A stretch of 64,000 nucleotides of DNA, taken from positions 13,428 to 77,427 of the forward strand of contig JAFYJD010000009.1 of the NCBI GenBank assembly GCA_017538255.1, written 5' to 3'. Source of the stretch: Clostridia bacterium. Its GTDB lineage: Bacteria > Bacillota > Clostridia > Christensenellales > CAG-138. The notes beneath the pieces are model-generated. The model was not told where the DNA came from, did not search any database, and worked only from the letters and a program-made list of their open reading frames with translations. Made by a program: the position numbers and the translations under genes. This document shows positions 1-64,000 of this stretch, in pieces (within the stretch, counting starts at the first letter, position 1; every line of letters begins with the position of its first letter).

Positions 1-361
1 AGGGCTCGACCTTCGCAGGGGTCTCGGCGTTCTTGGGCGCGGAGCCGCCGCGATTCTTCTCGGCGAGTTCCGCCAGTTCAAAAAACTTGCCCGTAACATG
101 CGCATAGCCCGCCTCGCTGTGGGGCAGGGTGCACTTTGAGCAATCCTTTATGCCTGTTTCGCTGTAGGTAAAGCCGCCGCCGCATTTATCGCCCAAAGCG
201 TACAGCGGACAGTAGCAGAAAAGGCAGTTGTGGAAGCCGTTTTCGGGCAGTTTGTGGCAGGGGAAGAACTCGCATTCCCTGTTCTGGAAATACGCGTAAT
301 GCGGCTGCCCCATATTCGGGAGTTTGGTGAGGTCGATTTTATGAAGTTTCTTTTCGGGCAT
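1..361 (-). CDS. Cysteine-rich small-domain protein, N-terminal part (gene runs off left edge)
   Basis: ATG at 361-359 with AAAGG upstream. Translation is MPEKKLHKIDL...ECEFFPCHKLPENGFHNCLFCYCPLYALGDKCGG, which fits the C..CH...NCxFCYCPLY pattern of the cysteine-rich small domain (PF04071-like). Absent from the ORF track because it is open at the edge. Confidence 0.6.
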   Translation of the reverse strand, partial: MPEKKLHKIDLTKLPNMGQPHYAYFQNRECEFFPCHKLPENGFHNCLFCYCPLYALGDKCGGGFTYSETGIKDCSKCTLPHSEAGYAHVTGKFFELAELAEKNRGGSAPKNAETPAKVEP

Positions 362-403
362 AGCAGGACCTTTCTTATCTAGTTAATAGTGAATAGTTAG
401 CGG

Positions 404-1330
404 TCATACCGCCAGCGCGTCCTCTCTATCCAGATACTCGCACGCGGCGATCGCGGCAACGCCGCCGTCCGCGCCGGCGGTAACGAGTTGGCGCACGGCC
501 TTGGTGCGGCAGTCGCCCGCAACGAACACGGCGGGGTTTTTGGTGCGGCAGCTTTCGTCCGCCGCGATAAAGCCGCTTTCATCGAGATCAACGAGCGATG
601 CGAACGCCGAATTGTTGGGCTCCTGACCGATCGCAACGAATACGCCGTCCGCTTCAAGCACGCGCGTTTCGCCCGTGAGTTTGTTTTCCACAATAAACTC
701 ACCGAGCGCGTTTTCTCCGCGCACGGCCTTCGGAACGCTGTTTAAAACAAGTTCGATGTTTTCGCAGGAGTTCAGCCCCGCGACAACGTGCTTCTCCGCG
801 CGGAACTCGTCGCGGCGATGAACAAGGTAGACCTTTTTTGCGAGTTTTGAAAGATATACGGCGTCCTGCACGGCGGTGTTGCCGCCGCCGACGACCGCAA
901 CGGTCTTGTCCTTAAAGAACGCGCCGTCGCAGACCGCGCAGAACGAGATGCCGCGGCCGATGAACTTTTCTTCGTTCTCGATGCCCATACGGCGGTGCTT
1001 GAGCCCGGTCGCGATGATTATCGAACGCGCGGTATGCTCGCCGTATTCGGTCTTTAAGGTAAAGGTCCTGTCGGGATTCTCGTGAACGGCGGTAACGGTG
1101 TCGACCTCGACCTCCGCGCCGAGATTCATAACCTGCTCAACAAGTATGTCGGACAGTTCCGTGCCGCTCATCGGCTTTGCAAAGGGATAGTTCTCCACGT
1201 GTGGCGAAAGCACTATCTGCCCGCCGAAGGTCTCCTTTTCTATCAAAAGCACGCTCCTGCCCGCGCGCCGCGCATAGATCGCGGCGGTGAGTCCAGCGGG
1301 ACCCGCGCCGACTATGATGATATCGTACAT
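404..1330 (-). CDS. trxB: Thioredoxin-disulfide reductase
   Basis: Starts MYDIIIVGAGPAGLTAAIYARRAG (FAD GxGxxG). Has the CAVCDG redox-active disulfide and a second GGGNTA NADPH motif. ATG at 1330 follows GGAGC; the longer track ORF start at 1390 lacks an RBS. Confidence 0.9.
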   Translation of the reverse strand: MYDIIIVGAGPAGLTAAIYARRAGRSVLLIEKETFGGQIVLSPHVENYPFAKPMSGTELSDILVEQVMNLGAEVEVDTVTAVHENPDRTFTLKTEYGEHTARSIIIATGLKHRRMGIENEEKFIGRGISFCAVCDGAFFKDKTVAVVGGGNTAVQDAVYLSKLAKKVYLVHRRDEFRAEKHVVAGLNSCENIELVLNSVPKAVRGENALGEFIVENKLTGETRVLEADGVFVAIGQEPNNSAFASLVDLDESGFIAADESCRTKNPAVFVAGDCRTKAVRQLVTAGADGGVAAIAACEYLDREDALAV

Positions 1331-1361
1331 AACTGCTCCTTTCGTGTTTAGGGTTTTATCC

Positions 1362-1406
1362 ATTATACACCGAACCGCAGTTCCCGTCAAAGGAAACTGC
1401 GGCTCG
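1362..1406 (-). promoter_or_regulatory. trxB promoter embedded in a long hairpin just after the nrdD stop
   Basis: Minus strand: TTGACG (1390-1385), 17 bp, TATAAT (1367-1362). The -35 lies in the loop of an inverted repeat ccgaaccgcagttcc/ggaaactgcggctcgg (about 1371-1406). No U-tract follows, so this is not a clean terminator. Confidence 0.45.
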
Positions 1407-1451
1407 GCTGGAAGGGTTTTTACATTTGGCTTACTGCCTATATCGAAAAGA

Positions 1452-3842
1452 TCATTCGTTAACGGCTTTTTCGCTCTGTTCGCGGATGAAGCGGTTTATG
1501 CCGCCCACGCCGGTGTAGGATTCAAAGATGCCGCCGCTTACAGCAACGAGGGTGGGCGCCTGATTGACGCCGAACTTCAGCGTGAGTTCGGTATTCTCCT
1601 CGGCGTCGACGGTATCGTAGGCAAGGCCCGCTTTGTCGAGCATCGCCTTTGCCGTCCTGCAGTTGGGGCAGGTCTTGGTGGTGAACAGAAGCAGTTTTTC
1701 GGGTTTGCCCGAGATATGGGCGTTTGCGGCCTCCGCTTTTTCGGCAAGGATGCGCTTGTGCTCTTCAAAGTCGAGCATCGTGTATTCCTTGCGCTCCTTG
1801 AACTCCTGCACCTTGCCGTCGTTCCAGTTCTGGATCGGGCGGTAGTAGCCGGTGATGCGGCTGTTGACCTCGGTTTTGGAGCCGCAATGCGGGCAGGTGT
1901 ACTGCTCGCCGGCGAGATAGCCGTGGTTGCGGCAGACAGAGTAGGTGGGGCTCATCGTGTAGTAGGGCAGATGATAGTTGTCGGCGATCTTGCGAACGAG
2001 GGTCGCCGCGCTCTCCCAACTGGGCAGTTTTTCGCCGAGGAAGGTGTGGAATACCGTGCCCGAGGTGTACAGGGTCTGCAATTCGTCCTGAATGTCAAGC
2101 GCCGCAAAGATATCCTCGCTGTAGCTTACGGGCAGGTGCGAACTGTTGGTATAGAAGGGGGTGCCGCCCTCCTCCGCCGCGGTGATGATCTCGGGGTAGT
2201 GCTTCGCGTCGTACTTGGCAAAGCGGTAGGCGGTGGACTCCGCGGGGGTCGCCTCGAGGTTGAACAGTTCGCCCTCGTATTTCTCCTGGTAGTCGGAGAG
2301 GCGGTCGCGCATATGGTTGAGCACGGTCTTGGTGAACTCCTGCGCCTTCTTGTCGGTAAGGTCGGCGCCGATCCACTTGGCGTTGAGACAGGCTTCGTTC
2401 ATACCCACGAGGCCGATCGTGGAGAAGTGGTTGTCAAACGAGCCGAGGTAGCGCTTAGTGTAGGGGTACAGACCCTCGTCAAGCAGGCGGGTGATGACGG
2501 TGCGCTTTACGTGCAGACTGCGCGCAGCAACGTCCATAAGGTGGTCAAGTTTTTTGTAGAACTCCGCTTCGTTCTCGGAAAGGAACGCAAGGCGGGGCAT
2601 ATTCAGCGTAACAACGCCGACGCTGCCGGTGCTTTCGCCGCTTCCGAAGAAGCCGCCGCTCTTTTTGCGCAGCTCGCGAAGGTCGAGCCTGAGGCGGCAG
2701 CACATCGAACGGATGTCGCTCGGCTTCATATCGCTGTTTACGTAGTTGGAGAAGTACGGCGTGCCGTATTTTGCGGTCATCTCAAACAGGAGCCTGTTGT
2801 TCTCGGTGGGAGACCAGTCAAAATCCTTGGTGATGGAGTAGGTGGGGATGGGGTACTGGAAGCCGCGGCCCTGCGCGTCGCCCTCGATCATCGTTTCGAT
2901 GAACGCCTTGTTGACCATATCCATCTCTTTTTTGCAGTCGCCGTAAGTGAAATCCATCTGCTTGCCGCCCACGATAGCGGGGCAGTCGCGCAGATCGTCG
3001 GGCACCGTCCAGTCAAGGGTGATGTTGGAGAACGGCGCCTGCGTGCCCCAGCGCGAGGGGGTGTTCACGCCGTAGACAAAACTCTCGATGCACTTTTTAA
3101 CGGCGTCGTAGTCCAGATTGTCGGTGCGTACAAAGGGCGCGAGGTAGGTGTCGAACGAGCTGAACGCCTGTGCGCCCGCCCATTCGTTCTGCATAATGCC
3201 GAGGAAGTTGACCATCTGGTTGCAGAGGGTGGAAAGATGCTTCGCGGGCGAGGATGAGATCTTGCCCGAAACGCCCGAAAGCCCCTCTTCGATGAGCTGG
3301 CGGAGCGACCAGCCGGCGCAGTAGCCGGTGAGCATCGAAAGGTCGTGGATATGGATGTCGCAGTTGCGGTGCGCGTTTGCGATCTCGTCGTCGTAGGCTT
3401 CGCTCAGCCAGTAGTTCGCGGTGATGGCGCCGCTGTTTGAAAGGATAAGGCCGCCGACGGAGTACGTTACGGTGGAGTTCTCCTTTACGCGCCAGTCGGT
3501 GACGTTGATGTACTTGTTGACGGTCTCGCGGTAGTCGAGCTCGGTCTTTTTGAGGTTGCGCAGTTTTTCTCTCTGGCGGCGGTATAGGATGTACGCCTTG
3601 GCAACATCCGCATAGCCGGACTGGCTCAAAACGGACTCGACGCTGTCCTGGATGTCCTCAACGGCGATCTGATCGTCCTTTACCTTGGCGGCAAAATCGG
3701 CGCTGACCTTGAGTGCGAGCAGGTCGAGTATGTCGGGATGACAGGGGGTGCCCTGCGCTTCGAACGCACGGCTCATTGCGTCTTTGATCTTGCCAAGGTC
3801 AAAATCAACAACGGAATCGTCTCTTTTAATAACGCGATACAT
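1452..3842 (-). CDS. nrdD: Anaerobic (class III) ribonucleoside-triphosphate reductase with C-terminal thioredoxin/glutaredoxin-like domain
   Basis: ATP-cone N-terminus MYRVIKRDDSVVDFDLGKIKDAM, C-terminal Zn site CPHCGS, glycyl-radical motif SRITGYYRP. An extra ~85 aa follows with a CPNC motif (LLLFTTKTCPNCRTAKAML...APTLV). ATG at 3842 is preceded by GAAGGAGAA. Confidence 0.92.
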   Translation of the reverse strand: MYRVIKRDDSVVDFDLGKIKDAMSRAFEAQGTPCHPDILDLLALKVSADFAAKVKDDQIAVEDIQDSVESVLSQSGYADVAKAYILYRRQREKLRNLKKTELDYRETVNKYINVTDWRVKENSTVTYSVGGLILSNSGAITANYWLSEAYDDEIANAHRNCDIHIHDLSMLTGYCAGWSLRQLIEEGLSGVSGKISSSPAKHLSTLCNQMVNFLGIMQNEWAGAQAFSSFDTYLAPFVRTDNLDYDAVKKCIESFVYGVNTPSRWGTQAPFSNITLDWTVPDDLRDCPAIVGGKQMDFTYGDCKKEMDMVNKAFIETMIEGDAQGRGFQYPIPTYSITKDFDWSPTENNRLLFEMTAKYGTPYFSNYVNSDMKPSDIRSMCCRLRLDLRELRKKSGGFFGSGESTGSVGVVTLNMPRLAFLSENEAEFYKKLDHLMDVAARSLHVKRTVITRLLDEGLYPYTKRYLGSFDNHFSTIGLVGMNEACLNAKWIGADLTDKKAQEFTKTVLNHMRDRLSDYQEKYEGELFNLEATPAESTAYRFAKYDAKHYPEIITAAEEGGTPFYTNSSHLPVSYSEDIFAALDIQDELQTLYTSGTVFHTFLGEKLPSWESAATLVRKIADNYHLPYYTMSPTYSVCRNHGYLAGEQYTCPHCGSKTEVNSRITGYYRPIQNWNDGKVQEFKERKEYTMLDFEEHKRILAEKAEAANAHISGKPEKLLLFTTKTCPNCRTAKAMLDKAGLAYDTVDAEENTELTLKFGVNQAPTLVAVSGGIFESYTGVGGINRFIREQSEKAVNE

Positions 3843-3911
3843 CTGGTATTCTCCTTCAAAAAAAGTATTTTTCGGACGCGGCACGGCACGCCCTAATTTA
3901 GTGTCGATACG

Positions 3912-3940
3912 ATTTTACCACAACATATTGTGGATTGCAA
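3912..3940 (-). promoter_or_regulatory. nrdD promoter with NrdR-box-like palindrome in the spacer
   Basis: Minus strand: TTGCAA (3940-3935), 17 bp, TAAAAT (3917-3912). The spacer is CCACAATATGTTGTGG (3933-3918), a near-perfect 16-bp palindrome resembling the NrdR box consensus acaCwAtATaTwgtgt. Confidence 0.55.
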
Positions 3941-4107
3941 GGGGTGCAAACAACAATTGATAGAAAAACGAAGATATATTTTTCGGCACCGTATCGGCGC
4001 GGACATTTTTAAAGAGGGCAGGGCGGACTTTGACACGTAAGCGCGATCGAATTAAAAATACATAAACGCGCTTTAATGATATAATGCGTTATATAAACAA
4101 AAAAACC

Positions 4108-4136
4108 TTGATTTTTTCAGCGGCGCGTGATACAAT
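4108..4136 (+). promoter_or_regulatory. Sigma-A-type promoter upstream of secG
   Basis: TTGATT (4108-4113), 17 bp, TACAAT (4131-4136) with TGa extended -10. Confidence 0.55.
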
Positions 4137-4171
4137 GCTCGGAGTAGTCAATTATTGAAAGGATGGTAATT

Positions 4172-4417
4172 ATGCCAGTCGTTACTCTTGTTATCAACAT
4201 CCTGCTGCTTGTTGCGGCAGTAATTCTCATCGCCGTTATCCTTATGCAGGACGCAAAGACCGCGGGTCTTGGCAGCGCATTCGGAAACGATACCACCGCT
4301 CTCGGCCGCAGCCGCAATCAAAAGGCTTCAAGAGAGGCCAAACTCCAGAAACTCACCATAATCCTCGCGATCATCGTGGGCGTTTTGGCGCTGGCGCTGC
4401 TCATCTTCAAGGCCTAA
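4172..4417 (+). CDS. secG: Preprotein translocase subunit SecG
   Basis: Small two-TM protein MPVVTLVINILLLVAAVILIAVILMQDAKTAGLGSAFG, the typical SecG signature. ATG at 4172 sits 8 nt after GAAAGGA. Confidence 0.85.
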   Translation: MPVVTLVINILLLVAAVILIAVILMQDAKTAGLGSAFGNDTTALGRSRNQKASREAKLQKLTIILAIIVGVLALALLIFKA

Positions 4418-4514
4418 AAGTCGATATGATCGATCTTCGCGCGGCACCTGCCCCGTCGGGTGCTGCGTTTTTCGCTATAAATATAATAAGGAAGGTTTTT
4501 AAAAAATCGCGGAT

Positions 4515-4979
4515 ATGCCAATAAAACGCGGCGAAAAACAACTTGCCGAAAACCGCAAGGCGCGGCACGAATACTTCATCGAATCCACCTATGAATGCGG
4601 CCTCGTGCTCGTCGGCACCGAGGTCAAAAGCATCCGTATGGGCAAGGTGAACATAAAGGACGCATATGCCAAGGTCAAAAACGGAGAGGCGTTCATCGTA
4701 GGTATGCACGTAAGTCCGTACGAAATGGGTAATATCTTCAACCGCGATCCGTTCCGCGAGAGGAAACTGCTTCTGCATAAGCGTGAGATACAAAAACTCG
4801 GCGCTCTTGCACAGGCGGAGGGCTACAGCCTCATCCCGCTTCGGCTCTATCTTAAGGACGGTCGGGTAAAAATGGAACTCGCCGTCGCCAAGGGCAAAAA
4901 ACTCTACGATAAGCGCCACGCCATCGCCGAAAGGGACGCAAAGCGAGCCATCGACAGACGAAACAGCGACCTCGTATAA
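4515..4979 (+). CDS. smpB: SsrA-binding protein SmpB
   Basis: [16 protein letters not shown]...GTEVKSIR...MHVSPYE...[12 protein letters not shown]...[27 protein letters not shown] is a canonical SmpB sequence. Confidence 0.95.
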
Positions 4980-4999
4980 AACTAAAACAGAGCAAAAAA

Positions 5000-5032
5000 C
5001 AGGGAATGTTCGCCGCATTTCCTGCTTTTTTA
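5000..5032 (+). terminator. Rho-independent terminator after smpB
   Basis: Hairpin cagggaatg/catttcctg followed by TTTTTT. Confidence 0.7.
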
Positions 5033-5233
5033 TTGTCAGATGGCTTGAAAAACCGCGTTTTTCCATGCTGATACGCCGCCGGAGTGCACTTTATTTTGCG
5101 CACAGCACAAATAAAAATATAAAAAGAAAACCAATAATTGCATAAATGAGGCAAAAATATGTGCGGAAGGATAGGATGAGAGCTTTCGATACACAACATA
5201 GGAATTATTTATAGCGTATTGTTGCAATTTTTG

Positions 5234-5263
5234 TTGACAGGCACTGTATTTGTTTTGTATAAT
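5234..5263 (+). promoter_or_regulatory. Sigma-A-type promoter of the cohesin/dockerin gene
   Basis: TTGACA (5234-5239), 18 bp, TATAAT (5258-5263). A small hairpin ctgcgaa..ttcgcag lies in the leader. AGGAGG at 5327-5332. Confidence 0.65.
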
Positions 5264-5339
5264 CTATAGGATCAAGTAATCTGCGAAGTGCGTTTCGCAG
5301 AGCGTTAAAGTCCTTACTATACAGTCAGGAGGAAATGAG

Positions 5340-8300
5340 ATGAAACCACAAACTATAAAATTCAAACTTATAGCCGGTCTTCTCGCGTTGGCGATGATGC
5401 TGTCGCTAATCAGCGTGCCGACAATTGCCGAAAGAAGGGAGCCGATAAGGCCGCAGAGCCGGTCGGTGCAGTTCGTCGTAACCGCTCCGAGCAGGGTCGA
5501 ATGCGGTGAGCAGTTTAATGTTGTAGTAAGCATCAGCGGCTCATATCAGGCACACGGCTTAACGCTTAACTTCCCGTTTGACGAGGACGCGTTTGAGTTT
5601 GTCAGCGTTAGCAAGGGCGCAGTCCTTCGTAACGACGTGCAGGAGCACGGCGGACAGGCGCTGCTCTCCTATAGTTATAACTCTGCCGAGGGAAAGGAGA
5701 TACTGTCTCTTGGCGTTGCGATGACCGACGCCGCTCAGCCGATGACGATGGAGGGTGAACTGTTCACTCTTACGCTTATGGCAAAGACCGAAGCGGCAGA
5801 CGGCGCATATACTATGGCGCCCGATATCACCAAACTGGTCTATATGCCGTCTGTTACCGCAATTAACATCCCTTACACCGTGCTTCCGGCAACAGTTAGT
5901 ATCGGAATGATCAACGAGGCGGTGTTTAACGTTAGCACGCTAAACAATGTTGAACGTGGCGAGCAGTTCGATGTTGTAGTAAGCATCAGCGGCTCATATC
6001 AGATGCACGGCCTTGCGCTCAATTTCCCATTTGATGAGAACAATTTTGAGTATGTCGGCGTCAAAAAGGGCGCTGTACTCACAGACGATGCGCAGGCTCA
6101 AGGCGGAATGGTCAACCTCAGTTACGAATACAATGCGACGGCTAAAAAGAATCTGCTCGTTCTTGGCGTTGTTATGCCCAATCCCAATCGGCCGATGACG
6201 ATGACGGGCGAACTGTTCACGCTTACCCTTAAGGCAAAGACCGATGCGGCGAGCAACGCGTACACTATGGCGCCCGTTGTTACCGAGATGACCTATATAC
6301 CCGATTCGGAAGTACTGGATGTTGAACATAATGTGATCCCCGCAACAGTAACGGTAGGCTCCTTCCCCGAGATCGCTTACGAAGGCGCAAACGGCACGCG
6401 CATAGTGCTCGGCAAGGATGCATATCTCACAGAGGACGGCACCTATACCGTCGATCTTTCTGCATACGCCGTCGGTACCGAGATAGTCGCTCAAAATACG
6501 GCGACAGATATGGATCGCTTTTCCTCGATCACCGATAGGATCGGCGAAAACTTCGATCTGCCCGACGACTTTGCGGATAATCTTGACAACTATGTTGAGA
6601 TGTATCTCGCAATGGTCGACAGCGCTGCGATGAAGGCCGAGGGCAGCACGGATCTTACCGACGTCAAAAACTGGATCTTCAAAAATCCGGTCAAATATAA
6701 CGACGCGATAACCAAGATCGCAGCAGACGCCGATAATGCTGCGATTGAATCGCTGCTTTATCCTCAGACCGGCAGCTCTTTCCATCCCGGGATCAATTTC
6801 GACGCTTCCACAGGCAACGTTACAATACTCGGCTTCCGCTGGGATGAGATCGGTTGGAATTGCGGTATGTCCGGCACCGACTTCAACGGCAGACGGCTGA
6901 TCGTTCGCATCAAGGGACTGACAGCGAAGGAGAACACCGTTCCGGCGAACGATATACCCATCGACTTAAACGGATTCTCCGGTATGAAGCAAAACTGGCG
7001 GGACGCAATTCCCGCATCCTTAGAAACCGCTAATGGCAGCGAACTGCTGCTGTTTCCGGAGTCCACGGTCAAGATTCGTGAGAAGGGCATCGTTTATGAC
7101 TACGGCCTCAGGCTTGTTGGCAGCGATCTGACCGGATTCTTCGCCGAGGAGGGCTGCGCAAACGATGTACAGCGTCTTCTCAGCATCGACTATATGTACG
7201 AAGCCCAGCGCAAGCAAAATGCCGTTAACTATCACGGCACCTATCCTTACAGCGGCGCAAAGGGCAGGAATATCGACGGCGATCCCATCGTGTACGGCGA
7301 TGATATCTCCTACGAGGATGACGTATTCAAGATCGGCTTTATGATAAACGGCAATGAGATCGGGGAGCATACCCCGCAGCCTGCATACGGCGAAAATGCC
7401 GTCGTATGCTACTTCGAGCCCCATTCCGTCAGCCGCGGCGATCTCGCCGCTGCCGCGCTTCTGGAACTCACAGGCACCCAAACTGATGTATTCGGCAACG
7501 ATATCAAGAGGTACGAGTGGTGCAAACTGAACGTCATTCCCGCAAGCAACGTTCTCTACGAGGCGGAGCAGGGCGTTGACGATTCAAACCCCATCGTCCT
7601 CGGCAATAAGCGGGAAAAACTCGAAGGCAGTTTCGGCATCTTTTACTCCGGCAGGGAAAGATCGAACGGCAGTTGGGCGGCGACCGCGGCGTGGAGCGTT
7701 GACGGCGACGCGCTGACCGATTCCACTCAGGAGCACTATAACAGGCTCTACGGCTATGATCCCGTCTATAACGGTCAACTCGCGCAGTATGCAAGCGGCG
7801 CGGCGATGAAGGTCAATGTGGGCGAAACACTCTATCGCCTTGTCAATCAAGGAAACGCACAATGGCCCGTTGCCAAGTTTACATTCGAGGGCACAGGCTT
7901 TTCGTTCAACACCGTCTGTTCGCTTTATTCCGGCATTTTCGCGGTAGACGTCGTGCCCCACGGTCAGCCCGCAAGCACGGAAACGGGCGACGCCGGCACA
8001 TCCCTGCATACCTTTGTAAACACCCGCTACTACGGCGCGGCAGAGGAGAACTTCAACGAAACGGGTATTCTCACGATCGACGCGGATACGCTCTATCAAG
8101 TGCCCGTAATGCGTCACGCGAATATGGAATACGGCGTATACGACGTATACATCACCCCCGTTTACTACCCCGCGTGGGCGGAGATCCACGGCGGTTCCAA
8201 GGGCGCGGACACGCTCAAGGACGGGCAGATCATAACAGGTTTCCCGGGACTTGAAGCGAAAAACTATACCGTCGTGAATGCTGTCAATAACGGCGGCGCA

Positions 8301-9230
8301 GCGGTTGCCGCAAAGGGCGAAGAAGCCGCAGAGTTCATTTGCCGCATCGACACATTCCGCGTGTATCATCCGCTCGGATCGATGCCATGCCAAAACAACG
8401 CAGCCGCTCTGGAATACTGCGCGGCGCACGAGATGAACGCCGAGTACGTTAAAGTAAGGGACGTCATCCTCGGCGGCATCGAGAATATCGGTAATGCCGC
8501 TGTGAACGGCTTTGGCGGCGCGATCTTCATCGATTACGGCCGCACAGACGATCAGACAGGCAATCTCCAAGAATCGCACTTCGCTCCCGATGATCCCGAT
8601 TCCTTCACCGCTATGGAGTACGCTCTGCTTGGACCGAACAACGAGATGTACCTGCCCGCCGATGCTAATTTCACGTTCAATGTTGCCGATCCGTACTTGA
8701 TCGCCAACCTGCATTTGAGCGCAAAGGCACTGACGGGCGACGCTGCGCAGATGGAGATCACCTATCTGTACAGCGACGCGAGCGGCAGGCAGGAGGTCGT
8801 GTTCACAAGGGACGTGCTCTCCGCGACCGAGATGTACTATGATATCGGCCGTGTAAACGCGGAAGGCGCGCTGCTCGTTGATGACGACCTCGTGGGCATC
8901 AGCGTCAGGTGCACCGCGGGCACGCTATCGCTGATCAACATAAAGACCGTCTATGACCGCTGCGAGGAAGAAGAACCCGTTATCGAACGCGGTATCGTCG
9001 GCGATATCAACACGCTTGAAGCGGCGAATGTCGTCGCGTTCGGCGTCAGGGGCGATGTGAACTTCGACGGCGGGATCGACATTGTTGACGCGATCACGGT
9101 AATGCGCGCCGCGCTCGGAATCGAATGCCTCGGCACCTCGGCACGCTACTGCGCTAACATCGACAGAAGCGATGCGGTCGACTCCGCGGATGCCGTCTGC
9201 ATCATCCGCTATGCGCTCGGCATCGATTGA
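5340..9230 (+). CDS. Secreted cellulosome-like protein: signal peptide, two cohesin-like modules, ~870-aa unassigned region, C-terminal dockerin
   Basis: Signal peptide MKPQTIKFKLIAGLLALAMMLSLISVPTIA. Two ~151-aa repeats (GEQFNVVVSISGSYQAHGLTLNFPFDEDAFEFVSVSKGAVL / GEQFDVVVSISGSYQMHGLALNFPFDENNFEYVGVKKGAVL) have a cohesin-type pattern. The C-terminus GDVNFDGGIDIVDAITVMRAALGI...NIDRSDAVDSADAVCIIRYALGI is a duplicated dockerin Ca-binding segment. Confidence 0.8.
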   Translation: MKPQTIKFKLIAGLLALAMMLSLISVPTIAERREPIRPQSRSVQFVVTAPSRVECGEQFNVVVSISGSYQAHGLTLNFPFDEDAFEFVSVSKGAVLRNDVQEHGGQALLSYSYNSAEGKEILSLGVAMTDAAQPMTMEGELFTLTLMAKTEAADGAYTMAPDITKLVYMPSVTAINIPYTVLPATVSIGMINEAVFNVSTLNNVERGEQFDVVVSISGSYQMHGLALNFPFDENNFEYVGVKKGAVLTDDAQAQGGMVNLSYEYNATAKKNLLVLGVVMPNPNRPMTMTGELFTLTLKAKTDAASNAYTMAPVVTEMTYIPDSEVLDVEHNVIPATVTVGSFPEIAYEGANGTRIVLGKDAYLTEDGTYTVDLSAYAVGTEIVAQNTATDMDRFSSITDRIGENFDLPDDFADNLDNYVEMYLAMVDSAAMKAEGSTDLTDVKNWIFKNPVKYNDAITKIAADADNAAIESLLYPQTGSSFHPGINFDASTGNVTILGFRWDEIGWNCGMSGTDFNGRRLIVRIKGLTAKENTVPANDIPIDLNGFSGMKQNWRDAIPASLETANGSELLLFPESTVKIREKGIVYDYGLRLVGSDLTGFFAEEGCANDVQRLLSIDYMYEAQRKQNAVNYHGTYPYSGAKGRNIDGDPIVYGDDISYEDDVFKIGFMINGNEIGEHTPQPAYGENAVVCYFEPHSVSRGDLAAAALLELTGTQTDVFGNDIKRYEWCKLNVIPASNVLYEAEQGVDDSNPIVLGNKREKLEGSFGIFYSGRERSNGSWAATAAWSVDGDALTDSTQEHYNRLYGYDPVYNGQLAQYASGAAMKVNVGETLYRLVNQGNAQWPVAKFTFEGTGFSFNTVCSLYSGIFAVDVVPHGQPASTETGDAGTSLHTFVNTRYYGAAEENFNETGILTIDADTLYQVPVMRHANMEYGVYDVYITPVYYPAWAEIHGGSKGADTLKDGQIITGFPGLEAKNYTVVNAVNNGGAAVAAKGEEAAEFICRIDTFRVYHPLGSMPCQNNAAALEYCAAHEMNAEYVKVRDVILGGIENIGNAAVNGFGGAIFIDYGRTDDQTGNLQESHFAPDDPDSFTAMEYALLGPNNEMYLPADANFTFNVADPYLIANLHLSAKALTGDAAQMEITYLYSDASGRQEVVFTRDVLSATEMYYDIGRVNAEGALLVDDDLVGISVRCTAGTLSLINIKTVYDRCEEEEPVIERGIVGDINTLEAANVVAFGVRGDVNFDGGIDIVDAITVMRAALGIECLGTSARYCANIDRSDAVDSADAVCIIRYALGID
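5455..6360 (+). repeat. Tandem duplication (period 453 bp) encoding the two cohesin-like modules
   Basis: The identical 32-mer atgttgtagtaagcatcagcggctcatatcag occurs at 5518 and 5971. Flanking sequence is similar but diverged. Confidence 0.85.
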
Positions 9231-9249
9231 CGGAAAGGACGTTTACCTA

Positions 9250-9537
9250 ATGAAAAAACAATACATTAAACCCGAAGTTTACTGCGAGAGCATTGAACTC
9301 AAAAACATACTGACGAGCGTCTGCTCATCCGAACTGCCTACGGAGCCCTTTGAGATCGGCGGTTTCTCGGACGATCCCGAAGCGGAAGAGGACCCTGTAT
9401 CCAAGTTCCTGTTCTTTGACTACGAGATGGGCTGCACCACGATCATCACGCTTAATAACGTCGAAAGCGAACTCGGCGACAAACACTACTGGTGCTACCA
9501 AAACCCCAGCGATGCAACCAGGATATTCACGTCCTGA
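9250..9537 (+). CDS. Small acidic Cys-containing hypothetical protein (95 aa)
   Basis: ATG at 9250 lies ~10 nt after GGAAAGGA and 20 nt after the stop of the upstream gene. Sequence MKKQYIKPEVYCESIELKNILTSVCSS...GCTTIITLNN...HYWCYQNPSD. Followed by a strong terminator. The longer track ORF (9172) overlaps the upstream gene. Confidence 0.5.
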   Translation: MKKQYIKPEVYCESIELKNILTSVCSSELPTEPFEIGGFSDDPEAEEDPVSKFLFFDYEMGCTTIITLNNVESELGDKHYWCYQNPSDATRIFTS

Positions 9538-9561
9538 CGGTATACGACTCAGATTTTCAGC

Positions 9562-9591
9562 AAAAGACCGTCCCGACAGGGACGGTCTTTT
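9562..9591. terminator. Bidirectional terminator between the small ORF and htrA
   Basis: Perfect hairpin aaaagaccgtccc-gaca-gggacggtctttt with A/T tracts on both sides, between convergent genes. Confidence 0.8.
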
Positions 9592-9616
9592 GCAGTTATT
9601 TGGATCGAATGCGAGA

Positions 9617-10957
9617 TTACGGGCGCTGATACCCGTAGCCCGAGGAATAGTCCGTGGCTCTGCCGAGTGTAACGGAAACGGTCTTTTCCACGTATTCGTT
9701 GTTCTTGATGACCTGAAGGGTGATCTCCACAGTCTCGCCCGCACGGTAGTATTTAAGGCGGTTTTCAAGGTTTGCAAGGCTCGTAACCCGTATGCCGTCA
9801 AAATGCGTGATGATGCTTTTTGCGCCGATCCCCGCAAGTTGGGCGGGGGAGCCGCTGCCCGTGCGCGTTACATAGATGCCCTGCGGTATGCCGTATGCAG
9901 AGGAGATGTCCGCGGTGATGTCCTCGCCGCTGACGCCCAGATACGACGCCTCGGCGTCCGAAACGCGCTCACGCGTGGTGCGGTTCATAAGATCCTCGAT
10001 TATAGGCGTTGCGGGGGTGATCGAGATCGCATAGCCCATTCCCTCGATATCCGTGGAACTGAACTTCGCGGAGTTGATGCCGACGACCTCTCCCGCCATA
10101 TTTAAAAGCGCGCCGCCGGAGTTGCCGGGGTTTATTGCCGCGTCGGTCTGGATCATTATCGCGTCCGCGGTGTCGATCCTGCGGTTGAGCGCGCTGACGA
10201 TGCCCGTAGTAACGGATTGACCGTAGCCGAGCGCGTTGCCGATCGCAACGACCTGCTGACCGACTTTGAGCGTGTCGGAACTTCCGATCCTTGCCTGCTT
10301 TATCGCGGCGGTGGTACTTTCCTTGATATTTGAAAGTTTGACGGCAATGACAGCAAGGTCGTTGTCGGGGTCGGTGCCCTTTACCGTCGATTCGCAGACC
10401 TCATCGTCCACAAAGCAGACGGAGAGCGTGGTCGAATCTTCAACAACGTGATTGTTCGTAACGATCAAAAGTTCGCTCTCGTTCGTGCCGATGATGATGC
10501 CCGTACCGCTGCTCTGCTGTTTTTCGGTGCGCTTTTGCCCCCTGCCGAACAGCCCAAAATAGTCCATAACCTCCTGAACGCTGATGTTCGTGATCGACAC
10601 CATGCTCGGAAGGGCATCCTCCGCGATCGCACTCACATCGAGCACCGAGGACTGCGTGGTGCTCTGCGTTTGTGGCGCCGTCGAGATCACGCCTTGATCG
10701 GCGGCGGGCGTGCTTATCACGCTTTCGGTGGGCGACGGATGCTCGCTCTTTTGCGCCGAAGCGGAACCGCGCATCGACAAAAGCGCGTTTACGCCGGTGA
10801 ACGCCGCCGCGGCAGCCGCGCCGAATAAAAGGCCGCAGAGTATCAGCGACAGAACAAGTTTTAAGCCGCTGCGTTTTTTTGTACGGGTGCTTCTTAGGAC
10901 GGCATCGCCACCGTAATAGAGCCCGTTGGTATCGGTTTTATTATCGTTTTCATACAT
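9617..10957 (-). CDS. htrA: Membrane-anchored HtrA/DegP-family serine protease with PDZ domain
   Basis: N-terminal TM helix, catalytic motifs TNNHVV, DLAVI, GNSGGALLN, and a C-terminal PDZ-like region. AAGGAG lies 10 nt upstream of the ATG. Confidence 0.9.
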   Translation of the reverse strand: MYENDNKTDTNGLYYGGDAVLRSTRTKKRSGLKLVLSLILCGLLFGAAAAAAFTGVNALLSMRGSASAQKSEHPSPTESVISTPAADQGVISTAPQTQSTTQSSVLDVSAIAEDALPSMVSITNISVQEVMDYFGLFGRGQKRTEKQQSSGTGIIIGTNESELLIVTNNHVVEDSTTLSVCFVDDEVCESTVKGTDPDNDLAVIAVKLSNIKESTTAAIKQARIGSSDTLKVGQQVVAIGNALGYGQSVTTGIVSALNRRIDTADAIMIQTDAAINPGNSGGALLNMAGEVVGINSAKFSSTDIEGMGYAISITPATPIIEDLMNRTTRERVSDAEASYLGVSGEDITADISSAYGIPQGIYVTRTGSGSPAQLAGIGAKSIITHFDGIRVTSLANLENRLKYYRAGETVEITLQVIKNNEYVEKTVSVTLGRATDYSSGYGYQRP

Positions 10958-11078
10958 AGCGAATCATCTCCTTATCGTTGGATTCTATCAGTATTTTATC
11001 CAATAATCTTAAATTGCACTTAAAAACTTTCGGGTTTATGATATTTTCAATAGATAACGTCCTTTTAGGCTCGGACGC

Positions 11079-11107
11079 TTGACACGGTTTCGGCGCTTTG
11101 ATAAAAT
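11079..11107 (+). promoter_or_regulatory. Sigma-A-type promoter
   Basis: TTGACA (11079-11084), 17 bp, TAAAAT (11102-11107). Confidence 0.55.
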
Positions 11108-11170
11108 CATTTGAAGACGGCGCTTTTGCGCCGCAGGACGGAATGATCTTTGCGGAAAGGGGTAAGAATA

Positions 11171-11854
11171 ATGAAGATACTCGTTTTTAATGGCAGCCCC
11201 AAAAAGGAAAACAGCGACGTTATGCACATAACGCGCGCGTTCCTCGACGGGATGGGAGAGTGCGGAGATCACGAGATAGCCTATATAAACGCGATCGAAA
11301 AACATATCGAATACTGCAAGGGCTGTTTTACCTGTATGCATAACGGCGGCACCTGCGTTTATAACGACGATATGCGGGGCATACTCGAACAAATACTCGA
11401 AAGCGATCTGCTGCTTTTCAGTTTTCCGCTGTACTGCTACGGTATGCCCGCGCCTCTAAAAGCGATCATCGATCGCATACTGCCACTTTCGTCGATGAAG
11501 ATGAAGAAGGTGGGCGAACGCTACCTTCACGTTGGGCAGGCGGATTTTTCGCATCTGAAATATGTTATGATCTGCGGCTGCGGCTTTCCGAACAGCAAAC
11601 ACAATTTCGAGCCCGCCGCGGCGCAGTTCAAACTGATGTTTCCAACAAACCACACGATCATAACCGTGCCGGAAAGCCCGCTGTTCGCCGCCGAGGGAGC
11701 CGCGCCCGTTACATTGCCGAGGCTGGAACTTGTTAAAAAAGCGGGCAGGGAGTACGCCGAAACGGGGCGCATCGATCCCGCGCTGATCGAAGAGATAACA
11801 TCACCGATGATCCCAGAGGAGCAGTACGCGGCGATAGTAAACGGCGGCGTATAA
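11171..11854 (+). CDS. Flavodoxin-like NAD(P)H-dependent FMN reductase / iron-sulfur flavoprotein-like protein
   Basis: MKILVFNGSPKKENS is a typical FMN-reductase N-terminus. The compact Cys motif YCKGCFTCMHNGGTC (CX2CX2CX6C) resembles Isf-type proteins. ATG at 11171 follows AAAGGGG. Confidence 0.75.
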   Translation: MKILVFNGSPKKENSDVMHITRAFLDGMGECGDHEIAYINAIEKHIEYCKGCFTCMHNGGTCVYNDDMRGILEQILESDLLLFSFPLYCYGMPAPLKAIIDRILPLSSMKMKKVGERYLHVGQADFSHLKYVMICGCGFPNSKHNFEPAAAQFKLMFPTNHTIITVPESPLFAAEGAAPVTLPRLELVKKAGREYAETGRIDPALIEEITSPMIPEEQYAAIVNGGV

Positions 11855-11958
11855 GCGCCGCGCCAAACAAGAACAATATATCTTGAAGAGGCTTGGGAAA
11901 AAGCGGTTTTTTGCATCTTAATAATTGAAGACCGTTAAAGATAAGGAAACTTACTTAT

Positions 11959-12057
11959 ATGAAAAAGGCCATTTGCATCGCGCTTTTATTGATATGCGCC
12001 GCCTTTATGGGCTGCGCCGAAGAACTCGCGCAAAAGCCCCGCCTTCAATGCATATGA
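11959..12057 (+). CDS. Possible 32-aa lipoprotein-signal-only micro-ORF (or gene remnant)
   Basis: MKKAICIALLLICAAFMGCAEELAQKPRLQCI has a clear lipobox (FMGC) but only 13 residues after the Cys. AAGGAAAC lies upstream. Too short for the ORF track. Confidence 0.25.
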   Translation: MKKAICIALLLICAAFMGCAEELAQKPRLQCI

Positions 12058-12095
12058 TCGCGGGCTTTGCCAAGAACACGCGGGGCATAATGATA

Positions 12096-12124
12096 TTGTA
12101 CAAAACAGAATACCGTGATATAAT
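12096..12124 (+). promoter_or_regulatory. Sigma-A-type promoter of the DUF975 gene
   Basis: TTGTAC (12096-12101), 17 bp, TATAAT (12119-12124) with TGa extended -10. Confidence 0.55.
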
Positions 12125-12155
12125 CATACCGGCACAATGAAAGGGGGCTTTATAA

Positions 12156-12875
12156 ATGTATCCAAGAGCAGCAATAAAACAGCGGGCAAAGAGCAGTTTC
12201 TTCGCAAATTACTGGCCGCTCGTCGGTCTGTTTTTGATAGTGTCCGTGCTTGCCGGCAGCAGTTCCGGCAGCGCGTTCAGCGGTTTTTCAAACGGCCTGA
12301 GACTCAGATCTACAGATTTGGACTCCGCGCTCGAGATAAGAAAATGGATCGAGACCTACAAACCCGTGATCCTGAGCGTCGGCGTCGCGGCGAGCGTGAT
12401 AGCTGCGGCCTATTCCGTGTTCGTCGGCAATATCATAATGGTCGGCGCAGCAAAACTGGGGCTCAACGCCTATCGCGGAGAGAGGGTACACATACTCGAT
12501 ATCTTTACATTTTTCCGCTCCGGCAAAAAGTATAAAAACGCGCTGCTCACTATGCTTATAAAAGACCTGTTTATTCTTATCGGCTTGATGTTGTTCATCG
12601 TTCCGGGCATAATCGTCGCGTTTGGGCTTGCGCAGGTAGAGTACCTGCTTGCGGACGGCGTTGACAGAAGCCCGATGGAGATCATCAGAATGTCGTGGGA
12701 AATTATGCGCGGTCGCAAAGGGGACTATTTTGTGTTCACACTCTCGTTCATAGGCTGGATTCTGCTGACGGGGCTGACGTTGGGCATCCTCGGCATTTTC
12801 TTCACCAACCCCTATATAAGCATCGCGGAAGCGGGTTATTACGACAACATCATCACATTCGCGCCTGCCGAATAA
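12156..12875 (+). CDS. DUF975-family integral membrane protein
   Basis: MYPRAAIKQRAKSSFFANYWPLVGLFLIV... with multiple TM segments, as I recall for DUF975 proteins. Confidence 0.7.
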   Translation: MYPRAAIKQRAKSSFFANYWPLVGLFLIVSVLAGSSSGSAFSGFSNGLRLRSTDLDSALEIRKWIETYKPVILSVGVAASVIAAAYSVFVGNIIMVGAAKLGLNAYRGERVHILDIFTFFRSGKKYKNALLTMLIKDLFILIGLMLFIVPGIIVAFGLAQVEYLLADGVDRSPMEIIRMSWEIMRGRKGDYFVFTLSFIGWILLTGLTLGILGIFFTNPYISIAEAGYYDNIITFAPAE

Positions 12876-12886
12876 AACACACCATA

Positions 12887-12919
12887 TTCCGGCGGGGCAA
12901 CTCGCCGGAACGGGTTTTT
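12887..12919 (+). terminator. Terminator after the DUF975 gene
   Basis: ttccggcg-loop-cgccggaa hairpin, then cgggTTTTT. Confidence 0.6.
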
Positions 12920-12923
12920 GAGG

Positions 12924-13088
12924 ATGAAAAAGTTTATTCCATACACCAAACTGTCAAAGAAAAAACGAAGAGCTCTCGACAGGCTGAAACGGGGCTCGTG
13001 GGAGGGCGTCGACCCGACCTCGCGGATAAAGCAAAGCGCGAAGGTCTATGACCGAAAAAAGCAAAAACGCGGCGATTTTGAAGAATGA
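12924..13088 (+). CDS. Small basic hypothetical protein (54 aa)
   Basis: MKKFIPYTKLSKKKRRALDRLKRGSWEGVDPTSRIKQSAKVYDRKKQKRGDFEE. It resembles small conserved Clostridia proteins I recall (unverified). An A/U-rich hairpin follows at 13091-13110. Weak points: GAGG abuts the ATG, and no own promoter is visible. Confidence 0.4.
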   Translation: MKKFIPYTKLSKKKRRALDRLKRGSWEGVDPTSRIKQSAKVYDRKKQKRGDFEE

Positions 13089-13099
13089 TCAAAAAACGC

Positions 13100-13128
13100 T
13101 TGCGTTTTTTTGCGCCAAGTGTTATAAT
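13100..13128 (+). promoter_or_regulatory. Sigma-A-type promoter driving the preQ1 riboswitch leader
   Basis: TTGCGT (13100-13105), 17 bp, TATAAT (13123-13128) with TGt extended -10. Confidence 0.6.
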
Positions 13129-13152
13129 CCACTTCGTCCGAACAGGGCAAAC

Positions 13153-13192
13153 GGGTGTCTCTTGAAAACCACCCGAACAAAAAAACAAGGAG
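13153..13192 (+). promoter_or_regulatory. preQ1-I riboswitch (SD-sequestering pseudoknot)
   Basis: GGGUG-UCUCUUGAAAAC-CACCC-GAACAAAAAAACAAGGAG has a 5-bp P1, a loop ending AAC, and an A-rich tail ending in CAAGGAG. Loop CUUG can pair with tail CAAG. It closely parallels the Thermoanaerobacter preQ1-I aptamer (CUGGGUCGCAGUAACCCCAGUUAACAAAACAAGG) and sits directly upstream of a YhhQ-type gene. Confidence 0.75.
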
Positions 13193-13204
13193 AACAGAAT
13201 ACCT

Positions 13205-13924
13205 ATGAAACGGACTTTTTCCGATTTCCGCAATCTGCTGCACACAGTTCCGCCGCTTATTATGACGCTGATGATCCTCTCCGTAGTCGGGATGAATCTT
13301 CTTGCAAATAAAAGCATAAATACGGGTGTTGACTGGCTGGCGCTCGATTGCGGGCTTCTTTTTTCGTGGCTCACATTTCTTTCGCTTGATATTATGACGC
13401 ATTGCTACGGACCGCGCGCTTCGTCGATGCTTTCCGTCGTCGCGCTCGCGCTCAACCTTTTTATGGCGCTCGTATTCTTTATCGCAAGCCGTATCCCGGG
13501 CGTTTGGGGAGAGAGTTTTGTGGAAGGCTCCGAAACGGTGATAAACCGCGCGCTCGACGGCACATTCGGAGGCACATGGTACATCATCCTCGGCAGTTCC
13601 GTGGCGTTCATCGCTTCGGCGCTAATAAACAATTTTCTTAACTTCGCTATCGGCAAACTGCTTAAAAAACAATTTGACTTCGGAACTTTCGCGCTGCGCT
13701 CGTATGTTTCAACGTTCATCGCGCAGTTCGCGGATAATCTTATCTTCGCGCTGATCGTCAGCAGGTTGTTTTTCGGCTGGTCGCTGCTTCAATGCTTCAC
13801 CTGTGCGCTGACTGGCGCGGTGCTTGAACTGCTGTTTGAGGTATTCTTCTCGCCGATAGGGTACAGAGTATCCAAAAAACTTATGACTTCACACCGCGAG
13901 GCGTTAAAGAAAGGCGAAATATGA
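13205..13924 (+). CDS. yhhQ: Queuosine-precursor transporter (YhhQ/VUT, DUF165 family)
   Basis: Polytopic membrane protein with YVSTFIAQFADNLIFALIV and N-terminal LLANKSI..LDCGLLFSWLTFLSLDIMT, typical of YhhQ. It is preceded by the preQ1 riboswitch. Confidence 0.85.
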   Translation: MKRTFSDFRNLLHTVPPLIMTLMILSVVGMNLLANKSINTGVDWLALDCGLLFSWLTFLSLDIMTHCYGPRASSMLSVVALALNLFMALVFFIASRIPGVWGESFVEGSETVINRALDGTFGGTWYIILGSSVAFIASALINNFLNFAIGKLLKKQFDFGTFALRSYVSTFIAQFADNLIFALIVSRLFFGWSLLQCFTCALTGAVLELLFEVFFSPIGYRVSKKLMTSHREALKKGEI

Positions 13925-14568
13925 CTGTTTTGATAACTGGGAGCGCAAACGGTATCGGCAAAGCGACGGCGGAGCGCTTCTTGGCGGGCGGCTATACGGT
14001 GCACGGCATTGATATAGAGGAAAGTGCGATAGCGCACCCAAACTATCATCATATCCTGCGCGATATCAGAAGCGATATTTGGGACGATGTACCCATGCCC
14101 GAGATACTTATAAACAACGCGGGCACGCTTAAAGAAAGCGATGCGATAGGCGTAAACCTTGAGGGCACGATGCGCTTGACGGAGTATTTTAAACAGAGCC
14201 CGATATTGAGATCGGTGCTGTTTATCGCATCCGCTTCGGCACGCAACGGCGCGGAGTTCCCGTACTACGCAGCAAGCAAAGCGGGCGTGGTTTGCTATAT
14301 GAAAAACCTCGCGCTCGAACTATCAAAGCGCGGGACGACGGTGAACAGTATTTCGCCGGGCGGCGTTATAACGGACGCAAACAGGCATATCCTGGAAAGC
14401 GACGAACTCTATTCCGCCGTTAAAGCGGAGACCCTGCTCGGCAAATGGGCGGAGCCGGAGGAGATCGCCGAACTTGCGTATTATCTGACGGCGGTAAACC
14501 GCTCGATAACGGGCGAGGATATCCTCGTTGACAACGGCGAGATGCTCAAATCAAACTTCATCTGGTGA
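13921..14568 (+). CDS. Short-chain dehydrogenase/reductase (SDR) family oxidoreductase
   Basis: TGSANGIGKA (TGxxxGxG), NNAG, and the YYAASK catalytic YxxxK. The ATG overlaps the yhhQ stop (ATGA at 13921-13924). Confidence 0.85.
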   Translation: MTVLITGSANGIGKATAERFLAGGYTVHGIDIEESAIAHPNYHHILRDIRSDIWDDVPMPEILINNAGTLKESDAIGVNLEGTMRLTEYFKQSPILRSVLFIASASARNGAEFPYYAASKAGVVCYMKNLALELSKRGTTVNSISPGGVITDANRHILESDELYSAVKAETLLGKWAEPEEIAELAYYLTAVNRSITGEDILVDNGEMLKSNFIW

Positions 14569-14590
14569 AGCGCCTTTCGGCGCTTTTTTT
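14568..14590 (+). terminator. Terminator after the SDR gene
   Basis: aagcgcc-tttc-ggcgctt hairpin followed by a T-run. Confidence 0.75.
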
Positions 14591-14686
14591 CGTCGAAAAC
14601 TCGGGATTATCTTCCAAAACCGAGAATAATCTGCTATAATATCTATTTACAGGCGCGGCGCGATCGCCGCCGCCAACGGAGGTAAA

Positions 14687-15346
14687 ATGAATTATAAACG
14701 AATAATCGCGCTGTTTGTCGCGCTTGCCGCGGCGTTGGCGCTCACAGCCTGCGGGAACAAGGGCTCTAAAAACGGGCAGACACAGGATATCTACATCCTG
14801 CCGACGGGCGCGCCGACCGCCGCTACGACCGCGACGCAGGATATCTTTATCTTCCCGACCGGCGCTTCGGAAACGCCGCTCCCCGTAAACTCCACGGCAA
14901 CGCCAAAACCCACGGCAACGCCAAAACCGACGGCAACGCCCAAGCCCACGGCAACGCCCAAGCCGACCGATCCGCCGAATACCGAGCCCCCGGTAAAAGA
15001 GGACGGCGAATACAACACCAAGGACGAGGTCGCGCTCTATATCCATCTGTACGGGCACCTGCCGTCCAACTACATAACCAAGAAGCAAGCGCAGGCGCTG
15101 GGCTGGACGGGCGGAAGCCTCGAGCCGTACGCGCCCGGCAAAAGCATCGGCGGGGACTATTTCGGCAATTACGAGGGCAAACTGCCTAAAAAGAGCGGCA
15201 GAAAATACACCGAGTGCGATATCGGCACAAAGGGTAAATCGAGCCGAGGCGCAAAGCGCATCGTCTTTTCAAACGACGGGCTGATCTACTACACGAGCGA
15301 CCATTACGAAACATTCACCCTGCTATATGACGGAGGAAACCGCTGA
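14687..15346 (+). CDS. Barnase-type ribonuclease with lipoprotein signal and Pro/Thr linker
   Basis: Lipobox LALTACGN. The C-terminal domain LPSNYITKKQAQALGW...PGKSIGGDYFGNYEGKLPKKSGRKYTECDI...RIVFSNDGLIYYTSDHYETFT aligns by eye with Bacillus barnase. GGAGG RBS. Confidence 0.9.
   Translation: MNYKRIIALFVALAAALALTACGNKGSKNGQTQDIYILPTGAPTAATTATQDIFIFPTGASETPLPVNSTATPKPTATPKPTATPKPTATPKPTDPPNTEPPVKEDGEYNTKDEVALYIHLYGHLPSNYITKKQAQALGWTGGSLEPYAPGKSIGGDYFGNYEGKLPKKSGRKYTECDIGTKGKSSRGAKRIVFSNDGLIYYTSDHYETFTLLYDGGNR
14894..14965 (+). repeat. Four tandem 18-bp repeats encoding (TATPKP)4
   Basis: acggcaacgccaaaaccc x4 with synonymous variation, inside the barnase linker. Confidence 0.9.
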
Positions 15347-15630
15347 TGAAAACGGTATTTTTGGACGGAAACAGAATAGAAACCGCGGAGATGATGCACG
15401 CCGAGTTCAAGGCGGCGCTCGATTTTCCCGAGTGGTACGGCAACAATCTCGACGCGCTGCACGATCTTTTGACGGAGTCGACCGAGCCGATCGGCGTGAT
15501 ACTTGTAAACACCGATAAACTGTCCGAAGCCCTCGGTCGGCGCTGGACGGCGCTTTTGCGGCTGCTCGTCGATCTCAAGCGCAGCCGCGAACGCTTTTAT
15601 GTGCTGATGGAGCCGTTTGGCGAGGAATGA
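15346..15630 (+). CDS. Barstar (barnase inhibitor)
   Basis: MKTVFLDGNRIETAEMMHAEFKAALDFPEWYGNNLDALHDLLT matches the barstar pattern (..LPEYYGENLDALWDCLTG). The start overlaps the barnase stop (TGATG). Confidence 0.85.
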   Translation: MKTVFLDGNRIETAEMMHAEFKAALDFPEWYGNNLDALHDLLTESTEPIGVILVNTDKLSEALGRRWTALLRLLVDLKRSRERFYVLMEPFGEE

Positions 15631-15640
15631 ACGATTTTTG

Positions 15641-15670
15641 TTGACAACCGGAATAATTTGTGCATATAAT
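15641..15670 (+). promoter_or_regulatory. Sigma-A-type promoter
   Basis: TTGACA (15641-15646), 18 bp, TATAAT (15665-15670). A GC-rich bulged hairpin lies in the leader (about 15680-15712). Confidence 0.6.
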
Positions 15671-15737
15671 ATGTTTTGGAGGATGGCGTGGCGTTTTTGG
15701 CACGCGCATCCGCAGTACCGACGAAAGGAGAACCACT

Positions 15738-16232
15738 ATGAGCAATAAAGAAAACTGGAAAGACGCGGGCAAGGGTATTGGCAAGTCCTTCCTCGGGCTC
15801 GGCAAAGCGCTGCTAAAAACCGCAAGAAAGGGTATCGACGAGGTGCTCGACGATAAACCCGAAGGCGAGGAGAATACGGAAAGCCTTAAGGACAGCTGGA
15901 AAGAGGTCGGTCAGACCTTCGGCAATACGGGTAAAGCCTTTGGCAAGGCCGTAGTCGGTACCGCTTCCACCGTTGTCGACAGCCTCGAAAAGGAAGTAAA
16001 CGATATCGACGAAAAAAAGGTCGAAGAAATGATCGACGCGGAGGTCGAGGAAGTGTATGACGATATCGAAGCCGACGCGCATAAGGCGGCGGACGAAGTA
16101 AGAGCCGCGTTCAAGGATCTGCACCGGGACTTTGAAGAAGCAAAGGCGGACTTTGAGGACGCGCTCGACGACCTCAAAGAAGCAAGCGACGGCGAGGAAC
16201 TTAAAGATTATAAGGACCCCGCAGACGAGTAA
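15738..16232 (+). CDS. Acidic hypothetical protein with repeated W-K-x-x-G-x-x-x-G-K motif
   Basis: ATG at 15738 follows AAAGGAG. Starts MSNKENWKDAGKGIGKSFLGLGKAL...DSWKEVGQTFGNTGKAFGKAV, then has a long D/E/K-rich helical tail. No family assignment. Confidence 0.65.
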   Translation: MSNKENWKDAGKGIGKSFLGLGKALLKTARKGIDEVLDDKPEGEENTESLKDSWKEVGQTFGNTGKAFGKAVVGTASTVVDSLEKEVNDIDEKKVEEMIDAEVEEVYDDIEADAHKAADEVRAAFKDLHRDFEEAKADFEDALDDLKEASDGEELKDYKDPADE

Positions 16233-16254
16233 CCCCGCAACACCTAAACAGAAC

Positions 16255-16286
16255 AAAAACAAGGGTCTTTTGACCCTTGTTTTTTG
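16255..16286. terminator. Bidirectional terminator
   Basis: caagggtc-tttt-gacccttg flanked by an A-run and a T-run, between convergent genes. Confidence 0.8.
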
Positions 16287-16366
16287 CTAAAAGCCACACC
16301 TCACGGACTTTACATACCTCCGTCGCCCTTGTTGCCGCCAAATTCGCAGCCGTGGGTATGCCCGCG

Positions 16367-17143
16367 TCAAAAATCGAACACGCCCGCAAGTTTGAGTGCA
16401 AAGCGAACGAACAAAAGCCCGAGTACAAAGAACATAACGAGCCGTATTTTGGAACTGCCGCCGTTTATCGCGTAGCGCGAGCCCAGATAATTGCCGAGCA
16501 TAGAGCAGGCGGCAGCGGGTATACCGAGGGCAAAAAGCACGTCGCCGTGCATAAGGTACACGATGAGTGCGGCAATATTCGACGCAAGGTTTACGATCCG
16601 CGCACAGCCCGCGGAGCGCAGCAGGGGAAACCCGATGAACAGCGAAAACGCGAGCGTCAAAAACGTGCCTGTGCCGGGTCCGACGAGCCCGTCGTAGCAG
16701 CCGATCGCAAGCCCGATAAGCGCGGCGCGGAACTCAACTGTTCGGTTGGGAAGCGGCGGTCTGTCTTCGCCGTCGCCCGACTTTACAAAAAACAGTATAA
16801 CGGCAACTATCGGAAGCGCCGCAAGCATTATGATCTGAAGTACGGATTCCGGCAGATACACCGCAAACGATGCGCCCGCCGCGGAGCCCAAAAGCGCGAA
16901 TATCGCGGCGGGTATTGCGGCGTGCCAGTCAATATTGCCGGAGCGCGCATAGCGGTAGGACGCAAGCGACGTGCCGAAACCGCTGGCGAGTTTGTTTGTG
17001 CCCGCGGCGAGTTTTGCGGGTATGCCCGCGATAAGATATGCGGTAAGCGAGATTATCCCGCCGCCGCCCGCAACGGCGTCCACAAATCCGGCAAGCAGCA
17101 CGAGCGGACAGACTATCAAATAAGTGATCGGACCGATTTGCAT
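16367..17143 (-). CDS. TauE/SafE-family anion exporter (DUF81) membrane protein
   Basis: MQIGPITYLIVCPLVLLAGFVDAVAGGGGIISLTAYLIAGIPAKLAAGTNK is the hallmark of the family. ATG at 17143 lies 6 nt after GGAG. Confidence 0.85.
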   Translation of the reverse strand: MQIGPITYLIVCPLVLLAGFVDAVAGGGGIISLTAYLIAGIPAKLAAGTNKLASGFGTSLASYRYARSGNIDWHAAIPAAIFALLGSAAGASFAVYLPESVLQIIMLAALPIVAVILFFVKSGDGEDRPPLPNRTVEFRAALIGLAIGCYDGLVGPGTGTFLTLAFSLFIGFPLLRSAGCARIVNLASNIAALIVYLMHGDVLFALGIPAAACSMLGNYLGSRYAINGGSSKIRLVMFFVLGLLFVRFALKLAGVFDF

Positions 17144-17248
17144 AACTTTCTCCAATCTTTTGCGCCACCATTATACCATATCCGAAGCACTATTTTAACG
17201 GCGAAGCGCAAATTGACTCATACAAAATCGGATTTTTTTGAAAAAGGG

Positions 17249-17302
17249 TTGACAAACGGCGCTCTAATGTGTTAGAGTATAATCATTCTAATGCATTAGA
17301 AT
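17249..17302 (+). promoter_or_regulatory. Promoter/operator region of the blaI-blaR1-like operon with two inverted repeats
   Basis: TTGACA 17249-17254. IR1 is CTCTAATGTGTTAGAG (17262-17277). TATAAT 17278-17283. IR2 is ATTCTAATGCATTAGAAT (17285-17302), a perfect 18-bp palindrome. Both IRs share TCTAAT..ATTAGA arms. Confidence 0.6.
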
Positions 17303-17325
17303 AAGTTTTGAGAGGAAAAATCGCT

Positions 17326-17694
17326 ATGACACCGAAAATTTTTGAAAGCGAATACCGTTTCTGCCTGATCCTGTGGGAAACCGAGCCGATAAGGAGCACC
17401 GAACTTGTCAGGATCTGCGGCGAACAACTTGCTTGGAAGCCGACAACGACCTATACCGTCATCAAGCGTCTGAAAGAGCGCGGCGTGCTTGAAAACAGTT
17501 CCGGCGTCATAACTTCGCTCGTTTCCAAGGAAGAGGCGCAGCAGGCGGAGATAGACGAACTTGTCGATAAGCGCTTCGGCGGCTCGCTGCCGTCGTTCAT
17601 CGCGGCGTTCACGCGCCGAAGAAATATGACGGACGATGAGATCGCGTCCATTCAGCGTATGATCGACGCTTCAAGAAAGGGGGATGTTGTTTGA
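17326..17694 (+). CDS. BlaI/MecI/CopY-family transcriptional repressor
   Basis: Winged-helix N-terminus (CLILWETEPIRSTELVRICGEQLAWKPTTTYTVIKRLKERGVL) plus a C-terminal dimerisation helix. It overlaps the downstream M56 gene (TTGA). Confidence 0.85.
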   Translation: MTPKIFESEYRFCLILWETEPIRSTELVRICGEQLAWKPTTTYTVIKRLKERGVLENSSGVITSLVSKEEAQQAEIDELVDKRFGGSLPSFIAAFTRRRNMTDDEIASIQRMIDASRKGDVV

Positions 17695-20057
17695 ACACCG
17701 TATTTTTAAAACTGCTCAATATGAGCATCGCGGCAAGTTGGCTGATCCTTGCGGCATTCATTATAAGGCCGATACTCAAAAAAGCGCCGAAGCGCGTTGC
17801 GGTCCTTATCTGGGCGCTCGTTGCGATAAGGCTCGTTTTGCCGTTCAGCATCAAGAGCCCTTTAAGCCTTGTGCCGAGCGAAAAGACCGTCGCCCGTGCG
17901 GAAGAAAAGGGGAGTGCCATCATACTCAACTCGGGCTTCTCCTTTATAAACTCTGTGTTCGAAGCGCCGCCGTCAAACGCCGATATCATCCCCGCGGACA
18001 ATTCTGCGGTCAACCCGATGATGCCCGAAACGAGCCCCAAGACCTCGCCAAGCCTTCTTGCGGGCATTGTGGATAATGCGGGTTATATCTGGGCGGCGGG
18101 CGCAGCCGCTATGAGCCTTTACTGCGCCGTAAGTTTTATCCTGCTTTCGCGGCGCGTTCGCGGAGCGGAACACTATGAGGCCAATGTTTACATAAGTTCC
18201 GCCGCCGATACCGCGTTTGTGCTCGGCGTTGTAAAGCCGCGCATCTACTTGCCCAAAGCCGCGCCTTCGAGTTGGGAATACGCCGTCGCGCACGAGCGGG
18301 CGCATATAAAGCGCGGCGACCATATCTTCAAGATACTTGGCTTTGCGGTCTTGGCGCTGCATTGGTTCAATCCGCTCGTATGGCTCGGCTATGCGCTTCT
18401 CTGCCGCGATATCGAATCCGCCTGCGATGAAAAGGTCATCGCTTCGCTCGATACGGATTCGCGCGCCGATTATTCGCAGGCGCTGCTCGACTGCGCCGCA
18501 AAAAGGAGGAGCATAGCCGCCTGCCCGCTCGCGTTCGGCGGAACGGGCACGAAAAAACGCATCAAGGATGTGCTCAATTACAAAAAGCCCGCGTTCTTAA
18601 TCCTGCTTGCCGCGCTCGTGTTGATCGCCGCGCTTGCGGTATTCTTCTTAACGGGTCCGATGCGCAAAAAGGATACAAAAGGGGAGGATGCTATGACACA
18701 AAACATACCTAAACTGCCCGAGCGCACGCTCGATGAACTGCGCACCGGCTATACAAAAGAACAGGCTGCGATTGACGGCTGCGTGGTTATGGAAGGATCG
18801 GCTCTGCGCGCGGGCGAAAAGGTCTGGCTCGATTTCTATGAGGCTTCGCAGGCGGGTGTATCCACCGCAGTCAGGGTGTATAAGTATTATGAAGAGTCGG
18901 ATGATTATTTTGTGAGCGATATTTCGTTCGACGGCGAAAAGTACAATAGAAAGACGTGGGACAGAGATGGCGATACGGATCAATGGATTTTTAAGGATGA
19001 GAGTTTTAACTACCTTGTAAGAAGCGCATACTCGGTAAACGGAAGATCATTCGAGGACTATCTGCTTTCCGACAGCGCCGAGGTGACGGCGGAGAGATAT
19101 TGGGCAAGGATGCTCTCCTCGTTAAGTTTTCACGATGATGACGATATCTATGCTCATTGCAGAATAGCGCTTTCGATATTCCGCCAAGAGGATGAGACTG
19201 TGCTCCCGCTTGAGCAGATAAAAGAGGGCTATTCCAAAGAACAGGCGGTCAAGGACGGCTGCGTGGTTATGGACGGATCGGAGCTGCTCGCGGGCGAAAA
19301 GATCTGGCTCGATTTCTATAAGGCTTCGCAAATGGGCGAACCCGCCGCCGTTAGGGTTTATCAGTATTATGAAGAACCGGAAGATTATTTCGTAAGCGAT
19401 ATCTCGTTCAACGGCGAAAAGTACAATAGAAAGATGTGGGACAGAGAAGGCGATACGCGCCAATGGATTTTTAAGGATGATAGTTTTGACTACCTTGTAA
19501 GAAGCATCGACTCGGTGAACGGAAAGGAATTCGTGTACTACCTGCTTTCCGACAGCGCGGAGGTGACGGCGGAGAGATATTTGTCAAGGATAGTATCCTC
19601 GGTGTGCCCTCTTTTCGATGACGATATCTATGCTAATTGCACTATAGCGCTTTCGATCCGGCGCGACAACGGCATCAGAATGATCCCGGATGCCATTTAT
19701 GATGAAGCCTATATCGATCTGGACGGCGACGGCACGGCGGAAAAATGCACTCTCGGTTTTGGACCGACGTCGGGACTTTTCACATTCACGTTTACGGTGT
19801 ATAAAGATGGAGTTCAAGTATCAAGACGCATCTATTGCACGGATTTTTTGAGCGCGATAGGGTTTTTTAAGGACACGACCGGCGCGTATCGCGTCGTCGG
19901 GCTGACGCAGGTCGGATCGATATTCCAAAATATGCGCCCAGATACGCTGGATCTTTACAAGTCCTGGCGCATAGTCAAGGACGAACACGGCTACGGACTA
20001 ACTACGCTGAACGGCGAGAAGAGCGATGATTTTTACGCATGGGGAAATCTGGGTTGA
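17691..20057 (+). CDS. BlaR1/MecR1-like M56 peptidase (signal transducer) with non-PBP extracellular region
   Basis: N-terminal TM helices and the HEXXH motif AHERAHIKRGDH. After the last TM come two ~160-aa repeats and a C-terminal DLDGDGTAE-containing module. No penicillin-binding (SxxK) sensor is visible. Confidence 0.85.
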   Translation: MNTVFLKLLNMSIAASWLILAAFIIRPILKKAPKRVAVLIWALVAIRLVLPFSIKSPLSLVPSEKTVARAEEKGSAIILNSGFSFINSVFEAPPSNADIIPADNSAVNPMMPETSPKTSPSLLAGIVDNAGYIWAAGAAAMSLYCAVSFILLSRRVRGAEHYEANVYISSAADTAFVLGVVKPRIYLPKAAPSSWEYAVAHERAHIKRGDHIFKILGFAVLALHWFNPLVWLGYALLCRDIESACDEKVIASLDTDSRADYSQALLDCAAKRRSIAACPLAFGGTGTKKRIKDVLNYKKPAFLILLAALVLIAALAVFFLTGPMRKKDTKGEDAMTQNIPKLPERTLDELRTGYTKEQAAIDGCVVMEGSALRAGEKVWLDFYEASQAGVSTAVRVYKYYEESDDYFVSDISFDGEKYNRKTWDRDGDTDQWIFKDESFNYLVRSAYSVNGRSFEDYLLSDSAEVTAERYWARMLSSLSFHDDDDIYAHCRIALSIFRQEDETVLPLEQIKEGYSKEQAVKDGCVVMDGSELLAGEKIWLDFYKASQMGEPAAVRVYQYYEEPEDYFVSDISFNGEKYNRKMWDREGDTRQWIFKDDSFDYLVRSIDSVNGKEFVYYLLSDSAEVTAERYLSRIVSSVCPLFDDDIYANCTIALSIRRDNGIRMIPDAIYDEAYIDLDGDGTAEKCTLGFGPTSGLFTFTFTVYKDGVQVSRRIYCTDFLSAIGFFKDTTGAYRVVGLTQVGSIFQNMRPDTLDLYKSWRIVKDEHGYGLTTLNGEKSDDFYAWGNLG
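18747..19660 (+). repeat. Tandem duplication, period 480 bp, inside the M56 sensor region
   Basis: gacggctgcgtggttatgga occurs at 18774 and 19254. acgatatctatgct is at 19141 and 19621. acggcgaaaagtacaatagaaaga is present in both copies. Identity is high at nucleotide level by eye. Confidence 0.9.
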
Positions 20058-20097
20058 TACCGATCTTTCTTGAATACATAGAATAAGCGAATAATAT

Positions 20098-20128
20098 GAA
20101 AAAGCGGAGGCGCAAGCCTCCGCTTTAT
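20098..20128. terminator. Bidirectional terminator between the M56 gene and pnp
   Basis: agcggaggc-gcaa-gcctccgct hairpin with A-run and T-rich flanks. Confidence 0.8.
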
Positions 20129-20139
20129 TGATGCGTTTT

Positions 20140-22233
20140 TCAGTTGTTGTCCTCGGGGATGAGGCCCTTGCGGGTGAGGTCGATCTTTCCGTCGGGCTTG
20201 ATGTCGATAACGCGGACGAGGATCTCGTCGCCGATCGCAACAACGTCTTCGACCTTTTCAACACGCTTGTTGGAAAGTTTGGAGATGTGCACAAGGCCCT
20301 TCTTGCCGGGCTTGAGTTCGACCTGAGCGCCGATGGGCAGGATGTTGACGACCTTGCCGAGCAGTACGTCGCCGACCTCGATGTCGCGAACGATGTTGTC
20401 GATGATCTGCCTTGCCTTATCGGCCGCCGCGGCGTCGGTGCTGGCGATGAACACGCGGCCGTCGTCCTCGATGTCGATCTTAACGCCGGTTTCGGCGATG
20501 ATGCCGTTGATGGTCTTGCCGCCGCTGCCGATGACCTCGCGGATCTTATCGGGATGGATGGTGAACTGCATAATACGCGGAGCAAAGGGCGAGAGTTCCG
20601 CACGGGGCTCGCTGATCGTCTCCATCATCTTATCGAGGATGTAGAGCCTGCCCTGGCGCGCCTGCTCAAGAGCGCGGGTGAGGATCTTTTCGTCGATGCC
20701 CTTGATCTTGATATCCATCTGGATGGCGGTGATGCCCTCGGTCGTACCCGCGACCTTGAAGTCCATATCGCCCATAAAGTCCTCAAGACCCTGGATATCG
20801 GTAAGTATTGCGATATTGCCGGTCTCCTCGTCCTTGATAAGACCCATCGCGCAGCCCGCCACGGGCGCCTTGATCGGCACGCCCGCATCCATAAGCGCAA
20901 GGGTGCTGCCGCAGATCGAAGCCTGCGAGGTTGAGCCGTTCGAGGAAACGACCTCGGAAACGAGGCGGATCGCGTAGGGGAACTCATTTTCGTCGGGGAT
21001 CACGGGCAGGAGCGCGCGTTCCGCGAGTGCGCCATGACCGATCTCACGTCTGCCGGGGCTGCCGAGGCGCTTTACCTCGCCCGTGGAATACGGGGGCATA
21101 TTGTAGTGGTGGATATAACGCTTGAAATCCTCTTCGCCGATGCCGTCGATCGTCTGCCCGTCGCCGAGGGTGCCGAGCGCCGCGATGGTCATGACCTGGG
21201 TCTGACCGCGGGTGAATACGGCGCTGCCGTGGGTGCGGGGCAGGATGCCGACCTCGCTCCAGATATGGCGGATGTCGGTATGCTTTCTGCCGTCGGGACG
21301 GATGCCGCGGTTGATGATCTTATCGCGCAGGATCTCCTTCATAAGGTTGTAAAGGATGCCGTCGATATCCGCCGCGGAATCGGGATATTCCTCGCTGAAA
21401 TGCTCGATGGTTTCGGCCTTTACGAGGGCGGTGCGCTCCTCGCGCTCCTTGCGGTCAAAGGTGTCAAGCTGCCATTCGACCCTTTCGCGGGCGTAGGCGA
21501 TGACCTTTTCTTTAAGTTCCTCGTCGGGGGTGTGGATCTCGGGAACGAGTTTTTCCTTGCCGACTTCGGCCTGGATCTCGCCGATCCACGCGACGATCTT
21601 TTTGATGTATTCGTGGCCGAGCAGGATCGCGTCCAGCATCTCTTTTTCGGTGACCTCGTTCGCGCCCGCTTCAACCATCATAACGGCGTCCTTGGTGCCG
21701 GCGACGGTGAGCGCGAGGCGGCTCTTGGCGCGCTGCTCGCTGTCGGGGTTGATAACATATTCGCCGTCGACCATACCGACGGATACCGCGCCGATGGGGC
21801 CGGCAAAGGGCGCTTCGCTGATGGAAAGCGCGATCGACGCGCCGTTCATAGCGAGGATATCGGGCTGGATGTCGTTTTCAACGCTCATCGCGGTCGCAAC
21901 GACCTGAACGTCGTTATAAAAGCCCTTTGGGAACAGCGGACGGATGGGGCGGTCGATGAGCCTGCTCGTCAGGATCGCCTTTTCGGAAGGGCGACCTTCG
22001 CGCTTGATGAAGCCGCCGGGGATCTTGCCCGCCGCGTACATTTTTTCTTCGTAGTCGCAGCTGAGGGGGAGAAAATCTGCGCCGTCGCGCGCCTGCTTGG
22101 CAACCGTCGCGCATACAAGAAGCGCGGTGTAGCCGCAGCGGATCAGTATCGATCCGCCCGCCTGCTCGGCGTACTTGCCCGTTTCAACGGTGATGGTACG
22201 ACCCGCAAGCTCGAGTGAGAATGTCTTTTGCAT
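20140..22233 (-). CDS. pnp: Polyribonucleotide nucleotidyltransferase (PNPase)
   Basis: Full-length match by eye: two RNase PH domains, KH and S1 domains (..[20 protein letters not shown]..). Confidence 0.97.
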
Positions 22234-22402
22234 TTTAATTATATCCTTTCAATTACTTCCTAAGTGATGATGGGGGCGGTCTTGACCGCCTATCCGCGCT
22301 TCAGGGAATGGATTCAGCCGTTCTGCCGCAAACGCGGCTTGATGTGAACGGGGAAATCCGTTCCCTGAAAATCATAATGCGGCGGGGTATAACCTTTTAA
22401 AA

Positions 22403-22431
22403 GGAAGGCGGGTACTCCATCCCCGCCTTCC
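22403..22431 (-). terminator. Hairpin/terminator between rpsO and pnp
   Basis: ggaaggcgg...ccgccttcc inverted repeat followed on the minus strand by TTTTAAAAGG. This is the classic rpsO-pnp intergenic attenuator position. Confidence 0.6.
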
Positions 22432-22444
22432 AATTTCGGATAGA

Positions 22445-22708
22445 TTATTTCCTGATGCCGAGAGCCGCGATGATAGCCCTGTAGCGCTCGATGTCAACTT
22501 CCTTGAGGTAGTTCAGAAGACCGCGGCGCTTACCGACCATCTTCAAAAGACCACGGCGGGAGTGGTTATCCTTTTGGTGGGTCTTGAGGTGCTCGGTGAG
22601 ATGTGCGATGCGCTCGGAAAGCAGAGCGATCTGCACCTCGGGGGAACCTGTGTCGCCCTCGTGAAGAGCGTACTTTTCAATGATCTCGTTTTTGCGTTCT
22701 TTTTCCAT
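22445..22708 (-). CDS. rpsO: 30S ribosomal protein S15
   Basis: [71 protein letters not shown] at 22708 follows AAGGAGG. Confidence 0.95.
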
Positions 22709-22955
22709 TTTAAGAACCTCCTTGTTATGTATTCCCGTGTCTCTGCGTAAGCGCCGGAGTTCTCGCAAAACGAAGGGACCGGAGCGCCGCTAAGCGGCGT
22801 ATTGCATTTGCGCACATACCTGTCCGCATAATACAACACCTTATTCTAACACACAAGCATACGCTTGTAAAGTATTTTTTGTTAAAATCGCGGCCAAAGG
22901 GCGCGAAAATCCAATATATTTGATGTAAAAAACCGTACTTTTGATGAATATGCCG

Positions 22956-23165
22956 TCAATCCCTGTTCGGCTTGTCGGAAAGCTCAAGCAGATAATCCGA
23001 ACTCACATTATAAAAGCGCGCAAGGAGAATCAAAACCGCGGTCGGAATATCGCGCTGACCGAGTTCGTAATTGCTGTATACCTGCTGGGAACAGTTGAGC
23101 ATATTGGCGACCTGCTTTTGCGTCAGGTCGTTATCCTCTCTCAATTCTCTAATCCGCTTGAACAT
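22956..23165 (-). CDS. XRE-family helix-turn-helix regulator (69 aa)
   Basis: MFKRIRELREDNDLTQKQVANMLNCSQQVYSNYELGQRDIPTAVLILLARFYNVSSDYLL is a canonical Cro/C1-type HTH. Confidence 0.85.
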   Translation of the reverse strand: MFKRIRELREDNDLTQKQVANMLNCSQQVYSNYELGQRDIPTAVLILLARFYNVSSDYLLELSDKPNRD

Positions 23166-23212
23166 AGCCGCAGTTTTCCCCTAATATCGGTTCGGAATAC
23201 GAAAATTATACC

Positions 23213-23259
23213 TTACCGCATATTGTTGTATTGACTTTTACCGCAAATTGCAGTACAAT
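23213..23259 (+). promoter_or_regulatory. Promoter of the Zn-ribbon membrane gene flanked by a 13-bp direct repeat
   Basis: TTGACT (23231-23236), 17 bp, TACAAT (23254-23259). TTACCGCATATTG (23213-23225) and TTACCGCAAATTG (23238-23250) bracket and overlap the -35 and are candidate XRE operators. Confidence 0.5.
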
Positions 23260-23298
23260 AATTGAGGATGATCCAAAAACAATAAAGGGGGATACAAA

Positions 23299-24078
23299 AT
23301 GTTTTGTCCAAACTGCGGCTTTGACTGCAAAGATGAAAACTTCTGCCCAAAATGCGGAAGAAACTTGAAGAATGACGATCCCGGAGTAAAAGGTGAAAAC
23401 AAAAACACAGATGCCGATACTCCCAAAGCCAAACCTTCACCGCGTGAACTGGCGGCCAAATCCTACGCAAGCATAGCGCAGTCCAAATCTTTCTTGTGTG
23501 CCGCAATTGCGTTGACCGTCAGCATTCTGATAAACCTGTATATGCTTCTTGATAATCGGGGTGCGCTTGATCAATTGATCGAAACGAATAATACTTCTGT
23601 TATAAGCAAGATATCTTTCATAGCTATGTTTGTGATCGTCGCCGCTATGTGGGTATTGATCAGTACGGCAAGAACAAAAGATACGATCAATCTTCAATGG
23701 CTGTATCTGGTCTTCGTTGCCGTGCTCGGGTATCTCGTAGTCAATGCAATTGCAAATATCGTAAATATCAAAATGCTTATCAATGCTGATGATTCGTTAG
23801 TGGCGCTGGTTGTGGTAATGATTGTGGCATCCGTTTGGAGCGTATCGATCCAAGCGGTTGCGGCAATAATCGTTTATAAGGCTGCAAACGGAGAAAACAT
23901 ATTCTTTTTGAGCGGTAAGGGCTATCTTCAGATAAGTCTGTTGCTAATGGGATGGCTTGGAGTAGCGGCAGGCGTGGTAGGATTGTTCCTTGTAAAAAAT
24001 GTATTCTTCTATATGATAACTGTTATAGTGAACAGTTTGGCGCACGTGTTTTTAGGAAAGATGTTAAAAGAGTATTGA
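23299..24078 (+). CDS. Zinc-ribbon-containing polytopic membrane protein, unknown function
   Basis: MFCPNCGFDCKDENFCPKCGRNL (CxxC..CxxC), then a K/D/P-rich linker and ~5 predicted TM helices. The gene is visibly more AT-rich than its neighbours. Confidence 0.7.
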   Translation: MFCPNCGFDCKDENFCPKCGRNLKNDDPGVKGENKNTDADTPKAKPSPRELAAKSYASIAQSKSFLCAAIALTVSILINLYMLLDNRGALDQLIETNNTSVISKISFIAMFVIVAAMWVLISTARTKDTINLQWLYLVFVAVLGYLVVNAIANIVNIKMLINADDSLVALVVVMIVASVWSVSIQAVAAIIVYKAANGENIFFLSGKGYLQISLLLMGWLGVAAGVVGLFLVKNVFFYMITVIVNSLAHVFLGKMLKEY

Positions 24079-24098
24079 TCCTGCTTTTCCAACGTATT

Positions 24099-24142
24099 AA
24101 AAGACCGTCCTGTGCGATCCGGTCGCGGGAGGGTCTTTTTTT
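24099..24142 (+). terminator. Terminator after the Zn-ribbon gene
   Basis: Long imperfect hairpin aaaagaccgtcc...gggagggtc followed by TTTTTTT. Confidence 0.7.
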
Positions 24143-24242
24143 CTTGCCTTTTTCCGCATTTGTGATAAAATACTATGCGAAAAAAATGAACATATTGAGT
24201 ATGTTACGAAGCATTATCGCAAAAGAAAACATTCATAAAATA

Positions 24243-24278
24243 AACAGCCGCCACGCGTATCTGTCGCGTGGCGGCTTC
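24243..24278 (-). terminator. Terminator after the PHP phosphatase gene
   Basis: agccgccacgcg-loop-cgcgtggcggct, then a T-rich run on the minus strand. Confidence 0.7.
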
Positions 24279-24291
24279 GTTATTTGCAAAT

Positions 24292-24993
24292 CTACCATTC
24301 GATATTCACGATATGCTCGAGCACGCCCGCTTCCGCGCAGGACGCGAGCGCGTTTTTGAGATCGCCGACCCGTTCCGCTCGGTGCGCGTCGCTGCCGACT
24401 ATCAGCCCCGCGCCGCGCTCGTGCGCGGTTTTTATCTGCTCCGGGGTCAAACTGACGTGGGATGAGTTGACTTCAAGCAATATGCCGAGCTGGCGCGCGC
24501 ATTCAGCCATATATGGTATGTCCACCTCAAGATACAGATTGGGATGCGAGATTATATCCGCCTTTCCCTTGTCCGCCGCCTCCATTATGGATTCCGCGTT
24601 GCGCCTCGGCGTGCTTTTGCCGCCGAAACTCTCAAAAAGTATGTGCCAGCCGAAACCGTTTGCGGGCAGTATGCCCTTGTGGTAGCCGAGGAGGATGACG
24701 TCGTATTCGCTTCTGTCCTTCGGGATATCGCTCTTTCCAAAGCCGGTCATATTGCATTCAAGCCCTGTTTTGACGTCTATCCTGCCCGCGAACTCGCGCT
24801 TGAGCGCGCGCATTTCCTCTTTGAGCCGCTCGAGTTTTTTGCCGCGAACGCCGTAATAAATGTTGCCCGAAGCGTGCTCGCTGACGGCGACCTCCCTCAG
24901 GCCGAGTTCCACGGCGCGCAAAACGTTATCGCGCGGGCTTCCCTTGCCGTGGCTGTAATATGTATGCGTATGCAGGTCGGAAATGATCTTCAC
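24292..24993 (-). CDS. PHP-domain phosphoesterase (histidinol-phosphatase-like family)
   Basis: MKIISDLHTHTYYSHGKGS... and C-terminal GSDAHRAE are PHP-fold metal-binding His/Asp motifs. GTG start preceded by GGAGGG. Confidence 0.8.
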   Translation of the reverse strand: MKIISDLHTHTYYSHGKGSPRDNVLRAVELGLREVAVSEHASGNIYYGVRGKKLERLKEEMRALKREFAGRIDVKTGLECNMTGFGKSDIPKDRSEYDVILLGYHKGILPANGFGWHILFESFGGKSTPRRNAESIMEAADKGKADIISHPNLYLEVDIPYMAECARQLGILLEVNSSHVSLTPEQIKTAHERGAGLIVGSDAHRAERVGDLKNALASCAEAGVLEHIVNIEW

Positions 24994-25046
24994 TCTGGTC
25001 CCTCCGCTCGTGAGTATTGACCTATTTTACCACTTTTTAGGCAAAA

Positions 25047-25080
25047 GTAAAAGACCCGCGTCCGTGTGGCGCGGGTCTTG
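25047..25080 (-). terminator. Terminator after the BMP lipoprotein gene
   Basis: aagacccgcg-loop-cgcgggtctt followed on the minus strand by TTTTACTTTT. Confidence 0.75.
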
Positions 25081-25091
25081 AGTTAAAAGGA

Positions 25092-26279
25092 TCAGTCGTT
25101 ATTGAGTTCGGTGATGCCGTCGATGCGGATATCGAACAGGGGAGCGGAGATCTTCTCGGACTCGTGGAAGTAGCCGTCCCAGATGAGCTCAACGCCTTCA
25201 AAACCATAACTCTTGTCATAACTGGTCAGATGCTCGCCGTTTACGGTGAAGTTCCGGCAGTCAAACACGTGGAGTTCGCCGTTCTTGATCTTGTCGATAG
25301 CGGCCTTAACAGCCTCTTCGGTGCCGGGAGCGCAGCTCTTGCCGAGCGCGGAGATCTGGACCGCGTTGTCCTTGTAGCCGCTGCACCAATCCTGCTTAAG
25401 GGTGCCGCCGTCGATCATGGTCTTAACGGCATAGGTGTAGAAAGCGTCCCAGTTGTTCTGTGCGGAGGTCAGTGCCGCGTCGGGAGCAACGTTGAGCATA
25501 TCAACGTTGTAGCCAACGCTGTAAACCGCCTTGCCGCTTTCAAGTTCCTTCTGTACGGCCATCGGTGCGCCGGTGGAGTCGGCGTGCTGACCGATGATGA
25601 CGGCGCCGCGAGCCATCAGGAGATTGGCGGTCTCAGCCTCTTCGGAGATGCCGAACCATTTGCCGGTGTAATGAACATCCATATGCGCATCGGGAACGAT
25701 GGAGCGGATGCCGAGGAAGAACGCGGTGTAGCCGGAAACGACTTCCGCATAGGGGAATGCGCCGACATAACCGATGTAGGGATCGGTAACGGTGCCTTCG
25801 TCCATAAGCTGCTTGAGTTTCATACCGGCAACGATACCGGAGACATAGCGTGCTTCATAGATAGAGGTGAAGTAGTTGAAGATGTTCTTCAGTTCGGTCT
25901 CCTTTGCGGCGGTCTGGCCGGTCGCGTGGCAGAACATGACCTCGGGGAACTCTTTGGCGGCCTCGATCATATAGCTCTCGTGGCCGAAGGAGTTTGCGAA
26001 GATGATCTTGCAGCCCTTGGCAACAAGGTCTTTAGCCGCGTTGTAGCAGGTCTCGTCTTCGGGAACATTGTACTTGTAGATGATTTGGTCCTCGGAGAGG
26101 CCGTTGGCTTTGCGGGCGGCTTCCACGCCGTCCATATGAGCCCTGGTATAACCCTCGTTTTCGTCGCCAACGAGGATAACGCCGACTTTGATGCCGGAAG
26201 TCTTTTCCTTGCTGCAAGCCATGGACGCAACGGAAAGCACCATAACGAGCGCGAGGATGAGCGCAAGAAGTTTTTTCAT
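25092..26279 (-). CDS. BMP-family (PnrA/Med-like) ABC-transporter substrate-binding lipoprotein
   Basis: MKKLLALILALVMVLSVASMACSKE lipobox, then IKVGVILVGDENEGYTRAHMDG...IIFANSFGH..., typical of basic membrane protein family nucleoside/sugar binders. ATG at 26279 follows GGAGGAA. Confidence 0.88.
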   Translation of the reverse strand: MKKLLALILALVMVLSVASMACSKEKTSGIKVGVILVGDENEGYTRAHMDGVEAARKANGLSEDQIIYKYNVPEDETCYNAAKDLVAKGCKIIFANSFGHESYMIEAAKEFPEVMFCHATGQTAAKETELKNIFNYFTSIYEARYVSGIVAGMKLKQLMDEGTVTDPYIGYVGAFPYAEVVSGYTAFFLGIRSIVPDAHMDVHYTGKWFGISEEAETANLLMARGAVIIGQHADSTGAPMAVQKELESGKAVYSVGYNVDMLNVAPDAALTSAQNNWDAFYTYAVKTMIDGGTLKQDWCSGYKDNAVQISALGKSCAPGTEEAVKAAIDKIKNGELHVFDCRNFTVNGEHLTSYDKSYGFEGVELIWDGYFHESEKISAPLFDIRIDGITELNND

Positions 26280-26328
26280 TTCAGATTCCTCCAAATGTAT
26301 TCTGTTCGGTCGAGCCAAACATAAGCAA

Positions 26329-26357
26329 ATTATAACTTGTTTGGATGTAAAAATCAA
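26329..26357 (-). promoter_or_regulatory. Sigma-A-type promoter of the BMP gene
   Basis: Minus strand: TTGATT (26357-26352), 17 bp, TATAAT (26334-26329). Confidence 0.55.
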
Positions 26358-26420
26358 TAGCCTTTTGTTGATTTTTGCGAAAAAATCGCGAACGCGTTCC
26401 AACCGAAAAAACCGAGCGCC

Positions 26421-26450
26421 CAAACAAAAACGGGACGGAGAGCCGTCCCG
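26421..26450 (-). terminator. Terminator after the DHHW gene
   Basis: cgggacgg-agag-ccgtcccg followed on the minus strand by TTTTTGTTTG. Confidence 0.75.
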
Positions 26451-26471
26451 AAAATCAAAACTTATACGGTG

Positions 26472-27656
26472 TTATCTCAAAAGGTCCACGGAGCCGTCGG
26501 CAACGGTGTCGATGCCCGTTATGATGACAAAATCCCGAAGACCGAACTCCTCGCAGAGTTTGCTCGGCGTGGGCAAAAAGAGATTGTAGTACATCGAGCG
26601 CGTATCGATCATAATGACGGTGCGGTAATGCTCCGCCAAAAACGGCACGACGGCGTTGCCGTAACTGTCCTTGAGAACTAGCAGCGAGCCGCTCTCAAGG
26701 TTTTCGTTGATTATCGTCGTGATGCCGTGGTTGCCGTAGAGATACGCGGCGTATTTGTCAACAACATCCGCTTCCAGGCATTTCGTATCGAGCGAGCCGA
26801 TGTGCTCGTCGGCAGAGGACGCGCTGTCCCTCGTCGTTACGGTCAGATGCGAGTCCGACGGACCGACCCAGGTCTCGAGCGTATCGGGCGCGGTCAAAAA
26901 CAGACCGCTTTTGCCGTAGGATGTGCCGTAGAACGGATAGCCGGTTTTTGTAAACGCGCTTTCATCCAGCGGGGTGTAGCCGAGTTTTTCGCCGAGCGCG
27001 CGGTAGATAAGATACGAGCCGCGCATCGTCAGGTGGTGGTCGGTGCGGTAGTAGAGCGATTCGACGTCGTCCGTTTCGTTGAACAGCGTCTTCACGTCGA
27101 GCGTATCGACCGAGTCCGCGAAGCCGTCAATTATGGAAGCATAGATATCATCCTCGCGGTATTCAAGATGCATAGCGGGGAGCGCGTCTTCAAGCATACT
27201 GCCGGATGACGGGATGATCGCGCTGTAAGCGTTGAGCGAGTTGTTTTCAACAAAACCGCGGATCTTATCGGCGCTCTTTGCGATGTCCTTGTCGTTCTTT
27301 TCGATCGGGGCGACAAAAAGGCGACCGCCCTTGCCGAGGATTATGCCCTCGGTCGCGTTCCTGCCCGTAAGCCTGTTTGCGTAGGAATAGATCGAAACAA
27401 AGACGTTCCTGAGCGGGAAATGATCCTGAATCCAGGTGTCCGCCTGTTTGGAAAACTCGCCCGAAAGCACGGTTTTGGAGTTGAACTCCGGCGCTTCGGA
27501 AAGCAGGCGCCTTTCGTTGGGGCTGAGTTCGCCGTGATGTTTCGGCAGTAAGGAAAGAAGCACGGAAAACAGCGAGACAAAGCCGATAAACAGTATGAAT
27601 ATCGCCTTTCTTGCCGCGCTGACGGGTTTTTCGGTTTTTACCGTTTGTTCGTCCAT
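26472..27656 (-). CDS. DHHW-family (AlgJ/AlgX-like) membrane-anchored protein
   Basis: N-terminal TM anchor, the motif YYRTDHHLTMRGSYLIY (DHH[WL] signature), and ...LVLKDSYGN. Confidence 0.8.
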   Translation of the reverse strand: MDEQTVKTEKPVSAARKAIFILFIGFVSLFSVLLSLLPKHHGELSPNERRLLSEAPEFNSKTVLSGEFSKQADTWIQDHFPLRNVFVSIYSYANRLTGRNATEGIILGKGGRLFVAPIEKNDKDIAKSADKIRGFVENNSLNAYSAIIPSSGSMLEDALPAMHLEYREDDIYASIIDGFADSVDTLDVKTLFNETDDVESLYYRTDHHLTMRGSYLIYRALGEKLGYTPLDESAFTKTGYPFYGTSYGKSGLFLTAPDTLETWVGPSDSHLTVTTRDSASSADEHIGSLDTKCLEADVVDKYAAYLYGNHGITTIINENLESGSLLVLKDSYGNAVVPFLAEHYRTVIMIDTRSMYYNLFLPTPSKLCEEFGLRDFVIITGIDTVADGSVDLLR

Positions 27657-28183
27657 TATTTGGAGGCGTTCTTTACGATCTCGTCAACAACGGTCTTTGC
27701 GGTGCCGTTATCCGCGGATACGACATAGAACACGTACCTGCCCTTTACGGTATTTATCGCGCTCTCGAGTTTGGGTACCTGCTCGGGACCGTAATCCGAA
27801 TAGCCGTCGATATTGACTTTAAGCCAGTCCTTGATCGCGCCCTCGGAGATCGCCTTGGCGGAGGCGGCGTCTTTGGCGGCGATGATGACGACGGTTTCGG
27901 GGCTGGAAACGCTGATAGCGACGAACATCTCGGGCGCGCCGTTCTTGGTTTCAACCTTGTTGAGGTCGATCTTGAACTGTTCGCCGGCAAAATAGGAAAC
28001 AGCGTCTGCGGGCAGCACTTCGGGCTTATACTGATAATCGGTGCCGTCAAGCAGCTTTTGACCGGCATTTGCGATGTCGATGGTGATGTTTGCGTTGTCG
28101 GAGCCTTCATCCGAGGGTTTGGAGCAGGACACGATGCCGGCAAACGCTATAACAGCGAGAAAAAGTGCGAAGAATCTTTTCAT
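27656..28183 (-). CDS. DUF4358-like lipoprotein
   Basis: MKRFFALFLAVIAFAGIVSCSK lipobox. A ..VVIIAAKDAASAKAISEGAIKDWL...GRYVFYVVSAD.. pattern, as recalled for DUF4358. The stop overlaps the DHHW start. Confidence 0.6.
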   Translation of the reverse strand: MKRFFALFLAVIAFAGIVSCSKPSDEGSDNANITIDIANAGQKLLDGTDYQYKPEVLPADAVSYFAGEQFKIDLNKVETKNGAPEMFVAISVSSPETVVIIAAKDAASAKAISEGAIKDWLKVNIDGYSDYGPEQVPKLESAINTVKGRYVFYVVSADNGTAKTVVDEIVKNASK

Positions 28184-28236
28184 AAAAAACTCCTTTTTGG
28201 ATGTTTATGTCAGGCGGGCTTTGCGGCAAAAGGTAA

Positions 28237-29172
28237 TCAGCCCCAAAGAACGCTCATAACCGTGGTGCAGATACTATTCGCCCAGATGCGCGAATAGGTC
28301 ATATTGAGGTGGATGCCGTCGCCCGAAGCGCTCTCGGGAAGCGTGTTGTCGGGGCCGTAGAGTTCATCGGGAACGTAGATGAAATGGCAGTAATCGAGCT
28401 TGAGTGCAAGTTCGGCAAGTTGGGAGTTGTAGAGATTGATGATCTCGTTCCATTTTTTACCGTTGACTTCCGGTTTCGTGTCGGAGACTTTTTTGGTAAC
28501 GGGCGGTATTCCGGTCAGGAATATCTGAGCCCCGCTCTGCCTTGCCTTGATCTCCTTGACGAGTTTTTCATACCTTTGTATGAAAGCGTTTTGATTCGGC
28601 CAGCCGAGCTCGTTCTGACCGAACATAAGGATGACGCCGGAGTATGCGCCGGTGTTGAGTTCGTCGATAACGGGCTTGTTGCCGTTCGTGGTGGTCGCGG
28701 TGTATACGGTGCTGAGGTTGAGACCGACCTTCGTGAAGAACTTGCCGTGGGTGATCACGCCGTAGAGGTGGAGACCCTCGAAGATCGAGTTGCCGACAAA
28801 CGCGCAGTTGTCGAATACGGCTTGGTCGGCGGACTGCCCCGGAACAAAGGTATGATTGCCCGGCGAAGGGGTAACATTGGGCGCAGAACCGGGCGTTTGA
28901 GTCGGATTGCCGGGAGTGCCGGATTGCCTCGGCGTAGGAAGCGGCGTAGGCGTCGCAAACGGCGAGGGCGAGATGTCAAAAGGAGGCAGCGACGAATCGG
29001 GCCCCAACGTTTCGGCGATGTAAGGCGATACCGTTCCGTTGGACGGAACAGGAACGGCGGTGAGCGTATCGACGCTTACAATAACGTTCGGATTTTCTTT
29101 TGACGCGCAGCCGCCGACGGCGAGCGCAACAGAGCATACAACGCATAATGCGGCGATCAATCTTTTGTTCAT
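28237..29172 (-). CDS. SGNH/GDSL-family hydrolase lipoprotein with Pro-rich linker
   Basis: Lipobox AVGGCAS, a P/T/S-rich linker, block I FVGNSIFEG, block III MFGQNE, and block V GDGIHLN. Confidence 0.75.
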   Translation of the reverse strand: MNKRLIAALCVVCSVALAVGGCASKENPNVIVSVDTLTAVPVPSNGTVSPYIAETLGPDSSLPPFDISPSPFATPTPLPTPRQSGTPGNPTQTPGSAPNVTPSPGNHTFVPGQSADQAVFDNCAFVGNSIFEGLHLYGVITHGKFFTKVGLNLSTVYTATTTNGNKPVIDELNTGAYSGVILMFGQNELGWPNQNAFIQRYEKLVKEIKARQSGAQIFLTGIPPVTKKVSDTKPEVNGKKWNEIINLYNSQLAELALKLDYCHFIYVPDELYGPDNTLPESASGDGIHLNMTYSRIWANSICTTVMSVLWG

Positions 29173-29384
29173 AGGTATTCCCTGATTTCAGCCTTTTTTT
29201 GCACAGCGGACAACAGTCTGCAATGCACTAAATACCATTATAACAAATCGCGCGCGGTTTTTCAATAGAAAACACACCTGATCGCCGCAAAAAAAGAAGT
29301 AAAAATGTAAACTTTTTGTGTCAAATCGGTAAAAAGCCCGCTTTTACTGTTTGCGCAAGACCATTCGGGAATGCAGGCGCGTCA

Positions 29385-29424
29385 AAAGAAAAAGCCCAAA
29401 CCGACGGTATCGATTCGGGCTTTG
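29385..29424 (-). terminator. Terminator after ppdK
   Basis: aaagcccgaa-loop-tttgggcttt on the minus strand followed by TTCTTTT. Confidence 0.65.
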
Positions 29425-29463
29425 GCTATGCCATTGGATGGCTCTGCGCCAAACGGCGCAGGC

Positions 29464-32091
29464 TTATTTGTTGTTGAGCGCTGCCTGAGCCGCCGCGAGC
29501 CTTGCGATCGGTACGCGGAAGGGCGAGCAGGAAACATAGTTCAAACCGATCTTGTGGCAGAACTCGATCGAGGACGGGTCGCCGCCGTGTTCGCCGCAGA
29601 TGCCGAGTTTGATGTTCGGACGGGTGGACTTGCCGAGATCGACCGCGATCTTCATAAGTTTGCCGACGCCGACCTGATCGACGCGGGCGAACGGATCGCT
29701 CTCGAAGATCTTCTTGGAGTAGTAGTCGGGCAGGAACTTGCCTGCGTCGTCGCGGCTGAAGCCGAAGGTCATCTGGGTAAGGTCGTTGGTGCCGAAACTG
29801 AAGAACTCGGCCTCGGTGGCAACTTCGTCCGCGGTAAGGGCGGCGCGGGGGATCTCGATCATCGTACCGACGAGGTAGGGAATCTCCATCCCGCATTCGG
29901 CCATGACCTTCTTGGCGGTCTCGACAACGAAACTCTTGACGTATGCGAGTTCCTTTGCTTCGCCAACGAGTGGGATCATGATCTCGGGAACGATCTCAAG
30001 ACCGGTCTCCTTGCGAACTTCGATCGCCGCCTCGATGACGGCGCGGGTCTGCATCTCTGCGATCTCGGGATAGGTAACGGACAGACGGCAGCCGCGATGG
30101 CCCATCATCGGGTTCGCTTCGTGCAGACCGTCGATGGTCGCCTTGAGTTCGTCGTAGGTAAGACCCATAGTGCTTGCAAGCGCCCTGATGTCCTCTTCTT
30201 TGGTGGGAAGGAACTCGTGGAGCGGGGGATCGAGGAAGCGGATGGTAACCGGGCGGCCTTCCATCGCCTTGTAGATGCCCTTGAAGTCCTCGCGCTGCAT
30301 CGGCAGGATCTTGTTGAGAGCGGCTTTGCGCTCGTCCTCGTTCTTGGAAACGATCATCTCGCGAACGGCGGGGATGCGGTCCTCGTCAAAGAACATATGC
30401 TCGGTGCGGCAGAGGCCGATGCCTTCCGCGCCGAACTTAACTGCCATAGCGGCCTGCGAGGGGGAGTCGGCGTTGGTGCGTACCTTGAGGGTGCGGAACG
30501 AATCCGCCCATTCCATAACGGTCGCAAAATTGCCGGAGATCTCCGCGGGAACGGTCTTTATAGCGCCCGCGTAGACCTTGCCGGTCGTGCCGTCGAGGCT
30601 GATCCAGTCGCCTTCACGAAGCACGGTGCCGTCGGGGAAGGTGATGGTCTTGGCTTCCTCGTTGATGTTGGCGTCCTTGCAGCCGCATACGCAGCAGGTG
30701 CCGATCTGACGGGCAACGACCGCGGCGTGGCTGGTCCTGCCGCCGAATGCGGTCAGGATGCCCTGAGCGGCGTTCATGCCCTCGATATCCTCGGGGCTGG
30801 TCTCCTTGCGGGCAAGGATGACTTCGTGGCCGGCGTCGTGCGCGGCCTTCGCCTCATCCGCGGTGAAGTAAACAAGACCGCAGGCGGCGCCGGGGGATGC
30901 GTTGAGACCTTCCGCGATGGGCTTTGCGGCCTTGAGCGCGGCGGAGTCGAACTGGGGATGCAGCAGCGCGTCGAGCGCTTGAGGCTCGATCATCTTGATG
31001 GCCTCTTCCTTTGTGCGCATACCCTCTTTAACGAGATCAACGGCAACCTGAAGCGCGGCGGCGGGGGTGCGCTTGCCGCTCCTGGTCTGGAGCATAAAGA
31101 GCTTGCCCTTTTCGATGGTGAACTCCATATCCTGCATATCGCGATAGTGCTTTTCGAGCGTATCGGCGATCTTTACAAACTGGTTGTAGATATCCTCGTT
31201 GGTCTCTCTGAGCTGGCTGATGCTCTGGGGAGTGCGGATACCCGCAACAACATCCTCGCCCTGAGCGTTCATCAGGTACTCACCGAAGAGCGCCTTTTCG
31301 CCGGTGGCGGGGTCGCGGGTGAACGCAACGCCGGTACCGGAATCATCGCCCATATTGCCGAAGACCATACTCTGCACGTTGACGGCGGTGCCCCAGCTGG
31401 AGGGGATGTCGTACTGACGGCGATAGACGATCGCACGGTCGTTGTTCCAACTGCGGAAAACCGCCTTGATGGCTTCCATAAGCTGAACTTTGGGATCCTG
31501 AGGGAAGTCAAAGCCCTTTTCGGTCCTGAACATCACCTTGTATGCTTCAACGATCTCTTTGAGGTTGTCCGCGGTGAGCTGGGTGTCGAGTTCGCAGCCG
31601 TATTTTTCTTTGGTGGCTTCAAGGATCTTGTCGAACTTTTTCTTTTCGACCTCCATAACGACGTCCGAGAACATCTGGATGAAGCGGCGATAACTGTCAT
31701 ATGCAAAACGCTCGTTGTTGGTGAGCCTTGCAAGCGCCACAACGGTCTGATCGTTGAGACCGAGGTTGAGGATGGTGTCCATCATGCCGGGCATACTTGC
31801 GCGCGCGCCGGAGCGAACGGATACGAGGAAGGGGTTTTCTGTGCTGCCGAGTTTCTTGCCGGCGCGCTCCTCGATGACCGCAAGCGCTTCTTCGATCTGC
31901 TTGGCGATCTCTTCTGAGATGGTCTCGCCGTCTTCGTAATAGCGGGTGCAGGCTTCGGTGGAAACGGTAAAGCCGTAGGGAACGGGAAGCCCGAGGCCGG
32001 TCATTTCGGCAAGATTAGCGCCTTTACCGCCCAACAGGTTCCTCATTGTTGCGTTGCCTTCGTTAAAAAGGTACACATACTTGTGAGACAT
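29464..32091 (-). CDS. ppdK: Pyruvate, phosphate dikinase
   Basis: MSHKYVYLFNEGNATMRNLLGGKGANLAEM..., phospho-His region GGRTSHAAVVAR, and a C-terminal PEP-utilising TIM barrel with GICGE. ATG at 32091 follows GGAGGAG. Confidence 0.97.
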   Translation of the reverse strand: MSHKYVYLFNEGNATMRNLLGGKGANLAEMTGLGLPVPYGFTVSTEACTRYYEDGETISEEIAKQIEEALAVIEERAGKKLGSTENPFLVSVRSGARASMPGMMDTILNLGLNDQTVVALARLTNNERFAYDSYRRFIQMFSDVVMEVEKKKFDKILEATKEKYGCELDTQLTADNLKEIVEAYKVMFRTEKGFDFPQDPKVQLMEAIKAVFRSWNNDRAIVYRRQYDIPSSWGTAVNVQSMVFGNMGDDSGTGVAFTRDPATGEKALFGEYLMNAQGEDVVAGIRTPQSISQLRETNEDIYNQFVKIADTLEKHYRDMQDMEFTIEKGKLFMLQTRSGKRTPAAALQVAVDLVKEGMRTKEEAIKMIEPQALDALLHPQFDSAALKAAKPIAEGLNASPGAACGLVYFTADEAKAAHDAGHEVILARKETSPEDIEGMNAAQGILTAFGGRTSHAAVVARQIGTCCVCGCKDANINEEAKTITFPDGTVLREGDWISLDGTTGKVYAGAIKTVPAEISGNFATVMEWADSFRTLKVRTNADSPSQAAMAVKFGAEGIGLCRTEHMFFDEDRIPAVREMIVSKNEDERKAALNKILPMQREDFKGIYKAMEGRPVTIRFLDPPLHEFLPTKEEDIRALASTMGLTYDELKATIDGLHEANPMMGHRGCRLSVTYPEIAEMQTRAVIEAAIEVRKETGLEIVPEIMIPLVGEAKELAYVKSFVVETAKKVMAECGMEIPYLVGTMIEIPRAALTADEVATEAEFFSFGTNDLTQMTFGFSRDDAGKFLPDYYSKKIFESDPFARVDQVGVGKLMKIAVDLGKSTRPNIKLGICGEHGGDPSSIEFCHKIGLNYVSCSPFRVPIARLAAAQAALNNK

Positions 32092-32141
32092 ATATTGCTC
32101 CTCCATTTAAATATAATTTGTATTTTATGGTACAACTTATC

Positions 32142-32170
32142 AGTATAATGCCAAATCATCAAAAAATCAA
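32142..32170 (-). promoter_or_regulatory. Candidate ppdK promoter
   Basis: Minus strand: TTGATT (32170-32165), 17 bp, TATACT (32147-32142). Confidence 0.45.
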
Positions 32171-32242
32171 GTATTTAACAAATATTTTTTGAGTTGTGTG
32201 GGAATACTGGATATTGGGCCCGAAAAAAAGGAGGATAAATGA

Positions 32243-32482
32243 ATGAAAAACGGAAAAAAAGACAGAAAATACAGAAATTACAGCGCGGAATCGCGGCTTC
32301 GCGGCGATTCGTCCACGGTATCCGCAAGCGAGGCGACGGGAATGCTTTATTGTCCACCCCGCTCAAAACACGATATGGAAGTCGCGGACGATCTGATCCC
32401 GCTGGAAGTCAACCTGCCGCGCTACGGCTTCATACCCGAAGCCGCCGGACAGCAGGCGGGACTGACTCCGCTCAGCGAATAG
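32243..32482 (+). CDS. Small hypothetical protein (79 aa)
   Basis: A strong AGGAGG (32229-32234) lies 8 nt before the ATG at 32243. Sequence MKNGKKDRKYRNYSAESRLRG...DLIPLEVNLPRYGFIPEAAGQQAGLTPLSE. Its composition looks more protein-like than the overlapping +1 frame (32239). No homolog recalled. Confidence 0.4.
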   Translation: MKNGKKDRKYRNYSAESRLRGDSSTVSASEATGMLYCPPRSKHDMEVADDLIPLEVNLPRYGFIPEAAGQQAGLTPLSE

Positions 32483-32685
32483 ACCGCGCTTCGATCCGCG
32501 TCGGCATATAACTATAGGTACAAAGCGGGTAGATATTTCGTATCGCTTTGAGCGCGCTAACTATGCTCAAAGGGACTGTTCGGCACAACGGCAAAAACGT
32601 GCATGGCGCATCCGCCGAACGCCGATTTTCGGTTTTTTGACAGCGAACGCCCGATTCACTTGGGCGCAGCGGAGCATCCTCAAAA

Positions 32686-32715
32686 CCAAAAGCCGCCCGC
32701 GGTTGCGGGCGGCTT
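32686..32715 (-). terminator. Terminator after the second BlaI-like gene
   Basis: aagccgcccgc-ggtt-gcgggcggctt followed on the minus strand by TTTTGGTTTT. Confidence 0.8.
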
Positions 32716-32728
32716 CTCCGTTTAATCT

Positions 32729-33106
32729 TTAGTGCAAAATGTTTCTTACGGTTTCGGAAAGTCTGAGGATATCTGTCTTATCGCAGATGTTGGTCTTGTA
32801 CATAAGGGATACGAAATCGGACAAGGACGCGCCTTTTTCACCGTTGATGAGAGCGCCTCTTGAACGCACAATGTACTCGGCGGGGGTGAGGGTGGGCTCG
32901 TACAGATAACTGCGAACCTGTTTGCCGCAGATCTTGATATAGCCCTTGGCGTGGAGGCGGTTCACGAAGGTCTGAACGGTTTGATATGTCCAGTCGTGAT
33001 CGCGGATCTCGTGCCAAACTTCGGTGATGATAACGGGTTTTTTCGCGGCCCAGATAACCTGCATTATCTTGAGTTCAGCCGCAGAAACATCTTTGATTGG
33101 TTGCAT
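32729..33106 (-). CDS. BlaI/MecI/CopY-family transcriptional repressor (orphan, no M56 partner)
   Basis: VSAAELKIMQVIWAAKKPVIITEVWHEIRDHDWTYQTVQTFVNRLHAKGYI is the typical Penicillinase_R winged helix. AGGAG lies 8 nt upstream. Confidence 0.8.
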   Translation of the reverse strand: MQPIKDVSAAELKIMQVIWAAKKPVIITEVWHEIRDHDWTYQTVQTFVNRLHAKGYIKICGKQVRSYLYEPTLTPAEYIVRSRGALINGEKGASLSDFVSLMYKTNICDKTDILRLSETVRNILH

Positions 33107-33328
33107 ACTTTTGCCACTCCTGATTTAGTTTAACAAAGCCATAAGAAATATTTAAACGGTCTTGTTTATTGAAAATTATATAGTATGTTTGGCTGTTTTG
33201 CAATATCATATCGAACGAAATACGAAAAAAAGGGACACAATTTGCGCCAAAAGACGACACAACTACCGCGAGTTCACAATTTTGCCACAATTGCGCCCCT
33301 GATATGATAATTTTCACAAGGATATATA

Positions 33329-34102
33329 TCAAACATATTTGCGCATTCTGCTCAGGGCGGATTTTTCAAGCCTGCTTACCTGCGCCTGGCTCACGCCGAC
33401 CTCATCCGCGACCTCGGTCTGCGTTTTTCCGCGGAAAAAGCGGAGCGTCAGTATCCTGCGTTCGCGCTCTGTCAGGCGGCTCAACCCCTCGTTCAGCGCG
33501 ATCGAGTTCACGAGTATCTCGTCGCTGACGGTCTCGTCGCGTATCTGATCCACTATGTAGACCGCGTCGCCGTCGTCGCGGTAGAGAGGCTCATTTATCG
33601 AAACGGGGTCGGAGATGGCGTCAAGCGCAAATACGACTTCTGATTCTTCAACGCCCAGTTCCCGCGCGATCTCGTCAAGGCGAGGCTCAACGCCTTTTTC
33701 GTCGATCAGGCGGTTGCGCGTACTGATCGCCCTGTACGCCGTATCGCGCATCGACCGCGTAACGCGTATGCTGCTGTTATCGCGCAAAAAGCGGCGTATC
33801 TCGCCGATTATCATCGGTACGGCATAGGTGGAAAAGCGCACGTTATGCGAGGGGTCGAAGTTGTCGAGCGCCTTTATCAGTCCGATACAGCCGACCTGAA
33901 ACAGATCGTCGGGCGGCTCGCCGCGTCCCGAAAAGCGCTGTATAACGCTTAGCACGAGTCTGAGGTTTCCGGTTATGAACTCGCTGCGCGCGTCCTCGTC
34001 GCCGCCGCGGATCCTTTCGAGCAATTCAACGCTCTCGCGATGGCTTATCTTCGGCAGCGTGCAGGTGTCCACGCCGCAGATCTCAACCTTGTTAACTGCC
34101 AT
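33329..34102 (-). CDS. sigG: Sporulation sigma factor SigG
   Basis: MAVNKVEICGVDTCTLP...GNLRLVLSVIQRF..RGE..DDLFQVGCIGLIKALDNFD.SHNVRFSTYAVPMIIGEIRRFLRDN..IRV.RS is near-colinear with B. subtilis SigG as I recall it. Confidence 0.88.
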   Translation of the reverse strand: MAVNKVEICGVDTCTLPKISHRESVELLERIRGGDEDARSEFITGNLRLVLSVIQRFSGRGEPPDDLFQVGCIGLIKALDNFDPSHNVRFSTYAVPMIIGEIRRFLRDNSSIRVTRSMRDTAYRAISTRNRLIDEKGVEPRLDEIARELGVEESEVVFALDAISDPVSINEPLYRDDGDAVYIVDQIRDETVSDEILVNSIALNEGLSRLTERERRILTLRFFRGKTQTEVADEVGVSQAQVSRLEKSALSRMRKYV

Positions 34103-34145
34103 AATTTCCTCCGTGCCGCATAGGTTTTTTAGGCGGCTTCACATA

Positions 34146-34176
34146 TAGTTATGGCTGAAAACGGCGGGGAATATTC
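34146..34176 (-). promoter_or_regulatory. Candidate forespore (SigF/SigG-type) promoter of sigG
   Basis: Minus strand: GGAATA (-35), 18 nt, CATAACTA (-10). Compare the SigG consensus TGAATA-N17/18-CATACTA. There is one extra base in the -10. Confidence 0.35.
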
Positions 34177-34514
34177 CGCGGCAAAGAGCGTATTTGAGAT
34201 TATGCGGACGAAATATGATGAAACGCCTTTTAAACTGCTCCAAGAGTCGTATTCGGTCTATGGACGGCGCTGTATGGGGCGGCAGACGGCGCTTAAAGTC
34301 GGCTTGCAGATGCGCTTTGATATGCCTGATCGCGAAAAAAGTTGCAAAATAAACAAAATTATGATAAAATATGAAACTGCGGAAATATTGAAAAGACAAA
34401 GGCATAGGTCAAAACTTATCACCAAGGGATCATCTGATCTGTCCAAGACCGCTTTCCACGATGCGCAAAACACGGAACGCGGCCGCAACTAAACGTAAAG
34501 GAGTGATCTAATTG

Positions 34515-36461
34515 ATGAACAAACGATCTATTCTGATCAAGTTATTTTCGATCGCGATCGCGGCGGCGGTGGTATTTACCGCATTGCCCGCTTTCGCCGC
34601 AGGAAAGAAGGCCCCCTCGGCGGAAAATACAGCCGAGCGGACGCAGTTGGGTCCTGCCGAGGACGAGCCCGATGTCGGGCCGGGCAGCAGAGCGGACTTT
34701 GAGCCGTCGCAGTTGCTTCCGTATGACGGAGAGCGGTATGTTTTCACGCGTGAGGATAACAGGCAGCGCGGAATGAGGGACGACTACTCTTATGTAAGAG
34801 TGCGTATCACCGTCGGCTCAACAAACAAGATCGATCTCTCGTTTGCGGGCGGATATTACATCGACCAAAACCTTGCGCCGATCATCGGCACCGAGGACGC
34901 GCCCAAAAAACTCACGTTCACGGCGTCAAGCGGCAAAGTCAAGGTTACTTCGGGCTCGGATGTGCTGTATACGGGCGCGGTCGTCGACCTTAACAGAACA
35001 AATATGGCGGAGGAGGGCGGTTATTCGATACTCACGACTGCCGCCAACAGTTCCAACAGCGGCAGAAAATACCTCGGCAATATGCGCGTCAGCGTGAACT
35101 CGGACGGTACGATAAGGCTGATAAACACGATCCCGACGGCGCATTACCTCTATGGCATTGTGCCGTATGAACTCAGCGAAAGTTCGCCGCTTGAGGCGCT
35201 CAAGGCGCTGGCCGTAACCGCAAAGACCTATGCTTTCGGCTTCACGCTCGCGGGGGATGATTACGACATCACCGACTCGTTCACCTATCAGGGTTATCGT
35301 GGCTATAAGCCGGGCTACACCAAATGTATGCTCGCGTGCCTTTCGGTACGGGGCAAGATACTGATGAACAACAACAGCGTGCCGATCGTATTCTACGGTG
35401 CGACGAACGGTGGCGAGACCGCGCTTCCGTCGCATATGACGGGCTATACGCATGTGGATTATCTGTTTGAAGTTAAACTCGACGACGTAGATATTTCGGA
35501 GGGCGCGAGCAGGCGTCAGACCTTAACGATCGAGTATAACAAGAGCATTGCAAACGCCGCGTTCAAATCGCTTGTCGAACGCGAAGCGGGCAAGGTCGCG
35601 GGTCAGACCGTTGAAGCGCTCTACATAACCTCGGCCGAGGTCAACACTCCCGCATATGAGGGCTGTGTGCGCAACCTGACCCAACTGAAGCTGACAGTTC
35701 GCGTCAAGGCAAACGGCGCGGAGCGCAACATCACCTGCTCATTCCCCACAAAGTATCTCAAGGATTGCGGCATATTCAACAAGAATTACAGGATCTACTG
35801 GGGAAGTGCGGTGTCGGGCGGCTATGAAGTGTATTTTTGCAGGCACGGACACGGTGTCGGCCTGTCCCAGCTCGGCGCGGTGGGCTATGCAAAACTCGGG
35901 TACGATTATAAGTATATCCTGAACTTCTATTTCAGCAAGATGAACCAGGTCGACGTAACCGAAGCCAACCCCGAAACGCCGGTCATAACCACGCAGAACG
36001 TGCTCGCGTTCGGCGCGATCAACGAATCTGTCGTAAGGCTGCGCAGCGGCCCGAGCACAAGTTCCGCAATATTGGACAGGCTCACCTTGGGCACCCACGT
36101 GGATATCATCGGAGAGGACAGCGACTGGCTGATCTGTAATGTAAACGGTTTGATCGGCTATGTGCGCGGCGACCTTATCGATATAAAACTCGTTCCGTCG
36201 CCGAACGGCGCACAGCAGAGTATAGGCAAGGCCAACGTGCTTACCCTGTCGAACGGAGCAACGCCCGTTGCGCGCGTAGGTCCATCCGTGTACTGTTCAG
36301 AAGCGTTTAATTTGACTCCTGGCGCCGAGATCGAACTCTGGAGCAAGATCGGCTCATGGTACCACGCAAGGATCAACGGCGCGTTCGCATTCGTATCCTC
36401 GTCAAGCGTGTCTACCCCCGTTTGGACGGCGACCAAACTGCACAGAAGACTTGTGCCCTGA
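34515..36461 (+). CDS. spoIID: SpoIID/LytB-domain protein with two C-terminal SH3b-like domains
   Basis: Signal/TM N-terminus and a SpoIID core (YLYGIVPYELSESSPLEALKALAVTAKTYA...GHGVGLSQLGA). The C-terminus has two SH3-like segments (VRLRSGPSTSSAILDRL..G..V; ..ARVGPSVYCSEAF..). Confidence 0.85.
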   Translation: MNKRSILIKLFSIAIAAAVVFTALPAFAAGKKAPSAENTAERTQLGPAEDEPDVGPGSRADFEPSQLLPYDGERYVFTREDNRQRGMRDDYSYVRVRITVGSTNKIDLSFAGGYYIDQNLAPIIGTEDAPKKLTFTASSGKVKVTSGSDVLYTGAVVDLNRTNMAEEGGYSILTTAANSSNSGRKYLGNMRVSVNSDGTIRLINTIPTAHYLYGIVPYELSESSPLEALKALAVTAKTYAFGFTLAGDDYDITDSFTYQGYRGYKPGYTKCMLACLSVRGKILMNNNSVPIVFYGATNGGETALPSHMTGYTHVDYLFEVKLDDVDISEGASRRQTLTIEYNKSIANAAFKSLVEREAGKVAGQTVEALYITSAEVNTPAYEGCVRNLTQLKLTVRVKANGAERNITCSFPTKYLKDCGIFNKNYRIYWGSAVSGGYEVYFCRHGHGVGLSQLGAVGYAKLGYDYKYILNFYFSKMNQVDVTEANPETPVITTQNVLAFGAINESVVRLRSGPSTSSAILDRLTLGTHVDIIGEDSDWLICNVNGLIGYVRGDLIDIKLVPSPNGAQQSIGKANVLTLSNGATPVARVGPSVYCSEAFNLTPGAEIELWSKIGSWYHARINGAFAFVSSSSVSTPVWTATKLHRRLVP

Positions 36462-36475
36462 TAACTTTACAGACA

Positions 36476-36530
36476 AAAAAGCCGCCCCTTGGCGCACATC
36501 CTTAAACGGACGTGCCGGAGCGGCTTTTTT
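36476..36530. terminator. Long imperfect hairpin/terminator between convergent spoIID and MGMT-like genes
   Basis: aaaaaagccgcccc...ggagcggctttttt with an inner stem, plus A-run and T-run flanks. Confidence 0.65.
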
Positions 36531-36551
36531 CTTATTTATATGCTCGCGCGG

Positions 36552-36854
36552 TCAGGGCCGCCAGCGGTATTTGTTCATATCGACATGCCCGTCAATAAAG
36601 CCTACGCCCTCTTTTTCAAGAAGCGTGATCTGCGCGTTCTCACCGCCGAACGCAAACGCGCTCGAAACTCTGCCCTCCTTGTTCACAACGCGGTGGCAGG
36701 GGATGCTCGAGGGATCGGGGTTGACGTGCAGCGCATAGCCTACAACGCGCGACAGCCGCGGATTGCCCGCAAGCGCGGCGATCTGTCCGTAGGTGGCGAC
36801 CTTGCCGCGCGGTATGCGCTTGACCTGTTCGTAGATCAGTTCAAATGTGTTCAT
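36552..36854 (-). CDS. MGMT-family (methylated-DNA-protein-cysteine methyltransferase DNA-binding domain) protein
   Basis: IPRGKVATYGQIAALAGNPRLSRVVGYAL...IPCHRVVNKEGRVS has the PCHR active-site motif. ATG at 36854 follows GGAG. Confidence 0.85.
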   Translation of the reverse strand: MNTFELIYEQVKRIPRGKVATYGQIAALAGNPRLSRVVGYALHVNPDPSSIPCHRVVNKEGRVSSAFAFGGENAQITLLEKEGVGFIDGHVDMNKYRWRP

Positions 36855-37004
36855 ATTTCGCTCCGTTTTTATCCGTGGCGTTCGCCTCGGGTTTGAGTGC
36901 ATTATGATTATACCACGAACGCGCGGTTTTTATCAGCCTTTTTTCGATCATCGCACACGATCGTGGGCGCGGAAGTAATATGCGCGGACGGCATCGATTC
37001 GGTG

Positions 37005-37033
37005 TTGTAATTCGCTCGCAAAAATGTTATAAT
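37005..37033 (+). promoter_or_regulatory. Sigma-A-type promoter of the atp operon
   Basis: TTGTAA (37005-37010), 17 bp, TATAAT (37028-37033) with TGt extended -10. Confidence 0.6.
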
Positions 37034-37050
37034 AAACCGATTATGGAAAA

Positions 37051-37551
37051 ATGCAGAGTCCGCCGTTCCGCAGAGCGGCGGCGAAAGGCGGCAAAGTGCA
37101 CGATCCCGCAGTAAAAAAAGAAACGCTTCGCATCGCTCTCGGTACGCTCATACTGAGCGCCGTTATGCAGGGCGTGTTCCTCATCATAGGCAAATGGGAT
37201 ATAAGAGTGCTCTTTGGAAACATCCTCGGCGCCGCAGCAGCCGTGCTCAATTTCTTTTTGATGTGTCTGACCGTCGTCAAATGCGTCGGGATCGAAAAGG
37301 ACAGGGCGGCGGTCAAGATACGCGTTTCGCAGAGCGGCAGGCTGTTGATGCTTGCGGCGATCGCGGGAGTCGGTGCGCTGCTTCCCAAGTATTTCAACCT
37401 CATCGCGCTGATTTTGCCCCTACTTTTTCCGACGGTCATAGTGATAGTTTACAGGCTTGCGCACAAAGAAAAAGACGGCGCGCCAAGTGCCTCGCGCGAA
37501 CCGCAGCCAAACGCCGACCTTAAGTATACAAACGAGGAAGTATCGGATTGA
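37051..37551 (+). CDS. atpI: ATP synthase protein I-like small membrane protein
   Basis: First gene of the atp operon, with hydrophobic segments (LGTLILSAVMQGVFLII; ILGAAAAVLNFFLMCL; LLMLAAIAGVGALL; LILPLLFPTVIVIV). The stop overlaps the atpB TTG start. The start codon is uncertain. Confidence 0.6.
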   Translation: MQSPPFRRAAAKGGKVHDPAVKKETLRIALGTLILSAVMQGVFLIIGKWDIRVLFGNILGAAAAVLNFFLMCLTVVKCVGIEKDRAAVKIRVSQSGRLLMLAAIAGVGALLPKYFNLIALILPLLFPTVIVIVYRLAHKEKDGAPSASREPQPNADLKYTNEEVSD

Positions 37552-38423
37552 AAAAGTCGCTTCGTTTTAAAACAGTCGATATTCTGCTTATAGCCCTTAT
37601 GATACTGCCGATAGCCTTCGGCGTCGTCGTCAGGGTATTGACCAAGCCCGCCGCCGAGGGCGTTCAGATAGGCGGCGCGCTGATATTCGCGCGCTTCAAA
37701 CTTCCGCTTCAAGACCTGTTTTTCTCGGAAGCGACGCTCAACAGCCTGCTCGTGCTCGTATCGCTGACGGCGATGGCGCTCTATATGACCCACGGCATCC
37801 GCGCGGGTGTCAAATGTCGCAGGCATCTGATTGCCGAATGGATCGTCGAAAGCACCGACAACCTCGTAAAAAACAATATGGGCCCGTTCTTCAGGGCGTT
37901 CTCGCCGTTTATCTGCGCGATACTCGGCTATTCCGCGCTGTCGAGCCTCTCGTCGCTCGTGGGGCTGTTCCCGCCGACCTCAGATTTTTCAACGGTGTTC
38001 GGCTGGGCGCTGCTCGTTTTCGTGCTGATTACCTACTATAAACTCAAAGGCGGAACGTGGAACTACGTCAAGGGCTATTTTGAGCCGATCCCGTTCTTCG
38101 CGCCCCTCAACGTCATCGGTGAGATAGCGACGCCGATCTCGATGAGTTTCCGTCATTACGGCAATATCCTGTCCGGCTCCGTCATCTCCGCGCTGATCGC
38201 AAGCGCGCTCGGCGGACTCACACGGGCGGTATTCGGCGAGGTCTGCCGCGTGCCCGTATTGCAGATAGGCCTGCCCGCGGTGCTGTCGATCTATTTTGAC
38301 GTATTCAGCGGACTGTTGCAGGCGTTCATCTTCGCGATGCTTACCATGCTCAACATCTCCGGCGGATTCCCCGAGGAACTGTACAAAAAACGAATGAAAA
38401 AAAAGGCAAAGCGCCGCGCATAA
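37548..38423 (+). CDS. atpB: F0F1 ATP synthase subunit a
   Basis: Polytopic protein with the conserved ..PISMSFRHYGNILSG.. (essential Arg) and ..IYFDVFSGLLQAFIFAMLT. Confidence 0.92.
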   Translation: MKKSLRFKTVDILLIALMILPIAFGVVVRVLTKPAAEGVQIGGALIFARFKLPLQDLFFSEATLNSLLVLVSLTAMALYMTHGIRAGVKCRRHLIAEWIVESTDNLVKNNMGPFFRAFSPFICAILGYSALSSLSSLVGLFPPTSDFSTVFGWALLVFVLITYYKLKGGTWNYVKGYFEPIPFFAPLNVIGEIATPISMSFRHYGNILSGSVISALIASALGGLTRAVFGEVCRVPVLQIGLPAVLSIYFDVFSGLLQAFIFAMLTMLNISGGFPEELYKKRMKKKAKRRA

Positions 38424-38771
<348 letters not shown>

Positions 38772-38820
38772 ACCGCCATTCGGCGCAAGAAACAAAAAAA
38801 CCTGTTCGGAGTAAACAAAA

Positions 38821-39348
38821 ATGCAGAGTTTGGATGTTATTTCAATTAACATCTGGCAGATCATCATATCGCTTGTTAATCTGCTGATACTGTTTTTTAT
38901 ACTTAAAAAGTTCCTCTACAAGCCCGTGCGCGAGATGCTCGCAAAGCGTCAGGCGGCGGTGGACGAGGTCTATTCGCTTGCAAATGAAGCGCTCGAGGCC
39001 GCTCACCGCGACAGGGAAGAGTACGAGCAAAAACTGCTCGGCGCAGACGAGGAATGCGATGAACTGCTTCGCACCGCTCAACAGAACGCCGCAAGGCGCA
39101 GCGGAAGCATCATCAAAGAGGCCGAGGAAAAGGCTGCGGGTATGATAAGGCGCGCCGAAAACGAGATCGAACTCGAAAAGAACGGCGCCACGGCGGAGAT
39201 GAAGCATCAGATCGCGGAACTGTCCGTTCAACTTGCCGAAAAACTGCTTGAAAGGGAGATGAACGCGGACGATCACCGCGAGTTCATCGACTCGTTCATA
39301 AACTCGATCGGCACGGAAAGCGAGGGCGGCAATGTCGGCGATAGGTAA
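38821..39348 (+). CDS. atpF: F0F1 ATP synthase subunit b
   Basis: Single N-terminal TM segment, then a long charged helix (KRQAAVDEVYSLANEALEAAHRDREEYEQKL...). Confidence 0.88.
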   Translation: MQSLDVISINIWQIIISLVNLLILFFILKKFLYKPVREMLAKRQAAVDEVYSLANEALEAAHRDREEYEQKLLGADEECDELLRTAQQNAARRSGSIIKEAEEKAAGMIRRAENEIELEKNGATAEMKHQIAELSVQLAEKLLEREMNADDHREFIDSFINSIGTESEGGNVGDR

Positions 39349-39862
39349 TGAATACGGCGGCGCGATATTCCTTCTCGCAAGGGAAGAGAATATCCTCGAC
39401 GAAGTGTCCGAAGCGCTTGAACAAGCGGATCGCGTTTTCGCGGAGCAGCCGCTGTATTTGGATTTTCTCGCAACGCCCGGCATACCCATTGAGGAACGCA
39501 TTGGCGCGATCGGCGGCGCTTTCCACGGCAGGGTGCCGGACTGCGTCGCGGATTTCATCTGTCTGCTTGTCGAAAAAGGCTATATACGCCACTTCGGCGA
39601 GTGCAGGGAACAGTTCGAAAAAGCATACAACAGCCTGTACGACATCGCACTCGCGGAGGCGGTATCGGTTCGTGAGTTGACCGAAGACGAAAAGAGCCAA
39701 CTCAAACTCAGCCTCGAAAGGTCGATTGGCAGGCACATAAAACTTTCAACATCGGTCGATAAAGACCTTGTCGGCGGAATGACAGTCCGCATCGACGGCA
39801 AACTTTACGACGGCAGTCTGCGCACGCGCATATCCGAGATCCTGGAGGAACTTACAAAATGA
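39332..39862 (+). CDS. atpH: F0F1 ATP synthase subunit delta (OSCP)
   Basis: Position in the operon, and a C-terminus ..[28 protein letters not shown] typical of delta. Confidence 0.88.
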
Positions 39863-41361
39863 ATCTGCGACCTGAAGAGATCAGTTCAATAATCAAAGAC
39901 CAAATCAAGAATTACAGAAGCCGCATCGAACTGCACGAGACCGGCACCGTTATACTCGTCGGCGACGGCATCGCAAAGGCGCACGGTCTCAGAAACTGCG
40001 TCGCAAACGAGATGCTCGAGTTCCCCGACGGCAGCGTCGGCATCGCGCAGAACCTCGAGGACGAGGTGGTTTCGATCGCGGTGCTTTCCGATACGGCGGA
40101 CATCCACGAGGGCACCGTCGTAAGGCGCACGGGCAAGGTCGTTTCCGTGCCCGTGGGCTCCGCGCTGCTTGGCAGAACGGTCAACGCGCTCGGCGCGCCG
40201 ATAGACGGCAAGGGCCCGGTGCCATCGACCGAGGCAAGGCCTATCGAATCCGAAGCCCCCGGTATCATAAGAAGAAAGAGCGTTGCCGTACCGCTGCAAA
40301 CGGGCATAAAGGCAATCGACAGTATGATCCCGATCGGCAGGGGACAGCGCGAACTCATAATCGGCGACCGTCAGACGGGCAAGACAGCGATCGCCGTCGA
40401 TACGATAATCAACCAGCGCGGCAAGGGCGTTATCTGCATCTATGTTGCGATAGGGCAAAAGAGCAGTTCAGTTGCCCAGATAGCCGACAGGCTCGAGGCT
40501 GCGGGCGCTATGGAATACACGATAATCGTTTCCGCAGCCGCGTCCGAGAGCGCATGCCTTCAGTATATCGCGCCCTATTCCGGCTGCGCTATGGCGGAGC
40601 ATTTCCGCGAGCAGGGCAGGGATGTGCTGATAGTCTACGACGATCTATCAAAGCATGCTGTTGCCTACCGTGCGCTTTCATTGCTCATTCGCCGTCCTCC
40701 GGGTCGAGAAGCCTACCCTGGCGACGTGTTCTATCTGCATTCGCGCCTTCTCGAGAGGGCGGCCTGCGTCGCGCCGGAATACGGCGGCGGCTCGATAACC
40801 GCCCTGCCGATAATCGAGACCCAGGCGGGCGATGTTTCGGCGTATATCCCGACCAACGTCATTTCCATTACCGACGGCCAGATCTTCCTCGAAACGGAAC
40901 TCTTCCACGCGGGCATTATGCCGGCGATCAACCCCGGCATCTCGGTCAGCCGTATAGGCGGCAGTGCACAGCTGAAGCCTATGAAAAAGGTCTCCGGCGA
41001 ACTCAAACTGCTGTATTCGCAGTACAGGGAACTTCAGGCGTTCGCGCAGTTCGGAAGCGATCTTGACGCGGATACGCGCGCAAGGCTCGATCTTGGCGAC
41101 CGCATCGTCGAGGTGCTTAAGCAAAAGCGCAATTCGCCGCTCTCCGTCGCGTGTCAAACGGCGATCATCTACGCCGTTACGAACGGCTATCTAAACGATG
41201 TCGCCGTCGGCGATGTGTCCGAATACGAGAGCGAACTCTACGAATTCCTAAAAACGCATCACAGCGCGCTTATGGATAGGCTCGACGCTGGGCATTTCGA
41301 TCTCGAAGATATCGAAAACCTCAAGGCGGCGCTTGCTGAAATGAACAAAAACCATAACTAA
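39859..41361 (+). CDS. atpA: F0F1 ATP synthase subunit alpha
   Basis: GDRQTGKT Walker A, and a full-length alpha sequence. Confidence 0.97.
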
Positions 41362-41381
41362 ACCAACTGACGGAGCGTAAG

Positions 41382-42314
41382 ATGAGCGCAAACATCAAGC
41401 GACTCAAAGCACGAATAAAGAGCGTTGATTCAACGCTGCACCTCACAAAGGCGATGCAGCTCGTCGCGTCGGGCAAGATCCGAAAGGCGACGGAGCAGCT
41501 GCACGCTTCAAGGAGTTATACCGACGCGGTCAAAAGCGTGGTCAGCGCCCTTGCAAGAAGCAAGGAATGCGCTTATTCGCCGTTCATCGCCGGCCATAAA
41601 GCGGGCAAGAACACGGGGAAAACGCTCCTTATCGTCATCGCGGGCGATCGCGGGCTGGCGGGCGGATACAATTCCAACGCCTTCCGCCTTGCTGATTCCG
41701 TAAATGCCGACGAACTCGTGCCGATAGGCAGGCGCAGCGTCGACCGCGCGATCGGCGGTGCGCACGGCAGGATGAGCCCCGTCAGCGAAGGCTACGCGAC
41801 GGAACGCTTTACGCCGGAGGACTCAAAACGCCTCGCAAGCGCGATCTGCGAAAGATACCTTTCGGGCGAGATCGGCAGGGTCATGATCGTTTCAACGCGC
41901 TATGTATCGGTCTTGACGCAGAACGCCGTGCTGACCCAACTGCTGCCGGTAGACAAAAACGCGTCGATTGAGATGTTCTCAAACCGAGGCAAGGATCAAA
42001 AACGCTCCAATAAGGAGGACGCGGCGCCCAAAGCCGAACACGAACTCGAGGACGGCGGCTATATGGAGTTTGAGCCCGACCCCAATTCGGTGCTCTCTGT
42101 CGCGATACCCGAGTATGTTTCGAGTATGATCTACGGCGCCGTGCGCGAGAGTTTTGCAAGCGAGGTCGCCGCAAGGCGCTTTGCAATGGATTCCGCCACA
42201 AAGAACGGCATCGTTATGAAGGATAATCTCAGCCTTGAATACAACCGCGCGCGCCAGGGCGCGATAACGCAGGAAATCGTGGAGATCGTTGCGGGCGCGG
42301 GGGATAAGCAGTAA
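41382..42314 (+). CDS. atpG: F0F1 ATP synthase subunit gamma
   Basis: IKRLKARIKSVDSTLHLTKAMQLVASGKIRKA... N-terminus and ...ARQGAITQEIVEIVAGA C-terminus. Confidence 0.93.
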   Translation: MSANIKRLKARIKSVDSTLHLTKAMQLVASGKIRKATEQLHASRSYTDAVKSVVSALARSKECAYSPFIAGHKAGKNTGKTLLIVIAGDRGLAGGYNSNAFRLADSVNADELVPIGRRSVDRAIGGAHGRMSPVSEGYATERFTPEDSKRLASAICERYLSGEIGRVMIVSTRYVSVLTQNAVLTQLLPVDKNASIEMFSNRGKDQKRSNKEDAAPKAEHELEDGGYMEFEPDPNSVLSVAIPEYVSSMIYGAVRESFASEVAARRFAMDSATKNGIVMKDNLSLEYNRARQGAITQEIVEIVAGAGDKQ

Positions 42315-43751
<1,437 letters not shown>

Positions 43752-43780
43752 CAAAACTTTGAGTTGTATTTCGATAAAAG

Positions 43781-44044
43781 ATGAAAGAGTTCGATCTTAA
43801 AATCTCGACCCCCGCGGGCGACACGTTTTCGGGCAAAGCCGTTCAACTGACGGTCCGCGGCACAGAGGGCTCGCTTGGCATCCTTGCGGGGCATATCCCG
43901 TTCGTAACGGTGATAAAACCCTCGGAATGCCATTTCACCCTGCCCGACAACACCCAAAAGACCTTCGCTACGGGCGGCGGTCTGCTGCTTGTGGAAAGCG
44001 ACGCTGTTACCGTGCTTTCAAGTGAGATCAAACTGACCGACTGA
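43781..44044 (+). CDS. atpC: F0F1 ATP synthase subunit epsilon (short form, beta-sandwich only)
   Basis: LKISTPAGDTFSGKAVQLTVRGTEGSLGILAGHIPFVTVIKP... is the N-terminal epsilon domain. The ORF stops at 87 aa, before the usual C-terminal helical hairpin. Confidence 0.85.
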   Translation: MKEFDLKISTPAGDTFSGKAVQLTVRGTEGSLGILAGHIPFVTVIKPSECHFTLPDNTQKTFATGGGLLLVESDAVTVLSSEIKLTD

Positions 44045-44073
44045 AGGGTTTTGGGTCAAAAAACGCATAAACG

Positions 44074-44110
44074 AAAAATACCGCAAAGCAATTGCTTGGC
44101 GGTATTTTTT
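44074..44110. terminator. Bidirectional terminator after the atp operon
   Basis: ataccgcaaagca-at-tgcttggcggtat flanked by an A-run and a T-run. Confidence 0.8.
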
Positions 44111-44120
44111 GTACAAACTG

Positions 44121-44510
44121 TTATTGAGGGCGCTTTTTGTTGGTGTTTATCGCCGCCATAACCTTGGCGTGCTCCTCGGCAAGTTCTTTTTGAAGCGCGC
44201 AGGGCGAAAGTGTGAGGTTGTGCTCGGTTACGACAGCTTTGAGCGCGACGGGTGCGCCGGCAAGGCGTATGCCGCGAAGAAAATCGCCGAGCGTCTTTTC
44301 GTCCAGCCCGTCCATAACGAGCATTTCCTCGGTGAAGTCCGCGTTTTGCTCACGTTCGCCGAAGCGGCCGATCCTGCCGACGATCTCGCCGAGCGGCAGA
44401 CCGAAATCCTTTTTGTCTATGCTGACGGAGCGTATGCCGAGGCGTTCCGCGGTCATATTGATGCGCTCGAGTTTTTTGCCGGAGATGTTAAAAAGAAATA
44501 CCTTCTTCAC
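44121..44510 (-). CDS. DUF3783-like hypothetical protein
   Basis: MKKVFLFNISGKKLERINMTAERLGIRSVSIDKKDFGLPLGEIVG...FTEEMLVMDGL...LKAVVTEHNLTLS resembles my recollection of DUF3783 proteins. GTG start after GAGGAG. Confidence 0.55.
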   Translation of the reverse strand: MKKVFLFNISGKKLERINMTAERLGIRSVSIDKKDFGLPLGEIVGRIGRFGEREQNADFTEEMLVMDGLDEKTLGDFLRGIRLAGAPVALKAVVTEHNLTLSPCALQKELAEEHAKVMAAINTNKKRPQ

Positions 44511-44632
44511 GGGAGGTTCTCCTCTCTTTGATTATGTCTTTATTTTACAGCATTATTCCCGAATTGTAAACAAAAAGACCCGCGTCGAGTGCGAGTATAT
44601 GTCTGCTTTTTGCTACTGATATGCGCCGCACA

Positions 44633-44661
44633 TTGAAAAAGGTGCGCTGTTTTGGTATAAT
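44633..44661 (+). promoter_or_regulatory. Sigma-A-type promoter
   Basis: TTGAAA (44633-44638), 17 bp, TATAAT (44656-44661). Confidence 0.6.
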
Positions 44662-44693
44662 CAAGTGTCGAAGGAGTTTTCAGGCGATTTGTT

Positions 44694-45155
44694 ATGAAAA
44701 AGGCGCTCTATATTTTTGTTCAATGCACATGGGGCATACTGCAGACCCTCGTCGGGTTTGTTGTGTTTTTATGCAACATAAAAAAACCGCATGCCCTTTA
44801 CCACGGCTCCGTTTTGACTGAATGGTCGAATCATGCGAGCATATCGCTCGGAATGTTCGTCTTCGTCTACAACGGCGGCGCAAGCCGCTCGGAACTGCGA
44901 CCGAGCGCAAAACGCATTTTTGCGGATGAGGGGCTCATCGTTCACGAATACGGGCATACGATACAGTCGCTCTTGCTTGGTCCGCTGTATCTTGTTGTGA
45001 TAGGAATACCTTCGCTGCTTTGGGCAGAGCTGCCGCGCTATATTAAAAAAAGGAAAGAGGGTGCGCCCTATTCCGCGTTCTGGACGGAGAGGGGAGCGGA
45101 CAGGCTCGGCGAGCGCACAACGCGTGAAAGATCGTTCACAAATACGGAATCGTGA
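44694..45155 (+). CDS. Hypothetical membrane protein with HEYGH (HExxH) motif
   Basis: MKKALYIFVQCTWGILQTLVGFVVFL...IVHEYGHTIQSLLLGPLYLVVIGIPSLLW has 3-4 TM segments. The SD (AAGGAG) is unusually far (17 nt) from the ATG. Confidence 0.6.
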   Translation: MKKALYIFVQCTWGILQTLVGFVVFLCNIKKPHALYHGSVLTEWSNHASISLGMFVFVYNGGASRSELRPSAKRIFADEGLIVHEYGHTIQSLLLGPLYLVVIGIPSLLWAELPRYIKKRKEGAPYSAFWTERGADRLGERTTRERSFTNTES

Positions 45156-45258
45156 ACGCAAACAGATTATATTCGCGTTTGGGTATTGCTTTTTTACGGC
45201 AAATGTTGTAAAACAGAATCAGTTAATACGCCTTTAAGGCAATTTGGAGGTTATAATA

Positions 45259-45840
45259 ATGAATTTCATCGTTGAAGTATCCGCACGCCACGTACATCTC
45301 ACCCAGGAACACGTCGAAATGCTCTTTGGTAAGGGCAGCGAACTCACCTTCGACCGTCCTCTTTCCCAGCCCGGCCAGTTCCTAAGCAAGGAAAAGGTAA
45401 CTATCAAAAACGGCGACAGGAAGATCGAGCGCGTTTCGATCCTCGGGCCCGTCCGCAAGGCGTCCCAGGTCGAAGTATCCAAGACCGACGCCGTTTCGCT
45501 CCGTGCGGAAGGCTTTATCCGCGAGAGCGGCGACCTTTGCGGTACCGCGCCGATCGAGATCGAAGGCCCCGCGGGCAGCGTACAACTTGAAGAAGGTCTT
45601 ATCATCGCAAAGCGTCATATCCATATGACTCCCGAAGCCGCAGAGGAAGCGGGCCTCAAGGATAAGGATATCGTCAGCGTTGCGGTAAGCACCGAGGAAC
45701 GCAAGACCGTTTTCGGCGACGTCGTAGTTCGCGTTAGCCCGAATTTCGCGCTCGCGATGCATATCGATACCGACGAAGCCAACGGCGCGAATGTTCCCAG
45801 GAACGGCTGCCGGGGCCGAATCGTCGAATTCGATTTTTGA
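45259..45840 (+). CDS. pduL: Phosphate propanoyl/acetyl-transferase PduL
   Basis: Duplicated PduL motif: VEVSARHVHLTQEHVEMLFG...ILGPVR and IIAKRHIHMTPEAAEEAGL. ATG at 45259 follows GGAGG. Confidence 0.9.
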   Translation: MNFIVEVSARHVHLTQEHVEMLFGKGSELTFDRPLSQPGQFLSKEKVTIKNGDRKIERVSILGPVRKASQVEVSKTDAVSLRAEGFIRESGDLCGTAPIEIEGPAGSVQLEEGLIIAKRHIHMTPEAAEEAGLKDKDIVSVAVSTEERKTVFGDVVVRVSPNFALAMHIDTDEANGANVPRNGCRGRIVEFDF

Positions 45841-45863
45841 TCGTCCGGAAAAACCGATTAAAC

Positions 45864-45899
45864 ATAAAGAAAACGCATCTGATGATGCGTTTTCTTTAT
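45864..45899. terminator. Bidirectional terminator
   Basis: ataaagaaaacgcatc-tgat-gatgcgttttctttat, a perfect 16-bp stem between convergent genes. Confidence 0.85.
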
Positions 45900-45904
45900 G
45901 CTGT

Positions 45905-46114
45905 TCAACCGCTTTTGCGGTCGTCGTGTGTTTTATCGCTCTGCGCCCTTGGGTGGCAGGTCGAACTCATGGCGCAGTGGGCGCAACCGCAGCCGCAGGC
46001 CGGTGCGCCGCGCTTTTTGTCGCGAACGAGTTTTATAATTATCAACACCACCGCCGCGGCGAGCCCCGCAACTATCAAAAGCGTGGCAAGGTTGTTCTTA
46101 ATCCATTCAAACAT
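45905..46114 (-). CDS. FeoB-associated Cys-rich membrane protein
   Basis: MFEWIKNNLATLLIVAGLAAAVVLIIIKLVRDKKRGAPACGCGCAHC is one TM helix plus a CGCGC cluster, directly downstream of feoB. Confidence 0.7.
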   Translation of the reverse strand: MFEWIKNNLATLLIVAGLAAAVVLIIIKLVRDKKRGAPACGCGCAHCAMSSTCHPRAQSDKTHDDRKSG

Positions 46115-46199
46115 AGTATTTCGCTCCATTTTATGCATCGGGCGGTGTGCCGCCAGATGCCATTATACAACATATTTTACTTCAAATAAAGCGATTTCA

Positions 46200-48614
46200 T
46201 CACTTTTTCAGTTTGATATTAAGATGCGTCGCTTCATTATACGGGCGAACGAGGAGGTAAACAAGTCCCGCAAGGAGCATCGTCGCGGCGATCGCGCCGA
46301 CGGCGTTTATACCGCCCGCGAATACGAGACCGAACTGATAGAAGATAAGCGCCATCACATATGCGAACACGCATTGATACAGTATCGCAAACAGGGTCCA
46401 CTTGGAGGAGTTCATCTCTCTGCGGATCGCGCCGATAGCCGCAAAGCAGGGCGCGCAGAGCAGATTGAAGATGAGGAAGGCATATCCCGCAAGTTTTGAG
46501 AGCCCGCCGAAGTCGAGCACGCCGAAAACGCCGACTACCTCTTCCTTTGCAACAAGCCCCATGATCGTGGCAACGGCGGCTTTGGCACCTTCTTCACCGC
46601 TCCCGAAGCCGAGAGGCGCGAATATCCACTTGATAGCGCCGCCGATGCGGCCGAGTATGCTTGAGGAGAGTTCCATCTCCGCGTCGAAGACAAAGCTGCC
46701 GTCAATTATGCCGAAGCGTGAAGCCGCCCAGATGAAGATCGTTGCGATGAAGATGACGGTACCCGCTTTTTTGACGAACGACCAACCGCGCTCCCACATA
46801 CTGCGAAGCACGTTCATCGGCCTTGGCATGTGATATGCGGGAAGTTCCATAACAAATGGCGCGGGATCGCCCGAAAACATCTTGGTTTTTTTAAGGATTA
46901 TGCCCGATATGACGATAGCGGCAAAGCCGATGAAATACGCGCTCGGCGCGACCCACCACGCCCTGTTGAACAGCGCGCCCGCGATCAGCGCGATGATGGG
47001 TATCTTCGCCCCGCAGGGGATGAACGTCGTTGTCATTATCGTCATACGTCGGTCGCGTTCGCTCTCTATCGTGCGCGATGCCATAATGCCGGGTACGCCG
47101 CAGCCTACGCCGATGAGCATCGGTATGAACGATTTGCCCGAAAGCCCGAAGCGTCTGAATATGCGGTCCATAACGAACGCGACGCGCGCCATATAGCCGC
47201 ATTCTTCAAGAAGGGCGAGGAACAGGAACACAACGAGCATCTGCGGCAAAAAACCGAGCACCGCGCCTACGCCCGCGATAACGCCGTCGATAACAAGACT
47301 GTTAAGCCATTCGGGCGTATTGAGTTTTTCAAGCGCCTTTTCGGCAAGCACGGGTATGCCCGGCACAAAAACACCGTAGTCTTCGGGCGCGGGAGCGTCT
47401 TTAAGCGCCGCTTCCACGGCCTCGCCGATGCCGAATCCCGCCTCATCAAGCGCTTCGCCGTAGGTGTCAAACGCCTCGGCAAAGGCTTCGTAGTCCTCAC
47501 CTTCGATCGCGCCCAGTATCTCGTCCGCGCCTATAACTCCGGCGCTTTCGGCGGATCTGACGGCGGATGCGATATCATCAGTAAAGATATTCGCCTTTGC
47601 AAATTCGTCCGCTGCGTCGTCAAACGCTTTTTGACCGATGCCCAGAAGATGGAAACCGTCGCCGAAGAGATTGTCGTTCGTCCAGTCTGTCATAGTGCCG
47701 CCGATCTTCGAAACGGCGAGATAGTAAACAAGGAACATAACGAGCGCAAATATAGGCAGTGCCAACCGGCGGTCGGTAACGACCCTGTCGATCCTGTCCG
47801 ATACCGTCAGTTTATCCGTTGACTTCTTCTTATAGATGTCTTTAATCAGCGAGGCGATGTATACATAGCGTTCGTTGGTTAAGATGCTTTCGGAATCGTC
47901 GTCAAACTCCACTTCAACAGCGGCTATATCCTTTTCGATGTGTTTGACGGTATCCTCGGGAAGCGCCAACTCTTCAAGCACCTTTTGATCCCTTTCAAAC
48001 AGTTTGACGGCGTACCAGCGCCGGCGCTCCTCCGGCAAAGAATGAACGCTTGCATCCTCGATATGCGCGAGCGCGTGCTCGACGCTCCCCGAAAACGTAC
48101 TCGAGGGGGGCTTGGTACCGCTTTTAGCCGCTTCGATCGCGGCGTTTGCGGCCTCTTGGATGCCCGTGCCGCGAAGAGCGGAAATCTCAACGATAGGACA
48201 TCCGAGGGCGGCCGACAGTTCGCGGGTATTGAGTTTGTCGCCGTTCTTCTTAATGATATCCATCATATTTATCGCGATAACGACGGGGATGCCGAGTTCG
48301 ATGAGCTGCGTGGTGAGGTAGAGATTCCTCTCAAGATTCGTGCCGTCAACGATGTTCAAAATCGCATCGGGTCTTTCGGTGATCAGATAATTCCTTGCAA
48401 CGACTTCCTCAAGCGTGTAGGGTGAGAGCGAATAGATGCCGGGCAGGTCGGTTACGGTTACGTCGTCGCGCTTTTTCAATTTGCCCTCCTTCTTCTCGAC
48501 CGTAACGCCGGGCCAGTTTCCGATAAATTGGTTGGAGCCCGTAAGTGCATTGAACAGCGTTGTTTTGCCGCTGTTCGGGTTGCCCGCAAGAGCGATCTTT
48601 AGGTTTTTGTTCAT
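46200..48614 (-). CDS. feoB: Ferrous iron transporter FeoB
   Basis: N-terminal G domain (IALAGNPNSGKTTLFNALTG, DLPGIYSL), then a polytopic permease with gate motifs. AAGGAGAA RBS. Confidence 0.95.
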   Translation of the reverse strand: MNKNLKIALAGNPNSGKTTLFNALTGSNQFIGNWPGVTVEKKEGKLKKRDDVTVTDLPGIYSLSPYTLEEVVARNYLITERPDAILNIVDGTNLERNLYLTTQLIELGIPVVIAINMMDIIKKNGDKLNTRELSAALGCPIVEISALRGTGIQEAANAAIEAAKSGTKPPSSTFSGSVEHALAHIEDASVHSLPEERRRWYAVKLFERDQKVLEELALPEDTVKHIEKDIAAVEVEFDDDSESILTNERYVYIASLIKDIYKKKSTDKLTVSDRIDRVVTDRRLALPIFALVMFLVYYLAVSKIGGTMTDWTNDNLFGDGFHLLGIGQKAFDDAADEFAKANIFTDDIASAVRSAESAGVIGADEILGAIEGEDYEAFAEAFDTYGEALDEAGFGIGEAVEAALKDAPAPEDYGVFVPGIPVLAEKALEKLNTPEWLNSLVIDGVIAGVGAVLGFLPQMLVVFLFLALLEECGYMARVAFVMDRIFRRFGLSGKSFIPMLIGVGCGVPGIMASRTIESERDRRMTIMTTTFIPCGAKIPIIALIAGALFNRAWWVAPSAYFIGFAAIVISGIILKKTKMFSGDPAPFVMELPAYHMPRPMNVLRSMWERGWSFVKKAGTVIFIATIFIWAASRFGIIDGSFVFDAEMELSSSILGRIGGAIKWIFAPLGFGSGEEGAKAAVATIMGLVAKEEVVGVFGVLDFGGLSKLAGYAFLIFNLLCAPCFAAIGAIRREMNSSKWTLFAILYQCVFAYVMALIFYQFGLVFAGGINAVGAIAATMLLAGLVYLLVRPYNEATHLNIKLKK

Positions 48615-48632
48615 AGCAGTTTTCTCCTTGCC

Positions 48633-48658
48633 AATTAGTTAGCCAATGCTAACTAATT
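48633..48658. promoter_or_regulatory. Palindrome AATTAGTTAGC-CAAT-GCTAACTAATT between feoA and feoB
   Basis: 11-bp perfect arms, ending 4 nt from the feoB SD. The core AGTTAGC-N4-GCTAACT is shared with the site at 49191. Confidence 0.5.
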
Positions 48659-48693
48659 TCTCAAAAAAATAGGCGTTTTTGCGATCTCGGCGA

Positions 48694-48915
48694 TCAAACG
48701 ACCTCGATGCTGTCCGCGTCCGCTTTGCGGATAGAAAGTTCATATCCGCGCACGGTCAATTCAATCGGATCGCCGAGCGGAGCCAGTTTGCGAACATACA
48801 CCTCAACGCCCTTTGTAATGCCCATATCCATTATCCTGCGTTTGACCGCGCCTTCCCCGTGGAGTTTCACAACGCGAACGGTGCGTCCAACGGGGGTATG
48901 TTTCAGAGTTTTCAT
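48694..48915 (-). CDS. feoA: FeoA-family protein
   Basis: MKTLKHTPVGRTVRVVKLHGEGAVKRRIMDMGITKGVEVYVRKLAPLGDPIELTVRGYELSIRKADA is an SH3-like FeoA domain. ATG at 48915 follows AAAGGAGAA. Confidence 0.85.
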   Translation of the reverse strand: MKTLKHTPVGRTVRVVKLHGEGAVKRRIMDMGITKGVEVYVRKLAPLGDPIELTVRGYELSIRKADADSIEVV

Positions 48916-48938
48916 AAATGTTCTCCTTTTGTTTTTTG

Positions 48939-49148
48939 TTATACCGTGATCCGCTGAGCCGTTTCGCGGCTGATCGCGATGCGAGCGCCCTTGACGCTCA
49001 CGATCAGATCGCCCGCAAAAAACGATACAACGGTTATCTCGCATCCCGGAACGAACCCGAGATCTTTTAGGTGCTTCTTTACATCGGCGCTTCCGCCTAT
49101 GCGCTTTATAACGCTGCTTTGACCGACGGCAGCGAGCGACAGCGGCAT
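48939..49148 (-). CDS. feoA: FeoA-family protein (second copy)
   Basis: LSLAAVGQSSVIKRIGGSADVKKHLKDLGFVPGCEITVVSFFAGDLIVSVKGARIAISRETA. AAAGGAG RBS. Confidence 0.85.
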   Translation of the reverse strand: MPLSLAAVGQSSVIKRIGGSADVKKHLKDLGFVPGCEITVVSFFAGDLIVSVKGARIAISRETAQRITV

Positions 49149-49190
49149 AGATCAACATCTCCTTTCATATGGATTTCGAGCCTCGAAAAT

Positions 49191-49208
49191 AGTTAGCACG
49201 TGCTAACT
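49191..49208. promoter_or_regulatory. Perfect palindrome AGTTAGCACGTGCTAACT upstream of the feo operon
   Basis: 18-bp perfect palindrome 43 nt upstream of the first feoA start, adjacent to a second small IR atttcgag/ctcgaaat (49173-49189). Confidence 0.5.
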
Positions 49209-49349
49209 TATGATATGATAACCCATGTGAGCCGCTTTGTCAAGCGGAAAAATCATATATTTTAGCGATTTACGGAGGCGAAGCGTCGGTTTCCGGCGCG
49301 GCTTGATGCGTTTTGCGTAAATATAAAGTTGAAAAAAGCGCGTACATAG

Positions 49350-49378
49350 TTGAAATCGAGCACATATTGCACTATAAT
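49350..49378 (+). promoter_or_regulatory. Sigma-A-type promoter of the VanW-family gene
   Basis: TTGAAA (49350-49355), 17 bp, TATAAT (49373-49378). Confidence 0.6.
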
Positions 49379-49464
49379 GTATAAGTTAAAGTTTGCGCTT
49401 TTGTGGATGCGGGGCGCATATCAGCGATATTTCCGGGCTTGACTCGAAACGGAGCAGGGGATCG

Positions 49465-51156
49465 ATGGATCAGTATAAATACAACGAACATTTCGATAAG
49501 TATTACGACGCCGAACCGGCGCCGAAAAAACGCTTTGGCACGGGGCTGTTGAGCCTGATCGTGCTTATTCTAATCGTTGCGCTTTTCGTGGCTATGTTTT
49601 TCCTTTCCAAAGAGATGCGCCGCGTGAACGATGAATATAACAGGGCACGTATGGCGGAAGAGGAGCGAAACTCCTACTCCGTAGTCAAGGGTGCGGACGG
49701 TACGCTCACCGTTTTAGGCACGCATAACGGCATCCCGTTTTCCTACAATGAGGACGGCAAGATCCTCGAGGGCGTGTCGATAGCCGGCATTCAACTCGGC
49801 AAAAAGACTTACGAGCAGGCACGCATTGCAATCATCAGCGACGCGCAAAAACGCATTGAGGACATCAATATCCGCGCAACGGTCGAAAACGCGACATTCG
49901 TGCTCGTCGCAACGGATTTCCGATTCAACTGCGACGTCAACCCCAAGATCCACGAGGCGCTCAAGGTCGGAAGGGAAGCGGGCAGGGACTGCTACACGGT
50001 CTATATCGACAGGGAACGCATCAAAACGGAGGGCGTTGACCTGGGCGGCTACTCGATAAGCATCGACGAGCAAAGCGTCCGCGAAACGGTCGACAGGATC
50101 GCTGCTGTGGTCGACAAGACCCCGACCGAGCCCTACATAACGCTTCTTAACCTCGTCGGCGGCGGCAAGCCCGGCGTAGGCATCGGCGGAAGCACCCTCG
50201 ATATCCACTCGACTCAAAAGGTCTACGCGCCAAACGGCACAGCGATGGCGGAGATACAGTTCCATAACGGGCATAACGGCTATGTTCTGAATAAGGACGA
50301 TATGGTCGATAAGATCATCAAAGCGTTCAATGCGGGCGATTATCACGCCGAACTGGAACTCAAACTCGAGGAAACGGAGCCGTCCATGACGGCGGAAGAA
50401 CTCGTGGCGTCCACCTCCGAGATATCGCGCTTTTCGACTAAGTTCGCCTCATCAAGCGATTACCGCGCACGCAACGTGCAAAAAGCGGCGGGACTTTTGC
50501 ACTGCGTCGTTATGACAAAGGGCGAGGAATACAGTTATAACGAACTGCTCGGCCCACGCAACGAAAAGGACGGCTGGCTTCCCGCTCCGGGCATCTCCGG
50601 CGGCAAGGAGTACATCGACAGCCCGGGCGGCGGTATCTGCCAGGTCAGTTCCACACTCTACAACGCGCTGCTGCAGCTTGGTCCCGATACAAAGATCGTT
50701 CGCAGATACCATCACTCGATCCCCGGCAGTTATATCGCGAAGGGGCTTGACGCAACGGTATCCTACGGCGGCCCCGATCTCGTCTTTAAGATAGAAACCG
50801 ATACGCCGATGCTTCTTTTCTCCTACGCTGATATGAAGAATCGCACGGTGTACTCGATAATCTACGGCGTGCCGAACGCTGAGGGAGCGACCTATAAGAT
50901 ATGGTCGGAAACCGTCGAAACCATCGCTCCGCCGGAATCGAAAATCATCGAGGAACCTATGTGGCCCAAGGGCTATAAAAGGACTGTTATAAATGCGCGC
51001 ACCGGCTACAATGTAGACGTTTTTCGTCAGAAATACGATAAAGACGGCAACGCTGTCGGCGAGCCCGAAACCCTGTATCGGGACAAATACGCCGCCGTCG
51101 CCGCCGAGATACATGTCGGCACGGGCAGTTCGTCGCTCCCGATACCGACCGATTGA
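49465..51156 (+). CDS. VanW-family protein (membrane-anchored)
   Basis: N-terminal TM anchor (LLSLIVLILIVALFVAMFFL). C-terminal VanW domain with GGGICQVSSTLYNALLQLG...RRYHHS. ATG at 49465 follows GGAGCAGGGG. Confidence 0.85.
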   Translation: MDQYKYNEHFDKYYDAEPAPKKRFGTGLLSLIVLILIVALFVAMFFLSKEMRRVNDEYNRARMAEEERNSYSVVKGADGTLTVLGTHNGIPFSYNEDGKILEGVSIAGIQLGKKTYEQARIAIISDAQKRIEDINIRATVENATFVLVATDFRFNCDVNPKIHEALKVGREAGRDCYTVYIDRERIKTEGVDLGGYSISIDEQSVRETVDRIAAVVDKTPTEPYITLLNLVGGGKPGVGIGGSTLDIHSTQKVYAPNGTAMAEIQFHNGHNGYVLNKDDMVDKIIKAFNAGDYHAELELKLEETEPSMTAEELVASTSEISRFSTKFASSSDYRARNVQKAAGLLHCVVMTKGEEYSYNELLGPRNEKDGWLPAPGISGGKEYIDSPGGGICQVSSTLYNALLQLGPDTKIVRRYHHSIPGSYIAKGLDATVSYGGPDLVFKIETDTPMLLFSYADMKNRTVYSIIYGVPNAEGATYKIWSETVETIAPPESKIIEEPMWPKGYKRTVINARTGYNVDVFRQKYDKDGNAVGEPETLYRDKYAAVAAEIHVGTGSSSLPIPTD

Positions 51157-51174
51157 CGCCAATGCGTTTATGTA

Positions 51175-51203
51175 TTGACAAATCGACTGCGAGACATTAT
51201 AAT
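51175..51203 (+). promoter_or_regulatory. Sigma-A-type promoter
   Basis: TTGACA (51175-51180), 17 bp, TATAAT (51198-51203). Confidence 0.65.
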
Positions 51204-51241
51204 TGTTCGGAGTTTTGATAAAAACCAAAGGAGAAACCCAA

Positions 51242-52744
51242 ATGAAAACCAAACTCATAAAATTGACAGCGCTGTTCATCGTCGCATTGATGCTCTTCGG
51301 CGCGATCGCTTGCTCCGCTGCAATCAACGACCCCAGAAAGATATCCATCGGCAAAGTCGGTAAAGCCAAACTGACCCTCGCGGACTTTATGGGCTTTTAC
51401 CAAAACAACTACTACGCTGCTTCCGCGGTACCCGATTACAATGCCTATATTAAAGAAATGACCGCCAACTACGGCGTTGCACTCAACCGTTGCTACGAAC
51501 TCGGTCTCACCCTCGACGAGGAGGAGAATAAGGAACTCGAAGAACGCATAACCGCGTCCATCGACAACGCGATAGCGAGCGCTGGCTATGCTTCGTCGGA
51601 AGAGAGCCGCGAAGAACAACTCAAGAAATTAGACAAATTCCTGAAGCAGAACGGAACGTCCCTCAAAAAGTATCAAAAGGAACTCAAAGAGGATATTACC
51701 AAGACAATGCTTCTTGAAAAACTCCGCAACCAGGTTGCGAGCGAAGTAACCTGCGGCAAGGAAGATGTAAAGGACTATTACAACACAAACATCATCAAGG
51801 TGGAAGAAAAATACAAAGAGGATCTCTCCGCTTTTTCCGACGATTACAACGCCTACCTCACCGGCGAGGGTATGATCCCGCTCACCACGCCCGAGGATAT
51901 GTTCACCGTAAAGCAAGTTCTCATCCAGTTCGAGAACAAGGCCGAAGTCAGCGATACCGTTGAGGGAACCTTCTCCGAGGAGCAGCAAAAGAAGATCCAG
52001 GAGATCCGCGACGCGCTCACAGCAGGTATCAGCACTCAGGACTTCATTGACAAGTATATGCTCAACGCGGATTACAACGACGATCCGGTTTTCAAACCCG
52101 TGGATACCGGCGATGAGCCCAAGACCATAGAAAACGATCCATACCTCAACCTGCGCGAACACGGCTACGTTATGAACGAGGAGTTTATTAAATCCTACTT
52201 CGCCGGTTTCGGCGAAGCGGCGTGCCTGCTCTACTACGGTAAGGATTGGACAGAGCCCACCGAGACTCCCGAGCCCGATGCGACCCCCGCGCCCGACGCT
52301 ACCGAGGCGCCCGTTACCGAAGTTCCCACTACTGAGGTTCCCACTACCGAGGCACCCGCTACCGAGGCGCCCGCTACCGAGGCACCCGCTACCGAGGCAC
52401 CGGAGGCTGAACTGCCCCCCATCGAAAAGTACGGCATCAAGTTCTATACGACCACGGACGGCGATGAGATCGCCGAGGTGCAGACCAACGTCAAAAACGG
52501 CGGCGTACATTTCATTATCATCGCTGAAAAACTCGAAGCGGGTCGCGCTATGACCGGCGACGATTTCGACAATGAGGAGAGCGAAGCGTTCAAGAGCATC
52601 CAGAAGTTCCACCTTATCACGCTGCAGGACGAGCATTACGCGGCTTGCGCTGCGGAGTGGAAGGAGAACGCAAAGATCAAGATGATCAGCGACTCCAAAC
52701 TCGCCGGCTACCTGCAGGCGTATATCAACGGTGCAGGCAAATAA
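51242..52744 (+). CDS. Lipoprotein, SurA-N/PpiC(parvulin)-like putative foldase with inserted Pro/Thr/Glu linker
   Basis: Lipobox FGAIACS. The N-terminal region resembles the SurA/PrsA chaperone domain. FTVKQVLIQF... and ...GGVHFIIIAEK resemble the two ends of a parvulin domain. The assignment is tentative. Confidence 0.55.
   Translation: MKTKLIKLTALFIVALMLFGAIACSAAINDPRKISIGKVGKAKLTLADFMGFYQNNYYAASAVPDYNAYIKEMTANYGVALNRCYELGLTLDEEENKELEERITASIDNAIASAGYASSEESREEQLKKLDKFLKQNGTSLKKYQKELKEDITKTMLLEKLRNQVASEVTCGKEDVKDYYNTNIIKVEEKYKEDLSAFSDDYNAYLTGEGMIPLTTPEDMFTVKQVLIQFENKAEVSDTVEGTFSEEQQKKIQEIRDALTAGISTQDFIDKYMLNADYNDDPVFKPVDTGDEPKTIENDPYLNLREHGYVMNEEFIKSYFAGFGEAACLLYYGKDWTEPTETPEPDATPAPDATEAPVTEVPTTEVPTTEAPATEAPATEAPATEAPEAELPPIEKYGIKFYTTTDGDEIAEVQTNVKNGGVHFIIIAEKLEAGRAMTGDDFDNEESEAFKSIQKFHLITLQDEHYAACAAEWKENAKIKMISDSKLAGYLQAYINGAGK
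52346..52400 (+). repeat. Tandem 15-bp repeats encoding (TEAPA)n within a wider P/T/E-rich tract (about 52255-52410)
   Basis: accgaggcRcccgct x3 plus a partial copy. Confidence 0.85.
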
Positions 52745-52760
52745 ACCAATAAACAAACAG

Positions 52761-52793
52761 GAACGGACGGACCGAACGGCCCGTCCGTTTTTG
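52761..52793 (+). terminator. Terminator after the foldase-like gene
   Basis: aacggacgg-loop-ccgtccgtt followed by TTTTG. Confidence 0.7.
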
Positions 52794-52833
52794 TATAACC
52801 GCATCTTCTTGCTCAAAATACCGTAAAAAACAC

Positions 52834-52862
52834 TTGCGCCAAACAACGCCTTGGTGTATAAT
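52834..52862 (+). promoter_or_regulatory. Sigma-A-type promoter of the decarboxylase operon
   Basis: TTGCGC (52834-52839), 17 bp, TATAAT (52857-52862). A second TATAAT lies at 52867-52872. Confidence 0.5.
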
Positions 52863-52929
52863 AGGTTATAATAGGGGGAGAATGGTAAACAAACAGATTT
52901 CCCCAATATAAAACCGAAAGAGGAACCGT

Positions 52930-53307
52930 ATGTTTCAGGGTAGAATGGCTGTTCTTTTAAACGCCGCAGAGACCGCTGTCGATAACGGAGCCAAGGCCGC
53001 ACAGCAGGATCCGTTCATCGTAATGCTTGTCGGTATGGCCGTCGTTTTCATCGGTCTTGTTATCATCATCGGCATAGTGAAACTCGTCAGCGTCATCTAT
53101 CGCTCGCTCTTCGTCGGAAGGGAAGAGGGGGAGATGCCAAAGGCGAATACCGGCTCGGCTCCCGCTGTGAATACAGGCCGTGCCACCGTTGAATTGACCG
53201 AAGCGCAGCGCGGCGAAACCGTTGTCGCGATCGCGGCGGCGGTTGCCGAAAGCCTCGGCAAACCCGTATCCGGCATAAGGATCAAATCAATAAAAAAGAT
53301 CGGCTGA
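52930..53307 (+). CDS. oadG: OadG-family small membrane subunit of Na+-translocating decarboxylase
   Basis: Single TM segment PFIVMLVGMAVVFIGLVIIIGIV followed by a soluble tail. It is the first gene of an operon with BCCP, beta and alpha subunits. Confidence 0.75.
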   Translation: MFQGRMAVLLNAAETAVDNGAKAAQQDPFIVMLVGMAVVFIGLVIIIGIVKLVSVIYRSLFVGREEGEMPKANTGSAPAVNTGRATVELTEAQRGETVVAIAAAVAESLGKPVSGIRIKSIKKIG

Positions 53308-53382
53308 ACTCCTTACAAACAGGGGCTTCGGCCGTTTTACGGTAAAAAAACAAACAGTTTTAATCAGCGAAAGGGGTTAAAT

Positions 53383-53754
53383 ATGCGCAAATACATCGTT
53401 AAAGTAAACGGCTCCGCCTACGAAGTCGAGATCGAAGAACTTTCCGCAGAGGAAACTATGAACTTCGAAACCAAGCCCGCCGCTCCGGCCGCGCCCGCAG
53501 CGCCCGCGCCAGCCGCACCCGCTCCCGCGGCACCCGCAGGCGGCAAGAACATCACCGCGCCGATGCCCGGCAGCATAATCTCCGTCAGCGTCAAGCCCGG
53601 CGATACGTTCCGCAGCGGACAGGTGCTCCTCGTGCTCGAAGCGATGAAGATGGAAAACGAGATCATGGCGCCCCACGACGGCAAAGTGCTCGCAGTCAAC
53701 GTATCCGCCGGCGCGTCCGTAAACTCCGGCGACGTTCTCATCTCCTACGAATAA
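53383..53754 (+). CDS. Biotin carboxyl carrier subunit (biotinyl domain)
   Basis: Ala/Pro-rich linker, then ITAPMPGSIISVSVKPGD...LLVLEAMKMENEIMAP (biotinyl-Lys motif EAMKM). Confidence 0.9.
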   Translation: MRKYIVKVNGSAYEVEIEELSAEETMNFETKPAAPAAPAAPAPAAPAPAAPAGGKNITAPMPGSIISVSVKPGDTFRSGQVLLVLEAMKMENEIMAPHDGKVLAVNVSAGASVNSGDVLISYE

Positions 53755-53785
53755 TACCGTTTGCGCGTAAAGCGCGGGAGTTGTT

Positions 53786-54973
53786 ATGGAAGCAATCATC
53801 AATGTATTTCGCGACTTTTTTGGCAGCAGCGGTTTTGCGGCTTTTTTCTCTGCCCCTGATGCGTGGAAATATGCCGTGATGTTGGCGATCGCTTGCTTCC
53901 TTATGTATCTTGCGATAGTCAAAAAGTTTGAGCCGCTGTTGCTCTTGCCGATCGCGTTCGGTATGCTTTTGACCAACCTTCCCGGCGCGGGTCTTTTCAA
54001 CGAAGCGATCTTCGCGGACGGCCACGTGCACTGGAGTATGCTTGCTTCCAACGGCGGCCTTATAGACTATCTCTATCTCGGCGTAAAACTTGGCATCTAT
54101 CCTTCGCTGATCTTCCTCGGTGTCGGCGCGATGACCGATTTCGGTCCCCTGATCGCAAACCCGAAGAGTCTGCTCCTCGGCGCGGCGGCACAGCTCGGCA
54201 TCTTTGCCGCTTTCATCGGCGCAAGGCTCATATTCAACTTCGATCAGGGCGTTGCGGCGTCAATCGGCATCATCGGCGGTGCGGACGGCCCGACGGCGAT
54301 CTTCGTTACAAGCCGCCTCGCGCCCGAAAAACTCGGCTCGATAGCGATCGCGGCATACTCGTATATGGCGCTCGTTCCGGTCATCCAGCCCCCGTTTATG
54401 AAACTGTTGACCACCAAAAAGGAACGCTCGATCGTTATGACGCAGCTCCGTCCCGTATCCAAGACCGAGCGCATCGTGTTCCCGATAATCGTTACGATAG
54501 CCGTGGCGCTGCTCGTGCCTTCGGCGGCGGCGCTCGTCGGTATGCTGATGCTCGGCAACCTCATCAAGGAATGCGGCGTAACGGATAGGCTGTCCAAAAC
54601 GGCGCAGAACGAACTCTGCAATATCGTTACGATCTTCCTCGGCGTCAGCGTCGGTGCAACGGCGACCGCGACCTCGTTCCTGCAATGGGAAACGCTCGGC
54701 ATCCTCGTTATGGGTATCTGCGCGTTCATCGCGGGCACAATCGGCGGCCTGCTGCTTGCCAAACTGATGAATCTCATCTCCGGCGGCAAGATCAATCCCC
54801 TCATCGGATCTGCGGGCGTATCCGCCGTGCCGATGGCGGCGCGTGTTTCCCAGGTGGTCGGACAAAAAGAAAACCCGGGCAACTTCCTTCTGATGCACGC
54901 GATGGGTCCCAATGTTGCGGGCGTTATCGGCTCCGCAATCGCGGCGGGCGTATTCCTCGCTATGTTCGGTTGA
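53786..54973 (+). CDS. oadB: Sodium ion-translocating decarboxylase subunit beta
   Basis: Polytopic protein with ...[19 protein letters not shown]...GADGPTAIF...[13 protein letters not shown]... typical of the OadB/GcdB/MmdB family. Confidence 0.93.
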
Positions 54974-55024
54974 TAATACGGCAAGCGCCGTTTCTTCATA
55001 AAGTTTACAGAAAGGACGAATACT

Positions 55025-56476
55025 ATGGGCAAACTCTTTATTACCGATACCATCCTGCGCGACGCGCACCAGTCCCAGGCGGCAACAAGGATGAAGACCG
55101 AGGAGATGCTCCCCGCGTGCGAGATCCTCGACAGTATGGGCTACTGGTCGCTCGAATGCTGGGGCGGTGCGACCTTCGACAGCTGCCTTCGCTTCCTTAA
55201 CGAGGACCCGTGGGAGAGGCTGCGCACCCTCAAAAAGGCGCTCCCAAAGACCCGCCTGCAAATGCTTTTCAGGGGTCAAAACATCCTCGGCTACAAGCAC
55301 TATGCGGACGATGTTGTTGAACAGTTCTGCCGCAAGGCGATCGAAAACGGCATCGAAGTCATCCGCATCTTCGACGCGCTCAACGATGTGCGAAACCTCG
55401 AATCCGCGATCAAGTTCACAAAAAAATACGGCGGTCATTGCGAGCCGGCGATCAGTTATACGATCAGCCCCGTACATAACGACGATTACTTCGTCAAACT
55501 CGCAAAGGAACTCGAACAGATGGGCGCGGACTCCATCTGCATCAAGGATATGGCAAACCTGCTTCTGCCGATGCCCGCGTTCAACCTCGTTTCAAGGCTC
55601 AAAAAAGAGATCGCCGTTCCGATCCATCTGCATACCCACAACACCACGGGCACGGGCGATATGACCCTGCTTATGGCGGCGATGGCGGGCGTTGATATAG
55701 TCGATACCGCACTCTCGCCCCTCGGCAACGGCACTTCGCAGCCCGCGACCGAAAGCCTTGTTGCAACGCTTCAGGGCACCAAGTTCGATACCGGGCTCGA
55801 CCTTGCCAAACTCAGCGAGGCGGCAAAGCATTTCCGCAAGGTCGCCGCAAGGCTCAAGGAGGACGGCTTCCTCGACCCCAAGGTGCTCTCCGTGGATACC
55901 AATACCCTTATGTATCAGGTGCCCGGCGGTATGCTTTCCAACCTCATCTCGCAGCTCAAACAGGCCAACGCCGAGGATAAGTACTACGAGGTGCTCGCGG
56001 AGGTGCCGCGCGTGCGCGAGGATTTCGGCTATCCGCCCCTTGTCACGCCCACCAGCCAGATCGTCGGAAGCCAGGCGGTTTTGAACGTGCTCTCGGGTGA
56101 AAGGTACAAGATGTTCACCAAGGAGTCCAAGGCGGTGCTGCGCGGCGAATACGGCAGCCTGCCCGGAAAGGTGAACGAAGAAGTACGCAAAAAGGCGATA
56201 GGCGACGACGAGGTCATCACCTGCCGTCCCGCGGATCTGCTCAAGCCCGAACTTGAACAACTCCGCACGGAGATCGGCTCGCTTGCCGAGTGCGACGAGG
56301 ACGTTCTCTCCTACGCGCTCTTCCCGCAGGTCGCCAAAAAGTTCCTTGAGGAACGCGCAAAGGCAAACGGCGGCATAAAGGCCGCGCCCTACGACGCGGA
56401 CAAGGCGCATAACCCCGATTTCGATAAGGCTATCGAACTCATAGTCGACGATCTTACCAAGGGTATGACCCTTTGA
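55025..56476 (+). CDS. oadA: Oxaloacetate decarboxylase alpha subunit, carboxyltransferase part (no biotinyl domain)
   Basis: ITDTILRDAHQSQAATRM..., HLHTHNTTG, and a PYC_OADA-type C-terminal region. It ends at 483 aa without an EAMKM domain. Confidence 0.93.
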   Translation: MGKLFITDTILRDAHQSQAATRMKTEEMLPACEILDSMGYWSLECWGGATFDSCLRFLNEDPWERLRTLKKALPKTRLQMLFRGQNILGYKHYADDVVEQFCRKAIENGIEVIRIFDALNDVRNLESAIKFTKKYGGHCEPAISYTISPVHNDDYFVKLAKELEQMGADSICIKDMANLLLPMPAFNLVSRLKKEIAVPIHLHTHNTTGTGDMTLLMAAMAGVDIVDTALSPLGNGTSQPATESLVATLQGTKFDTGLDLAKLSEAAKHFRKVAARLKEDGFLDPKVLSVDTNTLMYQVPGGMLSNLISQLKQANAEDKYYEVLAEVPRVREDFGYPPLVTPTSQIVGSQAVLNVLSGERYKMFTKESKAVLRGEYGSLPGKVNEEVRKKAIGDDEVITCRPADLLKPELEQLRTEIGSLAECDEDVLSYALFPQVAKKFLEERAKANGGIKAAPYDADKAHNPDFDKAIELIVDDLTKGMTL

Positions 56477-56493
56477 TCGCTGATAAGCATAAT

Positions 56494-56528
56494 AATACCG
56501 CGGCCGTTTGACCGCGGTATTTGTTTTT
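56494..56528 (+). terminator. Terminator after the decarboxylase operon
   Basis: aataccgcgg-loop-ccgcggtatt followed by TGTTTTT. Confidence 0.8.
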
Positions 56529-56628
56529 ATAGGTCATAATCAGAAAGTACTTAAGTCATTATAATTCACATCATCATTCGCTGTTTCTGGCGCGAATTTG
56601 AAATACTTGTATTTGAATTCATGCCACT

Positions 56629-57738
56629 TCACCATACCCCTGTAGGAATTATAGTGGCTATCTCTGTCCTATTGCCGTTTGCAGCGTATTCGTATTCGTA
56701 TTCGTACCAATAGTTTATGCTGCCGTCGGAGTAATATAAAATATCCTTTGTCATATTGCCTTTTGCATCGTATTCGTATTCGTGCCAATAGTTTATGCTG
56801 TTTGTTTTGTATGTATATTCGATTTCCTTTGTCATATTGCCTTTCTCGTCGTATTCGTATAAATGATTGATATTGCCGTTGTATGCATATTGGGTTTCCT
56901 TTGTCAAATTGCCGTATGCATCGTATTCGTATTCGTACCAAGAATCGATGCTGCTGGCGTTGTGATATCTGGCTCTCTTTGTCATATTGCCTTTTTTATC
57001 GTATTCGTATTTGTATTCGTACCCACCGCATTTGCTGCCGTCGGAGTCATATAGGGTCTCCTTGGTCAGGTTGCCGTTTTCATCGTATTCGTATTCTTCC
57101 CACCGGTCTATGCTGCCGTTGGAGTTATAACAGGTCTCCTTGGTCAGGTTGCCGTCTGCGTCGTATTTGTATTCTCTCCACTTGTCTATGCTGCCGTCGG
57201 AGTTATAATAGGTAGACTTGGTCTTGTTGCCTGTTTCGTCGTATTCGTGTTCGTACCAAGAATAGATACTGCCGTCGTAATAATAATTAATATATTTTGT
57301 TATGCGGCCTTTTTCATCGTATTCGTATAAATAATCGATGTTGCCGTAGTATTCATATTGGGTTTCCTTTGTCAAATTGCCTGTTTCGTCGTATTCGTAC
57401 TCATGGTTGCCGTGGTCGCCGTCATTTGTTGTCATCTTTGTCAGATTGCCCTGTGCATCGTATTCGCATTCGCATTTGAGCCGATATTTGTTGCGGCCGT
57501 TGGAGTCATAATAGGTTTTATTTGTCATATTGCCGTTTACATCATATTCGTATTCAATCGTCTCGCGTATGCTGCCGTCTGCTCTATATTCCGTTGCTTT
57601 TGTCATCAGCCAAGCGCCGCGTTCCTCTTTTTCTTTTGAGCCGAACAGTTGACACGCAGCCGCGGCAAAAAGCAGGGCGCAGGCAAGCAGGCCGATAATA
57701 ACGCTGATGAGCGTTCGTTTCAAATGGGTCTTGTTCAT
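56629..57738 (-). CDS. YD-repeat (RHS-repeat-like) lipoprotein
   Basis: Signal/lipobox LLFAAAACQ, then about 13 copies of a unit like Y-E-Y-D-x-x-G-N-x-T-K-x-x-x-Y-x-x-x-G-S-I-x-x-W. AGGGAG RBS. The gene is visibly AT-rich. Confidence 0.8.
   Translation of the reverse strand: MNKTHLKRTLISVIIGLLACALLFAAAACQLFGSKEKEERGAWLMTKATEYRADGSIRETIEYEYDVNGNMTNKTYYDSNGRNKYRLKCECEYDAQGNLTKMTTNDGDHGNHEYEYDETGNLTKETQYEYYGNIDYLYEYDEKGRITKYINYYYDGSIYSWYEHEYDETGNKTKSTYYNSDGSIDKWREYKYDADGNLTKETCYNSNGSIDRWEEYEYDENGNLTKETLYDSDGSKCGGYEYKYEYDKKGNMTKRARYHNASSIDSWYEYEYDAYGNLTKETQYAYNGNINHLYEYDEKGNMTKEIEYTYKTNSINYWHEYEYDAKGNMTKDILYYSDGSINYWYEYEYEYAANGNRTEIATIIPTGVW
56673..57573 (-). repeat. Array of diverged ~66-72-bp coding repeats (YD repeats)
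   Basis: The motif tcgtattcgtattcgta/tcgtattcgtat recurs on the plus strand throughout (antisense of GAATACGAATACGA = E-Y-E-Y). Confidence 0.85.
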
Positions 57739-57763
57739 ATAAATCTCCCTAAAATATTATAGT

Positions 57764-57812
57764 TGAGCGCGATGCTCACATTGATTATAGATATAATTTA
57801 TCTAAAAGTCAA
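57764..57812 (-). promoter_or_regulatory. Promoter of the YD-repeat gene with downstream inverted repeat
   Basis: Minus strand: TTGACT (57812-57807), 17 bp, TATAAT (57789-57784). The IR TGAGC-gcgat-GCTCA (57764-57778) lies between the -10 and the RBS. Confidence 0.5.
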
Positions 57813-57882
57813 TAGCCGTATCCTTTCTATGCTATATTTATAGTGAAATTAGCCTATTATCGTTTTTAGGGGGGGTGATCCG

Positions 57883-58104
57883 ATGAAGAGCAGAATAAAG
57901 GATCTTCGAGAGGACGCCGACCTTACCCAAACCGAGATCGCGGAGCGCATTGGCATCACTCAGCGAAAATACAGTTATCTCGAAACTGAAACGCAGCCGC
58001 TGACGGACGAATTGCTCGTTAAACTTGCCGATTATTACAATGTCAGCATCGACTATATCCTGCTGCGCACAGACGAGCCCGCGGTAAACGGCGGATCGGA
58101 ATGA
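57883..58104 (+). CDS. XRE-family helix-turn-helix regulator (73 aa)
   Basis: MKSRIKDLREDADLTQTEIAERIGITQRKYSYLETETQPLTDELLVKLADYYNVSIDYILLRTDEP is a paralog-like match to the XRE gene at 22956-23165. Confidence 0.85.
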   Translation: MKSRIKDLREDADLTQTEIAERIGITQRKYSYLETETQPLTDELLVKLADYYNVSIDYILLRTDEPAVNGGSE

Positions 58105-58204
58105 GACCGAAGGGCGTATCCTTGTTGGGAGGCGCCAAAGAGGTCTTTTTTTATTTTGCGAGCTTCGCCGCTTTTCGCCGTTTTACTCGATTTTGACCTT
58201 TCAT

Positions 58205-58233
58205 TTGAAATGCGCCGATTTATCTGTTATAAT
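58205..58233 (+). promoter_or_regulatory. Sigma-A-type promoter of surE
   Basis: TTGAAA (58205-58210), 17 bp, TATAAT (58228-58233) with TGt extended -10. Confidence 0.6.
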
Positions 58234-58270
58234 ATCATCGAACAAATATGGTGTGGGGATATGATCCTGT

Positions 58271-59047
58271 ATGAAACTATTGATCACAAACGACGACGGC
58301 TATTTTGCGCCCGGTATCGCTGCGCTTGCGAGGGCGCTTGCAAAGGACAACGAACTCTATATCGTTGCGCCCAAGTTCAACCAAAGCTGCGTCAGCCACG
58401 GACTGACGCTCAAAAAGCCCCTGACCGTGGAGCCGATCTCGATAGACGGCGTTTGCGCGCGGCTCGCGCTTTGCGTTGACGGCACGCCCGCGGACTGCAC
58501 GCGCTTTGCGCTACAGCATTTGATGCTCAAGCCGGACGCGGTGATATCGGGCATCAATCAGGCGGGCAATATCGGCACCGACGTGCTGTATTCGGGCACG
58601 GTAAGCGCGGCGGCGGAGGCGGCGATGCTCGGCGTTCGTTCGATCGCGGTATCGCGCGATACGCTTGCCGTGGATTATTTTGACGACGCGGCGGCGCATT
58701 TTGCCGAAAATCTCGATCTGTTCTATTCCTGCACGAACGATAACAAGCGGCTTTTGAACGTGAACTATCCGTTCATCCCGGCAAAAGAATACCGCGGAGT
58801 TCGCGCCGCGTATCTTGCGGAGCAGGTCTATGCCGACGGCTACTCGCGCGTGGAACTCGATAGCGGCGGCGAGGGCTTTATCACGCCGAGCGAAAAACTG
58901 ACCGAATGCCCCGAAAACGATACCTCGGACGAAAAGTACATCCGCGACGGATTCATAACCGTCACGCCGCTGAAATACGATATAACGGACTACGAACACT
59001 TGGCAAGGATCGCAAGCCTTGTCGAAAAGAACTATAATAATGGATAA
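58271..59047 (+). CDS. surE: 5'/3'-nucleotidase SurE
   Basis: MKLLITNDDGYFAPGIAALARAL...GINQAGNIGTDVLYSGTVSAAAEA. Confidence 0.92.
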   Translation: MKLLITNDDGYFAPGIAALARALAKDNELYIVAPKFNQSCVSHGLTLKKPLTVEPISIDGVCARLALCVDGTPADCTRFALQHLMLKPDAVISGINQAGNIGTDVLYSGTVSAAAEAAMLGVRSIAVSRDTLAVDYFDDAAAHFAENLDLFYSCTNDNKRLLNVNYPFIPAKEYRGVRAAYLAEQVYADGYSRVELDSGGEGFITPSEKLTECPENDTSDEKYIRDGFITVTPLKYDITDYEHLARIASLVEKNYNNG

Positions 59048-60329
59048 AACTATGACAAGGGTGGCGGTACTTGGCGCGGGCGCGGCGGGCTTGATCGCGG
59101 GCGCGACGGCGGCAAAAAACGGCGCAAAGGTCGAGATAATCGACCGCAACGAGCGCGCGGGTCGCAAACTGTATCTGACGGGAAAGGGGCGCTGCAACAT
59201 AACAAACAGCGCCGACCGCGATACTTTTTTGAAGAATATCCCGCGTAACGGGCGCTTTTTATACAGCGCCTTTGACGCGTTCTTTTCAAACGATATCCTC
59301 GATATCCTGGAGTCGGAAGGCGTAAAGGTCAAACTCGAGCGCGGGGGACGGTATTTTCCAGAAAGCGACAAATCGAGCGACGTAATAAGGGCGCTCGTTA
59401 GTTATGCCGCAAAAAGCGGCGCAAGGCTGCTGCTTGGCACCTATGTTCAAAGCGTTGAAAAGCAGGGCGATAAGTTCGTTCTCACGATGGCGGGTATGCA
59501 CGGCGGAAGGCGCGAGTACGACAGGCTCATAATCGCAGCGGGCGGGCTCTCGTATTCGTCCACGGGCTCGACGGGCGACGGCTATGCTTTTGCGGAAAAA
59601 CTCGGGCACACCGTTGTGCCGCCAAAACCCTCGCTGATTCCGTTTGAGACCGAGCAGACCTGGGCGAGCGAACTTATGGGGCTTTCGCTCAAAAACGTTA
59701 CGCTTCGCGCGTATGCGCCCGAAAAAGCGAAGAATGTCGAAAAGGGCGCAAAAAAGCAAAAGCCCGTATATGAGGAACTCGGCGAGATGCTGTTTACGCA
59801 TTTCGGCGTGAGCGGGCCGCTCGTATTGAGCGCGTCAAGCTATCTTGCGGACGCGCCGGAGGGCGCAAGGCTCGAGATCGACCTTAAACCCGGCTTGAGT
59901 GAGGAACAACTCGACGCGAGGCTTTTGCGCGATTTTGAAAAATATCGCCATAAGCAGGTCAGAAACGCGATGGTGGAACTGCTCCCGTCGCGCCTGATCG
60001 AAACGGTTTTGGCGCTTTCGGCGGTCGACCCGACAAAAACGATAGACGAACTCACCCGCGAGGAGCGTCGCGCGATCGCAAATACGCTCAAATGCCTTAA
60101 ACTGACCGTCAAAAGGGCGCGCCCGATCGAAGAGGCGATAATCACGCGCGGCGGAGTTTCGATAAAGGAGATCGACCCGCGCACGATGGGATCAAAACTC
60201 GTCGACGGTCTGTATTTTGCCGGCGAAGTTATCGATGCGGACGCCTGCACGGGAGGCTTCAACCTGCAGATAGCCTGGTCAACGGGCGCGGCGGCGGGGG
60301 AGGCCGCGGTGGGCGGAAGCGGGTATTGA
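59040..60329 (+). CDS. NAD(P)/FAD-dependent oxidoreductase, HI0933/YhiN/BaiN family
   Basis: VAVLGAGAAGLIAGATAAKNG (GxGxxG), ...GKGRCNITN..., ...GGRYFP..., C-terminal ..GGFNLQIAWSTG. The start is ambiguous (59040 or 59052). Confidence 0.85.
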   Translation: MDKTMTRVAVLGAGAAGLIAGATAAKNGAKVEIIDRNERAGRKLYLTGKGRCNITNSADRDTFLKNIPRNGRFLYSAFDAFFSNDILDILESEGVKVKLERGGRYFPESDKSSDVIRALVSYAAKSGARLLLGTYVQSVEKQGDKFVLTMAGMHGGRREYDRLIIAAGGLSYSSTGSTGDGYAFAEKLGHTVVPPKPSLIPFETEQTWASELMGLSLKNVTLRAYAPEKAKNVEKGAKKQKPVYEELGEMLFTHFGVSGPLVLSASSYLADAPEGARLEIDLKPGLSEEQLDARLLRDFEKYRHKQVRNAMVELLPSRLIETVLALSAVDPTKTIDELTREERRAIANTLKCLKLTVKRARPIEEAIITRGGVSIKEIDPRTMGSKLVDGLYFAGEVIDADACTGGFNLQIAWSTGAAAGEAAVGGSGY

Positions 60330-60380
60330 TGCCTATAAATAATAAAACGAATAAAACACCTTTATCAAGGGGGATATAAA

Positions 60381-61100
60381 ATGAAACAGACAGACAAAAC
60401 CACCTGCACCGATAACGGGATCATCACCGTTGCGATCGACGGCCCCGCAAGTTCGGGCAAGAGCACCGTCGCAAAGCGTGTATCCGCGCTGTTGAACATC
60501 ATCCACGTCGATACCGGCGCGATGTACCGCGCAATGGGCTTAAAGGCCGTGCGCTGCGGCATCGACCCCGCCGACGAGGCGGCGGTCGTTCCGATGCTGG
60601 ATACCACCGATGTTTCCATCGGCTTTGTTGACGGCGCGCAGCATATCTTTCTCGACGGTGAGGATGTGAACGCGCTCATCCGCACGGAGGAGGTATCGCA
60701 GGCGGCGTCCAAGATCAGCGCGCTCCCGCCCGTGCGCGATAAACTGCTCGATCTTCAGCGCGATCTCGCAAAAAAGCAAAGCCTTATTATGGACGGAAGG
60801 GATATCTGCACCGTAGTGCTTCCCGACGCCAAGTATAAGTTCTATATCTCCGCTTCCGCCGAAGTGCGTGCGGAGAGGCGTTTTCTCGAGTACAGCGATA
60901 AGGGCACGCTCGGCGATCTCACTATTGAGGATATCCTGCAGGAGATCAAGCAGCGCGATTACCGCGATATGAACCGCGAAGTCGCGCCACTGCGCCCCGC
61001 CGAGGATGCGGTGTTCATCGATACGAGTTATATGACGGTCGATGAAGTCGTAAGCGCCGTGCTTGCGGAACTCGGAATGGCTTCGCTTCTGCATATTTAA
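60381..61100 (+). CDS. cmk: Cytidylate kinase
   Basis: ITVAIDGPASSGKSTVAKRVSALLNIIHVDTGAMYRA. Confidence 0.93.
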   Translation: MKQTDKTTCTDNGIITVAIDGPASSGKSTVAKRVSALLNIIHVDTGAMYRAMGLKAVRCGIDPADEAAVVPMLDTTDVSIGFVDGAQHIFLDGEDVNALIRTEEVSQAASKISALPPVRDKLLDLQRDLAKKQSLIMDGRDICTVVLPDAKYKFYISASAEVRAERRFLEYSDKGTLGDLTIEDILQEIKQRDYRDMNREVAPLRPAEDAVFIDTSYMTVDEVVSAVLAELGMASLLHI

Positions 61101-61113
61101 AAGGAAAAGAAAA

Positions 61114-61758
61114 ATGCTCTTTGTACTCGCGGTGATCCTTTTTAAGTGGATACTGTTTTTGATCCACAGGCCGAAGATACTCGGCAAAAAAGAAAACCTC
61201 AAACTCAAAGGCGGCGTTATCTTTATCGCAAACCATCAAAACTACCTTGACCCCGTGATGCTGGTCGTCGCGATACCGCGTATGATCCACTTTATGGCAA
61301 AGAAGGAACTCTTTGAAGGGCGCGTAAAGAACGCTGTATTCCGTTCGCTGCTCGTTTTCCCCGTAAACCGCAAGACGGCGGATATAAAGGCGCTTAAACA
61401 GGCGCTCGCCCTGCTCGAAGAGGGCAAGGCGTTCGGCATCTTTCCCGAGGGCAGACGCTGCGTAACGGGCGAGATCGACGATTTTGAGAAGGGCACCGCG
61501 TTCATCGCCGCCAAATGCACCGCGCCGATAGTTCCTATCTACATCAGCCCGTCGTCCTACAAGGGCATCAGGCGGCTCGTTATGAACGTCGGTGAAACTA
61601 TCACCGCGGACGAGGTGAAACAGCGCCTTTTGGGGCGCAAACTCGTCGATGCGCTGACGGAGCGTATGCAGACGGATATGGAAAAACTGTGCGAAGAAAC
61701 GGAAGCAATGCTTCAACAAAAGAAAACGCGAAAGGAAAAAAGGACCGGGTATGCGTGA
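61114..61758 (+). CDS. plsC: 1-acyl-sn-glycerol-3-phosphate acyltransferase
   Basis: ANHQNYLDP (HX4D motif) and IFPEGRR. ATG at 61114 follows AAAGGAAAAG. Confidence 0.88.
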   Translation: MLFVLAVILFKWILFLIHRPKILGKKENLKLKGGVIFIANHQNYLDPVMLVVAIPRMIHFMAKKELFEGRVKNAVFRSLLVFPVNRKTADIKALKQALALLEEGKAFGIFPEGRRCVTGEIDDFEKGTAFIAAKCTAPIVPIYISPSSYKGIRRLVMNVGETITADEVKQRLLGRKLVDALTERMQTDMEKLCEETEAMLQQKKTRKEKRTGYA

Positions 61759-62107
61759 ATGGCAGTCAAAACTCGTTGAACGTGGCGTGTGCGATGAGCG
61801 CGGCGTCGCGTTTTCGGCACTAGCAAAGACCCTGCCGAACGGTGAGAGCGAATTGGTGTTTCTTGCTCTCAACGGAAGCGAACTTCACATATACGAATGC
61901 GATTTGAACACAAGCGCAGGCAGACAACTGTACGCTGTCGACCTTAAGCGTGTGAGGGATCTCAAAGTCGGCAATACGTTTATGCAGAGCCGGTTGAGTT
62001 TTACTTTTGACGGGAACCTCTTCGCTTTCAGGGGCATCGTTGCGGGGCTCATCGTCAAAGAGGGCAAAGCCGCGCTCGCCGAGATCAAAAAAGAGTGCGT
62101 GAGATGA
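61751..62107 (+). CDS. Hypothetical protein (118 aa)
   Basis: The ATG overlaps the plsC stop. The codon usage is consistent with neighbouring genes. No motif recognised. Confidence 0.55.
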   Translation: MREWQSKLVERGVCDERGVAFSALAKTLPNGESELVFLALNGSELHIYECDLNTSAGRQLYAVDLKRVRDLKVGNTFMQSRLSFTFDGNLFAFRGIVAGLIVKEGKAALAEIKKECVR

Positions 62108-62126
62108 CCTTCGCAGGGGAGCAAAG

Positions 62127-64000
62127 ATGAACATTATCCTTGCAAAGCACGCGGGCTTCTGCTTCGGCGTGCGCCGTGCCGTCGAGATTACGAAACAAAC
62201 GGCAAAAAAAGTCGGCGGCGAAAGCGGCGTCGGATTTGCGCCGCGCGTTTTCACATACGGCGAGCTGATACACAACAGGACGGTCGTTGACGAACTCGCT
62301 GCTTGCGGCATAACGGCGATAGATTCGCCGAGCGAGGCGCGGGAGGGGGACTATGTGGTGATACGCTCGCACGGCGTGCCGAAGTCGGTGTTTGACGAAC
62401 TAACGGAGCGCGGGCTCAACGTGATCGACGCAACCTGCCCGTTCGTCGCAAGGATACACGAAACGGTCTCCGCGGCAAAGGCGCGTGGCGAAAGGGTGTT
62501 CATCGTCGGCGAGATGACTCATCCCGAGGTCGTCGGCATCAACGGGCATTGCGGCGACTCCGCCGTGTTCATCCGGGGCGAGGACGAGCTTTCAAAACTC
62601 GCGGGCGGCGGCGGCTGCCTCGTTGTGCAGACTACGTTCGACTATGATACCTTCTCAAAAATGCGCGAAACGATCGAGCGCGACTACCCCGAAATCACGG
62701 TCAACAACACCATTTGCACCACCACGAGGGAGCGCCAAAAGGAAGCCGATGAACTCAGCCATAAATGCGACGTTATGCTTGTTTTGGGGGACAAAAACAG
62801 TTCAAACACCCAAAAATTGAAAGAAATATGCAAAAAAAACTGCAATATGACCCAAAATGCCGCCAAAGTAAGCGATATTTCTCTTGATTTATTAAAAAAT
62901 TGTGATATAATGATAGGCGTTGTTGCCGGTGCATCAACACCGGATTCGATTATCAGGGAGGTTATTAACACAATGAACGAACAGGTAGCAAACACCGAAG
63001 CCACCACCGAAACCGTGCCCGCGACTGCGGCACAGACCATCGACGAGAATGCTGTTTTTGATGAAGACGCGATCAACAAAACCATCGTTCGTATCCATGG
63101 CGGACAGATACTGACCGGTACTGTCATCCAGATCGTTGACGGCGAAATCAGCGTCAGCATCGGCTATAAGTCCGATGGCTACATCCCCCGCTCCGAGTTT
63201 TCCGACGATCCCGAAGTGGACCCCGCTTCCGTATTCAAGGTGGGCGATCCCATCGAGGTCGAAGTTCTCAAGGTAAACGACGGCGAAGGCAACGTTCTCC
63301 TTTCTCGCAAGAATGTCGAGCGTCAGAAGGTATGGGACGAGTTCTCCAACGATCCCAACGTCGAAGATAAGGTCTTCGAGGGCGTATGCACCGAGGTCAT
63401 CAAGGGCGGCGTTATTGTTGAACTCAACAACGGCGCGGCAAAGGCTTTCGTGCCCGCTTCGCAGGTTTCCACCAGGTTCGTTCAGGACCTCAAGCAGTTC
63501 GTCGGCCAGCCGATGAAACTCAAGATCCTCGAAGTGGACGAAAAACGCAGGCGCGTTGTCGCCTCCTGCAAGGCCATCCTTCAGCAGGAAGCGGATGAGG
63601 CCGAGAAGAAGATATGGGATAACCTCGAAGTCGGTATGAAGACAAAGGGTATCGTTCGCCGTATGACCGATTTCGGCGCGTTCGTCGACATCGGCGGTGT
63701 GGACGGTCTTGTACATATCACCCAGTGTGCCTGGGGCAGGGTTAAGAACCCCGCCGAGGTGTTTGCTGCAGGTCAGGAGATCGACGTAGTTATTCGCGAA
63801 CTCGACAGGGAGAACAAAAAGATCTCCCTCGGTTATCGTGAACTTCTGCCCAAGCCCTGGAGCACCGCGGATGAAAGGTATCCCGTAGGCTCGTTCGTAG
63901 AAGGCAAGGTAGTCCGCATCGTTACGTTCGGCGCATTTGTTTCGCTCGAGCCCACGATCGACGGTCTTATCCATATTTCGCAGGTCGGTCTGAAGCGCGT
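62127..64000 (+). CDS. ispH: Bifunctional 4-hydroxy-3-methylbut-2-enyl diphosphate reductase (IspH) / ribosomal protein S1 fusion, 3' end beyond window
   Basis: I translated the frame by hand from the ATG at 62127 (after GGGGAG) and it stays open to the window edge. The N-terminal part is MNIILAKHAGFCFGVRRAV...DATCPFV...NTICTTT...VVAGASTP (three IspH Cys). From about 63060 there are S1 repeats (GTVIQIVDGEISVSIGYKSDGYIP...; KGIVRRMTDFGAFVDIGGVDGLVHI). Absent from the ORF track because no stop lies within the window. Confidence 0.9.
   Translation, partial: MNIILAKHAGFCFGVRRAVEITKQTAKKVGGESGVGFAPRVFTYGELIHNRTVVDELAACGITAIDSPSEAREGDYVVIRSHGVPKSVFDELTERGLNVIDATCPFVARIHETVSAAKARGERVFIVGEMTHPEVVGINGHCGDSAVFIRGEDELSKLAGGGGCLVVQTTFDYDTFSKMRETIERDYPEITVNNTICTTTRERQKEADELSHKCDVMLVLGDKNSSNTQKLKEICKKNCNMTQNAAKVSDISLDLLKNCDIMIGVVAGASTPDSIIREVINTMNEQVANTEATTETVPATAAQTIDENAVFDEDAINKTIVRIHGGQILTGTVIQIVDGEISVSIGYKSDGYIPRSEFSDDPEVDPASVFKVGDPIEVEVLKVNDGEGNVLLSRKNVERQKVWDEFSNDPNVEDKVFEGVCTEVIKGGVIVELNNGAAKAFVPASQVSTRFVQDLKQFVGQPMKLKILEVDEKRRRVVASCKAILQQEADEAEKKIWDNLEVGMKTKGIVRRMTDFGAFVDIGGVDGLVHITQCAWGRVKNPAEVFAAGQEIDVVIRELDRENKKISLGYRELLPKPWSTADERYPVGSFVEGKVVRIVTFGAFVSLEPTIDGLIHISQVGLKR
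62884..62975 (+). promoter_or_regulatory. Promoter-like and SD-like signals inside the ispH-rpsA fusion, upstream of an in-frame ATG at the domain junction
   Basis: TTGATT (62884-62889), 16 bp, TATAAT (62906-62911) with TGa extended -10, all in a locally AT-rich patch. AGGGAGG (62955-62961) lies 11 nt before the in-frame ATG at 62973 (MNEQVANTE...). Confidence 0.35.

Follow-up and report, generated by a model that had tools for sequence, protein, structure and literature searches.

Gene organization of the locus

Three genes lie on the (-) strand at the start of the window (the whole 64,000-nt stretch of Clostridia bacterium DNA that was analyzed): an intact fused gene for an oxygen-sensitive (class III) ribonucleotide reductase (RNR), nrdD::redoxin (1452..3842), the thioredoxin reductase gene trxB (404..1330), and a gene for a cysteine-rich small-domain protein (PF04071, 96.4 bits; 1..361), which runs off the window start and is represented by its 5' part only. 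The nrdD::redoxin CDS encodes 796 aa plus stop, with a thioredoxin-fold domain at the C-terminus. A GTG-initiated version of the ORF would span 1452..3884 (-) and encode 810 aa; the ATG at 3842, which yields the 796-aa protein, has a GGAG 8 nt upstream, and homologue N-termini start at the same MYRV.

A promoter scan placed a promoter-like site, TTGCAA-17-TAAAAT, ahead of nrdD (3912..3940 (-)). Within its spacer is an NrdR-box-like palindrome (3918-3933) whose score, 13/16, is the highest in the window, and NrdR-box-like sites are over-represented ahead of the operon in relatives. The 121-nt gap between nrdD and trxB holds another promoter-like site, TTGACG-17-TATAAT (1362..1390 (-); 11/12 matches), and no terminator-like hairpin was found in this gap on that strand. 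The first-pass annotation had likewise put trxB next to nrdD with a promoter of its own.

Domain architecture of the fused protein

From the N-terminus, the 796-aa protein consists of an ATP-cone, a class III RNR core, a glycyl-radical motif, a linker of ~28 aa and an 81-aa thioredoxin-fold domain with a CPNC motif. Pfam assigns the ATP-cone, the allosteric activity site, to residues 3-92 (3567..3836 (-); PF03477, 77.8 bits), NRDD (PF13597) to residues 121-687 (623 bits) and Glutaredoxin (PF00462) to residues 718-753 (29.5-34.3 bits, cut-off 22.9); these domains on one continuous ORF bear out the initial description of a single 796-aa NrdD with a redoxin tail. Among NCBIfam models, TIGR02487 scores 508.3 bits (cut-off 326.35) and NF006126 scores 1107.5 bits (cut-off 548) over residues 2-688; since the latter match stops at residue 688, the last ~108 residues are extra. 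An AF2 model (pLDDT 81) has the ten-stranded α/β barrel of class III RNRs and matches their structures from S. thermophilus, P. copri, T. maritima and T4 (E 1e-22 to 1e-34). By sequence, the closest solved core is that of T. maritima NrdD (TmNrdD) at 132 bits; P. copri and S. thermophilus each reach ~85 bits and T4 reaches 43. By family HMMs, motifs and fold, the fused protein is a class III RNR catalytic subunit.

The linker (residues 688-715; 1698..1781 (-)) is modeled as one helix and then a stretch of low confidence (DSSP, pLDDT), and in relatives the glycyl motif and CPxC are separated by 49 to 101 residues, a spread that suits a flexible tether. The redoxin domain (residues 716-796; 1455..1697 (-)) carries CPNC at 1659-1670 and cis-Pro763. 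Both lengths are close to the ~30 and ~85 aa estimated at first pass, and the motifs reported then are recovered by translation (SMCCRLRL at 379-386, SRITGYYRP at 661-669, CPNC at 725-728, and APTLV with Pro763). Structure prediction, which had been proposed as a check on the C-terminal module, gives a β-α-β-α-β-β-α topology with a pLDDT of 92.8 and Foldseek matches to thioredoxins (TM 0.6-0.7); by these models the module is a genuine thioredoxin fold, with CxxC at the N-terminus of helix 1 and a cis-Pro loop. Its assignment as an NrdH, classical glutaredoxin or YruB equivalog was rejected, with NCBIfam scores far under the cut-offs (TIGR02194 NrdH, 21.3 against 85.75 bits; TIGR02181, 28.8 against 90; TIGR02196, 30.8 against 88.55), and by these scores it is a redoxin type of its own.

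Distribution and gene neighborhood in relatives

The fused ORF occurs in all of the best 80 species-level genome matches and all of the best 120 protein clusters, the membership of one cluster reaching 1559 sequences; at least 80 species of gut Clostridia have the fused layout. It is therefore widespread and not peculiar to this genome, and the stop or frameshift that might have split the gene is absent from the 80 species-level loci, where the architecture is uninterrupted throughout. CPNC is found in 75 of these loci and CPKC in the other five. Identity across loci is 71-80% for the NrdD core and 36-63% for the redoxin domain, in which CPxC and the cis-Pro (C725, P726, C728, P763) are the sole invariant columns (n = 49 divergent copies). 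Invariance of these residues at such low identity argues for selection on redox function, not for a passive tail.

In 57/80 loci trxB lies directly downstream of the fused nrdD on the same strand, often after a gap of 11-30 nt, while 16/80 have room downstream and no trxB nearby. The window TrxB (308 aa) scores 353.2 bits against TIGR01292 (cut-off 343.45), a low-Mr thioredoxin reductase of the NADPH type. The defining motifs of such enzymes are CxxC, the thioredoxin-binding residues G[R/K]G and FF, GGGxxAxE, and VxxxHRRDxxRA (PMC5627308). Its translation contains GRG, CAVC, GGGNTAVQ and VYLVHRRDEFRA (GRG125, CAVC131-134, FF, VYLVHRRDEFRA167), the sole deviation being the Gln that closes GGGNTAVQ. 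Judged by motifs and TIGR01292, it is a canonical NADPH flavoenzyme.

A TIGR02495 NrdG is encoded directly upstream of the fused nrdD in 64/80 loci, and the usual operon in relatives is nrdG-nrdD::redoxin-trxB. No credible radical-SAM CxxxCxxC motif was found among ORFs of ≥80 aa in the 64-kb window, and a tblastn search of the window with five NrdG sequences from relatives gave a best E of 0.37. The reported absence of nrdG holds for the window, but it does not characterize the system: adjacency is lost only in this lineage, locus L001 and a few others, and the absence here looks like a local rearrangement. The cysteine-rich PF04071 gene, which the first-pass annotation had listed after trxB, has a homologue adjoining trxB in only 1/80 loci (L001), and is probably a neighbor, not part of the cassette.

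Active site and reductant class

The RxxGY motif, the thiyl cysteine and the βA cysteine are all present: in the alignment with E. coli NrdD, G665 falls on G681, C382 on C384 and C175 on C175. Gly665 lies in SRITGYYRP (1836..1862 (-)), the counterpart of E. coli RVCGY. Cys175 (3318..3320 (-)), the βA ‘bottom-face’ cysteine, also aligns with T. maritima Cys125; the earlier cysteine assignment needed correction at this position but was right about the adjacent pair C381/C382. The zinc site noted earlier likewise exists, but as Cys3His (C637, H640, C650, C653; 1884..1934 (-)); residues 637-653 read CRNHGYLAGEQYTCPHC, and the four ligands are invariant in the alignment of homologues (A1) and match E. 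coli CxxC...CxxC.

The finger-loop motif SMCCRLRL (residues 379-386; 2685..2708 (-)) is identical in 80/80 loci. It contains Met380, a third cysteine, Cys381, and the thiyl cysteine, Cys382, the aligned counterparts of E. coli M382, G383 and C384. The residues that follow (382-402) are of low confidence in the NrdD model, and the loop after SCCR in TmNrdD is likewise disordered (PMC4493059). Glu530 (2253..2255 (-)), in the invariant NLEATPAE, is a candidate active-site base of a thiol-type NrdD. It is invariant in alignment A1 and across 80/80 loci, and its column holds Glu in T. maritima (residue 495), Leu in P. copri and Tyr in E. coli.

The NrdD2 signature combines a third active-site cysteine adjoining the thiyl cysteine with an active-site glutamate (Wei 2014, as summarized in PMC4493059). 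In the fused NrdD the cysteine is present as C381-C382, the first of the two being Gly in E. coli. The glutamate would be E530, in a column (Tm residue 495) that we take, from the alignment, to be that of ‘the’ NrdD2 glutamate. The motif in the window and in 80/80 loci is MCCR, not the SCCR without Met of the ‘thioredoxin-only’ NrdD2 subset, and MCCR enzymes are classed as able to use either reductant (Burnim 2022, PMC9669993). Within subclass NrdDh, RNRdb defines a group, NrdDh4, by an MCCR variant of SCCR and a Phe in the downstream pseudo-finger-loop motif (PMC4493059). In the fused NrdD, MCCR is followed by GGFFGSG with a nearly invariant F399, and by these motifs the enzyme is a candidate member of NrdDh4.

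The first-pass reading of a thiol-dependent NrdD is therefore upheld in part: C381 stands beside C382 and Glu530 is in place, but the MCCR loop keeps the Met that belongs to the formate (thiosulfuranyl) route (PMC9669993). In the active-site alignment, the formate-type signature is neither fully present nor cleanly absent, with Met380 beside the thiol-type Cys pair and Glu.

Comparison with known systems

Formate-dependent E. coli NrdD (NrdD1) resembles the fused enzyme in its ATP-cone, βA Cys, zinc site and glycyl-radical domain and in having Met two positions ahead of the thiyl Cys, but has Gly at the Cys381 position, Tyr at the Glu530 position, no redoxin domain and an adjacent nrdG. T. maritima NrdD (NrdDh1; PDB 4coi, 4u3e) shares CCR, a loop after it that is disordered or of low confidence, and a Glu in the column of Glu530, and needs a protein reductant of >10 kDa (PMC4493059); it lacks the ATP-cone and fused redoxin and has SCCR instead of MCCR. 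Neisseria bacilliformis NrdD (NrdD2; RNRdb NrdDh3) shares the adjacent finger-loop Cys pair and the active-site Glu; as proposed for the fused enzyme, it draws on a protein dithiol that a flavin thioredoxin reductase recharges (Wei et al. 2014, as cited in PMC4390871, PMC4493059). It has SCCR without Met and a free thioredoxin, whereas the layout here has MCCR, an attached redoxin and trxB in the operon. The Neisseria enzyme has been assayed. Methanosarcina barkeri NrdD3 uses a small Grx/NrdH-like redoxin as direct reductant and has a dedicated upstream reductase, an arrangement like the one proposed here, but, as Wei et al. 2015 is cited in PMC9176816, the redoxin is separate and the reductase is an Fe-S ferredoxin:disulfide reductase, in contrast to the NADPH flavoenzyme TrxB; NrdD3 also lacks the Glu (PMC4493059) that is Glu530 here.

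In Facklamia ignava, an RNR subunit bears a fused Grx-like domain (Grx-ATP-cone-NrdB) that was shown to act as its reductant, a proof of principle for an RNR reductant in cis; that fusion is class I, N-terminal, on the radical-generating subunit and glutathione-dependent, unlike the C-terminal NrdD redoxin (PMC6187632). The only Grx-NrdD fusion found in our literature search is a single RefSeq entry, ‘Glutaredoxin:NrdD’ of Lachnospiraceae bacterium TWA4, in subclass NrdDd (Table S1, PMC6187632); the table notation suggests an N-terminal Grx, in contrast to the family described here, in which an MCCR (NrdDh4-like) enzyme carries its CPNC domain at the C-terminus. The search found no publication describing or characterizing a C-terminal NrdD-redoxin fusion, in agreement with the first-pass annotation, and the combination of this fusion with a neighboring thioredoxin reductase gene is an uncharacterized layout.

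Proposed mechanism and alternatives

The fused NrdD is probably a thiol-dependent class III RNR (Wei's NrdD2 type) that carries its own protein reductant, recharged via TrxB. The most likely electron path is NADPH -> TrxB -> tethered CPNC -> Cys175/Cys381 disulfide -> NTP, each transfer step of which we infer from the observed domains, residues, conservation and gene neighborhood. The radical on Gly665 would be installed by an NrdG activase whose gene would lie outside the window, elsewhere in this genome, and Gly665 would generate the thiyl radical on Cys382. The Cys175/Cys381 pair would then reduce the nucleoside triphosphate, with Glu530 as base, leaving a disulfide. The C-terminal thioredoxin-fold domain (Cys725/Cys728), on its flexible linker after the glycyl-radical domain, would re-reduce this disulfide, either in the subunit that carries it or in the partner subunit of the dimer, and the TrxB encoded directly downstream would recharge the oxidized domain with NADPH. 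The ATP-cone would exert the usual allosteric control and the NrdR box transcriptional control. There are precedents: N. bacilliformis NrdD uses Trx/TrxR (PMC4390871), and NrdB with a fused Grx domain has in that domain an efficient RNR reductant (PMC6187632).

With Met380 conserved in 80/80 loci, it is chemically possible for the fused enzyme to take the formate/thiosulfuranyl route known from E. coli NrdD, and two alternatives build on this. The enzyme could be dual-mode, running on formate when it is on hand and on the tethered redoxin/TrxB/NADPH chain otherwise, which would explain why Met380, the Cys pair with Cys381, and Glu530 are all invariant together. We give this a low probability: the literature found contains no example of a class III RNR shown to run on both reductants, the Met could be structural, and no formate-producing gene was noticed among the ORFs of the 64-kb window, although this says little about the whole genome.

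It is unlikely that formate is itself the turnover reductant, via a Met380-Cys175 thiosulfuranyl route, with the redoxin and TrxB merely keeping cysteines (of the zinc site, the glycyl domain or the CC pair) reduced for NrdG activation or oxidative repair and not in each cycle. The alignment of Met380 with E. coli Met382 and the attachment of the redoxin immediately behind the glycyl-radical domain and Zn-ribbon fit such a role, but the third Cys and the Glu are absent in the formate types compared (E. coli, P. copri) and invariant in the fused family, and a fused domain plus a dedicated reductase gene would be a heavy investment for occasional repair. A fusion created by misassembly or a frameshift, or a tail left over from a once separate redoxin gene and now decaying, is conceivable only as a prior possibility for a single sequence and is excluded by the same uninterrupted fusion in 80/80 independent species-level genomes and 120/120 protein clusters, by the invariant redox residues and by the confidently predicted fold.

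If the fused NrdD is indeed a thiol-dependent RNR with its reductant in cis, a probable consequence of the fused layout is that the enzyme could be recharged by NADPH rather than by formate alone.

The nrdD::redoxin gene

Window positions 1-3940 hold three consecutive minus-strand genes: nrdD, trxB and a gene for a PF04071 cysteine-rich small-domain protein. The nrdD gene (3842->1452, minus strand) encodes 796 amino acids from an ATG at 3842, which a GGAG precedes by 8 nt; a GTG at 3884 opens the longest ORF, and in the alignment the ATG is the start position common to all homologues. Pfam places an ATP-cone at residues 3-92, the NRDD core at 121-687 and, above the gathering score, a Glutaredoxin domain at 718-753. 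The NCBIfam model NF006126 (‘ribonucleoside triphosphate reductase’) matches residues 2-688 with 1107 bits, so that the ~108 last residues lie outside the standard family. All motifs quoted in the first-pass annotation are present in the translation where it had placed them.

Scanning a single genome for each species turned up 594 stretches that encode relatives, from which the best 80 matching loci were taken. In all of these 80 of 594, nrdD and the redoxin form one uninterrupted ORF, as read at first in the window, and conservation across the relatives rules out a frameshift or other artefact as the origin of the fusion. A 656-aa ORF on the plus strand (1287-3257), antisense within nrdD, is taken to be a shadow ORF.

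Active site and subclass

Aligned with E. coli NrdD (E. coli residues in parentheses), the window enzyme has the βA cysteine at Cys175 (Cys175), the formate-route methionine at Met380 (Met382), a third cysteine at Cys381 (Gly383), the thiyl cysteine at Cys382 (Cys384) and the glycyl radical site at Gly665 (Gly681); the candidate base, Glu530, stands where E. coli has Tyr. HMMER alignments pair Glu530 with residue 495 (Glu) of T. maritima NrdD and with a Leu in P. copri. Judged on sequence, the protein is an NrdD2 (the thioredoxin type) under the published definition. Aurelius et al. (PMC4493059) characterize the RNRdb group NrdDh4 by MCCR and a Phe in the next motif; the window finger loop reads MCCR followed by GGFFGSG, and placement in NrdDh4 would fit. 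The alignment thus supplies the thiol-type residues Cys381 and Glu530 expected of a thiol-dependent enzyme and also the formate-type Met380, and because Met380 is kept, the thiol signature is compatible with formate use too.

The nearest core with a solved structure is TmNrdD (NrdDh1). The full-length model has a pLDDT of 81, and its only long low-confidence stretch (382-402) directly follows CCR; in this it resembles T. maritima NrdD, in which the region after CCR is disordered in crystal structures (PMC4493059).

The C-terminal redoxin domain

A domain-only AlphaFold model built from 49 divergent copies (20-72% identical to the window copy) has a pLDDT of 92.8 and the order β-α-β-α-β-β-α, a thioredoxin fold of glutaredoxin/NrdH size. 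Foldseek matches are thioredoxins (TM 0.6-0.7), one match is a chain from the pre-reduction complex of B. subtilis RNR, and the top PDB sequence match is desulfothioredoxin. The module that the first-pass annotation had called thioredoxin-like is therefore predicted to have that fold. Only four columns, Cys725, Pro726, Cys728 and Pro763, are invariant in the 49 copies; together they are the CxxC and the cis-proline by which an active thiol-disulfide oxidoreductase is defined. The domain scores far below the NrdH, Grx3 and YruB equivalog models, a margin wide enough to mark it as a type of its own. Between the glycyl motif and CPxC lie 49-101 residues in the best 80 of 594 loci, a variable spacing that fits a flexible tether.

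Distribution of the fusion

PF03477, PF13597 and PF00462 occur together in every one of the best 120 protein clusters in public data (82-88% identical), one of which represents 1559 sequences. The C-terminal motif is CPNC in 75 and CPKC in 5 of the best 80 of 594 loci, and the fusion is present in at least 80 species. Carriers among these 80 are mainly MAGs labelled Clostridia (Oscillospiraceae, Acutalibacteraceae, Ruminococcaceae, Lachnospiraceae, Christensenellaceae), with a few cultured strains (Ruminococcus turbiniformis, Pseudoflavonifractor phocaeensis, Clostridiales bacterium CCNA10). Four loci (L031, L048, L049, L061) come from MAGs labelled Lentisphaeria, and their fused nrdD is ~73% identical to the Clostridia versions, which suggests horizontal transfer or mis-binning; L071 (labelled Phascolarctobacterium) and L077 (labelled Bacteroidaceae) look like similar cases. 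Among representatives taken at 50% identity, the fused proteins that are more distantly related have an AMCCRLNL finger loop and a CPKC or CPRC redoxin, and non-fused relatives stop ~20 residues past the glycyl motif.

Inteins (Intein_splicing, HNH, LAGLIDADG) interrupt many homologous proteins (P0132, P0133, P0152, P0187, P0219, P0230, P0245), and in P0219 and P0245 the intein lies exactly within the finger-loop Cys motif. P0219 was considered as an NrdD3-type (QCCR) fusion and rejected, since in the alignment its finger loop holds an intein, the removal of which by splicing would leave SMCCRLRL.

Some genomes (L006:12583-15309 and L016:4133-6849) have a second class III pair adjoining the fused operon, with an NrdD only 23-24% identical to that of the window and a short NrdG beside it (TIGR02491-type in L006). 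Two class III RNRs are thus possible in one organism, and they may use different reductants.

Operon layout: nrdG, trxB and downstream genes

Among the best 80 of 594 loci, nrdG2 (TIGR02495), nrdD::redoxin and trxB are all adjacent in 49; nrdG lies directly upstream in 64/80 and elsewhere within 10 kb in 8/80. No radical-SAM activase was found anywhere in the 64-kb window, which extends the initial observation that nrdG is missing beside nrdD; as a special feature of the system this absence does not stand, since nrdG2 adjoins nrdD in most relatives. Like its nearest genome relative (L001, 80% identical), the window belongs to the small group of loci that lack a nearby nrdG, which points to a lineage-specific rearrangement. 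A separate redoxin or trxB was looked for beside non-fused or distantly fused homologues (P0211, P0254, P0236, P0252, P0257, P0261, P0209); within their short contigs of 3-11 kb, nrdG alone was seen.

The trxB gene (404-1330, minus strand) matches TIGR01292 above the cut-off. It follows nrdD directly on the same strand, often with gaps of 11-30 nt, in 57 of the best 80 of 594 loci and lies within about 1.2 kb in 3 more. An alternative reductase was sought in 16 loci lacking trxB and rejected: their downstream genes are unrelated to each other, and no consistent replacement was found.

Window TrxB has the motifs GRG, CAVC, FF, VYLVHRRDEFRA and GGGNTAVQ; it differs from the NADPH-type signature of PMC5627308 in having Gln where GGGxxAxE ends in Glu and otherwise agrees with it. 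By the motif logic of that paper, HRRxxxR is the NADPH 2'-phosphate motif. Matches to trxB of ≥250 aa occur in 59 related loci; ~24 retain HRRxxFR and ~35 have QNLxxxT or similar instead (trxB downstream of nrdD in L003-L079, e.g., L003:12443-13321). Given this replacement, the TrxB of many related operons is probably not an NADPH-binding enzyme; its donor could be ferredoxin, NADH or some other compound.

A strong promoter-like site in the 121-nt nrdD-trxB gap agrees with the first reading of an own promoter for trxB, and no terminator-like hairpin was found between the two genes. A 10-11 bp inverted repeat (CCGCAGTTTCC / GGAACTGCGG, window 1375-1402, minus strand) flanks the TTGACG -35 of this promoter; it may serve as an operator or form an RNA hairpin where nrdD ends. 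The PF04071 gene (1-361, minus strand, running past the window start) lies 42 nt past the end of trxB, probably in the same transcript. The first-pass annotation had listed this Cys-rich protein after trxB; as part of the system it is rejected, since such a gene lies beside trxB in 1/80 loci (L001; best 80 of 594), and we regard the neighbour as incidental.

Regulation

The best NrdR-box-like palindrome of the 64 kb (CCACAATATGTTGTGG, window 3918-3933, minus strand, 13/16) sits in the spacer of the nrdD promoter (3912-3940). Boxes scoring ≥13 occur upstream of the operon in 46/75 relatives vs. 11/375 random segments, often paired about 32 nt apart; a single box is evident at the window nrdD. 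An approximate E. coli NrdR query gave no nrdR match in the window, and no riboswitch or other known RNA in the whole window was matched by Rfam.

Other genes of the window

A secreted protein of 1296 aa (5340-9230, plus strand) combines two cohesin domains (PF00963) with a dockerin-like C-terminal repeat, a hint that this organism has a surface system of the cellulosome type. At 17326-20057 (plus strand) lie a BlaI-type repressor (PF03965) and, after it, a 778-aa BlaR1/M56 sensor peptidase (PF05569); a second BlaI-like ORF, judged by its N-terminal sequence only, is apparently located at 32729-33106 (minus strand). At 62127-64000 (plus strand), an ORF that passes the window end joins an IspH (LytB) domain to four S1 RNA-binding domains.

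Reductant of the fused enzyme

In the best-supported reading, for which we infer every electron-transfer step, electrons would pass from NADPH to TrxB (FAD, CAVC), to the tethered CPNC, to the Cys175/Cys381 disulfide and on to the NTP; Glu530 would be the base, and the radical chemistry would be like that of other class III enzymes. This chain is favored by the NrdD2 residues, by the selection on redox residues within a domain that evolves fast and by the conservation of trxB. NbNrdD with Trx/TrxR (PMC4390871) and a Grx-NrdB fusion (PMC6187632) serve as precedents. The main rivals, both resting on Met380, are that formate does the turnover while the redoxin serves activation or repair, and that the enzyme is dual-mode. 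The initial proposal of a thiol-dependent NrdD with its reductant in cis, served by TrxB, is accordingly backed in its core by comparative evidence, with the retained formate-type Met380 standing against it.

A RefSeq search for Grx-RNR fusions reported one ‘Glutaredoxin:NrdD’, an NrdDd from Lachnospiraceae bacterium TWA4 (Rozman Grinberg et al. 2018, PMC6187632), which differs from nrdD::redoxin by subclass and apparently by domain order. Full-text literature searches found no description or characterization of a C-terminal redoxin on NrdD, in line with the earlier impression of novelty. Precomputed Pfam annotations already show the architecture, which is thus catalogued but unstudied; nrdD::redoxin is an uncharacterized, widespread thioredoxin-type class III RNR variant.

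MCCR+Glu enzymes are most of the double-cysteine class III RNRs, and a 2022 survey (PMC9669993) left their reductant open because they combine the Met of the formate type with the Cys/Glu of the thiol type. A natural redoxin fusion that at least 80 species keep beside thioredoxin reductase counts as ‘Rosetta-stone’ evidence in favor of the thiol route and offers a convenient test system (one polypeptide with TrxB and NADPH vs. formate). We tentatively entertain, as a rather doubtful joint proposal, that MCCR+Glu enzymes are physiologically protein-dithiol enzymes, that the nrdD::redoxin family is their self-contained, reductant-tethered version, and that bacteria with QNLxxxT operons may feed RNR from ferredoxin or another non-pyridine donor; if true, bacteria would here have a flavin-based equivalent of the chain ferredoxin -> NrdH -> NrdD3 known from archaea. 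Many strict anaerobes make DNA precursors through class III RNR alone, and the choice of reductant couples their DNA synthesis either to the metabolism of formate or to the pool of NADPH and ferredoxin. Since many carriers are gut MAGs (labelled Oscillospiraceae, Ruminococcaceae, Lachnospiraceae, Christensenellaceae), the finding bears on dNTP synthesis in common gut commensals.
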